The notes beneath the pieces are model-generated. The model did no database searches. It saw nothing but the letters and a program-made list of their open reading frames with translations, and was not told where the DNA came from. From contig NW_025766769.1 of NCBI RefSeq assembly GCF_003918875.1, positions 620,001 through 684,000 of the forward strand: DNA of 64,000 nucleotides, given 5' to 3'. This document shows, piece after piece, positions 1-64,000 of the stretch. Each line of letters begins with the position of its first letter. Positions within the stretch are counted from its first letter, which is position 1. A program made the translations under genes and the position numbers. Origin of the DNA: Haliotis rubra. Taxonomy: Eukaryota.

Positions 1-3000
1 TGACGTATCCCTTCAGTGATCATGGAGAGACGTATCCCTTCAGCGATCAGTGACGTATCCCTTCAGTGATCATGCAGTGACGTATCCCTTCAGTGATCAT
101 GCAGTGACGTATCCCTTCAGTGATCATGCAGTGACGTATCCCTTCAGTGATCATGCAGTGACGTATCCCTTCAGCGATCAGTGACGTATCCCTTCAGTGG
201 TCATGGAGAGACGTATCCCTTCAGCGATCAGTGACGTATCCCTTCAGTGATCATGCAGTGACGTATCCCTTCAGTGATAAGTGACGTATCCCTTCAGTGG
301 TCAGTGACGTATCCCTTCCGTGGTCATGGAGAGACGTATCCCTTCAGCGATCAGTGACGTATCCCTTCAGCGATCAGTGACGTATCCCTTCAGTGATCAT
401 GCAGTGACGTATCCCTTCAGTGGTCATGGAGAGACGTATCCCTTCAGCGATCAGTGACGTATCCCTTCAGTGATCATGCAGTGACGTATCCCTTCAGCGA
501 TCAGTGACGTATCCCTTCAGTGATCATGCAGTGACGTATCCCTTCAGTGGTCATGGAGACGTATCCCTTCAGCGATCAGTGACGTATCCCTTCAGTGATC
601 ATGCAGTGACGTATCCCTTCAGTGATCAGTGACGTATCCCTTCAGTGATCATGCAGTGACGTATCCCTTCAGTGATCATGCAGTGACGTATCCCTTCAGT
701 GATCATGCAGTGACGTATCCCTTCAGTGATCATGCAGTGACGTATCCCTTCAGCGATCAGTGACGTATCCCTTCAGTGGTCATGGAGAGACGTATCCCTT
801 CAGCGATCAGTGACGTATCCCTTCAGTGATCATGCAGTGACGTATCCCTTCAGTGATAAGTGACGTATCCCTTCAGTGGTCAGTGACGTATCCCTTCCCT
901 GGTCATGGAGAGACGTATTTCTTCAGTGATCATGCAGTGACGTATCCCTTCAGCTATCAGTGACGTATCCCTTCAGTGATCATGCAGTGACGTATCCCTT
1001 CAGTGATCATGGAGAGACGTATCCCTTCAGTGATCAGTGACGTATCCCTTCAGTGATCATGGAGAGACGTATCCCTTCAGTGATCAGTGACGTATCCCTT
1101 CAGTGATCATGCAGTGACGTATCCCTTCAGTGATCATGCAGTGACGTATCCCTTCAGTGATAAGTGACGTATCCCTTCAGCGATCAGTGACGTATCCCTT
1201 CTGTGATCAGTGACGTATCCCTTCAGTGATCATGCAGTGACGTATCCCTTCAGTGATCAGTGACGTATCCCTTAAGTGATCATGCAGTGACGTATCCCTT
1301 CAGTGACGTATGCCTTCAGTGATCATGCAGTGACGTATCCCTTCAGTGATCATGCAGTGACGTATCCCTTCAGTGACGTATCCCTTCTGTGATCAGTGAC
1401 GTATCCCTTCAGTTATCATGCAGTGACGTATCCCTTCAGTGATCATGAAGTGACGTATCCCTTCAATGATCATGCAGTGACGTATCCCTTCAGTGACGTA
1501 TCCCTTCAGTGATCAGTGACGTATCCCTTCAGTGATCATGCAGTGACGTGTCCCTTCAATGATCATGCAGTGACGTATCCCTTCAGTGATCAGTGACGTA
1601 TCCCTTCAGTGATCATGCAGTGACGTATCCCTTCAGTGATCAGTGACGTATCCCTTCAGTGGTCAGTGACGTATCCCTTCAGTGGTCATGGAGAGACGTA
1701 TCCCTTCAGCGATCAGTGACGTATCCCTTCAGTGATCATGCAGTGACGTATCCCTTCAGTGATCATGCAGTGACGTATCCCTTCAGTGATCATGCAGTGA
1801 CGTATCCCTTCAGTGATCATGCAGTGACGTATCCCTTCAGTGATAAGTGACGTATCCCTTCAGTGGTCATGCAGTGACGTATCCCTTCAGTGATCAGTGA
1901 CGTATCCCTTCAGTGATAAGTGACGTATCCCTTCAGTGATCATGCAGTGACGTATCCCTTCAGTGACGTATCCCTTCAGTGGTCAGTGACGTATCCCTTC
2001 CGTGGTCATGGAGAGACGTATCCCTTCAGCGATCAGTGACGTATCCCTTCAGTGGTCAGTGACGTATCCTTCAGTGGTCAGTGACGTATCCCTTCAGTAA
2101 TCAGTGACGTATCCCTTTCAGCGATCAGTGACGTATTCCTTCAGTGATCAGTGACGACGTCATCAGCTGAGCGACGATATCCTCAGTGATCCCTTCAGTG
2201 ATCAGTGACGTATCCCTTCAGATCAGTGACGATCCAGTGACGTATCCCTTCAGTGATCAGTGAGACGTATCCCTTCAGTGATCAGTGACGTATCCCTTCA
2301 GTGATCAGTGACGTATCCCTTCAGTGATCATGGTGACGTATCCTTCAGTGATCAGTGATATCCCTTCAGCGATCAGTGACGTATCCCTTCAGTGATCATG
2401 ATCGTGAGTGACGTATCCCTTCAGTGGATCAGTGACGACGTATCCCTTCAGTGATCAGTGACGTATCCCTTCAGCGATCATGTGGAGTGACGTATCCCTT
2501 CAGTGATCAGTGACGTATCCCTTCAGCGATCATGTGACGTATCCCTTCAGTGATCATGCAGTGACGTATCCTTCAGTGATCAGTGACGTATCCCTTCAGT
2601 GATCATGTATCCTTTCAGTGAGTGACGTATCCCTTCAGTGATCATGTGACGTATGACGTATCCCTTCAGTGATCAGTGACGTATCCTTCAGTGATCAGTG
2701 ACGTATTCTTCAGCCGTTCCGCTTCATGGTCATGTATCCCTTCAGTGGTCAGATCCCTTCAGTGATCATGCAGTGACGTATCCCTTCAGTCAGTGATCCC
2801 TTCAGTGATCATGTGACGTATCCCTTCAGTGATCAGTGACGTATCCTTCAGCGATCATGCAGTGACGTATCCCTTCAGTGACGTATCCCTTCAGTGATCA
2901 TGCGTGACGTATCCTTCAGTGATCATGTATCCTTCAGCGATTGACGTATCAGTGATCATGGAGTGACGTATCCTTCAGTGACGTATCCCTTCAGTGATCA

Positions 3001-4870
3001 GTGACGTATCCCTTCAGTGATCATGCAGTGACGTATCCCTTCAGTGATCAGTGACGTATCCCTCAGTGATCATGCAGACCCTTCAGTCAGTGATCGTGAT
3101 CCTGACGTATCCCTTCAGTGATCATGCAGTGATCAGTGACGTATCCCTTCAGTGATCATGCGTAGTGACGTGATCCCTTCAGTGATGCAGTGACGTATCC
3201 CTTCAGTGATGACGTATCATCATGCAGTGACGTATCCTTCATGCAGTGATCAGTGACGTATCCCTTCAGTGATCATGCAGTGACGTATCCCTTCAGTGAT
3301 CATGCAGTGACGTATCCCTTCAATGATCATGCAGTGACGTATCCCTTCAGTGATCAGTGACGTATCCCTTCAGTGGTCAGTGACGTATCCCTTCCGTGGT
3401 CATGGAGAGACGTATCCCTTCAGCGATCAGTGACGTATCCCTTCAGTGGTCAGTGACGTATCCCTTCAGTGGTCAGTGACGTATCCCTTCAGTAATCAGT
3501 GACGTATTTCTTCAGTGATCATGAAACAGTTGTAATAGTGTACACTGACGTATCCCTTCAGCGATCAGTGACGTATCCCTTCAGTGATCATGCAGTGACG
3601 TATCCCTTCAGTGATCAGTGACGTATCCCCTCAGTGGTCAGTGACGTATTTCTTCAGTGATCATGCAGTGACGTATCCCTTCAGTGATCAGTGACGTATC
3701 CCTTCAGTGGTCATGGAGAGACGTATCCCTTCAGCGATCAGTGACGTATCCCTTCAATGATCATGCAGTGACGTATCCCTTCAGTGATCATGCAGTGACG
3801 TATCCCTTCAGTGACGTATCCCTTCTGTGATCAGTGACGTATCCCTTCAGTGATCATGCAGTGACGTATCCCTTCAGTGATCATGCAGTGACGTATCCCT
3901 TCAGTGACGTATCCCTTCTGTGATCAGTGACGTATCCCTTCAGTGATCATGCAGTGACGTATCCCTTCAGTGATCATGAAGTGACGTATCCCTTCAATGA
4001 TCATGCAGTGACGTATCCCTTCAGTGACGTATCCCTTCAGTGATCAGTGACGTATCCCTTCAGTGATCATGCAGTGACGTGTCCCTTCAATGATCATGCA
4101 GTGACGTATCCCTTCAGTGATCAGTGACGTATCCCTTCAGTGATCATGCAGTGACGTATCCCTTCAGTGATCAGTGACGTATCCCTTCAGTGGTCAGTGA
4201 CGTATCCCTTCAGTGGTCATGGAGAGACGTATCCCTTCAGTGATCAGTGACGTATCCCTTCAGTGATCATGCAGTGACGTATCCCTTCAGTGATCATGCA
4301 GTGACGTATCCCTTCAGTGATCATGCAGTGACGTATCCCTTCAGTGATCATGCAGTGACGTATCCCTTCAGTGATAAGTGACGTATCCCTTCAGTGGTCA
4401 TGCAGTGACGTATCACTTCAGTGATCAGTGACGTATCCCTTCAGTGATAAGTGACGTATCCCTTCAGTGATCATGCAGTGACGTATCCCTTCAGTGACGT
4501 ATCCCTTCAGTGGTCAGTGACGTATCCCTTCCGTGGTCATGGAGAGACGTATCCCTTCAGCGATCAGTGACGTATCCCTTCAGTGGTCAGTGACGTATCC
4601 CTTCAGTGGTCAGTGACGTATCCCTTCAGTAATCAGTGACGTATCCCTTTAGCGATCAGTGACGTATTCCTTCAGCGATCAGTGACGTATCCCTTCAGCG
4701 ATCAGTGACGTATTCCTTCAGCAATCAGTGACGTATCCCTTCAGCGATCAGTGACGATCAGTGACGTATCCCTTCAGTGATCAGTGACGTATTCTTTCAG
4801 CGATCAGTGACGTATCCCTTCAGCGATCAGTGACGTATCCCCTCAGCAATCAGTGACGTATCCCTTCAGG
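1..4870. repeat. Satellite array, 23/27-bp units (CAGTGACGTATCCCTTCAGTGAT[CATG])
   Basis: Direct tandem repetition from window start; higher-order re-use (about 1300-2100 resembles 3800-4650); indel-rich segment about 2050-3300. Confidence 0.97.
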
Positions 4871-5174
4871 CGCTGACCAGTCTAACCCAGAACCTTTCGG
4901 TTCACACACCGGGAGGTACTAAAACCTAAGGCACCCACAACAATGATGAGTCGGACAACTCTTGATACTCGGGAAATTTCGTACGCGAGTTCTGAATCGT
5001 TTGCCATGTTTCTCCTGAATCTTGTCAACCACATTTGTGTCCAAAGGGACCGAAAATGTAATGATATAAATGATTTCAATGAAAAGAGAAAGATCGCGTC
5101 CCTTGTTGGTTTGAATACGTCTGATCCTGTGCGGGCCTATTCCAAAGACTTTAATGATTATCATTTTCTATGAC

Positions 5175-6420
5175 ACCATAAAGAGGACAGCACCACCAGA
5201 CCATGTGGACTTTACCATATAGAGGACAGCACCACCAGGCCATGTGAACTTTACCATACAGAGGACAGCACCACCAGGCCATGTGGACTTTACCATATAG
5301 AGGACAGCACCACCAGGCCATGTGGACTTTACCATATAGAGGACAGCACCACCAGGCCATGTGGACTTTACCATATAGAGGACAGCACCACAAGGCCATG
5401 TGGACTTTACCATACAGAGGACAGCACCACCAGGCTCTGTGGACTTTACCATATAGAGGACAGCACCACAAGGCCATGCGGACTTTACCATATAGAGGAC
5501 AGCACCACCAGGCTCTGTGGACTTTACCATATAGAGGACAGCACCACCAGGCTCTGTGGACTTTACCATATAGAGGACAGCACCACCAGGCCATGTGGAC
5601 TTTACCATAAAGAGGACAGCATCACCAGGCCATGTGGACTTTACCATATAGAGGACAGCACCACAAGGCCATGTGGACTTTACCATAAAGAGGACAGCAT
5701 CACCAGGCCATGTGGACTTTACCATATAGAGGACAGCACCACAAGGCCATGTGGACTTTGCCATATAGAGGACAGCACCACCAGACCATGTGGACTTAAC
5801 CATATAGAGGACAACACCACCAGGCCATGTGGACTTTACCATATAGAGGACAGCACCACCAGACCATGTGGACTTTACCATATAGAGGACAGCACCATTA
5901 GGCCATGTGGACTTTACCATATAGAGGACAACACCACAAGGCCATGTGGACTTTACCATATAGAGGACAGCACCACCAGACCATGTGGACTTCACCATAT
6001 AGAGGACAGCACCACCAGGCTCTGTGGACTTTACCATATAGAGGACAGCACCACCAGGCTCTGTGGACTTTACCATATAGAGGACAGTACCACCAGGCCC
6101 TGTGGACTTTACCATATAGAGGACAGCACCACCAGGCCCTGTGGACTTTACCATATAGAGGACAGCACCACCAGGCCCTGTGGACTTTACCATATAGAGG
6201 ACAGCACCACCAGGCCATGTGGACTTTACCATATAGAGGACAGCACCACCAGGCCCTGTGGACTTTACCATATAGAGGACAGCACCACCAGGCCCTGTGG
6301 ACTTTACCATATAGAGGACAGCACCACAAGGCCCTGTGGACTTTACCATATAGAGGACAGCACCACAAGGCCCTGTGGACTTTACCATATAGAGGACAGC
6401 ACCACAAGGCCCTGTGGACT
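5175..6420. repeat. 39-bp minisatellite (TTTACCATATAGAGGACAGCACCACCAGGCCATGTGGAC)
   Basis: About 32 tandem units; explains the 13-aa repeat ORFs on both strands. Confidence 0.97.
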
Positions 6421-8185
6421 ATAACCATCACCTGGGTTTATAGATAGTTGATCTATACTCAAGAAGTAAATGAAGGGATAAAATCCTATAGTTTGATTGT
6501 CACAACCACGCATGACACGCACCGGTGTCTCTGTATTTGTACTCCTGACATAAACTTATAAACATAGCAGTAAATGGAAACATCCTCCGATACCCCTATG
6601 TGTCACCTGTGCCTGGTAACAGGACATACAAAAACCCACAAAAAGGAAAACAGTTCACAAACAGGAAGTAAGTTGAAGTGGGGAAACCCAGATTTTGCAT
6701 TTAAATTCACGAGTGACGTTTTACTTCCTCCTTCAAACTGCATAACACTCGGTGCACACAGTCAGTACGCTCACTTCTCGCCTGGACAACACGACCTACC
6801 CACGGTAAGTACAGAGTCTTACTTCACCTTGTTGGTGACACCACTCCGTACATGTACCCAGAGTTATACATGGAGTGTACCGTATACCGACATGTACCGA
6901 CAGATACATGGAGAGTACCGTATACCGACATGTACCGACAGATACATGGAGAGTACGACATGAGTTGTTAACACACAAGTCCATTTCTGTTTCGAGCAGT
7001 ACCATGAATAGCCATACCGTGGTCGTAACTAGGTCACATGGCCTCAGAGTGGCGGGTGAATCTCTCGCCTGTTGGGGTGACGTGTGTTCAAGGAGACCTT
7101 TGCCGGGGCGTGCAGGAGTGACGTGTGTTCACGGAGAACTTGCCGGGGCGTGCAGGAGTGACGTGTGTTCACGGGGAACGTAGATATGGAGATGGTAGAT
7201 TTAAGGGGTGGGGGAGATGGTAGATTTATGGAGAGGAGGTGAAGCGTAGATTGTTGATGGTGACACCACTCCGGTGAAGGGTATGCTATAGAAAGGGGCT
7301 GAAGGGTTGATTATGTAAGAGGGGGGTGAAGGGTAGATTATGGGGAGGGGGTGTACATTATGGGGAGGTAAAGGGTAGATTATGGGGAGGGGGTGTACAT
7401 TATTGGGAGGGGGTAGTGATATGTAAGGTACTCTATGACAGACACTGTACATACATTCAGTGTAGCTCGAACAGAGAGAAGGAAGGAAGTATGTCTCTTA
7501 CATATCTTAACGCACCCTATTCTAGCTAATTCACTTCTGGGTTAAGAATGGAGGACAGTTTCAAGAGCGACTGTGTACTACATCACCCCGTGGCTCTCCC
7601 AAGTATACACCAGCTATCTAGACCACAAGCTGGGTGCCTACAAAAACTGGGCAGTGAGTGTGTAGCTCCTGACCGAATCGTAAAACAACAGCGATTGAGG
7701 TATGATGTTATTCGTTCCCAAGATTAATTCAAACACGGCCATGCCTGCAAGGTCATGTCACATGGGTTTTCGATCAGGTTTACACGATAGGAGACTAATT
7801 AATTCCTTGTTCCGCTGGGGTTAGTTTGTTGACCGTCCCCTGGAGTTTCACATTTCTGTTCCCTTCACGACTTCCTTGTAGCTTCTTAGATAACAGCTTT
7901 ATTTCCTGTCACGTGACATACGATGATCAATATTCGTAAAATACAGCTTTCCCAGAAATTATCGAGAAAATCTTTGTTTCCTTATATTGATAATAGAATT
8001 TTAAAATAGGTGTTACATTGTGTAGTAAGGTACTCAATATGGGAGGCAACTCTGGTGGGCTTAAGAATGACTCTTACTACATCAATAGTTTCTCCCCTGA
8101 TGTATCAGACGGCTGCCTTTGTTGATGTGGCAGAGTTGACAGCAGAAGAGAATAGAAAGCAGGCTCTAGACGACTCTGAAAGGAA

Positions 8186-8392
8186 GAATGATGGCATTTT
8201 TTATGGATATACAACTTCTGTTATTCTGTGAAGGGCGACTTTACGACATAGATTCTAATGTTGTCAAGCAACCTTAGAATCTATGTCGAAACGTCGCCCT
8301 TCACAGAATGAAAGAAGTTGTGTATCCATAAAAATGGTCATCATTCTTCAATTCTTCATCAACTCAACTTCTAAAATGCCCATCAAAGAAGA
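8186..8392. mobile_element. Palindromic non-autonomous element, Penelope-like inverted ends (tentative)
   Basis: About 80-bp arms 8186-8265 and 8270-8349 are reverse complements; shares CGAAA.GTCG...AGAAT.AAAGAAGTTG..ATCCAT and AAAATGCC..TCAAAGAAG motifs with the element at 43348-44436. Confidence 0.55.
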
Positions 8393-8864
8393 TTTTGAAA
8401 GGGGCGTGAGTAATACAAAAAGATTTAGCTGGTAGACACGACATTCTTCAAAATACAGAACTTTGAAGAATATTCAGTGAGGAATTGGGATTGAGCTCAA
8501 GACAGGGAGGGCAAGGGGGAGGAGGAAGTTCAGTACTACGGATCGCCGGCGACTTGGTCAAATTGTGAGAAGGGGAAAACTGAAAAGCGTTGATAATATC
8601 AGAAATGAGATGATTAATAGAGGAAGTCCTCACGTATGTATTGAAACCCATGGACTAGAATGACAAAGACTTACGTGGGTGAAAAAGCGCGGAATTCCCT
8701 CACCATTGATGAACGATGCACAAAGAGGAAGGCGTTTTCAAAGTAAGGCTCACGAAAATCAAGATTGGGATAATGTTTTCTTTCTGTCTGGCTTATTCCA
8801 AACTTTGTGAAAATTTGGACAAATGATACCGTGAAACCTATTTACCAACGCCCAAAACATAGCC

Positions 8865-8957
8865 CGATATTTCACAGTTTACCCATGTGGGGAATCGACG
8901 ACGGGTCTTCGGCGTGACGAGCAAACGCTTTAACCACGTGGCTACCCCACCGCCCCT
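8865..8957 (-). mobile_element. tRNA-derived SINE, 5' fragment
   Basis: Reverse complement matches the head of the SINE copies at 10700 and 11765 (GGGCGGTGGGGTAGCC..GTGGTTAAAGCG..CTCGTCACGCCGAAGACCC). Confidence 0.8.
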
Positions 8958-8964
8958 ATGAAGA

Positions 8965-9070
8965 AAGAAGTGGTCGAAAATTGCGATACGCTGTCACACG
9001 ATTTCCAACAAACTGTACCTAGGCGCATCCAGTCCTGTTTGCAGGACAAGGAGGTCTCACAAAGTACTGA
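8965..9070 (+). pseudogene. Tc1/mariner transposase C-terminal relic
   Basis: Frameshifted PRRIQSCLQDK-GGLTKY* resembles the Tc1 C-terminal motif MPRR....i.akGG.TKY. Confidence 0.45.
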
Positions 9071-9527
9071 CAAGACACTTAGACTGTAAGAGAATCATAT
9101 CTCAACATATTCATTTAAATAAAACGTCTATAGTTTTTTATACAAGTATTAGATATTTGCCGAAACAACTTTCACAATAATTTCTGGGAATACTATCTGT
9201 AAAAAGTAAAACCAAAATTATCAGTTTTGTACACTTGTTTTGGGGGTGCCAGGCGTCATTGATTTTGTACATGACATGCAAACAGGGGAGGTGTCACCTA
9301 CTTTGTACACAATATATTTATTTAATCTTTTTAATTTTATTTTTGAAATATATATATATATATTTTTGTTTTTTTTGGGGGGGAGGAGGGAGGTGGTCAT
9401 TCGCATTGTACATGCTTCTCCATAAAAATCATCATCACCCCCTTAGCCATAAATGTCAAGAAGTTTTCGGCACACCTTTCATTCCCTGAATCATAGCTCT
9501 CATGTGTTACCCTTTACGATCCTTCAG

Positions 9528-12072
9528 ATGACTTCGCCGATCACGTTGATGTTGGTGCTGTTCCTGACGTCGGTGCAAGGCAACGTGTTGCTGAAGGACG
9601 CCATTAGGAATGCGTTCTACGGCTTGTCCCGTGACTTTGCGAGTGGCGGCTCGAAACAACTCACCGAGGCCGGCCATGTGCAGAGCTGCAGTAAGATCGA
9701 TGTCTGATACATACGTGTGCGTGTGCGTGTGCGTGTGCGTGTGTTTTCTAAATTAGGTGCTATGTTATTGGACTGAAGAGATGTATATATAAGGAGTGTA
9801 AAGGCCAACGGTTGGGAACAAGATGACGATAGAGGTTTCAGAGTACTACAAACGGCCGGCTGTTAGGGACACGATGATGCACAGGATCCAGGAGTATAAA
9901 ACCGCTTCGTTTAGGGACAGGGTAATGGGGATTCCCTAGGGAATTGTTATGGAGCTCTCAGTGGGGCAACGACGACTTGGGTTACGGTCAAGGTGATACA
10001 GAGGTTTGGGATAAAAACAAGAACTGTGAACAATATTACGTTCATTCTAACAGGTAGAACTCTGACTACATTCCAGGCCCAACAGACCCTAAGTTCAATG
10101 TGACGTGGGAGCCCAAGGTTCTCGACCCCGAGGGGAGTATCGTTGTCAACTACACCTATAAGATCCGTAAGTATCTCCTGCAACAACACTCAACTACTAC
10201 CCTTGTTCAGTGACTTCTGACATTTCCATCACGGTTAATATGACAGGCTGGTTGAATGTCTCAGAGGTACTTGCGACATCTGAACTTCGTTAGTCGTACA
10301 TTCAGTGATCAGTGACGTCCCTCCTTGTTTGACTTGTGTCGTTCTGGGTATAGGAATACTTCCATGTTTGACGAAAGTGATACTAATGACCATTATGTTT
10401 CAGCTCACGACTTCAACTCGGGAATTGCTGACGTAGCCCTGTACTTCAACAAGATACAAAACCCCATCTTTGAAGACTCGTTCCCCGTCACCTGCGATGA
10501 AGTCAAGAAATACATTCCCTGTCCTTTCAAGGGCGGACGTAAGTTTTCATGTCTCTTTCCTGTCATTATCCTTCTATGACAAATGAGTGTTACGAGAGTT
10601 CTGAATTTGGTACCATTAAAAAAGGAAGTTTTCAAAATGTTTGAATGTCATCTCAATAGTTCAAATTCATCGAATGTCCTTATCTGTTACAAAGAGGATG
10701 GAACGGTGTGGTAGCCTAGTGGTTAAAGTGTTCGCTCGTCACGCCGAAGACCCGGGTTCGATTCCCCACATGGGTACTATGTGTGAAGCCCATTTCTGGT
10801 GTTCCCGCTGTGATATTGCTGGAATATTGCTAAAAGCGGCGTTAAACCATAAATCACTCACTCACTACAAAGAAGACTGTGATCCTTTCCATGTACACGA
10901 GTGTCCTTTACATGCCACTGTGTTTGGGTTAGGTTCAGTTAAGTGTACAATTTGAATGCAATACTAAGCATATGCGATGATTCTGCAATGTTCAACTTTT
11001 GATTTTCCAGCAACTTTCCATGGAACCTACCCCTACTCGAACCTGCTCATCCTTAAAGGTTATGATGTATGTATCTGACATTTGGCATGCTTGTGGTGAT
11101 ATTAGTTAATGACCTCATCAGTTCATACTAAGCACTATGATCGCACTCAGCAATATTTAAAGTTATATGGCGACGGCCTCTTAGTATAAAGCCTCGGTCA
11201 GTAAATCCAGTGATTGAAACCATGAGCATCTATCTACGCAATGGAGATAAAATGACATGTGTCAAACACGTCAGCGACCCTGTCAACCCAATAACATAGC
11301 CCGTTGTTAGGACAAGCATGATTGAAGGCGAACACGGTCCTTGACCGCTTTCAGAGCCCTGGCTGAACTCTTAAAGGACGTTCACCAATAATATGGAGAT
11401 CTCATATACTACGACTTTCAATGTGTCTATTCTTCTGTCAGTGGGCAAAGGTGATGTTTGTTAACTTATTCGTGGTTCCTTCAGTTTGAGGGAAACATAG
11501 ATGTTAGTATCAACCGACGTGCGAGTAAAGGAGATATTATACAATTTCTGACCTACATCTTTAGGATCACCTGCTCTTGAGTCAAAGGGCGGAGGGCGAT
11601 GTTCTTGAATCAAGGGCGATGTAACAGTTGTCTGGTATAAGACTTTACTAACAGTAGAACACTTGATAGTGTAGCGCAGTGTTCCTCAGACAGGTAGAGG
11701 AATTAGTCACTTACATGGAATCTTGGTGGCGATACTGCCGCTCTGTGATTGGCTAAAGCTGAATGAGGGCGGTGGGGTAGCCGAGTGGTCAAAGCGTTCG
11801 CTCGTCAAGCCGAAGACCCGGTTCGATTCCCACCTGGGTACGATGTATGAGGACCATTTCTGGTGCCCCCCTCCGTGATATTGCTGGAATATTGCTAAAA
11901 GCCGTGTAAAACCATACTCACTCACTCATTAAAGCTGACTGTCTTGTTCCAGGGTATCTACAAAGCCAAAGTGAATCTGAAGAACCAGGATGGACAGGTC
12001 ATGTTCTGTGCCATAGCAGTAGTTGAAATCAAAGGCAAGGATCAAGACACCCGAAACCCACTGCTGCTTTAA
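9528..12072 (+). CDS. Secreted ML-domain (MD-2-related lipid recognition; NPC2/GM2AP-like) protein, 187 aa; join(9528-9690,10077-10166,10404-10538,11011-11066,11953-12072)
   Basis: All four introns are GT-AG with compatible phases (1,1,1,0); spliced ORF is open: MTSPITLMLVLFLTSVQG (signal peptide)...QSCSPTDPKFNVTWEPKVLDPEGSIVVNYTYKIPHDFNSG...TCDEVKKYIPCPFKGG...GIYKAKVNLKNQDGQVMFC...; four Cys, CP.K.G and G.Y...v.L.nqdG...fC patterns typical of ML domains; the ATG follows TTCAG, so an upstream exon is possible. Confidence 0.85.
9927..9936 (+). promoter_or_regulatory. Candidate NF-kB/Rel site GGGGATTCCC in the first intron of the ML gene
   Basis: Exact match to the GGGRNWYYCC consensus; function unproven. 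Confidence 0.3.
10700..10866 (+). mobile_element. tRNA-derived SINE (intron 3 of ML gene)
   Basis: A-box TAGCCTAGTGG, B-box GGTTCGATTCC, body GCTGGAATATTGCTAAAAGCGGCG, (ACTC)n tail. Confidence 0.9.
11140..11320 (-). mobile_element. Degenerate SINE, same family as 36007-36244
   Basis: Reverse complement aligns with 36040-36225 (CATGCTTGTC..., TTGCGTAGAT.GATGCTCATG, CACTGGATT, AATATTGCTGAGTGCG). Confidence 0.7.
11765..11927 (+). mobile_element. tRNA-derived SINE (intron 4 of ML gene)
   Basis: Same family as 10700-10866: A/B boxes and (ACTC)n tail. Confidence 0.9.
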
Positions 12073-12454
12073 ATGAAGACCAAACTCGACTTTAATTCAA
12101 CTTCCATCTATTTAGAACATACGGCGTTGTGTCCCTTTAACCAGGAAGTACCAGATGTTCGTTGGTGTTGAAAGAAACAATACGTCTTCCTGTTTCTGCT
12201 TATTGTCAGTGCTGCCTTGGCTACTTGCGGTAGCAAAGGAATACTGTTATCATCCTCTATGCTGACATGCTGTCATTTAGAAGAACATAAAACTCTCAAA
12301 ATATGAAATTGATTTTAGTAATCTTTGTTGTGTTTCGTTTGAACACACGCTATAACTGGCATGTACAATCCTACAAATATGAGGATATAACCGTCTCAGT
12401 CACAAACCGAATCAAATGTGACTTCACTTCTATGATATTAATTTCTTCACTCGT

Positions 12455-14985
12455 ATCTCAACTCTAATGGTGTAACGTCTTCATTCGTCTCCCAACACTA
12501 AAGCTGTAACGTCTTCATTCGTCTCCCAATACTAACGGTATAACGTCTTCATTCGTCTCCCAACACTAAAGCTGTAAAGTCTTCATTCGTCTCCCAACAC
12601 TAAAGCTGTAACGTCTTCATTCGTCTCCCAACACTAAAGCTGTAACGTCTTCATTCGTCTCCCAACACTAAAGCTGTAACGTCTTCATTCGTCTCCCAAC
12701 ACTAAAGCTGTAACGTCTTCATTCGTCTCCCAACACTAAAGCTGTAACGTCTTCATTCGTCTCCCAATACTAACGGTATAACGTCTTCATTCGTCTCCCA
12801 ACACTAAAGCTGTAACGTCTTCATTCGTCTCCCAACACTAAAGCTGTAACGTCTTCATTCGTCTCCCAACACTAAAGCTGTAACGTCTTCATTCGTCTCT
12901 CAACACTAAAGCTGTAACGTCTTCATTTGTCTCCCAATACTAAAGCTGTAACGTGTTCATTCGTCTCTCAACACTAAAGCTGTAACGTCTTCATTTGTCT
13001 CTCAACACTGAAGCTGTAGTGGTGGTGATGGTGGAATTGGGTTTAACGTCGTGCTTGAGAATATTTCGCTCATATGACGACGTGCATGCGTGTATATGTG
13101 TATGTGCGGCTGCTTGTCCTAGCCCAGACTGAAGCTGGTTTTATAGTGCTAGCTCACTGAGATACCATGCCGCAGTGAAGCATGAATACCCCACTCAGAC
13201 ACATTATACTGACCCCGAGCCAACCAGTCCTTGTTGTACCCATTAATGCCGAGCGCCAGGCAGGGACCAACAAGTACAATATTTTAACGTCTTTTGGTAT
13301 GACGCGGTCGGGGATCGGACCCGCGACCTTCCGCACTCCACTAAAGCTGTAACGTCTTCATTCGTCTCCCAATACTAACGGTATAACGTCTTCATTCGTC
13401 TCCGAACACTAATGCTGTAACGTCTTCATTCGTCTCCCAACACTAATGGTGTAACGTCTTCATTCGTCTCCCAACACTAATGGTGTAACGTCTTAATTCG
13501 TCTCCCAATATTAATGGTGTAACGTCTTTATTCGTCTCCCAATATTAATGGTGTAACGTCTTCATTCGTCTCCCAATATTAATGGTGTAACGTCTTAATT
13601 CGTCTCCCAACACTAATGGTGTAACGTCTTAATTCGTCTCCCAACACTAATGGTGTAACGTCTTCATTCGTCCCCCAATATTAATGGTGTAACGTCTTTA
13701 TTCGTCTCCCAACCCTAATGGTGTAACGTCTTCATTCGTCTCCCAATATTAATGGTGTAACGTCTTCATTCGTCTCCCAATATTAATGGTGTAACGTCTT
13801 TATTCGTCTCCCAACACTAATGGTGTAACGTCTTCATTTGTCTCCCAATATTAATGGTGTAACGTCTCCATTCGTCTCCCAACACTAATGGTGTAACGTC
13901 TTAATTCGTCTCCCAACACTAATGGTGTAACGTCTTCATTTGTCTCCCAATATGAATGATGTAACGTCTTTATTCGTCTCCCAACACTAATGGTGTAACG
14001 TCTTTATTAGTCTCCCAATATGAATGATGTAACGTCTTAATTCGTCTCCCAACACTAATGGTGTAACGTCTTCATTTGTCTCCCAATATGAATGATGTAA
14101 CGTCTTTATTCGTCTCCCAACACTAATGGTGTAACGTCTTCATTTGTCTCCCAATATTAATGGTGTAACGTCTCCATTCGTCTCCCAACACTAATGGTGT
14201 AACGTCTTCATTCGTCTCCCAACACTAATGGTGTAACGTCTTCATTTGTCTCCCAATATGAATGATGTAACGTCTTTATTCGTCTCCCAACACTAATGGT
14301 GTAACGTCTTTATTAGTCTCCCAATATGAATGATGTAACGTCTTAATTCGTCTCCCAACACTAATGGTGTAACGTCTTCATTTGTCTCCCAATATGAATG
14401 ATGTAACGTCTTTATTCGTCTCCCAACACTAATGGTGTAACGTCTTCATTTGTCTCCCAACACTAATGGTGTAACGTCTTTATTCGTCTCCCAACACTAA
14501 TGGTCGTCTTCATTTGTCTCCAATATGAATGAAACGTCTTTATTCGTCTCCCAACACTAATGGTGTAACGTCTTTATTCGTCTCCCCAATATTAATGGTG
14601 TAACGTCTTAATTCGTCTCCCAACACTAATGGTGTCTTAATTCGTCTCCCAACACTAATGGTGTAACGTCTTCATTTGTCTCCCAATATGAATGATGTAA
14701 CGTCTTTATTCGTCTCCCAACACTAATGGTGTAACGTCTTTATTAGTCTCCCAACACTAATGGTGTAACGTCTTCATTCGTCCCCCAATATTAATGGTGT
14801 AACGTCTTTATTCGTCTCCCAACACTAATGGTGTAACGTCTTCATTTGTCTCCCAATATTAATGGTGTAACGTCTCCATTCGTCTCCCAACACTAAAGCT
14901 GTAACGTCTTCATTCGTCTCTCAACACTAATGGTGTAACGTCTTTATTAGTCTCCCAATATGAATGATGTAACGTCTCCCAATGC
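12455..14985. repeat. 34-bp minisatellite (AACACTAA[AGC/TGG]TGTAACGTCTTCATTCGTCTCCC), interrupted by a SINE
   Basis: Period 34 directly visible. Confidence 0.95.
13019..13338 (-). mobile_element. tRNA-derived SINE (Meta/RUDI-like central domain, tentative) inserted in the 34-bp array
   Basis: Minus strand has a B-box-like GGTCCGATCCC and CATACCAAAAGAC...TGCCTGGCGCTCGGCATT, plus a (CCA)n tail; 13-bp TSD CACT[G/A]AAGCTGTA at 13006-13018 and 13339-13351. Confidence 0.8.
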
Positions 14986-15854
14986 AATGACTTGTTCATT
15001 ATCTCTCAACACCGATGGTTTGACTTCTTACCTCGAGACTTAATACGAGACATGCACAATTTATCTTGACATGTATTTTTGACGTTCATAAAACCTTCCC
15101 ATGATCACAGGAAAGCAGTTCACTTTACTTTACCGACTGCAACAATAACATATACCACATGTATATGTGTTATGTATGCAAGCCTCGGATATTTGTAACT
15201 TTATCAACTCGTGTTGGTACGTCTCCAACAATGGAACATTCTTGTTCATACACCTCCGGTGTATTCCTCTGGTACCTATGACCCAACACTGCCGCTGTTA
15301 CAGGTCATTGGCTCCCTCCCTCTGCAAGCATTCTGCGTTCTGCTGTTTATTTTGTTGACAGTTACATAGACAGATTCTTTAATACAAATGCATAAAATCG
15401 GTGATTTACAATGTGATTAGGTTGTCTGACAAAACATCCACTTGCACAGTTTGAGATCGACTGGGTCATTGGATGAAGAGATATTTACAAAAAAACCGGG
15501 TCCACATGCATTTCATGCCAAACTATAGAGTTGGGGGACCATCAAGGTGTATTCAGTGTACTCATCTCTGCGCATACCAACCATAATGGGGATACCTTCC
15601 TCATGATCATCATGTCGAGATTTTACGTGCGCTTTCCGCCATAATGTGTGGGGTTTGTGATTGGGTATTGCCTGTAGGGCTGTGGTGGAGTTTGTGACTG
15701 GTTATTGCCTTTCGAGCTGCGGTTGGGGTTGTGCTCCGTAAGTATAGGTGTGTACCTTCTTTTCTTTTTCTCTTTTTAAACCCAAATCCCAGTTTGTTAG
15801 CCGACTGGGCCGCGGTAAGTGCGGTGGACGACGCGGTTGAGACAAGAGAAAGGT

Positions 15855-16185
15855 GGGGTGGTTGCCAGGATCTATAGCGGGTGATACGTTTGGCTTTACG
15901 TTGTTAGGTGGTGGTTGCCAGGATCTGTAGCGGGTGATACGTTTGGCTTTGCGTTGTTTGATGGTGGTTGCCAGGATCTGTAGCTGGTGATACGTTTGGC
16001 TTTACGTTGTTGGGTGGTGGTTGCCAGGATCTGTAGCGGGTGACGTGTTTGGCTTTACGTTGTTGGGTGGTGGTTGCCAGGATCTGTAGCGGGTGATGCG
16101 TTTGGCTTTACGTTGTTGGGTGGTGGTTGCCAGGATCTGTAGCGGGTGATGCGTTTGGCTTTACGTTGTTGGGTGGTGGTTGCCT
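15855..16185. repeat. 53-bp minisatellite
   Basis: About 6 units of GGTGGTTGCCAGGATCTGTAGCGGGTGATACGTTTGGCTTTACGTTGTT. Confidence 0.93.
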
Positions 16186-16399
16186 CTGTGGGTGTGGTGT
16201 TGGGGTTTCGGTACGTGGCCATAATTGTCAGGGATATTGTCCCGGGTTCTAAAGGATTCGGTGTAGCTTTCCATGGGTGGAAGATCATCGTTGTGATGGT
16301 GGGATTACGAGGATATCTTGTAGGGTGGAGTGGGTGTTTGCCAGTGTTGTGCATAACAAGGGTGAACTTTACAGGAGTAGGAAGTGGAGTTGTTAAAGG

Positions 16400-16602
16400 A
16401 GGGGATATGTGGGCTGTTAAGTCTGTAGTATAGGGATTACTGGGCTGTTTAAGTCTGTAGTATAGGGATTAGTGGGCTGTTTAAGTATGTAGTATAAGGA
16501 TTAGAGGGTTGTTTAGGGAAATTGAAAGTGTATTGGTAAATACTACCGCTTACTGGCTCTCAGGATTAGAGGGTTGTCTAAGTCTGTACTATAGGGATTA
16601 GA
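16400..16602. repeat. 32-bp repeat, upstream outlier of the 17325-19040 array
   Basis: Same unit: GGGTTGTTTAAGTCTGTAGTATAGGGATTA. Confidence 0.85.
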
Positions 16603-16709
16603 CTACCTCACTTAGCATGGCCCATATGTTCAGTGCTGGGAGCAGACAGGTGATGTCCCAGGCAATATCTGGACCTATCTGGCCACAATACGACTTCACT
16701 GTGGGCGCC

Positions 16710-19700
16710 ATGTTGTTACTGGTGTGTCTCTCGGCCTGTGTCGCCTTGGCTGCAGGTAGTCATTTCTTGTAGTCATTTCTTGTAGTGCATTAATGACTGG
16801 ACGGGTGGCTGGGTTGTGGACAGGTGGCGGGGGCTGGCAGGTGTAGCAGCGATTGATAATATATTTATATAGATAACAGGTAAAGTAAAGTTGCTTGATT
16901 CCCACTCATGAATGTGCTAATATCTTCATTCTCATAACCACAAGCTTCTTCCACCGTTTATCACACATCGCACAGCTGGAATATTGCAGAGTGCAACGTA
17001 TAGCTCTGAACTCCCAAGCCTCCTACTCTAACCCAACCCGCCCACAACCTGCACCTTACACGCCCACTACCCCAGCCCGCCCACAACCTGCACCTTACAC
17101 GCCACACCCACTACCCCAGCCCACCAACAACCTGCACCTTACACGCAACACCCACTACCCCAGCCCACCAACAACCTGCACCTTACACGCCCACTACACC
17201 AGCCCACTCACAACCTACATCTTACACGCCTACTACCCCAGCCCACCAACAACCTGCTCCTTACACGCCCACTATCCAAACCCACCCACAACCTAAGCCT
17301 TACACGCCCACTACCCCAGCCCCGAGGGTTGTTCAATTCTGTAGTATAGGGATTATAGGGTTGTTTAAATCTGTAGTATAGGGATTAGAGGGTTGTCTAA
17401 GTCTGTAATATAGGGATAAGAGGGTTGTCTAAGTCTGTAATAAAGGGATTAGAAGGTTGTTTAAGTCTGTAGTATAAGGATTAGAGGGTTGTCTAAGCCT
17501 GTAATATAGGGATTAGAGGTTAGTTTAAGTCTGTAGTATAAGGATTAGAGGGTTGTCTAAGTCCGTAGTAAGGGGATTAGAGGGATCTTTAAGTCTGTAG
17601 TATAGGGATGAGAGGGTTGTTTAAGTCTATAGTATAGAGATTAGAGGGTTGTCTAAGTCTGTAATATAGGGATTACAGGGTTGTGTAAGTCCGTAGTATA
17701 GGGATTAGTGGGGTTTTAAGTCTGTACTATAGGGATTAGAGGGTTGTCTAAGTCTATAGTATAGAGATTAGAGGGTTGTCTAAGTCTGTAATACAGGGAT
17801 TAGAGGGTTGTCTAAGTCTGTAGTATAGGGGTAAGTGGGGTTTCAAGTCTGTAGTAAAGCGATTAGTGGGTTGTTTAATTCTGTAGTATAAGGATTAGAG
17901 AGTTGTTGAAGTCCGTAGTATACGGATTAGAGGGTTGTTGAAGTCTGTAGTATATGGATTAAAGGGTTGCCTAAGTCTGTAGTATTGGGATTAGAGGGTT
18001 GTCTAAGTCTGTAATAAAGGGATTAGAAGGTTGTCTTAGTCTGTAATATAGGGATAAGAGGGTTGTCTTAGGCTGTAATATAGGGATTAGAGGGTTGTTT
18101 AAGTCTGTAGTATAAGGATTAGAGGGTTGTCTAAGTCTGTAATATAGGGATTAGAGGGTTGTTTAAGTCTGTAATATAAGGATAAGAGGGTTGTCTAAGT
18201 CTGTAATATAGGGATTAGAGGGTTGTTTAAGTCTGTAGTATAATGATTAGGGGGTTGTCTAAGTCTGTAAAATGGGGATTAGAGGGTTGTCTAAGCCTGT
18301 AATATAGGGGTTAGAGGTTAGTTTAAGTCTGTAGCCTGTAGGGATACTGTAGTATAATGATTAGAGGGTTGTCTAAGTCTGAAGTAAAAGGATTAGAGGC
18401 TTGTCTAAGTCTGTAGTATTGGGATTAGAGGGTTGTTTAAGTTTGTAAGTCTGTAGCATAGGGATACTGTAGTATAATGATTAGAGGGTTGTCTAAGTCT
18501 GTAAAATAGGTTTAAAGGGTTGTTTAAGTCTGTAATATAGGGATAAGAGGGTTGTCTAAGTCAGTAATGTATGGATTAGAGGGTTGTTTAAGTCTGTAAT
18601 ACAGGGATTAGAGGGTTGTTTAAGTCTGTAGTATAGGGATTAGAGGGTTGTCTAAGTCAGTAATGTAGGGATTAGAGGGTTGTCTAAGTCAGTAATGTAG
18701 GGATTAGAGGGTTGTTTAAGTCTGTAGTATAATGATTAGGGGGTTGTCTAAGTCTGTAAAATGGGGATTAGAGGGTTGTCTAAGCCTGTAATATAGGGAT
18801 TAGAGGTTAGTTTAAGTCTGTAGTATTGGGATTAGAGGGTTGTTTAAGTTTGTAAGTCTGTAGTATAGGGATACTGTAGTATAATGATTAGAGGGTTTAA
18901 GTTTGTAAGTCTGTAGTATAGGGATACTGTAGTATAATGATTAGAGGGTTGTCTAAGTCTGAAGTAAAAGGATTAGAGGGTTGTCTAAGTCTGTAGTATA
19001 GGGATTAAAGGGTTGTCTAAGTCTGTAGTATAGTGATTAGAGTGATTACACCTTACACACCCGTACCCCAGCCCACCCACAAGCTGCACCTTACATACCC
19101 AGTACCCCAGCCCACCCACAACCCACATCTTATACGTCCACTACCCCAGCCCCCCACAACCCACACCTTACACGCCCACTACCCCAACCCACCCGAAACT
19201 TGCTCCTTACACGCCCACTACCCCAGCCCACCCACAACCGACACCTTAAATGACAACTACCCCAGCCCACCCACAACCTACACCTTACACGCCCACTACC
19301 CCAGCCCACCCACAACCTGCACCTTACACGCCCACTACCACAGCCCACCCACAACCTACACCTTACACGTCCACTACCCCAGCCCACCCACAACCTACAC
19401 CTTACACGCCCACTACCCCAGCCCACCCACAACCTACACCTTACACGCCCACTACCCCCAGCCCACCCGCAACTTGCTCCTTACACGCCCACTACCCCAG
19501 CCCACCCACAACCCACACCTTACACGCCCACTACCCCAGCCCACCCACAACCCACACCTTACACGCCCACTACCCCAGCCCACCCACAACCCACACCTAC
19601 ACGCCCACTACCCCAGCCCACCCACAACCCACACCTTAAATGTCAACTACCCCAGCCCACCCACAACCCACACGTTAAACGCCCACTACCCCAGCCCACC

Positions 19701-22700
19701 CACAACCTGCACCTTACATGTCCACTACCCCAGCCAACCCACAACCTACACCTTACACACTCACTACCCCAGCCCACCCACAACCTACACCTTACACGCC
19801 CACTACCCCAGCCCACCCACAACCTACACCTTACACGCCCACTACCCCAGCCCACCCATAACCTGCACCTTACACGCCCACTACTCCAGCCCACCCACAA
19901 CCTACACCTTACACGCCCACTACCCCAGCCCATCTACAACCTGCACCTGACATGTCCACTACCCCAGCCCCCGTGTACTCACTAACAACACAGGTACGTA
20001 CACACCTGTACATGTACTCACTAACAACACAGGTACGTACACACTTGTACATGTACTCACTAACAACCCAGGTACGTACACATCTGTACATGTACACACT
20101 ATCAACACAGGTACGTACACACTTGTACATGTACTCACTAACAACCCAGGTACGTACACATCTGTACATGTACACACTATCAACACAGGTACGTACACAC
20201 TTGTACATGTACTCACTAACAACCCAGGTACGTACACATCTGTACATGTACACACTATCAACACAGGTACGTACACACTTGTACATGTACTCACTAACAA
20301 CCCAGGTACGTACACATCTGTACATGTACACACTATCAACACAGGTACGTACACATCTGTACATGTACACACTATCAACCCAGGTACGTACACACTTGTA
20401 CATGTACTCACTAACAACCCAGGTACGTACACATCTGTACATGTACACACTATCAACACAGGTACTTACACACCTGTACATGTACACACTATCAACACAG
20501 GTACGCACACACTTGTACATGTACTCACTAATAGCACAGGAACGTACACACCTGTACATGTGTCACAGGGTTTTATAACACGATCTCTGGGTTGGTGTTC
20601 AACCTGCACCTGACATGTCCACTACCCCAGCCCCCGTGTACTCACTAACAACACAGGTACGTACACACCTGTACATGTACTCACTAACAGCACAGGTACG
20701 TACACACCTGTACATGTACACACTAACAACACAGGTACTTACACACTTGTACATGTACTCACTAACTACACATGTATGTACTTATACAGAAGCACTGTCT
20801 AACATTGGAAAGTTGAAGGGGGCCGGGGGGCGGCCTAGACTGTCCCGGTGTTAGGAATATTTTGTTGTGATGTACCAAGTAAGACGCCATCTCATTTGAA
20901 GGGGGAGGCGCTCTAGACTGTCCCGGTGATAGTATAATTCTGTTGTGATGTACCAAGTAAGACGCCATCTCATTTGAAGGGGGAGGCGCTCTAGACTGTC
21001 CCGGGGGTCACCGGTACTCTGCACGTGGCACGGCCTACTACCCCGCCGACAACCCGCTTGAGGGAGGCTTTGTGGACATGAGGGGCGCTAGACTCAGGAC
21101 GCTACAGGTAAGTAATCTGAGGATATAAAATGTTTGTTGGGGTTTCACCATAACATTAAAAACAACTCTTCCAAACTCTCAGATGACCTGCGTGAAATGC
21201 GTCTAACCACGTGATCCGTCTCCATGGCAGAAGATTCAGACGTTGGCTTGGATGTTCATGAGTCAGAGCTGGACATCTGAAATTTACTGATGTCAGGGTG
21301 ACGGTAGCCAAGTTGACGCCCGATGACCCCGAATAACATGCCAGATGCATGCATACCGACTACTAGTATCTGCTATAATCTCAGTTCCATTGGAAGTTTT
21401 CTCCTCTCCATGTTAACGTGTATAGATGAAACAGATATTCACAAGTTTTATACTCTTGAACGGTCAGGCAGAGATGCTTCTTTACATGATATGAGTGGCC
21501 ATAATGCTTCATATGCATATGGTCTGCGTTTTGGCGAACCCTTGCAAACCGAAACCTTGTTGTTCATTAACTGAAATATGCTACTAAACAAAGGCAACAT
21601 TAACATATCATCATCGTCGATAGCTACATCGCTATGATGAAATATTAGGGGGTGCTTAATTAAGTTCCATGTGTATATGATGAGGTCTATAGACACACTG
21701 AACTTGGTATGATAACATACAACTACTGACCTTATCATTATGTGACCTGTCCTGGACCCTGTTTCACAAAGCTCTCGTAAGCCTAAGATCTCGTAACTTT
21801 TCTCGTAGTATTCGTACCTCCTATACTGTAACATAGGGACTACGAATGCTATGAGAAAAGTTACGAGATTTTAGGCTTACGAGAGCTTTGTGAAACGGGG
21901 CCCTGGCACGACTATACTGACGTGTCCAATAGTGCAACAGGATACAGACATCGAACCTGGAGAACTGGCAACGCGTTTGGTTCAGCGATGAATCGCTTGG
22001 ATGAGACAACGTGTCTATTGACCTGGACACGAACGTTTTGCGCCGAACAGCGTTCGACAGGTGGACAGATTTGGCGGAGTGGGCGTCATGGTGTGGGGAG
22101 CCATGTCCTACACTGGTAGATCAGAGCTAGCGGTGGTTGAAGGCGATCTTACGGCAAATCGCTACATCGGCCAAATCCTGCGATCTCACCTCCTCCCAAT
22201 CCCATTCCCCACCAGAGGGAGCTGTTTCAGCACGACAACACTCGACCCCACACAGCTCGTGTAACAGGTGCCTATCTCGCCAGTGAAAACGTCAATGGTC
22301 TTCACTTGCCTTCCAATCCGCCTGATCTGAATCCGATCGAGCATCTATGGGACGTAAATGATCGACGCGTCCGTGAACGTCACCATCGTCATCAGACACT
22401 TGCCAACCGTTGCAGGAGGAATGGCGAAGAATTCCCCAAGCAGAAATCCGACGACTTCCAATCCCTTCCAAGGCGGTGTCCAGCAGTGACAACTGCAATG
22501 CAAGGGTGGTGTCACCGCTTACTGACCTGAACGCCCCCTTGTGTCCTCACATGTTCAGTGAGTGAACTGACTTAATGCTAACAGTGACAACAATACATAC
22601 GTTCATCCGTCTGTGTCGAATTCCGTTCATCTATGTTCAAGCTTAAAGGCCCCCTCTACACAGGACGGCGACCGCTCTGCCTTCTCTCTGCGTTCTAAAA

Positions 22701-25594
22701 ATGACCAGGACGCACAACGGTCGCCATACCTATGGTCCGGCGTCCCTTGTACCTTCCGCATACTACCTAAGATGCCATTTTTGACATTTTAGTGGCGTTC
22801 TTTGAACGTCCTAGGCGTCCTCTCTGCCTTCCCTCTGCCTTCTCTGAACCATCATATGCAAATAACGGCGTCCGTTCAGCGTTGCTTCTGCCTTCTAGCC
22901 GACCGTTGTGCCTTCCTTGTGCATTCTCTGGCGTTCGCTCTGCCTTCTCTCTGCGTCATGTGGCGACTGTTTGGCAACCTGCATACTCTAGGTATATAAG
23001 TACCCGACTACGACATTTTATCATTAGTTTCATACGAGCGGGCTAAATGAAATCATCTTATAACGACTTCAGTAAGCATGAACAATGAACTGCGTTTGCA
23101 AATAACTTTTTTGCAAGGTCAACAAGCATTGTTTTTCAACCAGATAGCCATTGCCATCTTAAATAGGAGGATAAATAGACGTAGAACAAGAAGCTTGAGA
23201 ACCCTGTGGGTCCGCCCATGGTTGACGCAACACAGACGGTTGCAATACGGGGACTACAACCAACTAATGCAAGAACTGCGTCTTGAAGATGAAGGGTCAT
23301 TCTACAATTATCTGAGAATAGAGCCAGCCCCTTTTGACGAACTTCTACAACGGGTTGGCCAAGGAATCGCAAAACAGAACACAAATCGGCGAGCGAATTT
23401 AGAGCATGGTTTGAAACTTGCCGTAACCATCAGGTTCCTTACAACTGGGGACAAATACCCAAGCCTCCAGTACCAGTATCGTGTGTCACGCAGTACGATC
23501 TCCATTTTTGTGCCTGAAGTTTGCAGAGCTATCCGAGATGAATATAAGAATGAAGCTCTCAAATGCCCAAGGAACTCCCAAGAGTGGAAAGCTGTTGTAG
23601 ATGACTTTCAGAGACGTTGGAACTTACCCCATGCATGTGGAGCCATTGATGGGAAACATATAGCCGTGCGTTGTCCACCAAACACAGGCAGTCTCTACCA
23701 CAACTATAAGGGATACTTCTCTCTTGTCCTTCTTGCATTAGTGGATGCAAATTATACATCTTTATGGTGTGATGTTGGTGTGTTGGAACGATGTCAGACA
23801 GTTAGATTTTCAATGAATCTGAAGTTCAGATTCTGAACTGAAGACCAGCCTCGAAGATGGCACAATAAACTTTCCAACTCCTGATCCATTGCCGAATGAT
23901 GACCGTGACATACCATTCTTCCTACTCGGGGATGATGTATTTGCCCTCAGAACCCACATGATGAAGCCATATTCAATAAGGGCACTCACCAAGGGGCAAC
24001 GGATCTTCAACTATTGTATTTGAAGTGTTGTGTATGGAACTGAATGGAATTGTTTGATGATGTTCATATATTTACTCTTTATTAGTCTTATGAGCTCGTT
24101 ATGGATATCTAGATTTCAAAATAAGATATCAATGTGTGTATATTGTTTGTTCTCAAATACCGTGGAAATCGGCAGTGCAAGACCTATTTATATGTAATCT
24201 GGAAAGGCAGAGTAAAGGCAGAGCGAACGCTGCGGTTGTTCAAAGGGATGCGCTAGTCGCTGAATGAAGGCAGAGTGAATGCTCAATGAACGCCAATGGA
24301 TGCTCGACAGACGCACAATGAAGGCAGAGAGAAGGCAGGGACAACGTGGCAGTTTACAAGGGTTTTATGTGGCGTCCTTTCGCCAACCGTTGTGCCTTCA
24401 CTCTGTGACCTCTGTCTTCCCTCTGTGACCTCTGTCTTCCGTCTGCGTCCTGTGATCAATCAACAATGACGGTGACCGCTCTGCGTTTGTTTAGAGCATG
24501 TTCAATCCAGTCGCCACTGCAGTGCCGTTCTGAGCCGTTCTTGGCATTGGCTCTGCCTTCTTTCTGCCTTCATGGCGATGGCTCTCTGCCTTCTCTCTGC
24601 GTTCCTCGTGCCTCCTTTGAGCGTCCAGTGGCGTTCTGAAAATTGTTAGAACGCAGAGGGAAGGCAGAGCGGTCGCCGTCCTGTGTAACGGGGGCCTTAA
24701 TTTACTTATGTACACTTAAATACGTTCAATACATTTCCATATTTCTGGCCTGTGCGTTTCTTTTTTATTAAAATGTTTAATATGATAAGGTCACTAAACA
24801 GCCTGAACATGGTATGGTAAGAGTCATGGTTTGGTAAGTGCAAGGACAATCTCAGTGAGATTTTCAAGCGTCTGCTGTTTTTTTTTTTTTATTTCAGCAA
24901 TTTCTTGCTGGTAGTGCGAGCTATGTGAGTGTTGCCATGGACAACCACGCCGGCATTGCCTACGGCACCAGCATCTGTATCCCCGAGATGAACCAGCGAT
25001 ACAACAAACACATTGTCTTTAAGGTGGGTCAGGTAACTTCGATCACCTGTATTACAGGTGTGGTAGACATCGTCACAGATAGCAATGTACACCAGTAGAT
25101 GAATCACAGATACAACAAGCACATTGTCTTTAAGGTGGGTCAGGTAACTTCGATCACCTGTATTACAGGTGTGGTAGACGCCGTCACAGATAGCAATGTA
25201 CACCAGCAGATGAATCACAGATACAACAAGCACATTGTCTTTAAGGTGGGTCAGGTAACTTCGATCACCTGTATTACAGGTGTGGTAGACACCGTCATAG
25301 ATAGCAATGTGTGTGTATACTATTTTCACATATGGATATCTAATAGCCTCCATCCCCGCATAATTATACAGTAACGACCCTAAGCGTCGCACATTTAGGG
25401 CTGCTAAATCCTTGTGTGATACTCATATATGACGTGGCAATGTTTAGCTGTGAATTGTTCTTTCTCCGAAGGTAGTAGACACGGGGTCAGCGTTCTTTGG
25501 TAAAGGTCACAGCCGTATTGACATCTGCGTCAGCTCCCAGGCCAACTCGTACGACTCCACAATCAACGGCCATCTCACCCTTGTCTTTCCTTGA
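16710..25594 (+). CDS. Secreted 3D-domain (MltA-like three-Asp, putative peptidoglycan lytic transglycosylase) protein, copy 1, 140 aa; join(16710-16755,20980-21107,24898-25023,25472-25594)
   Basis: GCCATG start and signal peptide MLLLVCLSACVALAA; GT-AG introns with phases 1,0,0; motifs GTAYYP, VAMD, YGT.I.IP, VVDTGSAF, RIDIC; AATAAA at about 25626; exons 2-4 almost identical to copy 2. Exon 1 assignment is less certain than exons 2-4. Confidence 0.8.
17030..17324. repeat. 39-bp C-rich minisatellite, left block
   Basis: CACCCACAACCTACACCTTACACGCCCACTACCCCAGCC units. Confidence 0.9.
17325..19040. repeat. 32-bp minisatellite (GAGGGTTGTCTAAGTCTGTAGTATAGGGATTA)
   Basis: About 50 diverged tandem units. 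Confidence 0.95.
19045..19972. repeat. 39-bp C-rich minisatellite, right block
   Basis: Same unit as 17030-17324; explains the HAHYPSPPTT ORF. Confidence 0.95.
19973..20770. repeat. 39-bp minisatellite (ACTAACAACACAGGTACGTACACACCTGTACATGTACTC)
   Basis: Tandem units with two alternating variants; junction 19938-20010 is re-duplicated at 20600-20672. Confidence 0.93.
21755..21902. mobile_element. Palindromic MITE with 3-bp CTG TSD
   Basis: Arms GACCCTGTTTCACAAAGCTCTCGTAAGCCTAAG... and ...CTTACGAGAGCTTTGTGAAACGGGGCC are reverse complements; CTG at 21752-21754 and 21903-21905. Confidence 0.85.
21930..22530 (+). pseudogene. Tc1/mariner DD34E transposase relic
   Basis: Frameshifted GGVGVMVWGAMSY...FQHDNTRPHTAR...PSNPPDLNPIEHLWD. 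Confidence 0.85.
22647..24697 (+). mobile_element. PIF/Harbinger DNA transposon, internally deleted, in intron 2 of 3D gene copy 1
   Basis: About 55-bp TIRs (AGGCCCC..TACACAGGACGGCGACCGCTCTGCCTTC.CTCTGCGTTCTAA); TAA TSD at 22644-22646 and 24698-24700; subterminal CTCTGCCTTC repeats; HARBI1-like ORF. Confidence 0.92.
23078..24022 (+). pseudogene. Harbinger transposase (HARBI1-like, DDE_Tnp_4), frameshifted and truncated
   Basis: KLAVTIRFLTTG, GAIDGKHI, YNYKGYFSLVLLALVDANY-like motif, frameshift near 23780-23836, then LLGDDVFALRTHMMKPY...IFNY followed by a stop. Confidence 0.9.
24987..25310. repeat. 111-bp repeat, 3 units, containing the exon end and 5' splice site of the 3D gene
   Basis: Unit = last 37 nt of the exon (GATGAACCAGCGATACAACAAACACATTGTCTTTAAG) + GTGGGT donor + intron start. 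Confidence 0.93.
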
Positions 25595-25829
25595 CCTCCA
25601 CGTGGTTGTTACGGGACGATGGAGAAATAAAAGACCCGGTCTTTCTTCTTCTACCATAATAAATAGAAACAATGCATCACTCTAAAGCGTTATTATTGAC
25701 CACCCACGTTGGTTGATCAAGCTCCCAGTCATTAAATCACGGGCAGATCATGAAACAACTTCACTTCCAATCTGAGAGACAGAAGAAGGGCGCCTTGTCC
25801 ATGGGTTGAAAGAGAACATGACAATGCAG

Positions 25830-27805
25830 CAACAGGTGACTCGATAACAGGTGACATGATAACAGATGACATGATAACATATGGCATGGTAACAGGTGAC
25901 ATGATAACAGGTGACATGGTAACAGATGACATGGTAACAGATGACATGGTAACAGGTGACATGATAACAGGTGACATGGTAACAGGTGACATGATAACAG
26001 GTGACATGGTAACAAATGACACAACAACAGGTGACATGGTAACATATGACATGATAACAGGTGACATGGTAACAAGTGACATGATAACATGTGACATGGT
26101 AACAGGTGACATGGTAACAGGTGACATGATAACAGGTGACATGATAACATATGACATGATAACAGGTGACATGATAACAAATGACACAACAATAGGTGAC
26201 TCAACAACAGGTGACATGATAACATATGACATGATAACAGGTGACATGATAACAGGTGACATGATAACAAATGACACAACAACAGGTGACATGATAGTAG
26301 ATGACACAACAATAGGTGACTCAACAACAGGTGACATGATAACATATGACATGATAACAGGTGACATGATAACAAATGACACAACAACAGGTGACATGAT
26401 AACAGATGACACAACAACAGGTGACATGATAACAGATGACACAACAATAGGTGACTCAACAACAGGTGACATGATAACATATGACATGGTAACAGATGAC
26501 ATGATAACAAATGACACAACAACAGGTGACTCAACAACAGATGACATGATAACAAATGACACAACAACAGGTGACATGATAGTAGATAACACAACAATAG
26601 GTGACTCAACAACAGGTGACATGATAGCATATGACATGATAACAGGTGACATGATAACAAATGACACAACAACAGGTGACACAACAATAGGTGACTCAAC
26701 AACAGGTGACATGATAACATATGACATGATAACATATGACATGATAACAGGTAACATGATAACAGATGACACAACAATAGGTGACTCAACAACAGGTGAC
26801 ATGATAACAGGTGACATGATAACAGGTGACATGATAACAAATGACACAAGAACAGGTGACATGATAGTAGATGACACAACAATAGGTGACTCAACAACAG
26901 GTGACATGATAACATATGACATGATAACAGGTGACATGATAACAAATGACACAACAACAGGTGACATGATAACAGATGACACAACAACAGGTGACATGAT
27001 AACATATGACATGGTAACAGATGACATGATAACAAATGACACAACAACAGGTGACTCAACAACAGATGACATGATAACAAATGACACAACAACAGGTGAC
27101 ACACCGAGAGGTGACTCAACAACAGGTGACATGATAACAGGTGACATGATAACAGATGACACAACAATAGGTGACTCAACAACAGGTGACATGATAACAT
27201 GTGACATGATAACAGGTGACATGATAACAAATGACACAACAACAGGTGACATGATAGTAGATGACACAACAATAGGTGACTCAACAACAGGTGACATGAT
27301 AACATATGACATGATAACAGGTGACATGATAAGAAATGACACAACAACAGGTGACATGATAACAGATGACACAACAACAGGTGACATGATAACAGATGAC
27401 ACAACAACAGGTGATATGATAACAGATGACACAACAGCAGGTGACATGATAACAGATGATACAACAACAAGTGACATAATAACAGATGACACACTAACAG
27501 ATGATACAACAACAACAGGTGACATGATTACAGGTGGCACAACAATAGATGACACACCAATAGGTGACACAACAACAGGTGACACAACAACAGGTGACAT
27601 GATAATAGATGACACAACAACAGGTGACATGATAACAGATGATGTGACAACAGATGACATGATGACATATGGCTCGATAACAGGTGACACAATAACAAGT
27701 GACACGATAACAGGTGACATGATAACAAATGATACGACAACAAATGACATGATAGCAGATGACTCGATAACAGGTGACAATAACACGTGACATGATAACA
27801 GATGG
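25830..27805. repeat. 15-bp minisatellite (AACAGGTGACATGAT and variants) with higher-order blocks
   Basis: About 130 units; gives 584-700-aa low-complexity ORFs on both strands. Confidence 0.95.
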
Positions 27806-28307
27806 CACGAAAACAGGTTATGGATTTTGGACAAAGCTTTCTTTCAGGTTCGATACAATTGCGCGCACGCGTACGTGCGTGCGCGTGCGTGCGTACGTGT
27901 GTGCGTGCGTGTGTGTGTACGTGTTGATTCCCAAGTTGAAACTATGTAAGAATACACAATGCTGTAAATTCTAAAAAAACACTTCTAAATTCTCAATATA
28001 TCATGCATCTTTCAATACATAATCCTGAAGACATCGCTTCGACTTTTAGTTCGTGATTCACAATTTGCACATGCATGTTCGCATAGGGAGCCACATTTGG
28101 ATGTTGGAGTCTTTGTAAGAAGCTAAAGCATTATACTCGTATAAACAGCGACTGTTTGGCTCTCAGATGGAACAAACATATATTCTAACCGTAAATGACG
28201 CTTAACGCTGTATTAACTGTTGGGAACATTCCTGGCTTGAGACCAATTGGTTTCATGTCAGCCCACACCTTCGACCTAGCCACGCCTAGCTTGATTTGAC
28301 ATTACCT

Positions 28308-28700
28308 GAGTGGTGGTATAACGGCTTACAGGAGACGGGGTGGTATAACGGCTTACTGGAGATGGTGTGGTATAACGGCTTACTGGAGATGGTGTGGTAT
28401 AACGGCTTACAGGAGACGGATTGGTATAACGGCTTACAGGAGTCGGAGTGGTATAACGGCTTACAGGAGACGGGATGGTATAATGGCTTACAGGAGACGG
28501 GGTGGTATAACGGCTTACTGGAGATGGTGTGGTATAACGGCTTACAGGAGACGGATTGGTATAACGGCTTACAGGAGACGGAGTGATATAACGGCTTACA
28601 GGAGACGGTGTGGTATAACGGCTTACAGGAGACGGTGTGGTATAACGGCTTACAGGAGATGGGGTGGCAAAACGGCTTACAGGACACATTGTGGTATAAT
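28308..28700. repeat. 27-bp minisatellite (GGTATAACGGCTTACAGGAGACGGTGT)
   Basis: About 14 units; remnant also near 29400. Confidence 0.93.
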
Positions 28701-29859
28701 TTCATTTAGTGCTTAACACTCAATGCGTTTATTAAAACCATTCACACTTCTTTTCAGTTCATCCTTCCCCCTCGTTTATGTTTGCTTACGTCACTTCCGG
28801 TTATGTTAATTCCAATGACGTCATGTGTCTACTTCTGATTACGTCATCTTTTGTTTATCCATTGATTTTTTAGATTCCCACAGTGAGTCTATCCTCTTTG
28901 TCTCCTGCATTAAGTTATATTTTTGCTTCCCTCCCACCATTCCCTTGCTAGCCATTTCTCTCTTCTTTCTGTTTCCAGATTGTACATTATTGGCAAAGGG
29001 CTTGTAATGTCTGTGTATATATGCCTATGTCAATAAATGTTAGGGCTGGCCTCGATCTTGTGGGCTGCAATCCTTAATACCTAGGCAATACTCAAAATTA
29101 TGGCAGGACGGCTCTTCAGCCGGAATCTGTTTAACCCTTCTACTTCTCAGCGGATAGGAATCTTTTGGCTTTGCCTTATTATTGCCTGCTTTTCAGCAGA
29201 AATGTGATTGCTCTATTTGCTGCTGGCAACATTGTTGTCCATTGCTGCTGCTGCTGCTGGCAACTGTAGTTGCCCACCCTAACATACTCATTATTTATTT
29301 GGGCAGCCCACAGATCAGCCTCACCTCTGACCTTGAACCTAATATTGTCTTGCTTAGAATATTAGGTTAATATATATATGCCGAAAGATGTGTTTCAATA
29401 ACCGCTTACAGGAAACAGGGTGACAAAACGGCTTAGAAATGTCAACGTGTAACATGAGAATTCTGGCGGACAGACCTGGCTCTTCTTCCGGACGTCGTCC
29501 CCTTATAACATGTCTTGGATCAGATGGATCGACGATCAAACCAGTAAAGCTAGCACAGTTGGGTTCCACGTTTGGACAACCATCTGCTGTCTTCAATACA
29601 CCATAACAGGAAATTCTGATTCATATGGACAAAGAAGGACAATAGACCCCAAGTGGTACCCACCGGGAGGCCCGTGGCACTTGTCCCTGCTTTTAATGCC
29701 ACTGACACCAAATCCTTTGATAAACATGAGACAGTGGTTCTGACAAATAATGGTGATGTTATTTGAGGGAAGCCGTACTTGGATACAACAGAGCGGGGCA
29801 GTTTTCACTTTTCAGTTGCCATTTCTACAGATGACAACAACATCACGCACTGACATAAC

Positions 29860-30250
29860 ACACTCTAGAAGACGCTCCACAGGTTCCTCTTCTCCCCTCC
29901 ACTCTAGAAGACGTTCCACAGGTTCCTCTTCTCCCCTCCACTCTAGAAGACGTTCCACAGGTTCCTCTTCTCCCCTCCACTCTAGAAGACGTTCCACAGG
30001 TTCCTCTTCTCCCCTCCACTCTAGAAGACGTTCCACAGGTTCCTCTTCTCCCCTCCACTCTAGAAGACGTTCCACAGGTTCCTCTTCTCTCCTCCACTCT
30101 AGAAGACGTTCCACAGGTTCCTCTTCTCCCCTCCACTCGAGAAGACGTTCCACAGGTTCCTCTTCTCTCCCCTCCACTCTATAAGACGTTCCACAGGTTC
30201 CTCTTTTCCTTCCACTGTAGAAGACGTTCCACAGGTTCCTCCTCTCTCCC
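29860..30250. repeat. 39-bp minisatellite (CACTCTAGAAGACGTTCCACAGGTTCCTCTTCTCCCCTC)
   Basis: About 10 units. Confidence 0.95.
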
Positions 30251-31114
30251 ATTATTGACACATGTTTGGACAGCATACACTGTAATTCTGTAGTTGTAAA
30301 CCCTATCAGTAGCAGGCTGCTCGGGATATTTTGGTCCATATTTCAATAGTTGACGAGGGTTGTTGTCAACAACCGGCCTTACTGGAGACTGTTTGTAAAT
30401 CCACCTGTCAGTTAAAGCTATCAGGGATGTATTTCTTTTAACATACCAGAGTATAGTGTTGTTCTTACTTTGTACAATCCCAATGATTCCCGAAGGAGAG
30501 GCAGCACATCTCATAACTGAATGGTATCACGAGGCTTGACTCATTTCTTGAATCAAACAATTGTCGTTGACACGGCGTTGGTTAGAAAGGCTGCCCGTTA
30601 GGTTCTTTGAAAGGTTTTCTCTAAATTAGATGTCTTTAATTGAGTGAGATGGACAAACACCTGAAGATGACGTCAGTTGAAGTATTTGTATCTACTGCGG
30701 CTCCCATGTCAATCTGTAGATAAGGACAGTGGTCCTGCTGACACGCTGTAGACAGGTAGGTTGTAAGAGCTCGCTATCAGCCAACAACGCAAACTATTTT
30801 AGTTTTTAGTTTCATAGTTTTCAAATATGGTAAAGATTTTATCGCTATTTAATGCAGGCTGATGGGTTTCTGTTAACGCTCAAGCATGTTGTTGTCAATT
30901 TTTTGAAACATGTTTATCTTATCCAACGACACAGGTTTTTCACCTATTAACACTTGTTCTATCGTGAGATGAGATAAGCATTTTTCTCACAAGAAAAGAC
31001 ACCTGTTACACTTGTCATGAAATGTGTTATTGACCTTAGTCTGAAAACAACACTGCAAACAGCGCCGTCATCAAACGCCTATGTCCAGAATAAGGTAGAA
31101 GTTCACCAGTATAG

Positions 31115-31415
31115 ACATGTAGCCATGCTGAACACCCCCCTATATCGTTGATAGCCTGGGCATCAAGTATCTGACATGGTAGCCACGCTGAACACTCCCC
31201 TATATCGTTGATAACCTGGGCATCAAGTATCTGACATGGTAGCCACGCTGAACACTCCCCTATATCGTTGATAACCTGGGCATCAAGTATCTGACATGGT
31301 AGCCACGCTGAACACTCCCCTATATCGTTGATAACCTGGGCATCAAGTATCTGACATGGTAGCCACGCTGAACACTCCCCTATATCGTTGATAGCCTAGG
31401 CATCAAGTATCTGAT
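31115..31415. repeat. 60-bp tandem repeat, about 5 units
   Basis: Successive 60-nt lines are near-identical. Confidence 0.95.
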
Positions 31416-31539
31416 CAATCGATAACGTACAATACATGAAACAGTACATGTAGGCAAATTTAGTAAGTTTATTCTCCATCATAGCCGTGCCGATTGACAA
31501 GCATTTCATTCCTATCTGGGAATATTACCATGAATATCC

Positions 31540-32550
31540 AATGTCTGCTGTTTGACACGTGTATCTACCATTGTTGGTTGTCAGTTGTTTGACACGTGTA
31601 TCTTCCATTGTTGGTTGTCTGCTGTTTGACACGTGTATCTTCCATTGTTGGTTGTCTGCTGTTTGACACGTGTATCTTCCATTGTTGGTTGTCTGCTGTT
31701 TGACACGTGTATCTTCCATTGTTGGTTGTCTGCTGTTTGACACGTGTATCTTCCATTGTTGGTTGTCTGCTGTTTGACACGTGTATCTTCCATTGTTGGT
31801 TGTCTGCTGTTTGACACGTGTATCTTCCATTGTTGGTTGTCTGCTGTTTGACACGTGTATCTTCCATTGTTGGTTGTCAGCTATTTGACACGTGTATCTT
31901 CCATTGATAGTTGTCAGTTATTTGAAACGTGTATCTTCCATTGCTAGTTGTTGGCGATTTGACACGTGTATCTTCCATTGTTGGTTGTCAGCTGTTTGAC
32001 ACGTGTATCTTCCTTTGCTTGTTGTCAGCTATTTGACACGTGTATCTTCCATTGCTAGTTGCCAGCTATTTGACACGTGTATCTTCCTTTGCTAGTTGCC
32101 AGCTATTTGACACGTGTATCTTCCTTTGCTTGTTGTCAGCTATTTGACACGTGTATCTTCCATTGCTTGTTGTCAGCTATTTGACACGTGTATCTTCCAT
32201 TTCTAGTTGTCAGCTGTTTGACACGTGTATCTTCCATTGCTAGTTGTCAGCTATTTGACACGTGTATCTTCCATTTCTAGTTGTCAGCTGTTTGACACGT
32301 GTATATTCCTTTGCTTGTTGTCAGCTATTTGACACGTGTATCTACCATTGTTGGTTTCAGCTATTTGACACCTGTATCTTCCATTGCTTGTTGTCAGCTG
32401 TTTGACACGTGTATCTTCCATTTCTAGTTGTCAGCTATTTGACACGTGTATCTTCCTTTGCTTGTTGTCAGCTATTTGACACGTGTATCTTCCATTGCTA
32501 GTTGCCAGCTATTTGACACGTGTTTCTTCCATTTTGGCTTTATCAGCTGT
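31540..32550. repeat. 37-bp minisatellite containing ACACGTGT
   Basis: About 27 units of TTGACACGTGTATCTTCCATTGTTGGTTGTCTGCTGT and variants. Confidence 0.95.
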
Positions 32551-33231
32551 GTATCCAGCCTTCTCTGTTGATTGCCTGCTCATACACTAAACGCCAAAAG
32601 AAACGTTACCCTCCTACCTGTTTGAATTACTGAAATACTATCAAAGATATGTTAGAAGGTATTAGTTTACCAAAAAAGCTTAACAACACAAGTTTATGCA
32701 ACTCACGAAACAAAATTTTCAAAAACATTCATATTTAGGTGGAATGCATCTTTTCAGAAGAGTTTAATTGTCCTATCTATTCGTCCATGGCGAAATATAC
32801 CAATAACAGTGATTTTGATGCCCAAAAGAAAGACTGAAATAAAATTCTGCTTTGGGACAATGATAAACCATTTAAAGTCACCATTTTTCAACTATTAAAA
32901 AAAAGAAATGTTGTAGAGTGTGTAAAATTGTAAAATAATCATTCCTATGATTTCAGTCTTTTAAAATATTTTCTGCTGATTTGGATTAGTGTAAACAATT
33001 AAAACGTGTCTTTGATATTGTGAATTTTTTTTTAGGAACATCTAAAATTATCTTTGTTAACATTTCTGCTCGCAAAGTAACATTTTTCCATTTTCTGTTT
33101 ACACATAGCAATATCAGTCGCCAAAACGCAACAATATTCAAGCAGTATTTGCATCCATTTCACATGTAGAATAATTTATAGGGTATGAAGAGAGCCTAGA
33201 ATACATGATATGATACACAAGTACGAGAATT

Positions 33232-33445
33232 ATGCCACGATTAACAGCTGAAGATAGAGAAAGAGCCATTGGGATGGTGCAGATGGGGTCGACATACAAT
33301 GTTGTGCCAACGCGCTCGGATGCCAGCGTATCACGGTTATAAAACTTATTCAGGGCTTCAGACAGACTGCGGTCACCCTCGACAGACCAAGAAATGGACG
33401 TCCAAGCATCACAACGCCAGCTGAAGATAGGTACCTCCGTCATTA
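33232..33445 (+). pseudogene. Tc1/mariner transposase N-terminal (HTH) relic
   Basis: MPRLTAEDRERAIGMVQMG ... GRPSITTPAEDRYLR, with frameshifts. Confidence 0.75.
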
Positions 33446-35014
33446 AGGAAGGAGGGTGACGTTTCGTTTGGCGTTTAGTGTATGCCTTATCCTTCATCAA
33501 ACACCCGGAACTTGCTCCCGGGATATGTCTGGCCAGAACTCCTGGTGTCTTCTCATGGGCCGTTATGGGCCTTTGATTGTATGACTGGATTGTTTGACTG
33601 GATTGTATGACTGGATTGTTTGAGTATGACAACATGATAGGTGTCTATTCCACGATTGACTGATTGATAATACTTTATTGTCCTCAAGGAAATATGTCTA
33701 ACACTATAAGGTACCGTTCATAATTTATGGCTAGGAGAGGTGATTATGATTTACTACTTTTGTAAGTAAAATGTGTGAGTGAAAGACTACTTTTGTAAGT
33801 AAAATGTGTGAGTGAAAGACTACTTTTGTAAGTAAAATGTGTGAGTGAAACGATGTGTAATAAATCCAGTGATTGTCTTTCATGTTTTGTTTTGATTTCT
33901 TCACGTATCGATAGTAAGGAAAGATATCAAGGGGAAGTAACTCGGTGCATATACTGTGGTTTCAGCAGTACGAACGTTTCACTATCCGAACGTTTAAAGA
34001 AACCAAGGTGTTCGTATTAACGAGGCCTGACTGTATATGGAGACGCATGTGAATGACCTCCACTTTACCCCACCCCACCCCTAAAGTGTATGTATAAAGT
34101 AAGTACCCTACCTCCCATAAGTTTTAAGCATAACTTTTTCTTATTTTATTGTACAAAATTGCTGACCACCTAAGTACATGTGTACTAAGTAGCGTGTAAC
34201 ATTGAATACAGACATGACTATAGTACATACACAAACAGATTACCGAACAAACACACGGAGAGTAGTTACCAGGCAGCCCTTGTTCAAGCAAAGACCAGAT
34301 GTGTGAAAATATAAACTGTACATTGCAACTACAGCACAAACACTCATGGGGGTCTGTCACCATCGGTGTCATGCAGAAATGATGATATGGCCATATAGCT
34401 CATAATATTCCTTGGCTGTAAATATTGTTTCCACCTACACCAGAATGGTTTCGGTGAATATGGAGACTGACAAGGAGGCAATCAAACAGTGACCACGTGG
34501 TGTTCGCCATGTAACAATCGTTTTGATAAAACCACACCTGGTCCAGGTGATCAGAGGAGTGGTACGTTTTTCACGTGGCAAGATGTACGGAGATCGGTTG
34601 TGTCAGGCTTCATGTCTATATTCCCAGTTAACCAGTTGAAATATTACTTATAGCATGTACTGGGTTGTTTATCATAATAACACATCGACAGCGAGACAAT
34701 GTCCGTGTCTTAGATGTAATGTAGATGTAGATATATCTAAATGTTACCGTGGAGATATATCTTGGAAATATTACTTTGAAATACAATCATGATGCAACTT
34801 GAAACAATATCAGTGAAAGAACTGCTGTGGTGTGAGTCAATGGTTTTCATATGACTTTTATATTTATGAACACAAGTGAACATCTCTGTGTCCGGAGTTT
34901 AGTTATGTATGTGGTTAGAGCAACGCGTGCCAAGTACAACATGGCCGACAATTGAACCTACATGTAACAAAGTCTGTTAATCAAGGAGAATGTTTCAGAT
35001 TCAGATTCAAAATA

Positions 35015-38000
35015 ATGATGACTTTGGTCGCTGTTGCCGCCTTGGCAATAAATCTACATGGAGCTAGCGCTGCTCAGTGCGCATGCGCTAGAGGGAATGT
35101 TCACGTCCGGTCAGGTGCGGGGACGAGTCATGCGGTCCTCGGTACGCTGATCAGCGGAAGTTGCGTCACTTATGAAGGCGACCAGAGCAGCGGCTGGGTG
35201 CACGTGGACTATAACGGCAGGGTAGGTGGTTGACCTGGGTTACATGTGATGTGTGGACTGCCACGGCAGGGTAGGTGGTTGACCTGGGTGACATGTGATG
35301 TGTGGACTGCCACGGCAGGGTAGGTGGTTGGCCTGGGTTACATGTGATGTGTGGACTACCACGGCAGGGTAGGTGGTTGACCTGGGTTACATGTGCTGGG
35401 TGGACTACCACGGCAGGGTAGGTGGTTGACCTGGGTGACATGTGATGTGTGGACTACAACGGCAGGGTAGGTGGTTGACCTGGGTTACATGTGATAGGTG
35501 GTCTACCACGGCAGGGTAGGTGGTTGACGTGGGTTACATGTGATGGGTGGACTACCACGGCAGGGTAGGTGGTTGACCTGGGTTACATGTGCTGGGTGGA
35601 CTACCACGGCAGGGTAGGTGTTTGACCTGGGTTACATGTGCTGGGTGGTCTACCACGGCAGGGTAGGTGGTTGACCTGGGTGGTCTACCACGGCCGGGTA
35701 GGTGGTTGACCTGGGTGACATGTGCTGGGTGGACTACCACGGCAGGGTAGGTGGTTGACCTGGGTTACATGTGCTGGGTGGACTACCACGGCAGGGTAGG
35801 TGGTTGACCTGCGTGCAGGTGGACTATTGATGTTCTAGTATCATTTAATAACCATCAAATAGCCAATTCTCTAAAGGTGTTTTACTCAACTGAACTTAAA
35901 TGAGATCATTTCATGTGTGAAATCTATGTATAAATATTAAGTATTCATCTCAAAAGCAATGTCTTAAGAACTACAGCCTTCTACATCATTCTGATGTGTT
36001 GATCCATGAAGGTTCGGGTTAGAATGAACCTTCAGTAACCCATGCTTGTCGTAAGAGGCGACTAACGGGATCGGGTGGTCAGGCTCGCTGGCTTGGTTGA
36101 CACTGGTCATCGGTTCCCAATTGCGCAGATCGATGCTCATGCTGTTGATCACTGGATTTTCTGGTCCAGACTCGATTATTTACAGACCGCCGATATATAG
36201 CTGGAATATTGCTGAGTGCAGCGTAAAACTAAACTCACTCACTCATGTGTTGATCCACTACATCTGATGTGTTGATCCACTACATCTGTTATGTTGATCC
36301 ACTACATCTGATGTGTTGATCCACTACATCTGATTGTCTGGTATTTCTTACAGAGCGGGTGGATCGCGGGAAATTATGTCAACATTCAGACTTGCTCGGG
36401 GGGTTCCGTCACCTCAGGTAAACGTCGTTGTTCCAAGTCATGATTTATCCTCATTTGCCACAAACTATAACATGATGTTCATCATCATAAACTACATATA
36501 TAACATGATGTTCATCATCATAAACTACATATATAACATGATGTTCATCATCATAAACTACATATATAACATGATGTTCATCATCATAAACTACATATAT
36601 AACATGATGTTCATCATCATAAACTACATATATAACATGATGTTCATCATCATAAACTGAAACATAATGCTCGTTATCATAAACTATAACATGAAGTAAG
36701 ACGCCATCTCATTTGAAGGGGGAGGCGGCCTAGACTGTTCCGGGGGTCACCGGTACTCTGCACGTGGCACGGCCTACTACCCCGCCGACAACCCACTGGA
36801 GGGAGGCTTCGTGGACATGAGGGGCGCTAGACTCAGGACGCTACAGGTAAGCTTATTCTGACTGTCATATATGAAAGAAAAGCATCTTGTAGTGGCTCGA
36901 AGACTCTAGATTGTCACACATTGAAGGGTGTTCCTGTAGGCAAGTTCTAATATCCAAGTGCTAGTTTACCGATCGTACGTTCAGCTCACAATGGCTGGAT
37001 GTACTTGTGCCAAATGTTTACGACACCGACGTGCGTGACAGGTGCGTATAACAACGTTATTATTCTTGACATGGTTTTGTTTCTTGCTGTTTAACTAAGC
37101 TAGCCTCAAGCTACATGACTTCAAAACTGATCTATTCCTGCAGGATACAATTACATGCAGTCAATTTAGTAGCTTTTTGTAATCGGCTTGCTTGGCTCCA
37201 ACCCGGACCCCACTGGTGCTTGACACGAAGACGAGTGGGTGTATACACCCCAAGATCACTGCTGGCAGACTTGCACACCGCCATCTAGTCGTCCAGAGAC
37301 CCCGGAACACGATCTGTAAGACCACTACCCCGTCGTCCAGTGCACTGGAACACGATCTGTATGACCACTACCTCGTCGTCCAGTGCACTGGAACACGATC
37401 TGTATGACCACTACCTCGTCGTCCAGTGCACTGGAACACATTCTGTGTGACCACTACCCCGTTGTCCAGTCAACCGGAACACGATCTGTATGACCACATA
37501 TCTGTTAGATTGAATATATTATTTTCAAACGATTGTTTTATTCCAGCAATTTCTTGCTGGAAGTGCGAGCTATGTGAGTGTTGCCATGGACAACCACGCC
37601 GGCATTGCCTACGGCACCAGCATCTGTATCCCCGAGATGAACCAGCGATACAACAAACACATTGTCTTTAAGGTGGGTCAGGTAACTTCGATCACCTGTA
37701 TTAAAAGTGTGGTAGACACCGTCACAGATAGCAATGTACACCAGTAGATGAATCAGCGATACAACAAACGCATTGTCTTTAAGGTGGGTCAGGTAACTTC
37801 GATCACCTGTATTACAGGTGTGGTAGACACCGTCACAGATAGCAATGTACACCAGTAGATGAACCAGCGATACAACAAACACATTGTCTTTAAGGTGGGT
37901 CAGGTAACTTCGATCACCTGTATTACAGGTGTGGTAGACACCGTCAAAGATAGCAATGTACACCAGTAGATGAATCAGCGATACAACAAACACAGTGACT

Positions 38001-41000
38001 TTAAGGTGGGTCAGGTAACTTCGATCACCTGTATTACAGGTGTGGTAGACACCGTCACAGATAGCAATGTACACCAGTAGATGAATCAGCGATACAACAA
38101 ACACAGTGACTTTAAGGTGGGTCAGGTAACTTCGATCACCTGTATTACAGGTGTGGTAGAGACCGTCACAGATAGCAATGTACACCAGTAGATGAATCAC
38201 AGATACAACAAACACAGTGACTTTAAGGTGGGTCAGGTAACTTCGATCACCTGTATTACAGGTGTGGTAGAGACCGTCACAGATAGCAAAGTACACCAGT
38301 AGATGAATCAGCGATACAACAAACACATTGACTTTAAGGTGGGTCAGGTAACTTCGATCACCTGTATTACAGGTGTGGTAGAGACCGTCACAGATAGCAA
38401 TGTACACCAGTAGATGAATCAGCGATACAACAAACACATTGACTTTAAGGTGGGTCAGGTAACTTCGATCACCTGTATTACAGGTGTGGTAGAGACCGTC
38501 ACAGATAGCAATGTACACCAGTAGATGAATCACAGATACAACAAACACAGTGACTTTAAGGTGGGTCAGGTAACTTCGATCACCTGTATTACAGGTGTGG
38601 TAGAGACCGTCACAGATAGCAATGTACACCAGTAGATGAATCAGCGATACAACAAACACATTGTCTTTAAGGTGGGTCAGGTAACTTCGATCACCTGTAT
38701 TACAGGTGGGGTCAGGTAACTTCGATCACCTGTATTACAGGTGTGGTGGTAGACCGTCACATGATCAGCGATACAACAATGTACACCCCGTAGTAGATGA
38801 ATCACCTGTATTACAGGTGTGCGATACAACAAACACACATTGACTTTAAGGTGGGTCAGGTAACTTCGATCACCTGTATTACAGGTGTGTAGACACCGTC
38901 ACAAACAGATAGCAATGTACACCAGTAGATGAATCACAGATACAACAAACACATTGACTTTAAGGTGGGTCAGGTAACTTCGATCACCTGTATTACAGGT
39001 GTGGTAGAGACCGTCACAGATAGCAATGTACACCAGTAGATGAATCAGCGATACAACAAACACATTGACTTTAAGGTGGGTCAGGTAACTTCGATCACCT
39101 GTATTACAGGTGTGGTAGAGACCGTCACAGATAGCAATGTACACCAGTAGATGAATCACAGATACAACAAACACAGTGACTTTAAGGTGGGTCAGGTAAC
39201 TTCGATCACCTGTATTACAGGTGTGGTAGAGACCGTCACAGATAGCAATGTACACCAGTAGATGAATCAGCGATACAACAAACACATTGACTTTAAGGTG
39301 GGTCAGGTAACTTCGATCACCCGTATTAAAGGTGTGGTGGACACCGTCACAGATAGCAATGTACACCAGTAGATGAATCACAGATACAACAAACACAGTG
39401 ACTTTAAGGTGGGTCAGGTAACTTCGATCACCTGTATTACAGGTGTGGTAGAGACCGTCACAGATAGCAATGTACACCAGTAGATGAATCAGCGATACAA
39501 CAAACACATTGTCTTTAAGGTGGGTCAGGTAACTTCGATCACCTGTATTACAGGTGTGGTAGAGACCGTCACAGATAGCAATGTACACCAGTAGATGAAT
39601 CACAGATACAACAAACACAGTGACTTTAAGGTGGGTCAGGTAACTTCGATCACCTGTATTACAGGTGTGGTAGAGACCGTCACAGATAGCAATGTACACC
39701 AGTAGATGAATCAGCGATACAACAAACACAGTGACTTTAAGGTGGGTCAGGTAACTTCGATCACCTGTATTACAGGTGTGGTAGAGACCGTCACAGATAG
39801 CAATGTACACCAGTAGATGAATCAGCGATACAACAAACACAGTGACTTTAAGGTGGGTCAGGTAACTTCGATCACCTGTATTACAGGTGTGGTAGACACC
39901 GTCACAGATAGCAAAGTACACCAGTAGATGAATCAGCGATACAACAAACACATTGACTTTAAGGTGGGTCAGGTAACTTCGATCACCTGTATTACAGGTG
40001 TGGTAGACACCGTCACAGATAGCAATGTACACCAGTAGATGAATCACAGATACAACAAGTACATTGTCTTTAAGGTGGGTCAGGTAACTTCGATCACCTG
40101 TATTACAGGTGTGGTAGAGACCGTCACAGATAGCAATGTACACCAGTAGATGAATCACAGATACAACAAACACAGTGACTTTAAGGTGGGTCAGGTAACT
40201 TCGATCACCTGTATTACAGGTGTGGTAGAGACCGTCACAGATAGCAATGTACACCAGTAGATGAATCAGCGATACAACAAACACATTGACTTTAAGGTGG
40301 GTCAGGTAACTTCGATCACCTGTATTACAGGTGTGGTAGAGACCGTCACAGATAGCAATGTACACCAGTAGATGAATCACAGATACAACAAACACAGTGA
40401 CTTTACAGGTGGGTCAGGTAACTTCGATCACCCGTATTACAGGTGTGGTGGAGGTAACTTCGACCGTCACAGATAGCAATGTACACCAGTAGATGAATCA
40501 GCGATACAACAAACACATTGACTTTAAGGTGGGTCAGGTAACTTCGATCACCTGTATTACAGGTGTGGTAGAGACCGTCACAGATAGCAATGTACACCAG
40601 TAGATGAATCAGCGATACAACAAACACATTGACTTTAAGGTGGGTCAGGTAACTTCGATCACCTGTATTACAGGTGTGGTAGACGCCGTCACAGATAGCA
40701 ATGTACATATACATCACCAGTCTGGAATACTAAAAACACAGGATGGAATACGATGAACAAGATTTATCATGGAACGTTCTTCTTGAACTGATTTTGCAAT
40801 TAAAAAGGCATCTTACGTACAGTCGAACCCCGTTATCTCGAAGTCATATTTGTCGAATCCCAGATCGTGTCGGCTTATAGTCAGGATATATGTAGCGACA
40901 CTGTATTGAAAACCTGTTTCCTGTGTCGAAGTACAAGTGTCTGATTATCAGTTGTCTAGAACTTATTTTACGTCCTAAAGGTTGCATTTACGTTGGAACC

Positions 41001-42508
41001 TACCCTGAAACGTCGAGCTAATAATTACTAAACTACTTCATATTGGTTTAGGATTTGTATCGAGTGTAGTGCCCTTACTGCTCCTGTGTGTTTAGCTGTG
41101 TAGCAACCACAGCTACTGTTCCTGCTCCTGTGTGTTTAGCTGTGTAGCAACCACAGCTACTGTTCCTGCTCCTGTGTGTTTAGCTGTGTAGCAACCACAG
41201 CTACTGTTCCTGCTCCTGTGTGTTTAGCTGTGTAGCAACCACAGCTACTGTTACTGCTCCTGTGTGTTTAGCTGTGTAGCAACCACAGCTACTGTTCCTG
41301 CTCCTGTGTGTTTAGCTGTGTAGCAACCACAGCTACTGTTACTGCTCCTGTGTGTTTAGGTGTGTAGCAACCACAGCTACTGTTACTGCTGCTGTGTGTT
41401 TGGCTGTGTAGCAGCCACAGCTACTGTTACTGCTCCTGTGTGTTTAGATGTGTAGCAACCACAGCTACTGTTACTGCTCCTGTGTGTTTAGATGTGTAGC
41501 AACCACAGCTACTGTTACTGCTCCTGTGTGTTTAGATGTGTAGCAACCACAGCTACTGTTACTGCTCCTGTGTGTTTAGGTGTGTAGCAACCACAGCTAC
41601 TGTTACTGCTCCTGTGTGTTTAGGTGTGTAGCAACCGCAGCTACTGTTACTGCTCCTGTGTGTTTAGGTGTGTAGCAACCGCATCTACTGTTACTGCTCC
41701 TGTGTGTTTAGCTGTGTAGCAACCACAGCCACTGTTGCTACTCCTGTGTGTTTAGCTGTGTAGCAACCACAGCTACTGTTACTGCTCCTGTGTGTTTAGC
41801 TGTGTAGCAACCGCAGCTACTGTTACTGCTCCTGTGTGTTTAGGTGTGTAGCAACCGTAGCTACTGTTACTGCTCCTGTGTGTTTAGGTGTGTAGCAACC
41901 GCAGCTACTGTTACTGCTCCTGTGTGTTTAGCTGTGTAGCAACCACAGCTACTGTTGCTACTCCTGTGTGTTTAGCTGTGTAGCAACCACAGCTACTGTT
42001 ACTGCTCCTGTGTGTTTAGGTGTGTAGCAACCGCAGCTACTGTTACTGCTCCTGTGTGTTTAGCTGTGTAGCAACCGCAGCTACTGTTGCTGCTCCTGTG
42101 TGTTTAGGTGTGTATCAACCACAGCTACTGTTACTGCTCCTGTGTGTTTAGGTGTGTATCAACCACAGCTACTGTTACTGCTCCTGTGTGTTTAGGTGTG
42201 TAGCAACCGCAGCTACTGTTACTGCTCCTGTGTGTTTAGCTGTGTAGCAACCGCAGCTACTGTTGCTGCTCCTGTGTGTTTAGCTGTGTATCAACCACAG
42301 CTACTGTTACTTCATGTTTCTATTGCTGCGCATGTCCAGGAAGTATCCATGTCTTTGTTTAGTATATTTAGGATTACTCCTGCAGGTTGTAGACACGGGG
42401 TCAGCGTTCTTTGGTAAAGGTCACAGCCGTATTGACATCTGCGTCAGTTCCCAGGCCAACTCGTACGACTCCACCATCAACGGCCATCTCACCCTTGTCT
42501 TTCCTTGA
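35015..42508 (+). CDS. Secreted SH3b + 3D-domain protein (putative peptidoglycan-binding lytic transglycosylase), copy 2, 215 aa; join(35015-35221,36354-36417,36719-36846,37547-37672,42386-42508)
   Basis: Signal peptide MMTLVAVAALAINLHGASA; SH3b signature NVHVRSGAGTSHAVLGTL...GWVHVDYNGR|SGWIAGNYV; Gly/Ser linker; 3D motifs GTAYYP/VAMD/YGT/DTG/IDI; GT-AG introns with phases 0,1,0,0 and an open frame; AATAAA at about 42558. Confidence 0.88.
35203..35826. repeat. 49-bp minisatellite containing the exon-1 end and 5' splice site
   Basis: Unit GTGGACTACCACGGCAGG|GTAGGTGGTTGACCTGGGTTACATGTGATGT, about 13 units. Confidence 0.95.
36007..36244 (+). mobile_element. SINE, 5'-truncated, with TGTCGTAAGAGGCGACTAA core (Nin-like, tentative)
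   Basis: (ACTC)n tail and 3' end shared with the other SINEs; 13-bp TSD ATGTGTTGATCCA at 35994-36006 and 36245-36257. Confidence 0.85.
36465..36690. repeat. 33-bp minisatellite filling intron 2 of 3D gene copy 2
   Basis: AACATGATGTTCATCATCATAAACTACATATAT, about 6 units. Confidence 0.93.
37290..37500. repeat. 43-bp tandem repeat in intron 3
   Basis: GGAACACGATCTGTATGACCACTACCTCGTCGTCCAGTGCACT, about 5 units. Confidence 0.9.
37636..40710. repeat. 111-bp repeat, about 27-28 units, containing the exon end and 5' splice site
   Basis: Same unit as 24987-25310; explains the 373- and 498-aa minus-strand repeat ORFs. Confidence 0.96.
41075..42310. repeat. 44-bp minisatellite in intron 4
   Basis: TGTGTTTAGCTGTGTAGCAACCACAGCTACTGTTACTGCTCCTG, about 28 units. 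Confidence 0.96.
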
Positions 42509-42829
42509 TCTTCACGTCACATCTGGTCAGCCAAGTGCCATGTATATCCGCCACCTCAATAAATGCACCATCTTGTTGTGTGGTTTGAACTATTCTCCTT
42601 CTAGGTCGTCTCATGGCGGTTGCCTTGAGGTGGAAGTGTTTCTTCCGGGTTCGACACCGTAGTGTGAGAAGCTCGTTTATGGTGTCGTTCGTTTCATCTA
42701 GTTAACTCTAGTTTTTAAACGATCCATTATTTTGTGTTTTAAAAAATTACAGATCGGCTCAAATCCGCCTATTTATGATTTGAGAACGAATAATTGATAA
42801 GCGTCAAACCAGTGGTGGCTGACTAGCCT

Positions 42830-43347
42830 TAGATGAGTGTCAAACCCCTGGTGAGCGTCAAACCCCTGACTAGCCCCTGATGAGTGCCGAACCCATGATG
42901 AATGTATAGCCCTGGATGAGTGTCAAACCCCTGGTGAGCGTCAAACCCTCAATGAATGTATAGCCCTGGAAGAGTGTCAAACCCCTGGTGAGCGTCAAAC
43001 CCTCAATGAATGTATAGCCCTGGATGAGTGTCAAACCCCTGGTGAGCGTCAAACCCTCAATGAATGTATAGCCCTGGAAGAGTGTCAAACCCCTGGTGAG
43101 CGTCAAACCCTCAATGAATGTATAGCCCTGGATGAGTGTCAAACCCCTGGTGAGCGTCAAACCCTCAATGAATGTATAGCCCTGGAAGAGTGTCAAACCC
43201 CTGGTGAGCGTCAAACCCCTGACTAGCCCCTGATGAGTGCCGAACCCATGATGAATGTATAGCCCCTGGTGAGCGTCAAACCCCCGATAAGCGTTAAAGC
43301 CCAGATGACTGACAAGCCCCTGGTGAATGTCAAACCCCTGAGGAATG
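42830..43347. repeat. 18-bp subunit / 54-bp higher-order repeat; resumes at 44437-44550
   Basis: GAGTGTCAAACCCCTGGT-GAGCGTCAAACCCTCAAT-GAATGTATAGCCCTGGAT. Confidence 0.9.
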
Positions 43348-44436
43348 GCTTCTTTGAGTGGCATTTTTTATACTAGAGCACGACGTTTCAATACAAGATC
43401 TTGTATACATTCTATGCTCTTTGTATCATTGGCTTCCACTGGCCTTTATGTTTATCTTGTATACATTCTATCCTCTGTGTATCATTGGCTTCCGTTGGCC
43501 TCTATGTTTATCTTGTATACATTCTATGCTCTGTGTATCATTGGCTTCCACTGGCCTTTATGTTTATCTTGTATACATTCTATGCTCATTGTATCATTGG
43601 CTTCCGTTGGCCTCTATGTTTATCTTGTATACATTATATGCTCTGTGTATCATTGGCTTCCACTGGCCTTTATGTTTATCTTGTATACATTCTATGCTCA
43701 TTGTATCATTGGCTTCCGTTGGCCTCTATGTTTATCTTGTAAACATTCTATGCTCTGTGTATCACTGGCTTCCGCTGGCCTCTATGTCTTTATTTTGTAT
43801 ACATTCTCTGCTCTGTGTATCACTGGCTTCCACTGGCCTCTGTGTTAATCTTGTATACATTCTATGCTCTGTGTATCATTGGCTTCCACTGGCCTCTATG
43901 TTTATCTTGTATACATTCTATGCTCTTTGTATCATTGGCTTCCACTGGCCTCTTTGTTTATCTTGTATACATTCTATGCTCTGTGTATCATTGGCTTCCA
44001 CTGGCCTCTATGTTTATCTTGTATACATTCTATGCTCATTGTATCATTGGCTTCCGTTAGCCTCTATGTTTATCTTGTAAACATTCTCTGCTCTTTGTAT
44101 CATTGGCTTCCGCTGGCCTCTTTGTTAATCTTGTATACATTCTATGCTCTGTGTATCATTGGCTTCCGCTGGCCTCTTTGTTAATCTTGTATACATTCTG
44201 TGCTCTGTGTATCATTGGCTTCCACTGGCCTCTATGTTTATCCCTGTAATCCTCTGTCATCCCTGTATTTGTTATCATCACATTGTTATTCCGCCTTGAC
44301 TTGTTAATTAGTCTTGTTGTATATACATCACCTGTTTTCTCCCTGTACCATTCTCACTTGAAAGCGATACAAGAACCTGTATCGAAAAGTCGTGCTCTAG
44401 AATAAAAGAAGTTGTCATCCATATATACTTGTTCTA
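43348..44436. mobile_element. Non-autonomous insertion with inverted ends (Penelope-like, tentative) carrying an internal 56-bp array
   Basis: 12-bp TSD CCCTGAGGAATG at 43336-43347 and 44437-44448; 43370-43406 is the reverse complement of 44365-44403. Confidence 0.7.
43398..44240. repeat. 56-bp minisatellite
   Basis: TATCTTGTATACATTCTATGCTCTGTGTATCATTGGCTTCCACTGGCCTCTATGTT, about 15 units. Confidence 0.95.
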
Positions 44437-44557
44437 CCCTGAGGAATGTATAGCCCCGGGTGAGCGTCAAAACCCCATGAATGTCAAAGCCCTGATAAGT
44501 GTCTCGTTCCTGATGGGTTTCAAACCTCTGATGAGGGTCTAGCCCCTTGGAAACGTC

Positions 44558-44560
<3 letters not shown>

Positions 44561-44609
<49 letters not shown>
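44561..44609. repeat. (AT)n microsatellite
   Basis: Directly visible. Confidence 0.95.
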
Positions 44610-44610
<1 letters not shown>

Positions 44611-44662
44611 CTTTCCCCACAGGAACTTTGCCCACCACAATTTTACAGGGAGGAACTTCCCC

Positions 44663-44811
44663 NNNNNNNNNNNNNNNNNNNNNNNNNNNNNNNNNNNNNN
44701 NNNNNNNNNNNNNNNNNNNNNNNNNNNNNNNNNNNNNNNNNNNNNNNNNNNNNNNNNNNNNNNNNNNNNNNNNNNNNNNNNNNNNNNNNNNNNNNNNNNN
44801 NNNNNNNNNNN
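44663..44811. other. Assembly gap (N run)
   Basis: Run of n characters; the left flank is the 47-bp repeat that recurs at 45990-46370. Confidence 0.99.
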
Positions 44812-45989
44812 TTCCATATAAATTGGAAAGGAGCCCTAGTGAAATCTAGACTTGCTTTATTTAGGTCTTTAGCATTGCAGAACGGTGTGTCCGAAAGGGA
44901 AAATAATGTTGTGAGACAGGCTGGAATCTTTACAAGAACCTCATGAATTCCATATCAGCTTATATTTCCTGTCACATCACATGGGTGTCAGAGGTGCATT
45001 GACCCTCTTGTCATAGCTCAGATAGCATTCGGACATTGGCCCAACGTTAGCAAAAGCATTGCCAACCTTGGGCCAACGTATGAATGTTATCTCGGAGGTT
45101 CCACCTCGGATGAGTGTCAACCACTGTTGGGCGTCAAGCCTCTGGGGAGCGATGATACCCAACCAAGACGATCACTTATGCTGTTAAGAATGAGAATCTT
45201 TATCACAGATTCCACTACTGACAGAGGCATTTGTAACCTTGGGAAAGGCTGGGTATGAAAACATTTTCATTTCAATTGCTATCTGTCTGGCTGCGTGATT
45301 GACTTGCAATCACACAATACTAGCTAGAAACTACACACCCTCTGAACTAATTAACAAGCAAAGATCTTCCTAGTTGTCAACAAGAAATATTTTAGGCAAC
45401 ATCATCACAAGGTCAAGGTTGGACAATGGCCGATGCAGGATTTAAGGTTAAATAGAACATAGACTGTACCTGCAGTACGTGTCACTGTTCTAGTGACCAC
45501 CGTGCCCGATGCTCACATGAGACTGGCATTGGCTGCTCAGAATCACGTGATGCTGGAGTCTGACGATGTGGTTGGTGACGGCAGTGATGGTGGTGTACAT
45601 TGTCACCTGGGACAAATGACTCTAAGTGACTGGACTTCTTGGCCAGTTCAGGAAAATGGTTAACTGTGAAACTCATATGTTAAGCGTGAACTGACTCATA
45701 TTTCAAGTGGCAGGTAAGAATTTGACGTTTTCAGGGAATAAACGTAGACATTAAGCATTTCTGTTGATACTTATGTTTATTGTTGTGTTTATTTTACATT
45801 TTGATAAACCGTGTTTTATCTGTATTGCGGGAAACTAAGCATAAAAGAATACATGCAGGTTCACCGCAGGTACATGGCAGTGGATGGAAGTTATGCTATA
45901 ACATGCTAGTCGGCAGACCGGCCCATCTGAAGTGACGCTAGTTGGTAATAAGCGCGTATTGCTAGTGGTGTACGGAACATGGTCCAAAA

Positions 45990-46370
45990 GGAACTTTCCC
46001 CGCAGGAACTATCCCCACCCCAATTATTACAGGGGAGAAGCTTTCCCCGCAGGAACTATCCCCACCCCAATTATTACAGGGGAGGAGCCATCCCCGCAGG
46101 AACTATCCCCACCCCAATTTTACAGGGGAGAAGCTTTCCCCGCAGGAGCTATCCCCAACCCAATTATTACAGGGGAGAAGCTTTCCCCGCAGGAACTATC
46201 CCCAACCCAATTATTACAGGGGACGAGCTTTCCCCGCAGGAACTATCCCCACCCCAATTATTACAGGGGACGAGCTATCCCCGCAGGAACTATCCCCACC
46301 CCAATTATTACAGGGGACGAGCTTTCCCCGCAGGAACTATCCACACCCCAATTATTACAGGGAGCTTTGC
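45990..46370. repeat. 47-bp minisatellite
   Basis: GCTTTCCCCGCAGGAACTATCCCCACCCCAATTATTACAGGGGAGAA, about 8 units. Confidence 0.93.
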
Positions 46371-46879
46371 CACCATAGTAATACGACATTATGTAAAATA
46401 GGCATGTATTAAGTACCAATGAGTATTAATCGTACTTAGAAAAGGAAATACAAAGCAGTAGAAAAGCTTTTGTGAAGTGCAATTAATGTTTGATCTCTTT
46501 GAAAACAGGGATTATATCTTGAGCAGTGTGAGCAGTGAGGTAAGTATTAAGTTAGGTAGGCCAAGGTCCTGCCTGTACGACTTGTGGTGGGCAGCGTTCC
46601 TTGTGGGCAGCGTTCCTGGATTCATTACTAGAAGAACATGGATGGTTCACAACAAGTGTACACCAGTGATGCAGAGTTCTTGTACATTGTGAGAGCCTTT
46701 GTGGGGTCTCGACCTATGGCCTCACACGATACACTTCTAGACCCCTGTGATATGTCTGACGTGTTGATTGTTGTTGAAACATTCGTCACTCACTCGAAGT
46801 AAATGTTATGCTCAGGTCGCATACTCACGTCAAAGTATCCTATGTCTTGTTGATGATTCCCCCAGAGTGGCTCGTTTGA

Positions 46880-47950
46880 TGGATGCGTATATCAGACTCT
46901 CTGTACGGTGATACGTGTATCAGTCTCTCTGTACGGTGATGCGTGTATCAGTCTCTCTGTACGGTGGTGTCAGACTCTCTGTACGGCTACGTATGTATCA
47001 GACTCTCTGTACGGTGATGCGTGTATCAGACTCTCTGTACGGTGATGCGTGTATCAGACTCTCTGTACGGTGATGCGTGTATCAGTCTCTCTGTACGGTG
47101 GGGTGTGTATCAGTCTCTCTGTACGATGGTGTGTGTCTCAGTCTCTCTGTACGGTGGTGTGTGTATCAGTGTCTATGTACAGTGGTGTGTGTATCAGTCT
47201 CTCTGTACAGTGATGTGTGTATCAATCTCTCTGTACTGTGATGCGTGTATCAGTCTCTCTATACGGTGGGGTGTGTATCAGTCTCTCTGTACGGTGGTGT
47301 GTGTATCAGTGTCTATGTACAGTGGTGTGTGTATCAGTCTCTCTGTACAGTGATGTGTGTATCAATCTTTCTGTACGGTGATGCGTGTATCAGTCTCTCT
47401 ATACGGTGGGGTGTGTATCAGTCTCTCTGTACGGTGGTGTGTGTATCAGTGTCTATGTACAGCGGTGTGTGTATCAGTCTCTCTGTACGGTGGTGTGTGT
47501 ATCAATCTCTCTGTACGGTGACGTGTGTATCAGTCTCTCTATACGGTGGGGTGTGTATCAGTCTCTCTGTACGGTGGTGTGTGTATCAGTCTTTCTGTAC
47601 AGTGGTGCGTGTTTCAGACTCTCTGTACAGTGATACGTGTATCAGACTCTCTGTACGGTGGTGTGTGTATCTGTCTCTCTGTACGGTGATGCGTGTATCA
47701 CTCTCTCTGTACGGTGGTGTGTGTATCAGTCTGTCTGTACAGTGGTGCGTGTATCTTTCTCTCTGTACGGTGATGCGTGTATCAGTCTCTCTGTACGGTG
47801 GTGCGTTTATCAGTCTCTCTGTATGGTGGTGTGTTTATCAGTCTCTCTGTACGGTGATGTGTGTATCAGCCTCTCTGTACGGTGATGCGTGTATCAGTCT
47901 CTCTGTACGGTGATGTTTGTATCAGTCTCTCTGTACAGTGATGCGTGTAT
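46880..47950. repeat. 28-bp minisatellite
   Basis: TGTATCAGTCTCTCTGTACGGTGATGCG and variants. Confidence 0.95.
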
Positions 47951-48334
47951 GAATCCTAAGTCAACTGACATATTGTGCTTCTAAGCGCTACATACAAATA
48001 TTTTAATGTTACCAATTACCAAGTAAAATCACACACTCACAGTCAAGTCACTGTGCCTACACATTCGACCCTCTAACACCTCTCACTCACACACAACTAG
48101 TCAAGGCGTGTGGCGGCTTCAACAGACGCTAATGGTAAAAGATAAAGGCAGAGTATGAGTTTCAATAAATAATTAATAACACGAGAGCTCTGGTCCTACA
48201 TATATGGTATTAGGCATGCATCATGGGAAATGTTCCGGAACAATGAAAGTCTATGGAAGACCTTACTTTGTTCAGAATTAATGTCTTTTGCAGGCAATGA
48301 ATACTTGGAATTGTAGATGTAGGTTGTAGGCAAA

Positions 48335-48940
48335 ATCTCCTGTAACGTATAGACGTCTAGTGTGGGCAGCATCACCTGTAACGTATAGACATGGGGTGTA
48401 GGCAATATTACCTGTAACGTATAGACATGGGTTGTAGGCAGCATCACCTGTAACGTATAGACATGGGTTGTAGGCAGCATCACCTGTAACGTATAGACAT
48501 GGGTTGTAGGCAGCATCACCTGTAATGTATAGACATGGGGTGTAGGCATCATCGCCTGTAACGTATAGACATGGGTTGTAGGCAGCATCACCTGTACCGT
48601 ATAGACATGGGTTGTAGGCATCATCACCTGTAACGTATAGACATGGGTTGTAGACAATATCACCTGTAACGTATAGGCGTGGGTTGTAGGCAATATCACC
48701 TGTAACATATAGACATGGGTTGTAGGCGATATCACCTGTAACGTATAGGCGTGGGTTGTTGGCAATATCACCTGTAATGTACATGTATAGACATTGGTTG
48801 TAGGCAATATCACCTGTAACATATAGACATGGGTTGTAGGCGATATCACCTGTAACGTATAGGCGTGGGTTGTAGGCAGTATCACCTGTAACATATAGAC
48901 GTGGGTTGTAGGCAATATCACCTGTAACGTATAGGCGTAG
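48335..48940. repeat. 36-bp minisatellite
   Basis: CACCTGTAACGTATAGACATGGGTTGTAGGCAGCAT, about 16 units. Confidence 0.95.
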
Positions 48941-49064
48941 AGTGTACTCAACACCTCCCCTCATGTTAACGACTGGATAATAGATGAACCTGTTTTTCTA
49001 TCTACACATGACGTGAGCAGAACAAGTGATTTCCATGTCACTGAGTGCCTCTGTCTTACTGTAG

Positions 49065-49178
49065 ACTCGCTATACAAGGATGTCTGCAGTTCGCCTTTCA
49101 ACGACACGGAGTTAACACATCTGTCTGCCAGTCCAGGGACAAGATTAGGTGTCGGAAACATAAGTGTCTGCTGTCCAG
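49065..49178 (+). other. Candidate isolated phase 1-1 exon ending in VCCPG (Cys-containing extracellular module)
   Basis: Polypyrimidine acceptor CTCTGTCTTACTGTAG, 114-nt open frame, donor AG|GTAC; no complete gene could be built. Confidence 0.25.
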
Positions 49179-50014
49179 GTACTAAGACTTCAGTACAAGG
49201 TTGTGCTGTTCAGGTGCAAGGTAAGACTTCAATGCAAGGCTGTATTGTTGAAGTGCAAGGTAAGACTTCGATACAAGGTTGTGCAGTTCAGGTGCAAGGT
49301 AAAATTCAATACAAGTTAAGATTGATCAGTACATGGTCGCGAGTTGACCAGGAACCATTTACGGACGACAATGCAGTATATTGTTCCGGGTTAAGGTGCA
49401 ATATATGGCTGTGTATTGTACAGTTACAAGATACGATTGTTATAAACACGAGAGCCAGGAACAGGACAAAATGTTTTGTCCGAGTAGGATATAAATGAAA
49501 TTATTATTACATTAATCTAGTGACTTCAGTGATGTCTGAGGCAGTTCGCTTCGTATTGCTTGTATCATGTACTCCCGTGTGTTTTAGATTTACTGTAGAG
49601 CAGAACCACTGCCCAGTTTGGGCTCACCTGGTATGGCCACTGTTTTAAAACGGTTTATAACACATCCTCCTGAAATAGTCGCCTTCCCACCTTCAGTTAC
49701 GGTCACGAGGAAGCAATAACACGAGAAGAAAAAGCGATATTTATGTTTGTAAGGCGAAATCTGTGTTTGTATATGGCTATCTCGCTCTATCGCTTTATGG
49801 CTTTCTCGTTTTATCACATGCTGTGTTAGATGAAAGTCACGTGAGCAAAATTACTTCAGTTAGTGGCAGTTCATAATTTATGGCTAGGGGGATGATGATA
49901 ACTTTTATGGAGAAGCATGTACAATGTGAATTAGCCCCCAACCCCCACCCCCACCTCCCCAAATTTATGTACAAAGTAAGTAATTCTAAGTAAAGGCCTT
50001 GCATAAGTCCCAAA

Positions 50015-50460
50015 AATAAGGCTGGACGTGCTCGGTGGTGCCGTCCGTCTGCTGTTTGTCCAACGACATTTTCACCGTGAGTTGAAATTTGAGGCTTCCC
50101 AGATTGTTCAGTTCCTCGTTGACTTTGTCGGCGACCGGCGATTTGATGTCGTCGACGTCCATGTTTTTGTTGACGCCCAGCCTCCAGCCTCTCAGATACT
50201 AACCTACGGCGTGCTTCGTCCGCGCGAACCATAGTTCGACGGGTTTGTGTTCCTCCAGCAGTTCGACGAGCTCGGCTTTATATCATGCGCGAATAACCTC
50301 TGAGCCCACGTTCCTTTGCTTGGAGTTTGAGTTGTTTCACCGTGGGAGGTTTGTTGTCGACGATGTCGAGCAATCTCAACAGCAGAGGTTTCCTCAAACG
50401 TGAGTAACCGATCACTCCACGTGCTTTAGCAATCCTTTTCAGTTCTCGAACGGTAATCAT
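50015..50460 (-). pseudogene. Two Rho_N-like (HEH) repeats continuing into a probable N-terminus of protein-primed PolB; truncated
   Basis: TVRELKRIAKARGVIGYSRLRK and TVKQLKLQAKERGLRGYSRM; after a frameshift, KAELVELL...EELNNLGSLKFQLTVKMSLDKQ...EHVQPYF, then the similarity breaks off. Confidence 0.6.
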
Positions 50461-50524
50461 CGTTGCTATATCAATGTGTGAAATCTTTTTTCTAAATGAA
50501 AAATAATTATATTCAGATGCGAAG

Positions 50525-50865
50525 TCAAATCTCTAATAGGTTTTTCACTATAGTCAGATGCGAAGTCAAATCTCTAATAGGTTGTTTGTGGTTTTTTACA
50601 TTTTTATTCTGAGCAGTCGGTTGTGTTAGTTGAGATGGTCTCTTTTCGTCAAGTAGATGAGATGGCCTCGCACCACGTCCGCTCCGTGGGCTTTTCACGC
50701 CCAGGCCACACATTTCGCACGTGTAATTCACGAAACCCTTTCGTATGGACATCATGTGTATGCCGCAATATTTGGTGGTGCATTTCCTGCTGCAGGTTTG
50801 CGTTTTTCATTGCAGCACGTACTTGCAGTTATGCGGTGCACGTCTTCCCATCTTTATGTACATAC
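50525..50865 (-). pseudogene. Small Cys/His-rich (zinc-finger-like) viral ORF
   Basis: HNCKYVLQ*KTQTCSRKCTTKYCGIH...TCEMCG. Confidence 0.4.
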
Positions 50866-50887
50866 ACATAAATATATTTTAGTCTAA

Positions 50888-51254
50888 TTATTTGGCGATC
50901 AACATGGTCGCCGCTAGATCCAGCGCCACGAAAATCAGTTCCCGGTCTTTCTGTTCCGGGGAAGGCGTGTAAATCTGCGAGAGGGTGGGTTCGTCGCCGA
51001 GAGGTTCGAGTCGCTTTCCGGTGAGCAGGTAGTATTCTCGCATGGCGTCGTCGACGTTCTTGAACGTGAACGGTGTGGTTTTCTCGCAAGAGTTGGTCGT
51101 TTATGAACTGTATTCTCTGCACGCGTTTTTTAGCGTACTTGGCTTCCACTTCAGCCGCATTCGATGTTCGTAATTTGGAGAAGAGATAATTGCTGCCGGA
51201 AAATGCCAGGACGTTGACTAATGCACCACCGACCATCATGGCGATCGTAGCCAT
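50888..51254 (-). pseudogene. Viral small protein with hydrophobic N- and C-termini (MATIAMMVGGALVNVLAFSGSNYLFS...)
   Basis: One frameshift restores ...TFKNVDDAMREYY...PSPEQKDRELIFVALDLAATMLIAK*; recalled as typical of invertebrate Polinton-like elements (not verified). Confidence 0.6.
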
Positions 51255-51283
51255 TCTTTTTTTATATTATGTGTTTTTTAATA

Positions 51284-51501
51284 TTACTTCAAATATTTTC
51301 CAATATAATTCCTTGTTTCCTTGGTGGCCATCGCCATCCCTAAGTCCATGACGAGCATGCCCATGTCCTGCACGTTGAAATCGAGTTGATCGTCGGCTGT
51401 TTGAGAACCATTTTCGTTAAGCGAGCGTAACCTATGGTTAGTCCGGAGACCACGGCAGCGTGATATGCATCGTTGACGAATGTTTTTCCTTCGGACGACA
51501 T
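51284..51501 (-). pseudogene. Viral small hydrophobic protein
   Basis: MSSEGKTFVNDAYHAAVVSGLTIGYARLTKMV (frameshift) LDFNVQDMGMLVMDLGMAMATKE. Confidence 0.5.
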
Positions 51502-51755
51502 CGTGTGTATATGAAATATATATATATATATATTTCAAACAAAAATTAAAACATAACATGCGAATTTATTTCTAATTGCGTCGTCTGCTGTTGCGGTGGT
51601 GGCTTGTTATTATATAACGATGACCACGCTTAATCCCGTTGGTATGGGGGCAACAATCCACGGAGTGTAATGGGTATTATTATTATTATTTTTGTGGTGC
51701 TTGGCTAAACCACCTTTTCTACCGGCAACGACTATGTTAGGATTCTTGGTGGTGA

Positions 51756-52064
51756 CTAGTCGTATCGGTGAAGTCGACGTTCCCGAGGAATGGGAAGGAA
51801 GTACGACGCTACGCCGGCGTAGGCCTGCGTTATGACAGACCCTATGGTTTTCGTCATTTCGGCACCGAGTCTGGCTTCGTATCTCGCGTAAAGCTTGTCA
51901 ATTTCTTCGGCTGGCATTTTGTGAATTTTATCGGTGTGGTCGCCCCCACCTAAGTATTGTTTGGCTTTGCCACTGACCGCGAGCGCCACCAGTCTCTCTC
52001 GCTTGTCGTTTTTATTATTATTATCGTCATCCAATATTTGTTTGAGCAGTTCGTCACACTCCAT
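51756..52064 (-). pseudogene. Viral hypothetical protein (MECDELL...KRERLVALAVSGKAKQYLG...KLYARYEARLG)
   Basis: Coding-like ORF within the viral gene block; probably 3'-truncated. Confidence 0.55.
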
Positions 52065-52317
52065 CTTATAATGTAACAAACGATTTTTAAGTCTAATAAA
52101 ATAAAATGCATTGTACGCGAAACACAAACGAACATCGTTAACCAAATTATTCATTCGCTTGAGTTATGCTAGAATTTTCTTGAATTCTACTAGAATTTTG
52201 CTAGAAATTTTATTTTTTTGCTTAACCTAGCAGACTTTATACGCAACTTTATACGCAACGGGTTGGTCGGTTTTCAACAGGAGTGTTTCAACAGGCGTGT
52301 TTCATTTCGGCAAGCTG

Positions 52318-52860
52318 TTACTGCACTCGTTCTCGTTCTTGTTTGGTTCGGATCACGTCGTTTTCCCCCAAGCAGTCCTTGAACGAATCCCTGTCATAGT
52401 AGTGAAACAGGGCGACCCATCGCGTCTGTTCCCGTAAATCTTTCAGCACCGAGTTGAATTTCTGCGTCTGAACCCAAATGCTCTGTTTCATGTGTTGGCC
52501 CGAGAAGGCCAGGTACGGCAGCATGTCTCGTTATTTAACCATCTCCTTGTTGTCGTTCAGGATGAACAGTGTAGATTCCCCTTTCAGCTCGTCGTGGTAA
52601 GCGCGCAACCAGTCCTGCAGACGAATTCCTGGATCGATTTTGTGCACGTCCGGGCCCATCATCACCCATGATATCTCCAAGTACGTCTTGTTCACCCTTA
52701 AAGTGGGGCAGAGAATGACGATGTGGTCGAACATGTCACAATAGTAACCTTCCAGCATGTCCAGCACGAATGCCGGCTTGCCACATCCAGTATGACCGCA
52801 CACGATGGCGCAGTGCGGATCGCGAGGTAAATCAATAAACGGCTTGCACAAATCTTCCAT
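52318..52860 (-). pseudogene. A32-like (FtsK/HerA) genome-packaging ATPase
   Basis: Walker A CGHTGCGKP, ILCPT, Walker B LFILND, then after a frameshift LAFSGQH (degenerate GRH) and WVQTQ. Confidence 0.88.
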
Positions 52861-54057
52861 TGTCTATATTGAGTTGCGCGTCCATAATCGCGTACAAATA
52901 TAAATTTAACTTGCCGGCTGGATTTTGCACCTTCTTGGAGATTTGGATGGTGACCCCCTCGCTGCTGTTGTCGATGCGGCGTCCGCTGTTGTGCAGCCTG
53001 TCATCGTCAGTGGATCGCATGTCCAGCCACATGCTTATCCAGGTACTTACCGAGCGTCACGTAGGTGAAACCCAGGTCTTTGGCGACGTCGTTGACTTCA
53101 GACGAATATTGCTTGATGGCCGGTAGTTTTTTTATCTCGTCCCACTGCTGGTGAGCTCGCATGTCTTGGCTGAACAGCTGGTTGAGCACACCTTCGACGG
53201 TCACTTCCATTTTTGTGATCTCTGGATTCAAAGTGAGTTCGCTGTTTCCATGAAACGGCTCGTATTCCGCCACGGGAATGGTCAAGATGCCTTTCATCGA
53301 TCGAGCCGGCATGTTCATGTTGATGTTCCACAGCGTGTCGCTCTTGTCCTTGATGATCGTACAGTGTCGCAACACACGGTCGTACAGGATGGACAGCTTT
53401 CCCGAGTACTATGTGTTGGCGAATCTGCCGAGACAGTTCCGTGCTCGTGACCATGTCAAACTCCAGTGAGATGTTGTTGACGACGTAGCTGGCCTCGGTG
53501 CCGTCTGGCGTGTAGATGACTTTGCCGTAGTCGTTGAACATGAGTTCGTATTTCAACTGGTCGCCCAGCGCGGACTGGTACAACGGCATGTGCCCCTCGA
53601 GAAGCTCGAAGTCGAGCGGTATGCAAAATCGATTCCCATACGCCTCGGCGACGGCTTTTTCTCCTACTGTTATATTGCCGAGATTCTCTTGCGTGAAACC
53701 GTACCATGTCATCGCGTTCGTTAGAGGTTCTCCAGAGGTCCGCATAACAGTAAAACACGTTGCTGTTGTCGATGCTCAGCACCTTGTTCCCTCTTATTTT
53801 GATGGTGGTTTTCTTGACGATGGCACGACCCAGGCTGCTCACGATTGTGCGTTTGTCGGTCTTGGACTCCAAAGCCAGTCGAGTCTTGGGACAATGACGT
53901 CGTTCGCGCCCAGGTCGGGTATTCGAACTAGCAGCGTTTGGTTTTGATCCATAGTGCTCAGATTGTTGGTGATCGTGACCAACTGACACACGGCTTTGAC
54001 ACCCAGGGTTTCTCTCGATCTTCGGAAAGGATCTAGCTTTTGTACCTATTGCAACAT
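52832..54057 (-). pseudogene. Major capsid protein (double jelly-roll, Polinton-type), disrupted
   Basis: About 400-aa beta-rich frame assembled across frameshifts: KLDPFRR...DVIVP...LGRAIVKKTTIKI...RFCIPLDFELL...NISLEFDMV...EVTVEGV...LYLYAIMDAQLNI; overlaps the ATPase start. Confidence 0.75.
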
Positions 54058-54105
54058 TGTTTATATTGAAACTATGTATTTTATAAGTTTAATATAAAAA
54101 ATAAA

Positions 54106-55280
54106 ATGGCGGACGATATTCCCATGGACGATTTCGACGTACACCAGCTGAACAACAATGATGCAGCAGCCATGGACACCTCGTTCATGGGCGACAGCCT
54201 GGGCAACGAACCTTTAAAGCAGACCATGGACGATTATTACGATGCCCTAAAGCACGATTAAAATTACGTCGAACCATTGAGTCGAAGCCGAAGTTCAAAA
54301 TCGAAAACAAAGGGACGCTGTGATTGAAATCTCTTCTGGTGGTCGATCTCATGAACAAACACACGAGAAAACCGCTCACCCTGTCTACACTAGCCAATCG
54401 CCATGGAGGCAGTCAACTGATCCGCGACGAACTAAACCTGTGAGATTACGCTGCCCCCACCCAAAGAGCTTCCGCCGGAGGTAGTCCGAGATCTGCAAAA
54501 CGTACGAAGTGAACTCACAGGTACCGGCACGGCCAATGATCCCAGAGAAGTGCCCCAGCGCGCCAAAGAAGCATCGGACGAAATGAAAAAAATATTGGTC
54601 ACATACTCGATCGAACCCTTGCCCGGTTTCGAATTTCCTCTTAGGGAAAATCGGGTCTAGAAGAAGCCCTTAAAAAACGTGCACGCAGAACTCGTGAGCA
54701 GCATGAGTAAACTGAATGAAATCGACGAGCACATCGCTCGCGAAAAAGAAAACTCAGGATCGTGGACCACAACGAAGTCACGAAAAACATCATGGAGAAA
54801 AGATTGCGCAACCTGGAAGACGAGAGACGGACCAGATTGGAAGCCGCTTCCTCCAACCAGGAAGCCCTCTGATTGCAGATCAGCCGCATGTACGAAACCA
54901 TCGACTGAGTCTTGAACAAGGACACCACATTGGCTGACAAGATCCGAATTCTGTTCCAGGAACAAGGAATCACCATCGCCAGCATTCTCACGGCTTTGGG
55001 CTTCATCATATCGACCCTGGTCGTATCGCTGACGGGCGGTGGTGGTACACCACCAAGCCCAACACCAACAGGACCACCATCAGGTGACGACGTCGGAGAC
55101 TGTATAAAAAAACATTTGAAATCTGGCTAAACTGACGGCAAAGCCACAGAAGTAATGCCTGGCATCTTGGGCAGCATCGTTTCCTGGCTCGTCACGTGGC
55201 TCGGTCAAAACCTGTGGGCTTTCGTCGTCGCCATGGTGGGTCTGGTATACGTCGCAGCTAAGGAATTTTTAACTACATGA
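54106..55280 (+). pseudogene. Viral coiled-coil protein with C-terminal transmembrane segments
   Basis: MADDIPMDDF...coiled coil...KIRILFQEQGITIASILTALGFIISTLVVSLTGGGG-Pro-rich...PGILGSIVSWLVTWLGQNLWAFVVAMVGLVY; multiple frameshifts. Confidence 0.6.
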
Positions 55281-56471
55281 GGCACAGTCCGACCGCGTTC
55301 CCGCCGACCACCAGTGTCGTTTTCCGAACGACATGCCGTTGATTGTTTGCCTGTACGTGTGGGGGCAGCTGTTGTTGTTGTTGTTGGTTCTACTTCTTCC
55401 GATGTCGGTGCCACGATGCCTGTTTCGTACTGCAGCACGACTCGACTCGCGTTATTGACTTTTTATCGCCGGTGGCGATGACGATGTCTTTGTTGTAGCC
55501 AAACACTCCGTTCACCCTCAGTTGCATGTCGCTTGGAGGCATGTACAGTCCCGCGCCGAACACTTAGTCGACTTTCGAACGGGCGTATTCCAGCACGTTT
55601 TCATAGCGTTCGATGGCACTCAGTATATCGACCGGTCTAGCAATGGCATCCTCGACATTACCCACGAACTGTTTCTGCGCATTGTAAGCTGTCCCTTCAC
55701 AACCCACGATGTTGGAACATATTTGCGTCTGAGCGCCCAGCACGGCCCACATGTACGTTCGAATCGAATCGTTCAATCTGACGACACCGGCACGAGTAAA
55801 CCCTTTCAAAGTGTCCAGCATGAACATTTTCCAATCGTCCGCGGGTCCCTGCTCAAACCTCCAAACGCGGTAATCCTTGCTGTCTTTGAAAGCCATGTAG
55901 TCATCTTTACACTCGTTCGTCTTGACGTAATGATACGACTTGTAACCCCAATCTTTCACCAGCTGTTTGCTGGCTTACACGAGAGACATGTTGTGAATGA
56001 TGGGAATGCCCAAACCGTGGTTCGGACCCTGCAAACGCCAATCGACCGTCTTCGGATCTAGTTCGAATTCACAGCAAATGCGTTCGTATGCACGTCGACA
56101 TTCCACGCCTTGTCCTGCGGAATTGGGGCGCTGATTTCTTTCAGGATACGTCTGATCTGGTAGTACACGTGAAACGAGAATACAGACCGACTCAGCTCCT
56201 CACGACGAGCGTTGTTCAACCTCACGCCGCACCCAGTGGTTGTGCACCACATGGCGAAATTGAATTGATTCTGCCAGAACTGCATCGGGTTGTTAAACCA
56301 GGCGTGTACCGTTTTCACATTCGTAACCGAAAACACATAATTTTTAAACACATCGATGAACCGAACCATGACATGTAAACCATCCTTTGCATCTACCACA
56401 ATACTCGGTTGCTTGAGATCGGTAACACTTATATCATCACTTTTAGAATAAAACACTCCCAGTTTGTACAT
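55270..56471 (-). pseudogene. Viral hypothetical protein with Thr-rich stalk and possible C-terminal anchor
   Basis: FWQNQFNFAMWCTTTGCGV, FHVYYQIRRIL, GFTRAGVVRLNDSIRTYMWAVLGAQ, then PTTTTTAAPT and a hydrophobic tail. Confidence 0.55.
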
Positions 56472-56512
56472 ATTGAATTATTATTGTTTTGTATACATAT
56501 CTACTTTTCAAT

Positions 56513-57130
56513 ATGTAGGTGACGCTTTCAGGAATCACGAGCGGCGAGTCCGTTCAACTGCTCCACGTGATCCATTACACGACCGGTCGAAGTCGCACTT
56601 TGCAACATCACCTACTACCCGCGATGGACCAACATCAACGGCAGAAACAACAGGCTGTTCGTCAATAGCAAACACAACCAAATAACGGATGGCTACTACA
56701 GCGTGTACTCGCTCAACAAAGAAATCTTCAAATCCGTAGGAGCCGAACTCAAAATGAATGACTCAAACGGCACAGTCGTGTTAACCAACAACGGAAAAAA
56801 CGACTTGAGACTCAGTCGACCGTTGGCTAAAACGCTCGGGTTGATGTCGAACGACATACCCCCGGAAACCACTGTGACCGGCATGAAATTACCCAATCTC
56901 GTTACATATCGCAAACTGTGCATTGATCTCGATCAGCTGAGCAAGACGACAACGTTCAAGGCAAATGAGCTTAGACCCTGCTGAGAGCCGTGCCGGTGAA
57001 AACACAAAAGTACAACGACGGCAGAACCGAAACATTTTTGTAGCGGCATTACAAGAAATTAATCCGAGGCAACATCACGAATCCCGTAAGTATAGGATAT
57101 CTCAGCGCGAAGCTGCACATACAACAATAA
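56513..57130 (+). pseudogene. Minor capsid (penton, single jelly-roll)-like protein
   Basis: ITDGYYSVYSLN, LSRPLAKTLGL, LCIDLDQL, LLRAVPV resemble Polinton minor-capsid motifs; about 200 aa. Confidence 0.55.
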
Positions 57131-57163
57131 CGTAGTCTCAAGGTACAGGAATAAGCATTCTAA

Positions 57164-57852
57164 AATGCACCAACATAGCGATGTCTGACCTCGGGGCATG
57201 CGCGAATTCGACGAACTCGGAGTCGACGGCAAGCTGTAAGCCTTGCAACTGATAAACAGAATTTACAAATGCGTCGAACTGCCACCCCTGTACTGCCGCT
57301 GGTGGTGGTGGCAAGAACAACGACCTAGGCGATTTCGTCGATACCGAAGGAGCGGTCAACAACACGCGGTACGACCTGATCTGCACTGACGAGGACGAAT
57401 GGACGATAGACCCAGCCTTCCACGGCCGCCTCCTGGATGACATCGAGACCACGACCGTCTCCAGAAACACACACTACACTCTCATCTTAAACGACGACAA
57501 CAAATGGGTATGAATCTCAACATCAAGCTCGACTCTCCCCACATTTTCACGGACAACAAAAATAACTACCTGATGAAAGTCGTGAACAACGGAACGCTGC
57601 TCGTGGCTTACATCCCGACGCAAATATGTAGTGTGATTGTCAGCACGTTGAGGCAAAAAAGTAGCTCACATGCTGTCGAGCAAACCCGGGATGCAAAGCG
57701 TGGGATTGCAGATGGTGTCGGAATTCGACAGCATGGTAAACGTCTTGGAAAATCGGCCCGCAAAATCCATGCTGTACATCCAAGTCTACCTCGGCGAACT
57801 GCCATCGGCGCGTGACGTCACTGAAATCGTGGAAGGGATCAAACTCCGCTGA
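57164..57852 (+). pseudogene. Disrupted viral hypothetical ORF(s)
   Basis: Coding-like fragments with the same CpG-rich composition; no recognisable motif. Confidence 0.35.
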
Positions 57853-59419
57853 GCCAAACAACAACAATACCAAGTTTGCTGTGTTTATGTGCGGGTGAAC
57901 GTTAACGCCTACACTAGTCTCTAGGGAGTCACCGTGACCATGGAAGACACGATATCGCTAACCGAAATTTTCCTACTCAACAACATACATCTCATGGGTT
58001 TGAAGTGTACGTCCGAGGAATTATCCGATAAACGCACTCACTGACTCTAAAATCTCTGAGGAAGAGTTTCGTTTGGTGCTATCAGAAATCGCAAAATATC
58101 ACAGAATGAAACAAGAGATTCGAACCAAGTCTCGTAAAAACGCCATCATCAGTGAAGAAGAGAAAAATTAATTCATAGAACAAGGGAAGCAACAGGCCCG
58201 ACAAGCCCGATAAATTGTTTCGCAGATATCAACATAACATAGCCAGCCGGCCGGCCAGCTCAGCCAGCTGTAGGTCAATAGCTGAGCCAAGAGACACACA
58301 CACACTGTGACTTGCTCACAGCGCTCGCTCCGTACTACTGAGGTGGCAGCGAGGTGACTCGGGAACTGCTGAGAGCTGCGGTATGATTTAGTGGAAATCA
58401 ACATAACGTAGCCAGCCAGTCGGTCGGCTGTACATCCTGAGCCGAGCAGAGACACACGCACACTGCGACTCGCCCCACAGCACTCGCTCAAAGCTACCGA
58501 GACTGCAGCGAGGTGACTCCCCTTGAGGAACTGCCGAGAACTGCGTTTCATTCACCTTCATGCAGCTGTCGCCTCGCTAGTCAGCCGACCGTGCATCATC
58601 ATAGCCGAGCCGAGACACACACGCACACACTTATACTCGACCACGGCGCTCGCTCAGAGCAACCCCCGAGACGGTAGCGAGGTGATGACTGCCGACACCT
58701 GCGTTTCATTCACCTTCAGACAGCTCACACATCGCTACAAGTACGTCCTAACGAGATAATAGCACGGCAGCTCGGGGGAACTGCCGAAAGCTGCGTTTCA
58801 TTCAGCTGAAAACACCTCTCGCCTCGCTAATATATAACAAGTACTACGTTGGGTTGTTAGCCTTTCGCCAGACCAACCCCATGCTCACTAAAACGTGATT
58901 ATTTCCTAAACTATTCGACCGATTTTCGTGAAATCTTCCATGCATCTCGGCAGATGGTTCCGCTATAGCAAAACAGCATTGGGAACACTCTCGATGACTT
59001 CATTAGATTAATACAGACTTAATTACGACAAAAAGATATACATTTTGCCTTTTCCCGACCGACCCCATGCTCACTTAAAGTCAATATTTCAGAAACTATT
59101 CAACCGAATTTCATCAAATTTTGCTTGCACGCAACGGATATTCCAGTAGGGTATCACACAGACATGCCTCGTGCAGCAGGTATGTTCACAGAAGTATCGC
59201 AAGGACATGCATGCCGCTAAAATATACCCCACAGCTTGCGTGAGCATTCAAGCTATTTCATACTAATTTAAGATCAAGCGAAGATGCTGTCTATGGGCAG
59301 ATATTGGCACTCAAGCAGGTAAGGTGACTTTAAACAACTTCCGTATCGAATCACAACTAGGGGGTTAGGTTCACATGTCCCGGGAATACGTCACCGATAT
59401 TTCTCGAGAACATCATTGT

Positions 59420-59910
59420 TGTGTCTGACATTCCTTGGGAACATCGTTGTTCTACAGGTCTCTGACATTCCTTGGGCTTGGAAACATCGTTGTTCTACAG
59501 GTCCCTGACATTCCTTGGGCTTGGGAACATCGTTGTTCTACAGGTCTCTGACATTCCTTGGGCTTGGAAACATCGTTGTTCTACAGGTCTCTGACATTCC
59601 TTGGGCTTGGGAACATCGTTGTTCTACAGGTCTCTGACATTCCTTGGGCTTGGGAACATCTTTGTTCTACAGGTCTCTGACATTCCTTGGGCTTGGGAAC
59701 ATCGTTGTTCTACAGGTCTCTGACGTTCCTTGGGTTTTGGAACATCGTTGTTCTACAGGTCTCTGACATTCCTTGGGCTTGGGAACATCGTTGTTCTACA
59801 GGTCTCTGACATTCCTTGGGCTTGGGAACATCTTTGTTCTACAGGTCTCTAACATTCCTTGGGCTTGGGAACATCTTTGTTATACAGGTCTCTGAGATTC
59901 CCTTGGAACT
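59420..59910. repeat. 43-bp minisatellite
   Basis: CTGACATTCCTTGGGCTTGGGAACATCGTTGTTCTACAGGTCT, about 11 units. Confidence 0.95.
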
Positions 59911-60809
59911 TGGTGTTTGGATTAACCTCTCATATTTTGTTGAAACAACGGTTATGTACCAGTCTGACATTTTCATCACTGTTGTATGACCCTCTGACAT
60001 TTCCCAAGAATATCGCTGTTGTTTCATTCTCAACACGTCCTGGAACAACTTTGTTGTATTGGTATTTAACATTGCCCGGGAACATCACTGCTATGTAAGT
60101 CCCCGATGTCCGGGCAAATAGATCATTGAAACAAGTTGGGGATATTCCAATATGGTGTGAGATTATTCGGGAAGAAAGTTGTTATGAAACATTGTACTGA
60201 AGCTCTTAGTGAAACTTAGTGAAACGTTTTTGACATGCGGTGTCTGTCACGTCAGAAACGGCAACGTGCTATCGGCATGTTGGAAGCTGGGACAAGACAG
60301 AATCTCGGGACACGAGCTGCAAACCTTCCACAGTCAGCAAATAGCAGCTTACAATCACAATATATAGGGTTGAAGACGGTGTCGGGCAGGGAAAGCGCCA
60401 TTTAAATTTTTAACATACCCGATAAAGCGTCAAACCAGGTTCTGTCGGGTATTGCCGGGATAGCGTCAACTTTGATAGTTGCAAAGAAAACATCAGATTA
60501 CTGTAAATGAGTTGAGCGTCCATGGTTAAAACTTGAAATGTCGCTTTTCCGGCTGTAAACCCGGAAGACTGACGTGGATCCGGTAGATCAAAGGGAGACA
60601 AATCTAATACTGATAACTATGTCACGAGACGTTAATACTAACAGGGATTGTTCGGGTTCAAGAATACGATCTGTAAGATTCATACCGAGTACTCCCCTAG
60701 TTAATGTTTGAATGCCGAATTACGAACTGTCTGGAGCAACCACAGAATGCCATTACCTCGTGAAAATGAAAGCTTTCGAATGGGTGAAGCCCATGTTATT
60801 TAACATACA

Positions 60810-61150
60810 TTGTGTAAGTGTAAGAGCAGTCTAGTAGTAGTCTTTTATCGGAAGACATTGTCTAAGTGTAAAAGCAGTCTAGTAGTAGTCCATTTTTGGA
60901 AGACATTGTCTAAGTGTAAAAGCAGTCTAGTAGTAGTCTATTTTTGGAAGACATTGTCTAAGTGTAAGAGCAGTCTAGTAGTAGTCTATTGTCGGAAGAC
61001 ATTGTCTAAGTGTAAGAGCAGTCTAGTAGTAGTCTATTGTCGGAAGACATTGTCTAAGTGTAAGAGCAGTCTAGTAGTAGTCTATTGTCGGAAGACATTG
61101 TCTAAGTGTAAGAGCAGTCTAGTAGTAGTCTATTATCGGAAGACATTGTT
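60810..61150. repeat. 48-bp minisatellite
   Basis: TCTAAGTGTAAGAGCAGTCTAGTAGTAGTCTATTGTCGGAAGACATTG, about 7 units. Confidence 0.95.
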
Positions 61151-62289
61151 CATGCAAGGCGTCTAATTTGTGAACCAGACAATGTGTAGATGAACGGTTT
61201 GAGAGGCATTCTAGAAGTTGTAAGTAACAGGAATGACATGTTTTTATGGATGATCAGCTTTTTAATTGTATAAAAGCGACGTTTCGGTGTAGATACTTAT
61301 ACTGTTTTCAAACATTTTCCACATGCTTAAAAACGTTAACGTATCTACAGCGTAACGGCCCCTTAATAAGTACAACTAATTATAATCGTTGGATAATGCT
61401 CATATACGAACCTGTCTTCATGGTTTGACGGTGAAGATTTAATAATCTTAAAAAATAGATCATATGGCAAAGAATTAAGTATATGCAAAGATTTGAGTAC
61501 ACTTTACAACATTCGACAATAACATGACAACAGTAAGCATCTGGCAGTTTGACACATATGAGGTACATACAATACAGTGACAATGAGGTCAAATTACATA
61601 AATCAACTTTTCAATATGTAATGATTACCAGAATTTAACAAATATATCGTTTTCACCAGAAACTAAAAAAAGTATATATTGTAATGTCGTGGTACTGCTT
61701 AATTTGGCTTAGCATGTACCTGAAATTCAGAATATTCAGTTTTTTTACTGTTCATGAATATAATGTCTTTAACAAGTAAGACAATGGCGTTAAAAGGATT
61801 GTTATTCCTTCCTTGATTCTGATCTTTGAAATTGTGAAATTAATGCAAATTTGGGCTTTTTCTAACATTTTTTCTAAACGTTTCCAAATTTTGAATCCCG
61901 GATCACAATACCAACACAGGTGTTCTAAAGTTTCTATTTTTTTATTACAAAAACGGCAAAGGGGGTGTTTCCGATATCTTTATCCTTAATGAGAAGTTTG
62001 TAGGAAGAATAGTCAGATATTGCAGCCATTTTAAGTCAGTAATACGAGTGCATTAATGAGCTATCATACTGAATACTCTCCGTTCCTTTTCTGAAAATTC
62101 GCAATCTAAGATTCTTGCCCATTTAATTGTACATATTTAGAATCCAAGAATGCCGCATATCTATATATGACAGAATATGCGGATCAAAACCATTTTTGTT
62201 GTGTACAACATCCTGACACATCAATGAATAACTCAGCACAATTACAAGACATTACGTGAAAGCTTGCAGTCCATTCAGACAAGATCTTG

Positions 62290-63300
62290 ACTTCAGTATC
62301 TAGCGTGACCACCACGGCCGGCAATAACTGCAGCACAACGTCTATGCATGGAGTGCACCAATCGATTGATGAAGGCCATTGGCACCTCGAACCACACTCT
62401 GAGAAAGGCCTGGCACAATATATCGGCTGTGTTCGGCCTTGGTATGACATTATTCAGTCTCCTCTGAATTTCATCCCAAAGATGTTCAAATTGGGTTTAA
62501 ATCAGGACTAAGGGCTGGCCACTGCATGATGTTGACACCGTTCTGCTGTAGGAAGTCCCGTGTAGCTCTGGCAGTATGGTCCCGGGCGTTATCATGCTGG
62601 AAAATGTTGTTCCGGTTACGTGCGAAATGTGGTATGATGTGGGGTCTGAGAGCTTGGTCGATATAGCGCACCGCTGTGATGCCGCCTCCTCTCCCTGGAC
62701 CAAGCTTCTGGAACACCACAGGACCCACTCTCTGGTTCAGGCCTATTCCACCCCATACCATGATGCTTGCACCTCGCCATGAGTAGAATTCCATAACATG
62801 AGTAGAGTCGCCATATTCTTGTTCTGCCATCTGCAGTTGATACGCAGTACCGACTCTCATCTGTGAACAGTTCTCCATTGCCTGTATCGCCAGTTTTGGT
62901 GTTGTAGGGCAAACTGTAGACGTTCACGCCGATGACGAGGGGTGAGGATAGGTCCACGGTAAGGTCTACGGCAATGGAGGATCCCACTGTTAAGACGTCG
63001 GCGTACTGTATCAGTACTGATTGGTCTTCCGTGTGTTCCCGCTGTCTGGCGTGCTGTTTCGGAATGCCTGCATGAAGGGATTTGTACATGTTATCACACA
63101 ACATGGCGGTCTTGTCGTCTTGTGGTCACCCTTGGTCTGCTAGTACGGGGGCGATCATTTGTGGTGTTGGTGGCCCTGCAGCCTGTAGATGGTCCGAGCG
63201 TTGACCTGGAAGTGATTCGCAACGGCTTGTGTAGTGTGGCCAGCTTCAAGTCTTCCTAGCACCTGATTCCTCTGAGCTGCCATGAGTCGCGGCATCCTGC
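62290..63300 (-). pseudogene. Tc1/mariner transposase, near full length but disrupted
   Basis: MPRLMAAQRNQVLGRLEAG HTH; LFTDESRY; IMVWGGI; FQHDNARDHTAR; WPALSPDLNPI. Confidence 0.9.
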
Positions 63301-64000
63301 TGACGTTGTAATGTGAATGTTTCAAGCAGGTTTGGGGGTGCATTTTATAGGGCTGGTCCTTGTGAACAGCACGTGCAGCATGAGGTACATGAAAAACATG
63401 GAGAACATCGTACCATCTCCGAGATCAGGTTGCGTTTTGAGACCATTTCCTGGGTTCCATTCTGAGTTTGGGAAGGACTGTCTTTTCTCAGGTAAAGTTG
63501 GAGATGTTGTCAAAAATATACAATCAAGACATCTCGTTTAACTTTATCGGGCTCACCCCTCAAAATGAAGTTAAAAATTGCTTCTGGAATTTTTCAGTTT
63601 CGTGTGTTGTTGGATCTGGAACTGAAGAAAATAAATGATTTAATTTAGGGAGTAAGAGGGGATTATAAGATAGTGTTTCTGCCTAAAGGCTTCGGGCTGA
63701 CCAAATGTTCATCTGGTTTTCAATATGAGAAAAGTTGTCATCGTAGTTTTTTTCAACCGTACTGTCAATATCAATATCAAAATTAATTCCCAGAGGAGAG
63801 AAGTTCGTTTGGGGCCAATCAAAAATCCATTCTTTGCAAAGTTTGTATCTAGATCGTTTCTTAGACCCGATTCAAATCATTTTGGTCATTTCTACATTTA
63901 CCTTTAAACCGGAAAAACGCTGGAAACTTAAGAGAGTATTTAGTGTTGCATAAAGGCATTTTTCAGATCCATCTAAAGACAGAGTAGTATTATGGCCAAA

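What the first reader, a model, noticed from the sequence alone, without database searches (positions are those of the whole stretch)
16710..25594. Tandem paralogue lacking SH3b: exon-level domain shuffling gives catalytic-only and wall-targeted versions
Seen: copy 1 has the same three 3D exons (128, 126 and 123 nt) but is apparently fed by an unrelated 46-nt signal-peptide exon. It uses the same phase-1 junction at which copy 2 attaches its two SH3b exons. Inference: modular gain or loss of the binding domain at a phase-1 intron produced two effectors with identical catalytic cores but different targeting.
Basis: partly seen in the sequence, partly recalled or inferred. Interest (0 to 1): 0.7.

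Follow-up and report, generated by a model that had tools for sequence, protein, structure and literature searches.

The report
Abalone wall-cutting gene lacking its targeting module

Summary
Copy 1 is Haliotis rubra LOC124280481 (XP_046572376.1). Its exons lie at 16710-16755, 20980-21107, 24898-25023 and 25472-25594. It shares the phase-1 junction with copy 2 (LOC124280482).

- The 46-nt exon is not a stray. The H. asinina orthologue starts with the same signal peptide (15 of 16 residues).
- That orthologue, a chiton protein and a transcript from a related abalone carry an 8-cysteine module between signal peptide and core, not SH3b. No such exon exists in intron 1, which is 90% satellite, nor a close copy anywhere in the assembly.
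- A similar 46-nt signal exon plus a phase 1-1 Cys exon heads a PGRP amidase gene on another contig.
- SH3b plus core is the ancestral layout, colinear with bacterial and bivalve homologues.
- The identical cores reflect concerted evolution. In three abalone lineages the paralogues share lineage-specific substitutions.
- The core is a YuiC/MltA-like 3D fold with three invariant Asp.

Expression of copy 1 in H. rubra and the reality of the exon loss remain unproven.

The scan had already noted copy 2 (s1-335036) and the 111-bp minisatellite (s1-335177) on this window.

The parts
16617..16709 (+). In-frame upstream extension of exon 1, used as the start in NCBI model XP_046572376.1 (31 extra residues). 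Probably 5' UTR.
   Evidence: P0002 begins here. The H. asinina orthologue P0069 begins at the downstream Met.
16710..16755 (+). Exon 1 of copy 1. It has 46 coding nt, encodes a signal peptide, ends in phase 1, and has the donor GTAGTC.
   Evidence: The NCBI model uses the same donor. It matches the N-terminus of H. asinina P0069 at 15 of 16 residues.
16756..20979 (+). Intron 1, 4224 nt, 90% tandem-repeat arrays. It holds no Cys-module or SH3b exon. It does hold non-productive copies of the acceptor plus the first 28 nt of exon 2 (78-bp repeat, 20835-21004).
20980..21107 (+). Exon 2 (128 nt, phase 1 to 0). It encodes a Gly-rich linker and the first part of the 3D-like core.
   Evidence: An RNA contig of run X1 covers 20978-21107 with 4 mismatches.
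21108..24897 (+). Intron 2, with weak transposase-like ORFs, both below their Pfam cut-offs: DDE_Tnp_4-like (23078-23836) and DDE_3-like (22306-22530).
24898..25023 (+). Exon 3 (126 nt, phase 0 to 0). It holds the first conserved Asp motif (VAMD).
24986..25310 (+). 111-bp minisatellite made of the exon 3 end plus its donor. It has 2.9 copies here and about 27 in copy 2.
25472..25594 (+). Exon 4 (123 nt including the TGA stop). It holds the second and third conserved Asp motifs (VVDTG, RIDIC).
25626..25663 (+). Two AATAAA signals (25626-25631 and 25658-25663) in a short 3' UTR that is not homologous to copy 2's.
   Evidence: Read. Homology to copy 2 ends 9 nt after the stop.
35015..42508 (+). 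Copy 2 (LOC124280482), used as the comparator. Its exons are 35015-35221 (signal peptide + SH3b), 36354-36417 (SH3b end, phase 1), 36719-36846, 37547-37672 and 42386-42508.

Best explanation
Copy 1 is a real gene (LOC124280481).

The family. Copy 1 is the H. rubra member of one of two old, neighbouring paralogue lineages of a secreted, bacterial-derived 3D-type (YuiC/MltA-like) enzyme predicted to cleave peptidoglycan.
- Lineage B (copy 2) keeps the ancestral bacterial layout of SH3b plus core.
- Lineage A (copy 1) has the same three core exons behind a different 5' cassette. That cassette is a 46-nt signal-peptide exon ending in phase 1, followed by one symmetric phase 1-1 exon for an 8-cysteine module.
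- A cassette of the same build heads a PGRP amidase gene elsewhere in this genome.

What happened in H. rubra. In the assembled haplotype the Cys-module exon is gone from an intron that is now almost entirely satellite. Because that exon is symmetric, the signal exon splices in frame to the core. The predicted product is a signal peptide plus core of about 140 aa.

Why the cores match. The core exons of the two neighbours are kept nearly identical by gene conversion confined to the exons and their immediate flanks.

Shown here: the exon structure, the orthology of the signal exon, the Cys module in relatives, its absence from the assembly, lineage-wise co-variation of the paralogues, and the fold.

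Inferred: secretion, lytic-transglycosylase activity, the order of events, and that the exon loss is biological rather than an assembly fault.
For: Gene identity and structure
- The exons and their phases match the NCBI models.
- The signal exon is 15/16 identical to the start of H. asinina P0069, whose layout is signal peptide, 52-aa 8-Cys module, core. Chiton P0080 has the same layout.

The Cys module
- In run X1 a 632-nt contig covers exon 2 and continues into exon 3 with copy 1's diagnostic base. Its 189 upstream nt end in a sequence encoding the end of the Cys module.
- No Cys exon lies in the window, and no A-type copy lies anywhere in the assembly.
- Intron 1 is 90% tandem repeats.
- On C2074 a 46-nt signal exon with a GTGAGT donor is followed by a 153-nt phase 1-1 Cys exon that is 77% identical in protein to P0069's module. 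Amidase_2 exons follow.

Concerted evolution
- Trees group rubra A with rubra B, asinina A with asinina B, and cracherodii A with cracherodii and rufescens B.
- Seven variable core sites co-vary by lineage across paralogues, against one site that follows paralogue type.
- Homology between the copies is limited to exons plus 9-25 bp flanks and the 111-bp repeat.

Constraint
- dS is 0.099, dN is 0.007 and omega is 0.07, with Fisher p = 2e-4.

Ancestral layout
- Copy 2 is colinear with a lipobox-bearing bacterial-type protein, 49% identity over 193 aa, and with a freshwater mussel protein, 51% over 215 aa.
- A cluster mate of one such protein (P0103) is named from a Polyangiaceae MAG.

Fold
- The AlphaFold2 model has pLDDT above 90 over most of the core.
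- The best Foldseek matches in the PDB are YuiC 4WLK/4WJT/4WLI at E about 1e-4, then the diffocin hub-hydrolase and MltA.
- D104, D134 and D148 are invariant in 58 sequences.
- YuiC is an active minimal MltA-type enzyme that has only a signal peptide and the core (PMC4499186).
Against: - No H. rubra transcript was seen. The four runs laid belong to a coded 'organism A', and none has a contig on 16600-16800.
- If organism A is H. rubra itself, its transcript carries a Cys exon that the assembly lacks. The core-only form would then be an assembly or haplotype artefact.
- The exon 1 donor GTAGTC is weak.
- Pfam's 3D model scores only 13-18 bits, below its cut-off of 23.8.
- Gene conversion from copy 2 could keep copy 1's core exons intact without selection on copy 1.
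- Concerted evolution rests on protein sequences of other species.
- Homology of the two 46-nt signal exons is modest: 50% of residues and 63% of bases.
Confidence: 0.6

Rival explanations
1. Assembly or haplotype artefact. Real H. rubra copy 1 still has the 8-Cys exon, so the gene encodes signal peptide, Cys module and core as in H. asinina. The exon would have been dropped when the satellite-filled intron was assembled, or it is missing in only one haplotype.
For: - Intron 1 is 90% tandem arrays, which are prone to collapse.
- A transcript from organism A joins a Cys-module end to an exon 2 only 3% different from the window and carries copy 1's diagnostic base in exon 3.
- The orthologue in H. 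asinina has the module.
Against: - No N run or gap lies in the intron.
- The 30-nt end of the transcript's Cys exon is absent from the whole 1.38-Gb assembly at up to 3 mismatches.
- Translated search finds only two diverged paralogous modules elsewhere.
- All organism A runs hold only 0.37-0.42 of the sampled words of copy 1's last exon and UTR. That fits another species better.
- The NCBI model is not flagged as low quality.
Confidence: 0.27
2. A recent tandem duplication of one gene was followed by loss (or gain) of the SH3b exons at the phase-1 intron. Copy 1 then captured an unrelated signal exon.
For: - The cores are 97% identical in DNA, and both copies use the same phase-1 junction.
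- Only two loci exist in the genome.
Against: - The signal exon is conserved in H. asinina, where it precedes a Cys module rather than SH3b.
- The A and B types coexist in H. asinina and apparently in H. cracherodii.
- Introns and the 3' UTR are unalignable although dS is only 0.1.
- Lineage-specific substitutions are shared by the paralogues.
Confidence: 0.05
3. Copy 1 is a silent relic. After it lost its module it is no longer expressed or useful, and its core exons look intact only because copy 2 keeps overwriting them.
For: - No RNA contig lies on exon 1 in four runs.
- The exon 1 donor is weak.
- The H. cracherodii A-type model also lacks 5' exons.
- Conversion is evident.
Against: - Exon 1 keeps its ATG, hydrophobic core and phase-1 donor, and is 15/16 identical to H. 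asinina.
- Eight synonymous against two non-synonymous differences have accumulated since the last homogenisation.
- Signal-peptide-plus-core proteins are the commonest layout in the family, for example in Patella, Mytilus and Haliotis rufescens type C.
- The orthologue is expressed in organism A.
Confidence: 0.08

Closest known systems
YuiC / Sps proteins of Firmicutes (Pfam 3D domain, PF06725), minimal MltA-type lytic transglycosylases (PDB 4WLK, 4WJT, 4WLI; PMC4499186)
   Same: - The core is a double-psi beta-barrel with three conserved Asp.
- YuiC is the best structural match.
- YuiC is itself a signal peptide plus core.
- The SpsE group carries SH3b domains, so the same two layouts exist in bacteria.
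   Different: - This is an animal gene with spliceosomal introns.
- Sequence identity to YuiC is about 21%.
- It scores below Pfam's cut-off.
- Activity is untested.
- The spacing between the Asp residues differs (30 and 14 residues, against 22 and 11).
SH3b-plus-core proteins of Myxococcota and Bdellovibrionota-like bacteria (P0090, P0095, P0103/P0134 Polyangiaceae MAG, P0108 Silvanigrellales, P0111 Labilithrix)
   Same: - They are 45-60% identical over the core.
- P0090 is colinear with copy 2 through SH3b, linker and core.
   Different: - They are bacterial lipoproteins with a lipobox and no introns.
- Copy 1 has no SH3b.
Horizontally acquired peptidoglycan enzymes of animals: aphid RlpA/AmiD/LdcA (PMC9116674), bivalve phage-type lysozyme (PMC5303276), GH25 lysozymes (PMC4241558), ladybird cell-wall hydrolases (PMC7807722)
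   Same: They are bacterial wall-degrading domains domesticated as intron-bearing, secreted animal genes. Aphid RlpA shares the DPBB fold class.
   Different: - The enzyme family is different (3D/YuiC-like).
- The library searched holds no paper on this family in animals.
- Here there are also tandem paralogues with swapped 5' cassettes and concerted evolution.
Mollusc PGRPs with extra N-terminal modules, such as the oyster SH3b-PGRPs MgPGRP3 and MgPGRP5 (PMC11810698)
   Same: - They follow the same logic of a wall-binding module in front of a peptidoglycan-directed domain.
- The H. rubra PGRP gene on C2074 carries the same kind of 46-nt signal exon plus 8-Cys exon as lineage A.
   Different: - The catalytic or recognition domain is Amidase_2, not 3D.
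- The 8-Cys module itself matches no Pfam family.

Membership tests
Pfam 3D domain (PF06725) / YuiC-MltA type lytic transglycosylase | Score at or above Pfam's gathering cut-off (23.8 bits) | tested here: not met
   P0002 scores 14.3 bits and P0001 13.9 bits. Relatives score 13-18 bits. Single exons give nothing.
Pfam 3D domain (PF06725) / YuiC-MltA type lytic transglycosylase | Three conserved aspartates in order (VAMD, VVDTG, RIDIC motifs) | tested here: met
   D104, D134 and D148 of P0002 are invariant in 58 animal and bacterial sequences. All three are encoded by copy 1's exons 3 and 4.
Pfam 3D domain (PF06725) / YuiC-MltA type lytic transglycosylase | The three Asp superpose on YuiC D129/D151/D162 (catalytic D162) | tested here: inconclusive
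   The fold match is clear, but no residue-level superposition was available. The equivalence is inferred from motif order and PMC4499186.
Pfam 3D domain (PF06725) / YuiC-MltA type lytic transglycosylase | Double-psi beta-barrel fold like YuiC/MltA | tested here: met
   The AF2 model has mean pLDDT 82.6 and above 90 over most of the core. Foldseek against the PDB gives YuiC at E 1.1e-4 with probability 1.00, then the diffocin hub-hydrolase, MltA, and expansin-type and designed DPBB proteins.
Pfam 3D domain (PF06725) / YuiC-MltA type lytic transglycosylase | Cleaves the glycan strand to give a 1,6-anhydro product | not testable with these tools
   This needs a biochemical assay.
SH3b (PF08239) wall-binding module | An SH3_3 match in the gene | tested here: not met
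   Copy 1 (P0002) has no SH3 hit. No SH3b-like exon lies elsewhere in the window. Copy 2 scores 45 bits.
Lineage A of the abalone pair (signal peptide + 8-Cys module + core) | The lineage's signal-peptide exon (46 nt, phase 1) | tested here: met
   15 of 16 residues are identical to H. asinina P0069. The length and phase are read.
Lineage A of the abalone pair (signal peptide + 8-Cys module + core) | The 8-Cys module exon between signal exon and core | tested here: not met
   It is absent from the window and from the assembly as an A-type copy. Whether this is biological was not testable.
Tandem paralogues under gene conversion (concerted evolution) | Paralogues group by species rather than by type | tested here: met
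   Protein trees. Seven co-varying sites against one type-specific site.
Tandem paralogues under gene conversion (concerted evolution) | Conversion tracts detected on nucleotide alignments of several species | not tested
   DNA of other abalone species could not be fetched.
Secreted protein | A cleavable N-terminal signal peptide | not testable with these tools
   No predictor is on hand. This is inferred from the 14-residue hydrophobic run ending in Ala-Ala-Gly and from homologues that start the same way.

The most novel reading that the evidence does not exclude
Abalone keep one bacterial-derived wall-cutting 'warhead' identical in neighbouring genes by gene conversion. Whole 5' cassettes (signal peptide + SH3b, or signal peptide + an 8-Cys module shared with a PGRP amidase gene) are exchanged or dropped at a single phase-1 intron. 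H. rubra would thus carry a naturally 'untargeted' core-only version next to the SH3b-targeted one. This would be an undescribed modular immune-effector system in an animal family of 3D-type enzymes.
Probability: 0.45. Interest if true: 0.65.

Novelty: new variant of a known kind. Interest (0 to 1): 0.5.

Why it matters
Both gene models already sit in the public catalogue as 'uncharacterized'. The library searched holds no paper on this animal family of 3D-type enzymes.

If the reading holds, it gives three things:
- A clear case of a bacterial wall-degrading domain, domesticated in molluscs, diversifying by swapping whole front-end cassettes at one intron, with one cassette shared with a PGRP immune gene.
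- An example of gene conversion holding the catalytic part constant while the targeting parts differ.
- A natural comparison for asking what the binding modules add. The three forms are core alone, core with SH3b, and core with the Cys module.

This is of practical interest for antibacterial enzymes in abalone aquaculture.

Tried and rejected
- Pfam 3D searched against the whole genome in six frames, and Pfam on single exons, gave nothing because the exons are too short.
- The profile search against PDB sequences gave only marginal hits. The fold search was needed.
- The word-based protein search with the signal peptide plus Cys module of P0069 found only P0069 itself.
- The ESM Atlas gave no usable identity for the Cys module. 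Weak structural neighbours include CLIP and beta-defensin-like domains at TM 0.4-0.6.
- I first read the loose end upstream of exon 2 in run X1 as SH3b-like. I rejected that once P0069 showed it is the end of the Cys module.
- I considered H. rufescens type C (P0066, LOC124152216, next to the SH3b gene) as the positional orthologue of copy 1. I rejected this because H. cracherodii has a separate A-like gene (P0128) as well as type C.
- The AU test of A-type monophyly could not run because paralogue rows are identical.
No exon maps or neighbourhoods of other abalone species were obtained.
- The joined (spliced) model was never built or searched. Exons were searched one by one by reference, and full-length analyses used the database proteins the searches returned.
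- The second Cys-like exon on C1557 showed no PGRP or 3D exon within 10 kb and was left.
Full report
**Identity of the locus**

The window is from a 1.38-Gb, 2855-contig genome. A search with the 126-nt exon, given by reference, returned two proteins with 100% matches. The source records name them XP_046572377.1 (LOC124280482, 215 aa, P0001) and XP_046572376.1 (LOC124280481, 171 aa, P0002) of Haliotis rubra.

I did not build or search a joined spliced model. Exons were searched one by one by reference. Full-length work used the database proteins that the searches returned.

**The observation**

Copy 1's core exons are these:

| Exon | Coordinates | Length | Identity to copy 2 | Copy 2 partner |
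|---|---|---|---|---|
| 2 | 20980-21107 | 128 nt | 95.3% | 36719-36846 |
| 3 | 24898-25023 | 126 nt | 99.2% | 37547-37672 |
| 4 | 25472-25594 | 123 nt with stop | 97.6% | 42386-42508 |

The identities come, and all exons have AG/GT borders.

The candidate first exon is 16710-16755. It runs from an ATG through 15 hydrophobic codons and one further base, and is followed by GTAGTC. It ends in phase 1. Copy 2's exons 35015-35221 and 36354-36417 (207 + 64 nt) also end in phase 1.

Every exon's translation sits at the expected offset in P0002 or P0001.

No SH3b-like exon is detectable elsewhere in the window. SH3_3 is called for copy 2 only. The genome holds only these two loci for the core.

Homology between the copies is confined to the exons, 9-25 bp of flank, and the 111-bp minisatellite that starts inside exon 3. 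The introns and the 3' UTR do not align.

**Is the 46-nt exon real?**

The strongest evidence is comparative. H. asinina XP_067651089.1 (P0069, 192 aa) begins with a signal peptide identical to copy 1's exon 1 at 15 of 16 residues, starting at the Met that corresponds to 16710. The exon is therefore conserved between distant abalone species, and 16710 is the conserved start.

No H. rubra RNA could be examined directly.
- The run search returned only runs of a coded 'organism A'. These hold 0.37-0.42 of the sampled words of copy 1's last exon and UTR. Runs of 'organism B' hold 0.10.
- On window 15250-21249, four organism A runs gave no contig over exon 1.
- Run X1 gave a 632-nt contig (depth 35) on 20978-21107 with four mismatches. 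It continues into exon 3 with copy 1's diagnostic T.
- That contig is preceded by 189 nt that lie nowhere in the stretch.

**What relatives carry at the junction**

P0069 has a 52-residue module with eight cysteines between the signal peptide and the core. A chiton protein (P0080, Liolophura) has the same layout.

The last 30 nt of the X1 loose end encode the end of that module. It differs by one residue from P0069 and is followed by the split Gly. The expressed orthologue in organism A is therefore signal peptide, Cys module and core. The length fits: 189 nt equals 159 nt of module plus 30 nt of signal exon.

In H. rubra nothing of this module is found.
- Translated and low-stringency nucleotide searches find nothing in the window.
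- The 30-mer is absent from the whole assembly at up to 3 mismatches.
- Intron 1 (16756-20979) is 90% tandem-repeat arrays.

A genome-wide translated search with P0069 did find the module on other contigs.
- The exon at C2074:190121-190273 (minus strand) is 77% identical in protein to P0069's module.
- It is a single 153-nt exon with a phase-1 acceptor and a phase-1 GTAAGG donor.
- About 1.8 kb upstream lies a first exon of exactly 46 coding nt. It runs from an ATG through 15 hydrophobic codons and one base, with a GTGAGT donor. It matches the lineage-A signal peptide (P0069's N-terminus, the tblastn query) at 8 of 16 residues, and I counted 63% of bases identical to copy 1's exon 1.
- About 0.9 kb downstream lie PGRP-type exons. 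The last ORF scores Amidase_2 at 32 bits, above the cut-off of 26.

So the 'unrelated' signal exon of copy 1 belongs to a two-exon 5' cassette that also heads a PGRP gene. Because the Cys exon is symmetric (phase 1-1), its loss or skipping leaves the signal exon in frame with the core. That is exactly what the H. rubra model shows.

**Why the cores are identical**

The two H. rubra copies differ at 10 of 377 shared bases. Three of these lie in the first 21 nt of exon 2 and change two residues. The other seven are synonymous. Nei-Gojobori counts give dS 0.099, dN 0.007 and omega 0.07, with Fisher p = 2e-4.

With dS near 0.1, the introns of a recent duplicate should still align. They do not.

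Protein trees of the core put the copies together by species or lineage:
- rubra A with rubra B;
- asinina A with asinina B (100/88 support for the four);
- the A-like H. cracherodii protein P0128 with cracherodii and rufescens B.

Seven variable sites co-vary by lineage in both paralogues. Two of them have three states, each shared within a lineage. Only one site, the Pro after LDC, follows paralogue type.

The A-type signal exon and the B-type SH3b exons are each shared between species, so the paralogues predate the species. The cores have therefore been homogenised repeatedly. This is gene conversion restricted to the only segments still similar enough, the exons.

**Direction of change**

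Copy 2 is colinear through SH3b, linker and core with two proteins:
- P0090, a lipobox-bearing bacterial-type protein, at 49% identity over 193 aa;
- P0074, a freshwater mussel protein, at 51% over 215 aa including the signal peptide.

Related bacterial entries are named from Polyangiaceae, Labilithrix and Silvanigrellales MAGs.

In the 58-sequence tree the animal proteins form one clade (95/93). It contains molluscs, a millipede and unnamed metagenomic sequences (P0014, P0020). It sits among bacterial and metagenomic sequences.

SH3b plus core is thus the ancestral layout. Lineage A replaced the 5' half, and other members carry only a signal peptide or a different 6-Cys module, as in Pomacea and Littorina.

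**What the core is**

- Pfam's 3D model scores only 13-18 bits on the full proteins, below its cut-off of 23.8.
- The alignment has three invariant Asp, at positions 104, 134 and 148 of P0002.
- An AlphaFold2 model has pLDDT above 90 over most of the core.
- Foldseek's best PDB matches are B. subtilis YuiC (4WLK, 4WJT, 4WLI; E about 1e-4, probability 1.0). The diffocin hub-hydrolase, a cyanophage baseplate protein, MltA and other DPBB proteins follow.

YuiC is a minimal, catalytically active MltA-type enzyme that forms a 1,6-anhydro product. It consists of a signal peptide plus the core, and a sister group carries SH3b domains (PMC4499186). A core-only animal protein is therefore plausible as an enzyme. 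This is inference.

**Most likely working**

Both genes encode secreted enzymes that cut the glycan strands of peptidoglycan.
- Copy 2 is tethered to the wall by SH3b.
- The A lineage uses an 8-Cys module of unknown specificity that it shares with a PGRP.
- The assembled H. rubra copy 1 would act untethered.

The main uncertainty is whether the missing exon is biological. I put this at about 0.6-0.65. Against it stands the possibility that organism A is H. rubra itself, in which case the assembly would lack the exon. I regard the relic reading as less likely, because of exon 1's conservation and the synonymous bias.

**Literature**

The held library has no paper on this family in animals. Known parallels are:
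- aphid RlpA, AmiD and LdcA;
- bivalve phage-type lysozyme;
- GH25 transfers;
- oyster SH3b-PGRPs.

**Limits**

Exon maps and gene order in other abalones are therefore unknown, and concerted evolution rests on proteins.

Noticed in passing
G000:C2074:189000-192141 (loci L013, L016, L018), minus strand: A PGRP (Amidase_2) gene whose first two exons are a 46-nt signal exon and a 153-nt phase 1-1 exon. The second exon encodes an 8-Cys module 77% identical to the module of the H. asinina orthologue of copy 1. The module matches no Pfam family.
   Followed up: partly
G000:C1557:1847002-1847184 (L015), minus strand: A second, more diverged exon (38% identity) for the same kind of Cys module. No PGRP or 3D exon lies within 10 kb downstream, so its partner domain is unknown.
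   Followed up: partly
window 20835-21004 and 35204-35815: Two more minisatellites built from exon edges. A 78-bp unit copies the acceptor plus the first 28 nt of copy 1's exon 2; the decoy acceptor would run into a stop. A 49-bp unit copies the end of copy 2's exon 1 plus its donor, about 10 or more copies. With the 111-bp array, three exon borders of this gene pair have seeded tandem arrays.
   Followed up: partly
window 16567-16598 and 17324-18854: One unit of the 32-bp satellite that fills much of intron 1 also lies just upstream of the 16617 ATG. Exon 1 therefore sits between copies of the same repeat family.
   Followed up: no
window 22306-22530 and 23078-23836: Weak transposase-like ORFs in intron 2 of copy 1, both below their Pfam cut-offs (DDE_3 at 19.6 bits, DDE_Tnp_4 at 21.6 bits). 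The same intron in copy 2 is only 700 bp.
   Followed up: partly
proteins P0065/P0066 (H. cracherodii, H. rufescens LOC124152216): A third, divergent paralogue type (signal peptide plus core, 136 aa, 68% identical) exists in North Pacific abalone, next to their SH3b gene by locus number. No counterpart was found in the H. rubra assembly.
   Followed up: partly
proteins P0012/P0067 (millipede Chamberlinius hualienensis) and P0096 (Phaeothamnion record): Family members occur outside molluscs. Two neighbouring millipede genes end in a Cys-rich tail. One partial record comes from an alga sample and groups with bacterial sequences. Origin and possible contamination were not examined.
   Followed up: no
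window 44663-44811: The only N run of the window (149 N). It lies downstream of copy 2 and was left untouched.
   Followed up: no

Follow-up and report, generated by a model that had tools for sequence, protein, structure and literature searches.

An intron-bearing abalone gene for a putatively secreted SH3b protein with a 3D-like double-psi beta-barrel

The known means by which animals attack the walls of bacteria are lysozymes, PGRP amidases and a few enzymes borrowed from bacteria. A locus of the abalone Haliotis rubra raises the question of whether an enzyme type otherwise associated with bacterial cell-wall turnover should be added to this short list. An earlier note, made from the sequence alone, had proposed that a gene within a 64-kb stretch of DNA (the window, that is, the whole 64,000 nucleotides analysed) encodes a domesticated, secreted lytic transglycosylase composed of an SH3b module and a 3D domain, which would serve as an antibacterial or microbiome-shaping effector. 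Whether this gene is real, what its domains are, where they came from and what the protein might do are considered in turn.

A gene and its tandem paralogue among minisatellites

The window holds two tandem paralogues, gene A and gene B (Table 1), the second of which (LOC124280482) is the gene in question. An exact search of the window for spliced exons returned one model on the + strand, with exons of 207, 64, 128, 126 and 123 nt, introns that are all GT-AG and in phases 0, 1, 0 and 0, and a product of 215 amino acids followed by a stop. This agrees with the five compatible exons and open reading frame originally described, as does RefSeq, in which a letter-identical protein is carried as XP_046572377.1 (P0001), 'uncharacterized protein LOC124280482 [Haliotis rubra]'. 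Since that model is exactly the same, the gene had not been missed by annotation; it is a real gene, in RefSeq already, but unstudied. The spliced protein contains the SH3b-like module, the Gly/Ser linker and every motif that had been listed, namely TAYY (residues 108-111), VAMD (145-148), YGT (155-157), DTG (178-180) and IDI (191-193).

Table 1. Features of the gene A and gene B locus (positions in the 64-kb window)
Feature	Position	Strand	Content
Gene A exon 1	16710..16755	+	signal peptide only, 46 nt; phase 1 end
Gene A exon	20980..21107	+	homologue of gene B exon 3
Gene A exon	24898..25023	+	homologue of gene B exon 4
Gene A last exon	25472..25594	+	homologue of gene B exon 5
Gene B exon 1	35015..35221	+	start codon, signal-peptide-like segment, first part of SH3b; phase 0 end
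Gene B intron 1 minisatellite, 49-bp unit	35204..35815	+	unit derived from exon 1 end and 5' splice site
Gene B exon 2	36354..36417	+	end of SH3b, Ser/Gly linker; phase 1 end
Gene B exon 3	36719..36846	+	Gly linker, start of 3D-like domain (GTAYYP, EGGFVD); phase 0 end after ...TLQ
Gene B exon 4 (126 nt)	37547..37672	+	VAMD (D148), YGT; phase 0 end
Gene B intron 4, two minisatellite arrays of a 111-bp unit	37635..40707	+	unit derived from last 36 nt of exon 4 and 5' splice site
Gene B intron 4 second minisatellite, 44-bp unit, ~28 copies	41075..42311	+	
Gene B exon 5	42386..42508	+	DTG (D178), RIDIC (D192, C194), C-terminus, stop codon
AATAAA polyadenylation signal	42558..42563	+	50 nt downstream of gene B stop

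The N-terminus is hydrophobic (residues 1-19) with, by eye, an Ala-x-Ala site before residue 20 (...GASA/AQ), a segment in which the structure model places a low-confidence helix at residues 3-12; the protein is thus putatively secreted by way of a signal peptide. Residues 28-78 match Pfam SH3_3 (PF08239) at 45 bits against a gathering cutoff of 27, and exon 1 by itself reaches 34.3 bits. The closest folds (Z 9-10) are SH3b domains of NlpC/P60 enzymes, YrvJ and the phiSM101 endolysin, and NCBIfam likewise matches the SH3b part alone (Ent models). The proposal thus stands that an animal gene with introns encodes a true SH3b domain behind a signal-peptide-like N-terminus.

Minisatellites pack the introns and carry copies of the splice donors. 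The array in intron 1 comprises 12 copies of GGCAGG/GTAGGTG, and read-through into it meets a stop after 3 codons, while the 111-bp arrays of intron 4 hold the string formed by the exon 4 end and its donor in 26 exact copies, the real one included, with an in-frame TAG closing every unit. Three copies of the same 111-bp unit follow the homologous exon of gene A (24986-25310). The RefSeq model of gene A begins at an upstream ATG (16617) and the H. asinina orthologue at the equivalent of 16710; the Cys-rich exon of that orthologue found no counterpart in the 64-kb window. A weak tblastn match at 9290-9331 (- strand) falls within a short, unrelated ORF and was discarded.

In principle, repeated donors could disturb splicing, and gene B might be a pseudogene, contaminating bacterial DNA or an error of annotation. 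This is very improbable. The ORF is intact, and the exon structure is alike in three Haliotis species: the orthologue of H. rufescens has exons of 210, 64, 128, 126 and 123 nt and that of H. asinina exons of 217, 64, 122, 126 and 123 nt (to which the annotated model adds a 5' exon that is doubtful), the tandem gene order being conserved between H. rubra and H. asinina. Further, dN/dS among the abalone orthologues comes to 0.10-0.15 overall and to 0.05-0.075 for the 3D-like domain, so that gene B is under purifying selection in abalones. Against contamination stand the GT-AG introns, the animal repeats in the flanks and the 1.35-Mb scaffold, which together with the shared exon structure place the gene within the animal genome. 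Contamination, pseudogene and chance ORF were accordingly rejected.

The barrel domain and its putative active site

Residues 94-215 form, in the AlphaFold model (pLDDT 90.4, pTM 0.85), a double-psi beta-barrel whose closest solved structure is Bacillus subtilis YuiC (4wlk; Z 10.0, rmsd 2.3 A over 93 residues, 25% identity). The likeness to the MltA barrel that the earlier note had predicted is also apparent, with matches to the N. gonorrhoeae (Z 9.3) and E. coli (Z 8.6) enzymes and values of 7.1-8.3 among several species. Foldseek with a model of the domain alone placed YuiC among the top matches (TM 0.55-0.57), the top AlphaFold DB clusters bear 3D domain protein names, and UniProt and IMG name relatives '3D domain-containing protein'. 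Further down the fold lists stand double-psi beta-barrel proteins that are not enzymes (expansins, kiwellin, papain inhibitor); given that the fold is shared with such proteins, it does not by itself prove activity.

Sequence profiles are less accommodating. While SH3_3 lies above its threshold in the spliced protein, Pfam 3D (PF06725) reaches only 13.9 bits (E 0.065) against a cutoff of 23.8, and searches with single exons returned nothing for the 3D part, SH3_3 in exon 1 being the sole match. Among family members, 8 of 60 match Pfam 3D at E<0.01, the top score seen (21.9 bits, P0018) also lying under the cutoff, and profiles built from the family alignment gave chance matches only against PDB sequences (EndoS, syncytin, exotoxin 6). 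The assignment to the 3D/MltA-YuiC group therefore rests on fold and motifs, because the Pfam score is below threshold: the 3D domain of the earlier note holds in its nearest folds and retained catalytic-aligned residues, but not as a Pfam 3D match.

Substrate binding and catalysis in YuiC fall to D129, D151 and D162 together with T91 and Y93, and the product is of the 1,6-anhydro type (PMC4499186). By order and spacing, with equivalence taken from spacing and alignment ranges and not from inspection of coordinates, these correspond to D148, D178, D192, T108 and Y110 of gene B. All five are invariant in the mollusc sequences (28 of 28 for the three Asp) and kept in 92-100% (183-198) of the 198 other members; the three Asp (194-198 of 198) and Y110 stand at 98-100% in these non-mollusc sequences. 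The subfamily has, in addition, a signature of its own, consisting of EGGFVD, VAMD, DTG and RIDIC with a conserved Cys.

Distribution, shared introns and origin

Gene B belongs to an old and apparently undescribed family that extends across molluscs and some arthropods. The earlier note had supposed that relatives exist in other invertebrates, and the best 120 of 850 matches listed in a database search do include many molluscs, one millipede and several insects; the other named eukaryote among them is a partial algal record (Phaeothamnion) that groups with bacteria. The closest non-animal relatives among the matches listed, as anticipated, are bacterial: members number in the hundreds from at least six phyla, at 50-65% identity. 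They belong mainly to Myxococcota and Bdellovibrionota, mostly predatory lineages, and carry PG_binding_1, PG_binding_3 or SH3_3 modules; this enrichment suggests that the enzyme may have begun as a prey-killing tool. A literature search brought up no paper dealing with 3D-domain proteins of animals, and papers on gene transfer in clams and myriapods do not mention the family.

The gene architecture reaches across phyla. Introns after residues 133 and 175 (both phase 0) are common to gastropod, bivalve, millipede and bee, as is the phase-1 intron ahead of the 3D-like domain; the first of these positions, after TLQ, is shared by a psyllid as well, and a 126-nt exon with the boundaries of gene B exon 4 recurs in Dreissena, Chamberlinius and Augochlora. 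Taken together, the shared positions and the shared exon indicate that the gene probably predates the split between molluscs and arthropods, and so argue against a recent or abalone-specific domestication such as the earlier note might suggest. Homologues in millipede, psyllid, mussel and bee are flanked by animal genes. Some mollusc members carry a Cys-rich exon; insect homologues have partly lost the catalytic motif, and their genes persist.

It might be argued that no transfer from bacteria to animals took place at all, the gene being an ancient vertical inheritance of eukaryotes or the bacterial copies being derived from animals. The shared introns do imply long vertical descent within animals, the distribution is read from the best 120 of 850 matches listed, and in the unrooted tree bacteria and animals are merely the two sides of one branch (support 95/91), a single animal clade not being rejected (AU p = 0.40). 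We nevertheless hold this explanation to be improbable, in view of the bacterial nature of the wider 3D/MltA superfamily and of its substrate, the spread of the subfamily, with hundreds of members, over at least six phyla of bacteria, the restriction of named eukaryotes to molluscs, a few arthropods and one algal record among the best 120 of 850 matches listed, and the position of a probably bacterial sequence (P0160) on the animal side of the tree, a placement that is also a reservation against the account preferred below.

The SH3b module appears to have had a different history. The signal-peptide and SH3b cassette of gene B is 72% identical to that of an H. rubra PGRP, and the intron position and phases are the same in both; at the nucleotide level, the first exons of the two genes are 77% and the second exons, which have equal phases, 88% identical. 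This intron-for-intron sharing points to exon shuffling, and most likely SH3b was joined inside the animal genome through 5' exons shared with the PGRP gene. In local comparisons of fetched proteins, the abalone SH3b scored 117 and ~70 bits against mollusc PGRP SH3b domains versus 19-27 bits against bacterial SH3b-3D proteins, which moreover lie inside the bacterial clade; co-transfer of SH3b with 3D was therefore rejected. A database search with the SH3b region gave 5 candidates only and was uninformative. The bee homologue adjoins a PGRP gene. The locus is a clean example of exon shuffling, in which a phase-1 intron would serve as docking point for alternative targeting modules shared with PGRP genes.

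Proposed function and relation to known systems

The account that seems to us on the whole probable, albeit with real reservations, is that gene B encodes a secreted combination of SH3b and an MltA/YuiC-type barrel of bacterial origin, acquired in an early protostome and serving a cell-wall role; the gene model, its domains and fold, the conserved residues, the purifying selection, the distribution and the common introns are shown, and we infer that the protein is secreted and acts as an enzyme, as well as what it cleaves and what it is for. SH3b would bind peptidoglycan, and the minimal MltA/YuiC-type ('3D') barrel would probably cleave the glycan strand as a lytic transglycosylase, in which T108 would position D192 as the candidate catalytic acid/base. 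The catalytic domain probably reached an early protostome from bacteria, whereupon the gene would have gained the three introns still common to molluscs and arthropods, and N-terminal targeting modules (none, SH3b or Cys-rich) may later have been exchanged at the phase-1 intron, which is conserved. The protein is likely to work outside the cell, where it would attack or process bacterial cell wall for defence and/or digestion.

Other functions merit consideration. The groove and SH3b might only bind the wall, making the protein a non-catalytic, receptor-like peptidoglycan sensor or opsonin acting alongside PGRPs, as the shared 5' cassette, the PGRP neighbour in the bee, the survival of insect homologues with eroded catalytic motifs and the many double-psi beta-barrel proteins that are binders, not enzymes, would allow. 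That all residues aligned to the YuiC/MltA catalytic set are invariant in molluscs, and that the domain is under very strong constraint (dN/dS 0.05-0.075), a pattern more to be expected where an active site has been kept, make this decidedly unlikely. Equally, the substrate might be chitin or another GlcNAc polymer, with roles in digestion, turnover of radula or shell matrix, or antifungal defence: the fold takes chitin oligomers, as YuiC turns penta-N-acetylglucosamine into a 1,6-anhydro product and chitohexaose is bound by MltA (PMC4499186). Yet the modules fused to the domain in animals and bacteria (SH3_3, PG_binding_1, PG_binding_3) are cell-wall-binding, and the SH3b cassette is common to PGRPs, which leaves this substrate an outside chance.

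Should the lytic transglycosylase reading be correct, its implications are considerable. An animal-encoded MltA/YuiC-type lytic transglycosylase is absent from the literature searched; if active, it would represent a separate class of cell-wall enzyme in animals, beside lysozymes and amidases, and a new enzymatic arm of invertebrate immunity or digestion, and it would produce anhydro-muropeptides, strong immune signals. PGRP receptors sense fragments of the 1,6-anhydro-muropeptide type as tracheal-cytotoxin-like signals. It is conceivable, though rather unlikely, that a working enzyme of this type has operated in protostomes since before the mollusc-arthropod split and may make the soluble ligands of the animals' own PGRP system, an idea with which the SH3b cassette shared with PGRP genes and the bee neighbour are in keeping. 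The family is widespread in aquaculture molluscs (abalone, oysters, mussels, clams) and extends to arthropods. New here are its distribution, the introns shared across phyla, the predatory bias of its bacterial relatives and the 5' exons shared with PGRP genes.

Among known systems, the domesticated amidase effector (Dae) of ticks and other animals is a bacterial cell-wall-degrading enzyme adopted for defence, but it differs from gene B in fold, in distribution and in the bond attacked, being an amidase that acts on peptide and not on the glycan strand. Aphid RlpA likewise places a barrel of bacterial lytic-transglycosylase type in an animal genome, fused to eukaryotic Cys-rich knottin modules (PMC9116674), and some mollusc members similarly have a Cys-rich exon; its barrel, however, is of another family (PF03330, not 3D) and confined to aphids, whereas the gene B family is far older and is found in both molluscs and arthropods. 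SH3b-PGRPs, known from oysters (e.g. Magallana gigas MgPGRP5; PMC11810698), have the signal-peptide and SH3b cassette in common with gene B, but their effector is an amidase-type PGRP domain where gene B has a 3D-like barrel. The SpsE group and the Ent proteins of B. cereus have SH3b ahead of 3D, the domain order of gene B (PMC4499186), yet the abalone SH3b is nearest to that of mollusc PGRPs, which indicates that the fusion was assembled separately in the animal. Finally, YuiC/Sps of Firmicutes and MltA resemble gene B in the barrel core and in a similarly spaced Thr-x-Tyr and three-Asp order (PMC4499186), whereas the subfamily of gene B lies under the Pfam threshold, lacks PDB profile matches and has its own signature, and its domain is here encoded by an intron-bearing animal gene.

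Gene model, fold and putative active site

Searching the window for exact spliced matches recovered gene B (LOC124280482) as a single plus-strand model of five exons with a 215-aa product, GT-AG introns throughout in phases 0, 1, 0 and 0, and an AATAAA 50 nt 3' of the stop. When exon 4 alone was compared with 1.84 billion representative proteins, the best match was a protein of 215 aa (P0001) whose sequence equals the spliced translation: XP_046572377.1, 'uncharacterized protein LOC124280482 [Haliotis rubra]'. Gene B is already present in RefSeq, with exactly the same structure, as an uncharacterized protein. The spliced search and this identity bear out the five GT-AG exons of compatible phase and the 215-aa protein that the earlier note had read from the sequence, and translation of the exons contains the Gly/Ser linker and every motif it had listed (TAYY, VAMD, YGT, DTG and IDI).

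Genes, repeats and transposon remnants (window coordinates)
Feature	Positions	Strand	Remark
Gene A exon	16710-16755	+	putative signal peptide
Gene A intron 1	16756-20979		packed with minisatellites
Minisatellite array	17324-18854		
Minisatellite array	19047-20781		
Gene A minisatellite	20835-21004		acceptor plus exon start
Gene A exon	20980-21107	+	3D-like domain
Tc1/mariner-like fragment	22061-22530		weak DDE_3 match; gene A intron between 21108 and 24897
Harbinger-like 252-aa ORF	23078-23836		weak DDE_Tnp_4 match; gene A intron between 21108 and 24897
Gene A exon	24898-25023	+	3D-like domain
Gene A intron minisatellite	24986-25310		exon end plus its 5' splice site
Gene A exon	25472-25594	+	3D-like domain
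Minisatellite array	25831-27818		
Gene B exon 1	35015-35221	+	exact spliced search
Gene B intron 1 minisatellite	35204-35815		exon end plus its 5' splice site
Gene B exon 2	36354-36417	+	exact spliced search; 64 nt
Gene B exon 3	36719-36846	+	exact spliced search
Gene B exon 4	37547-37672	+	exact spliced search
Gene B intron 4 minisatellite	37635-40707		exon end plus its 5' splice site
Gene B exon 5	42386-42508	+	exact spliced search
Minisatellite array	43398-44242		

The predicted SH3b-like module was recovered by both profile and structure: Pfam SH3_3 scores 45 bits against a cutoff of 27 (residues 28-78), and residues 20-86 of the predicted structure align with SH3b domains of bacteria (Z 9-10). 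The proposed 3D domain holds by its fold and its three Asp but not by its Pfam score, which at 13.9 bits (residues 144-201) falls short of the cutoff of 23.8. Across the family, Pfam 3D reaches E<0.01 in 8 of 60 members, the top score observed being 21.9 bits (family member P0018), again under the cutoff, and profile searches found no match to the family among PDB sequences. Assignment of the catalytic-type domain consequently rests on structure. The AlphaFold2 models have a pLDDT of 88.9 for the full-length protein and 90.4 (pTM 0.85) for the 3D-like domain only. In the predicted structure, residues 94-215 align best with the lytic transglycosylase YuiC of B. subtilis (Z 10.0, rmsd 2.3 Å over 93 residues, 25% identity), followed by N. 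gonorrhoeae MltA and a diffocin baseplate protein (both Z 9.3) and E. coli MltA (Z 8.6), with generic barrels such as kiwellin (Z 6.9) below YuiC and MltA. Foldseek with the domain-only model returned four PDB matches at E <= 0.001, all of them either chains of YuiC or the diffocin baseplate protein, and the closest AlphaFold DB clusters carry 3D-domain protein names.

The active site of YuiC has been described, with D129 and Y93 conserved and a 1,6-anhydro product formed (PMC4499186). Its residues would correspond to abalone T108, Y110, D148, D178 and D192, a correspondence drawn from order, spacing and aligned ranges rather than from an inspected superposition. The three Asp are invariant in 28/28 mollusc sequences, T108 and Y110 are conserved in 27/28, and the five positions are retained in 183-198 of 198 non-mollusc members.

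Bacterial relatives, animal distribution and age

With a cutoff of E <= 1e-5 the family profile finds approximately 850 proteins; each database search listed its best 120 matches, and the distribution described here rests on these and on look-ups of some entries. Among the best 120 of the 850, bacterial metagenomes are the main source, at ~47-61% identity to the reference mollusc domain, and the bacterial relatives listed often carry PG_binding_1, PG_binding_3 or SH3_3 modules. A census of one genome per species confirmed 80 bacterial loci: ~40 in Myxococcota, including the isolate Labilithrix luteola, ~11 in Bdellovibrionota, 9 in proteobacterial ('Burkholderiales') MAGs, 7 in Vulcanimicrobiota/Eremiobacterota, 4 in Acidobacteriota, 3 in Melainabacteria/Cyanobacteria and a few in other lineages. 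Predatory or bacteriolytic groups are over-represented among the bacterial members, for example Myxococcota, Bdellovibrionota and Melainabacteria-like cyanobacterial MAGs, as well as Vulcanimicrobiota; such bacteria would presumably use the enzyme for prey killing.

That relatives might exist in other invertebrates, as had been suggested, proved correct for many molluscs, a millipede and four insects. The matches listed include gastropods (Haliotis, Pomacea, Lottia, Patella, Gigantopelta, Littorina), the chiton Liolophura and bivalves (Mytilus, Magallana, Crassostrea, Dreissena, Mya, Mercenaria, Mactra, Sinanodonta, Tegillarca), and look-ups of further matches added the millipede Chamberlinius and the insects Diaphorina, Macrosteles, Timema and Augochlora. 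The four homologues whose loci were inspected (millipede, Diaphorina, Dreissena, Augochlora) all have ordinary animal genes as neighbours, and their contigs range in length from 0.36 Mb to >100 Mb. When exact exon models were placed on the domain alignment, a phase-1 intron immediately before the domain and a phase-0 intron after ...TLQ (residue 133) proved common to Haliotis, Dreissena, millipede, psyllid and bee, and a phase-0 intron after residue 175, hence a 126-nt exon, to all of these except the psyllid. The simplest reading of such shared positions is that the common ancestor of molluscs and arthropods already carried the gene, introns included, and that many losses followed. The insect copies (P0034, P0048, P0046, P0036) form a long-branched clade in which the catalytic motif is partly lost: in place of the third Asp, Diaphorina has Glu and Macrosteles Val, while DTS, DTH, DTD or DSS replaces DTG. 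These copies may have changed function. Two proteins, P0003 (310 aa) and P0070 (Pomacea, 220 aa), hold two tandem copies of the domain.

A maximum-likelihood tree of 72 domains, unrooted, separates 38 bacterial/metagenomic rows from 34 animal-side rows with support 95/91, and a constraint uniting 33 animal rows is not rejected (AU p = 0.40). Grouping with the animal sequences is P0160 (L088 700-1245), intronless, with a lipobox and a DUF3817 neighbour; it is probably bacterial, and may lie near the donor lineage or be a long-branch artefact. A less likely account is that the family descended without gene transfer. As the 72-domain tree has no root, the direction of transfer is argued from the superfamily and its substrate, both of which are bacterial.

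Module origin, paralogues and repeats

Residues 1-83 of gene B share 72% identity with the N-terminus of an H. rubra peptidoglycan-recognition protein (PGRP), P0135 (SH3_3 + Amidase_2). Exon 1 of the PGRP gene stops at the codon homologous to the exon 1 end of gene B, likewise in phase 0, and its exon 2, of 58 nt versus 64 nt, ends in phase 1; nucleotide identity is 77% in exon 1 and 88% in exon 2. The gene B SH3b scores 117 bits against that of Haliotis PGRP and ~70 bits against Patella PGRP, versus 27-33 bits for bivalve and 19-27 bits for bacterial SH3b-3D proteins, the last of which fall inside the bacterial clade of the unrooted 72-domain tree. These comparisons argue that the SH3b/3D fusion was made within an animal, through sharing of a 5' cassette of two exons that joins at the conserved phase-1 intron. 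In the H. asinina gene A orthologue this site is occupied by another module, a Cys-rich exon of 162 nt and phase 1-1 (L003 4165-4326), with no counterpart within the H. rubra window. In Augochlora pura, a divergent homologue directly adjoins an opposite-strand PGRP (Amidase_2) gene (L087 6001-7069 and 7180-13069).

In gene A, the tandem paralogue, a putative signal peptide is fused directly to the 3D-like domain. RefSeq starts it at an upstream ATG at 16617, adding 31 residues before the putative signal peptide; the H. asinina orthologue begins at the position equivalent to 16710. Exon structure is retained at the orthologous loci of H. asinina and H. rufescens, and the tandem order also in H. 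asinina. For gene B orthologues, dN/dS is 0.10-0.15 over the whole protein, 0.05-0.075 in the catalytic-type domain and 0.20-0.27 in the SH3b part. Between genes A and B within a species dS is ~0.10-0.12, versus 0.31-0.53 between orthologues across species, and similarity between the two paralogues is limited to exons and one minisatellite; this pattern indicates that the domain exons undergo concerted evolution.

Long minisatellite arrays are unusually abundant in the window, with units of 30-111 bp, and generate long spurious ORFs on both strands. In an unlinked PGRP gene (L001 13729-14774), the exon end ...GYNSVGLG recurs five more times downstream. Minisatellites built on splice sites look like a recurring process in the H. 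rubra genome, not a quirk of one gene.

Proposed function and known parallels

The mechanism that appears most likely is that of a secreted enzyme, in which SH3b would tether the protein to peptidoglycan and the domain would cut the glycan strand in the fashion of MltA and YuiC. Indirect evidence for this mechanism comes from the fold, from conservation of the putative active-site residues, from partner modules that bind cell wall, from the PGRP-gene link and from the strong constraint. Less probably, the gene B product might be a non-catalytic sensor or a chitin-directed enzyme. The gene B family would be a cell-wall enzyme that animals took over from bacteria, and it is surprising in how old, how widespread and how modular it is. 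Automatic labelling in UniProt and IMG names its relatives '3D domain-containing protein', and a full-text literature search found no study of an animal 3D family. SH3b-PGRPs of oysters have already been described (PMC11810698). Of published cases, aphid RlpA comes closest; it belongs to another barrel family and is fused to knottin modules (PMC9116674).
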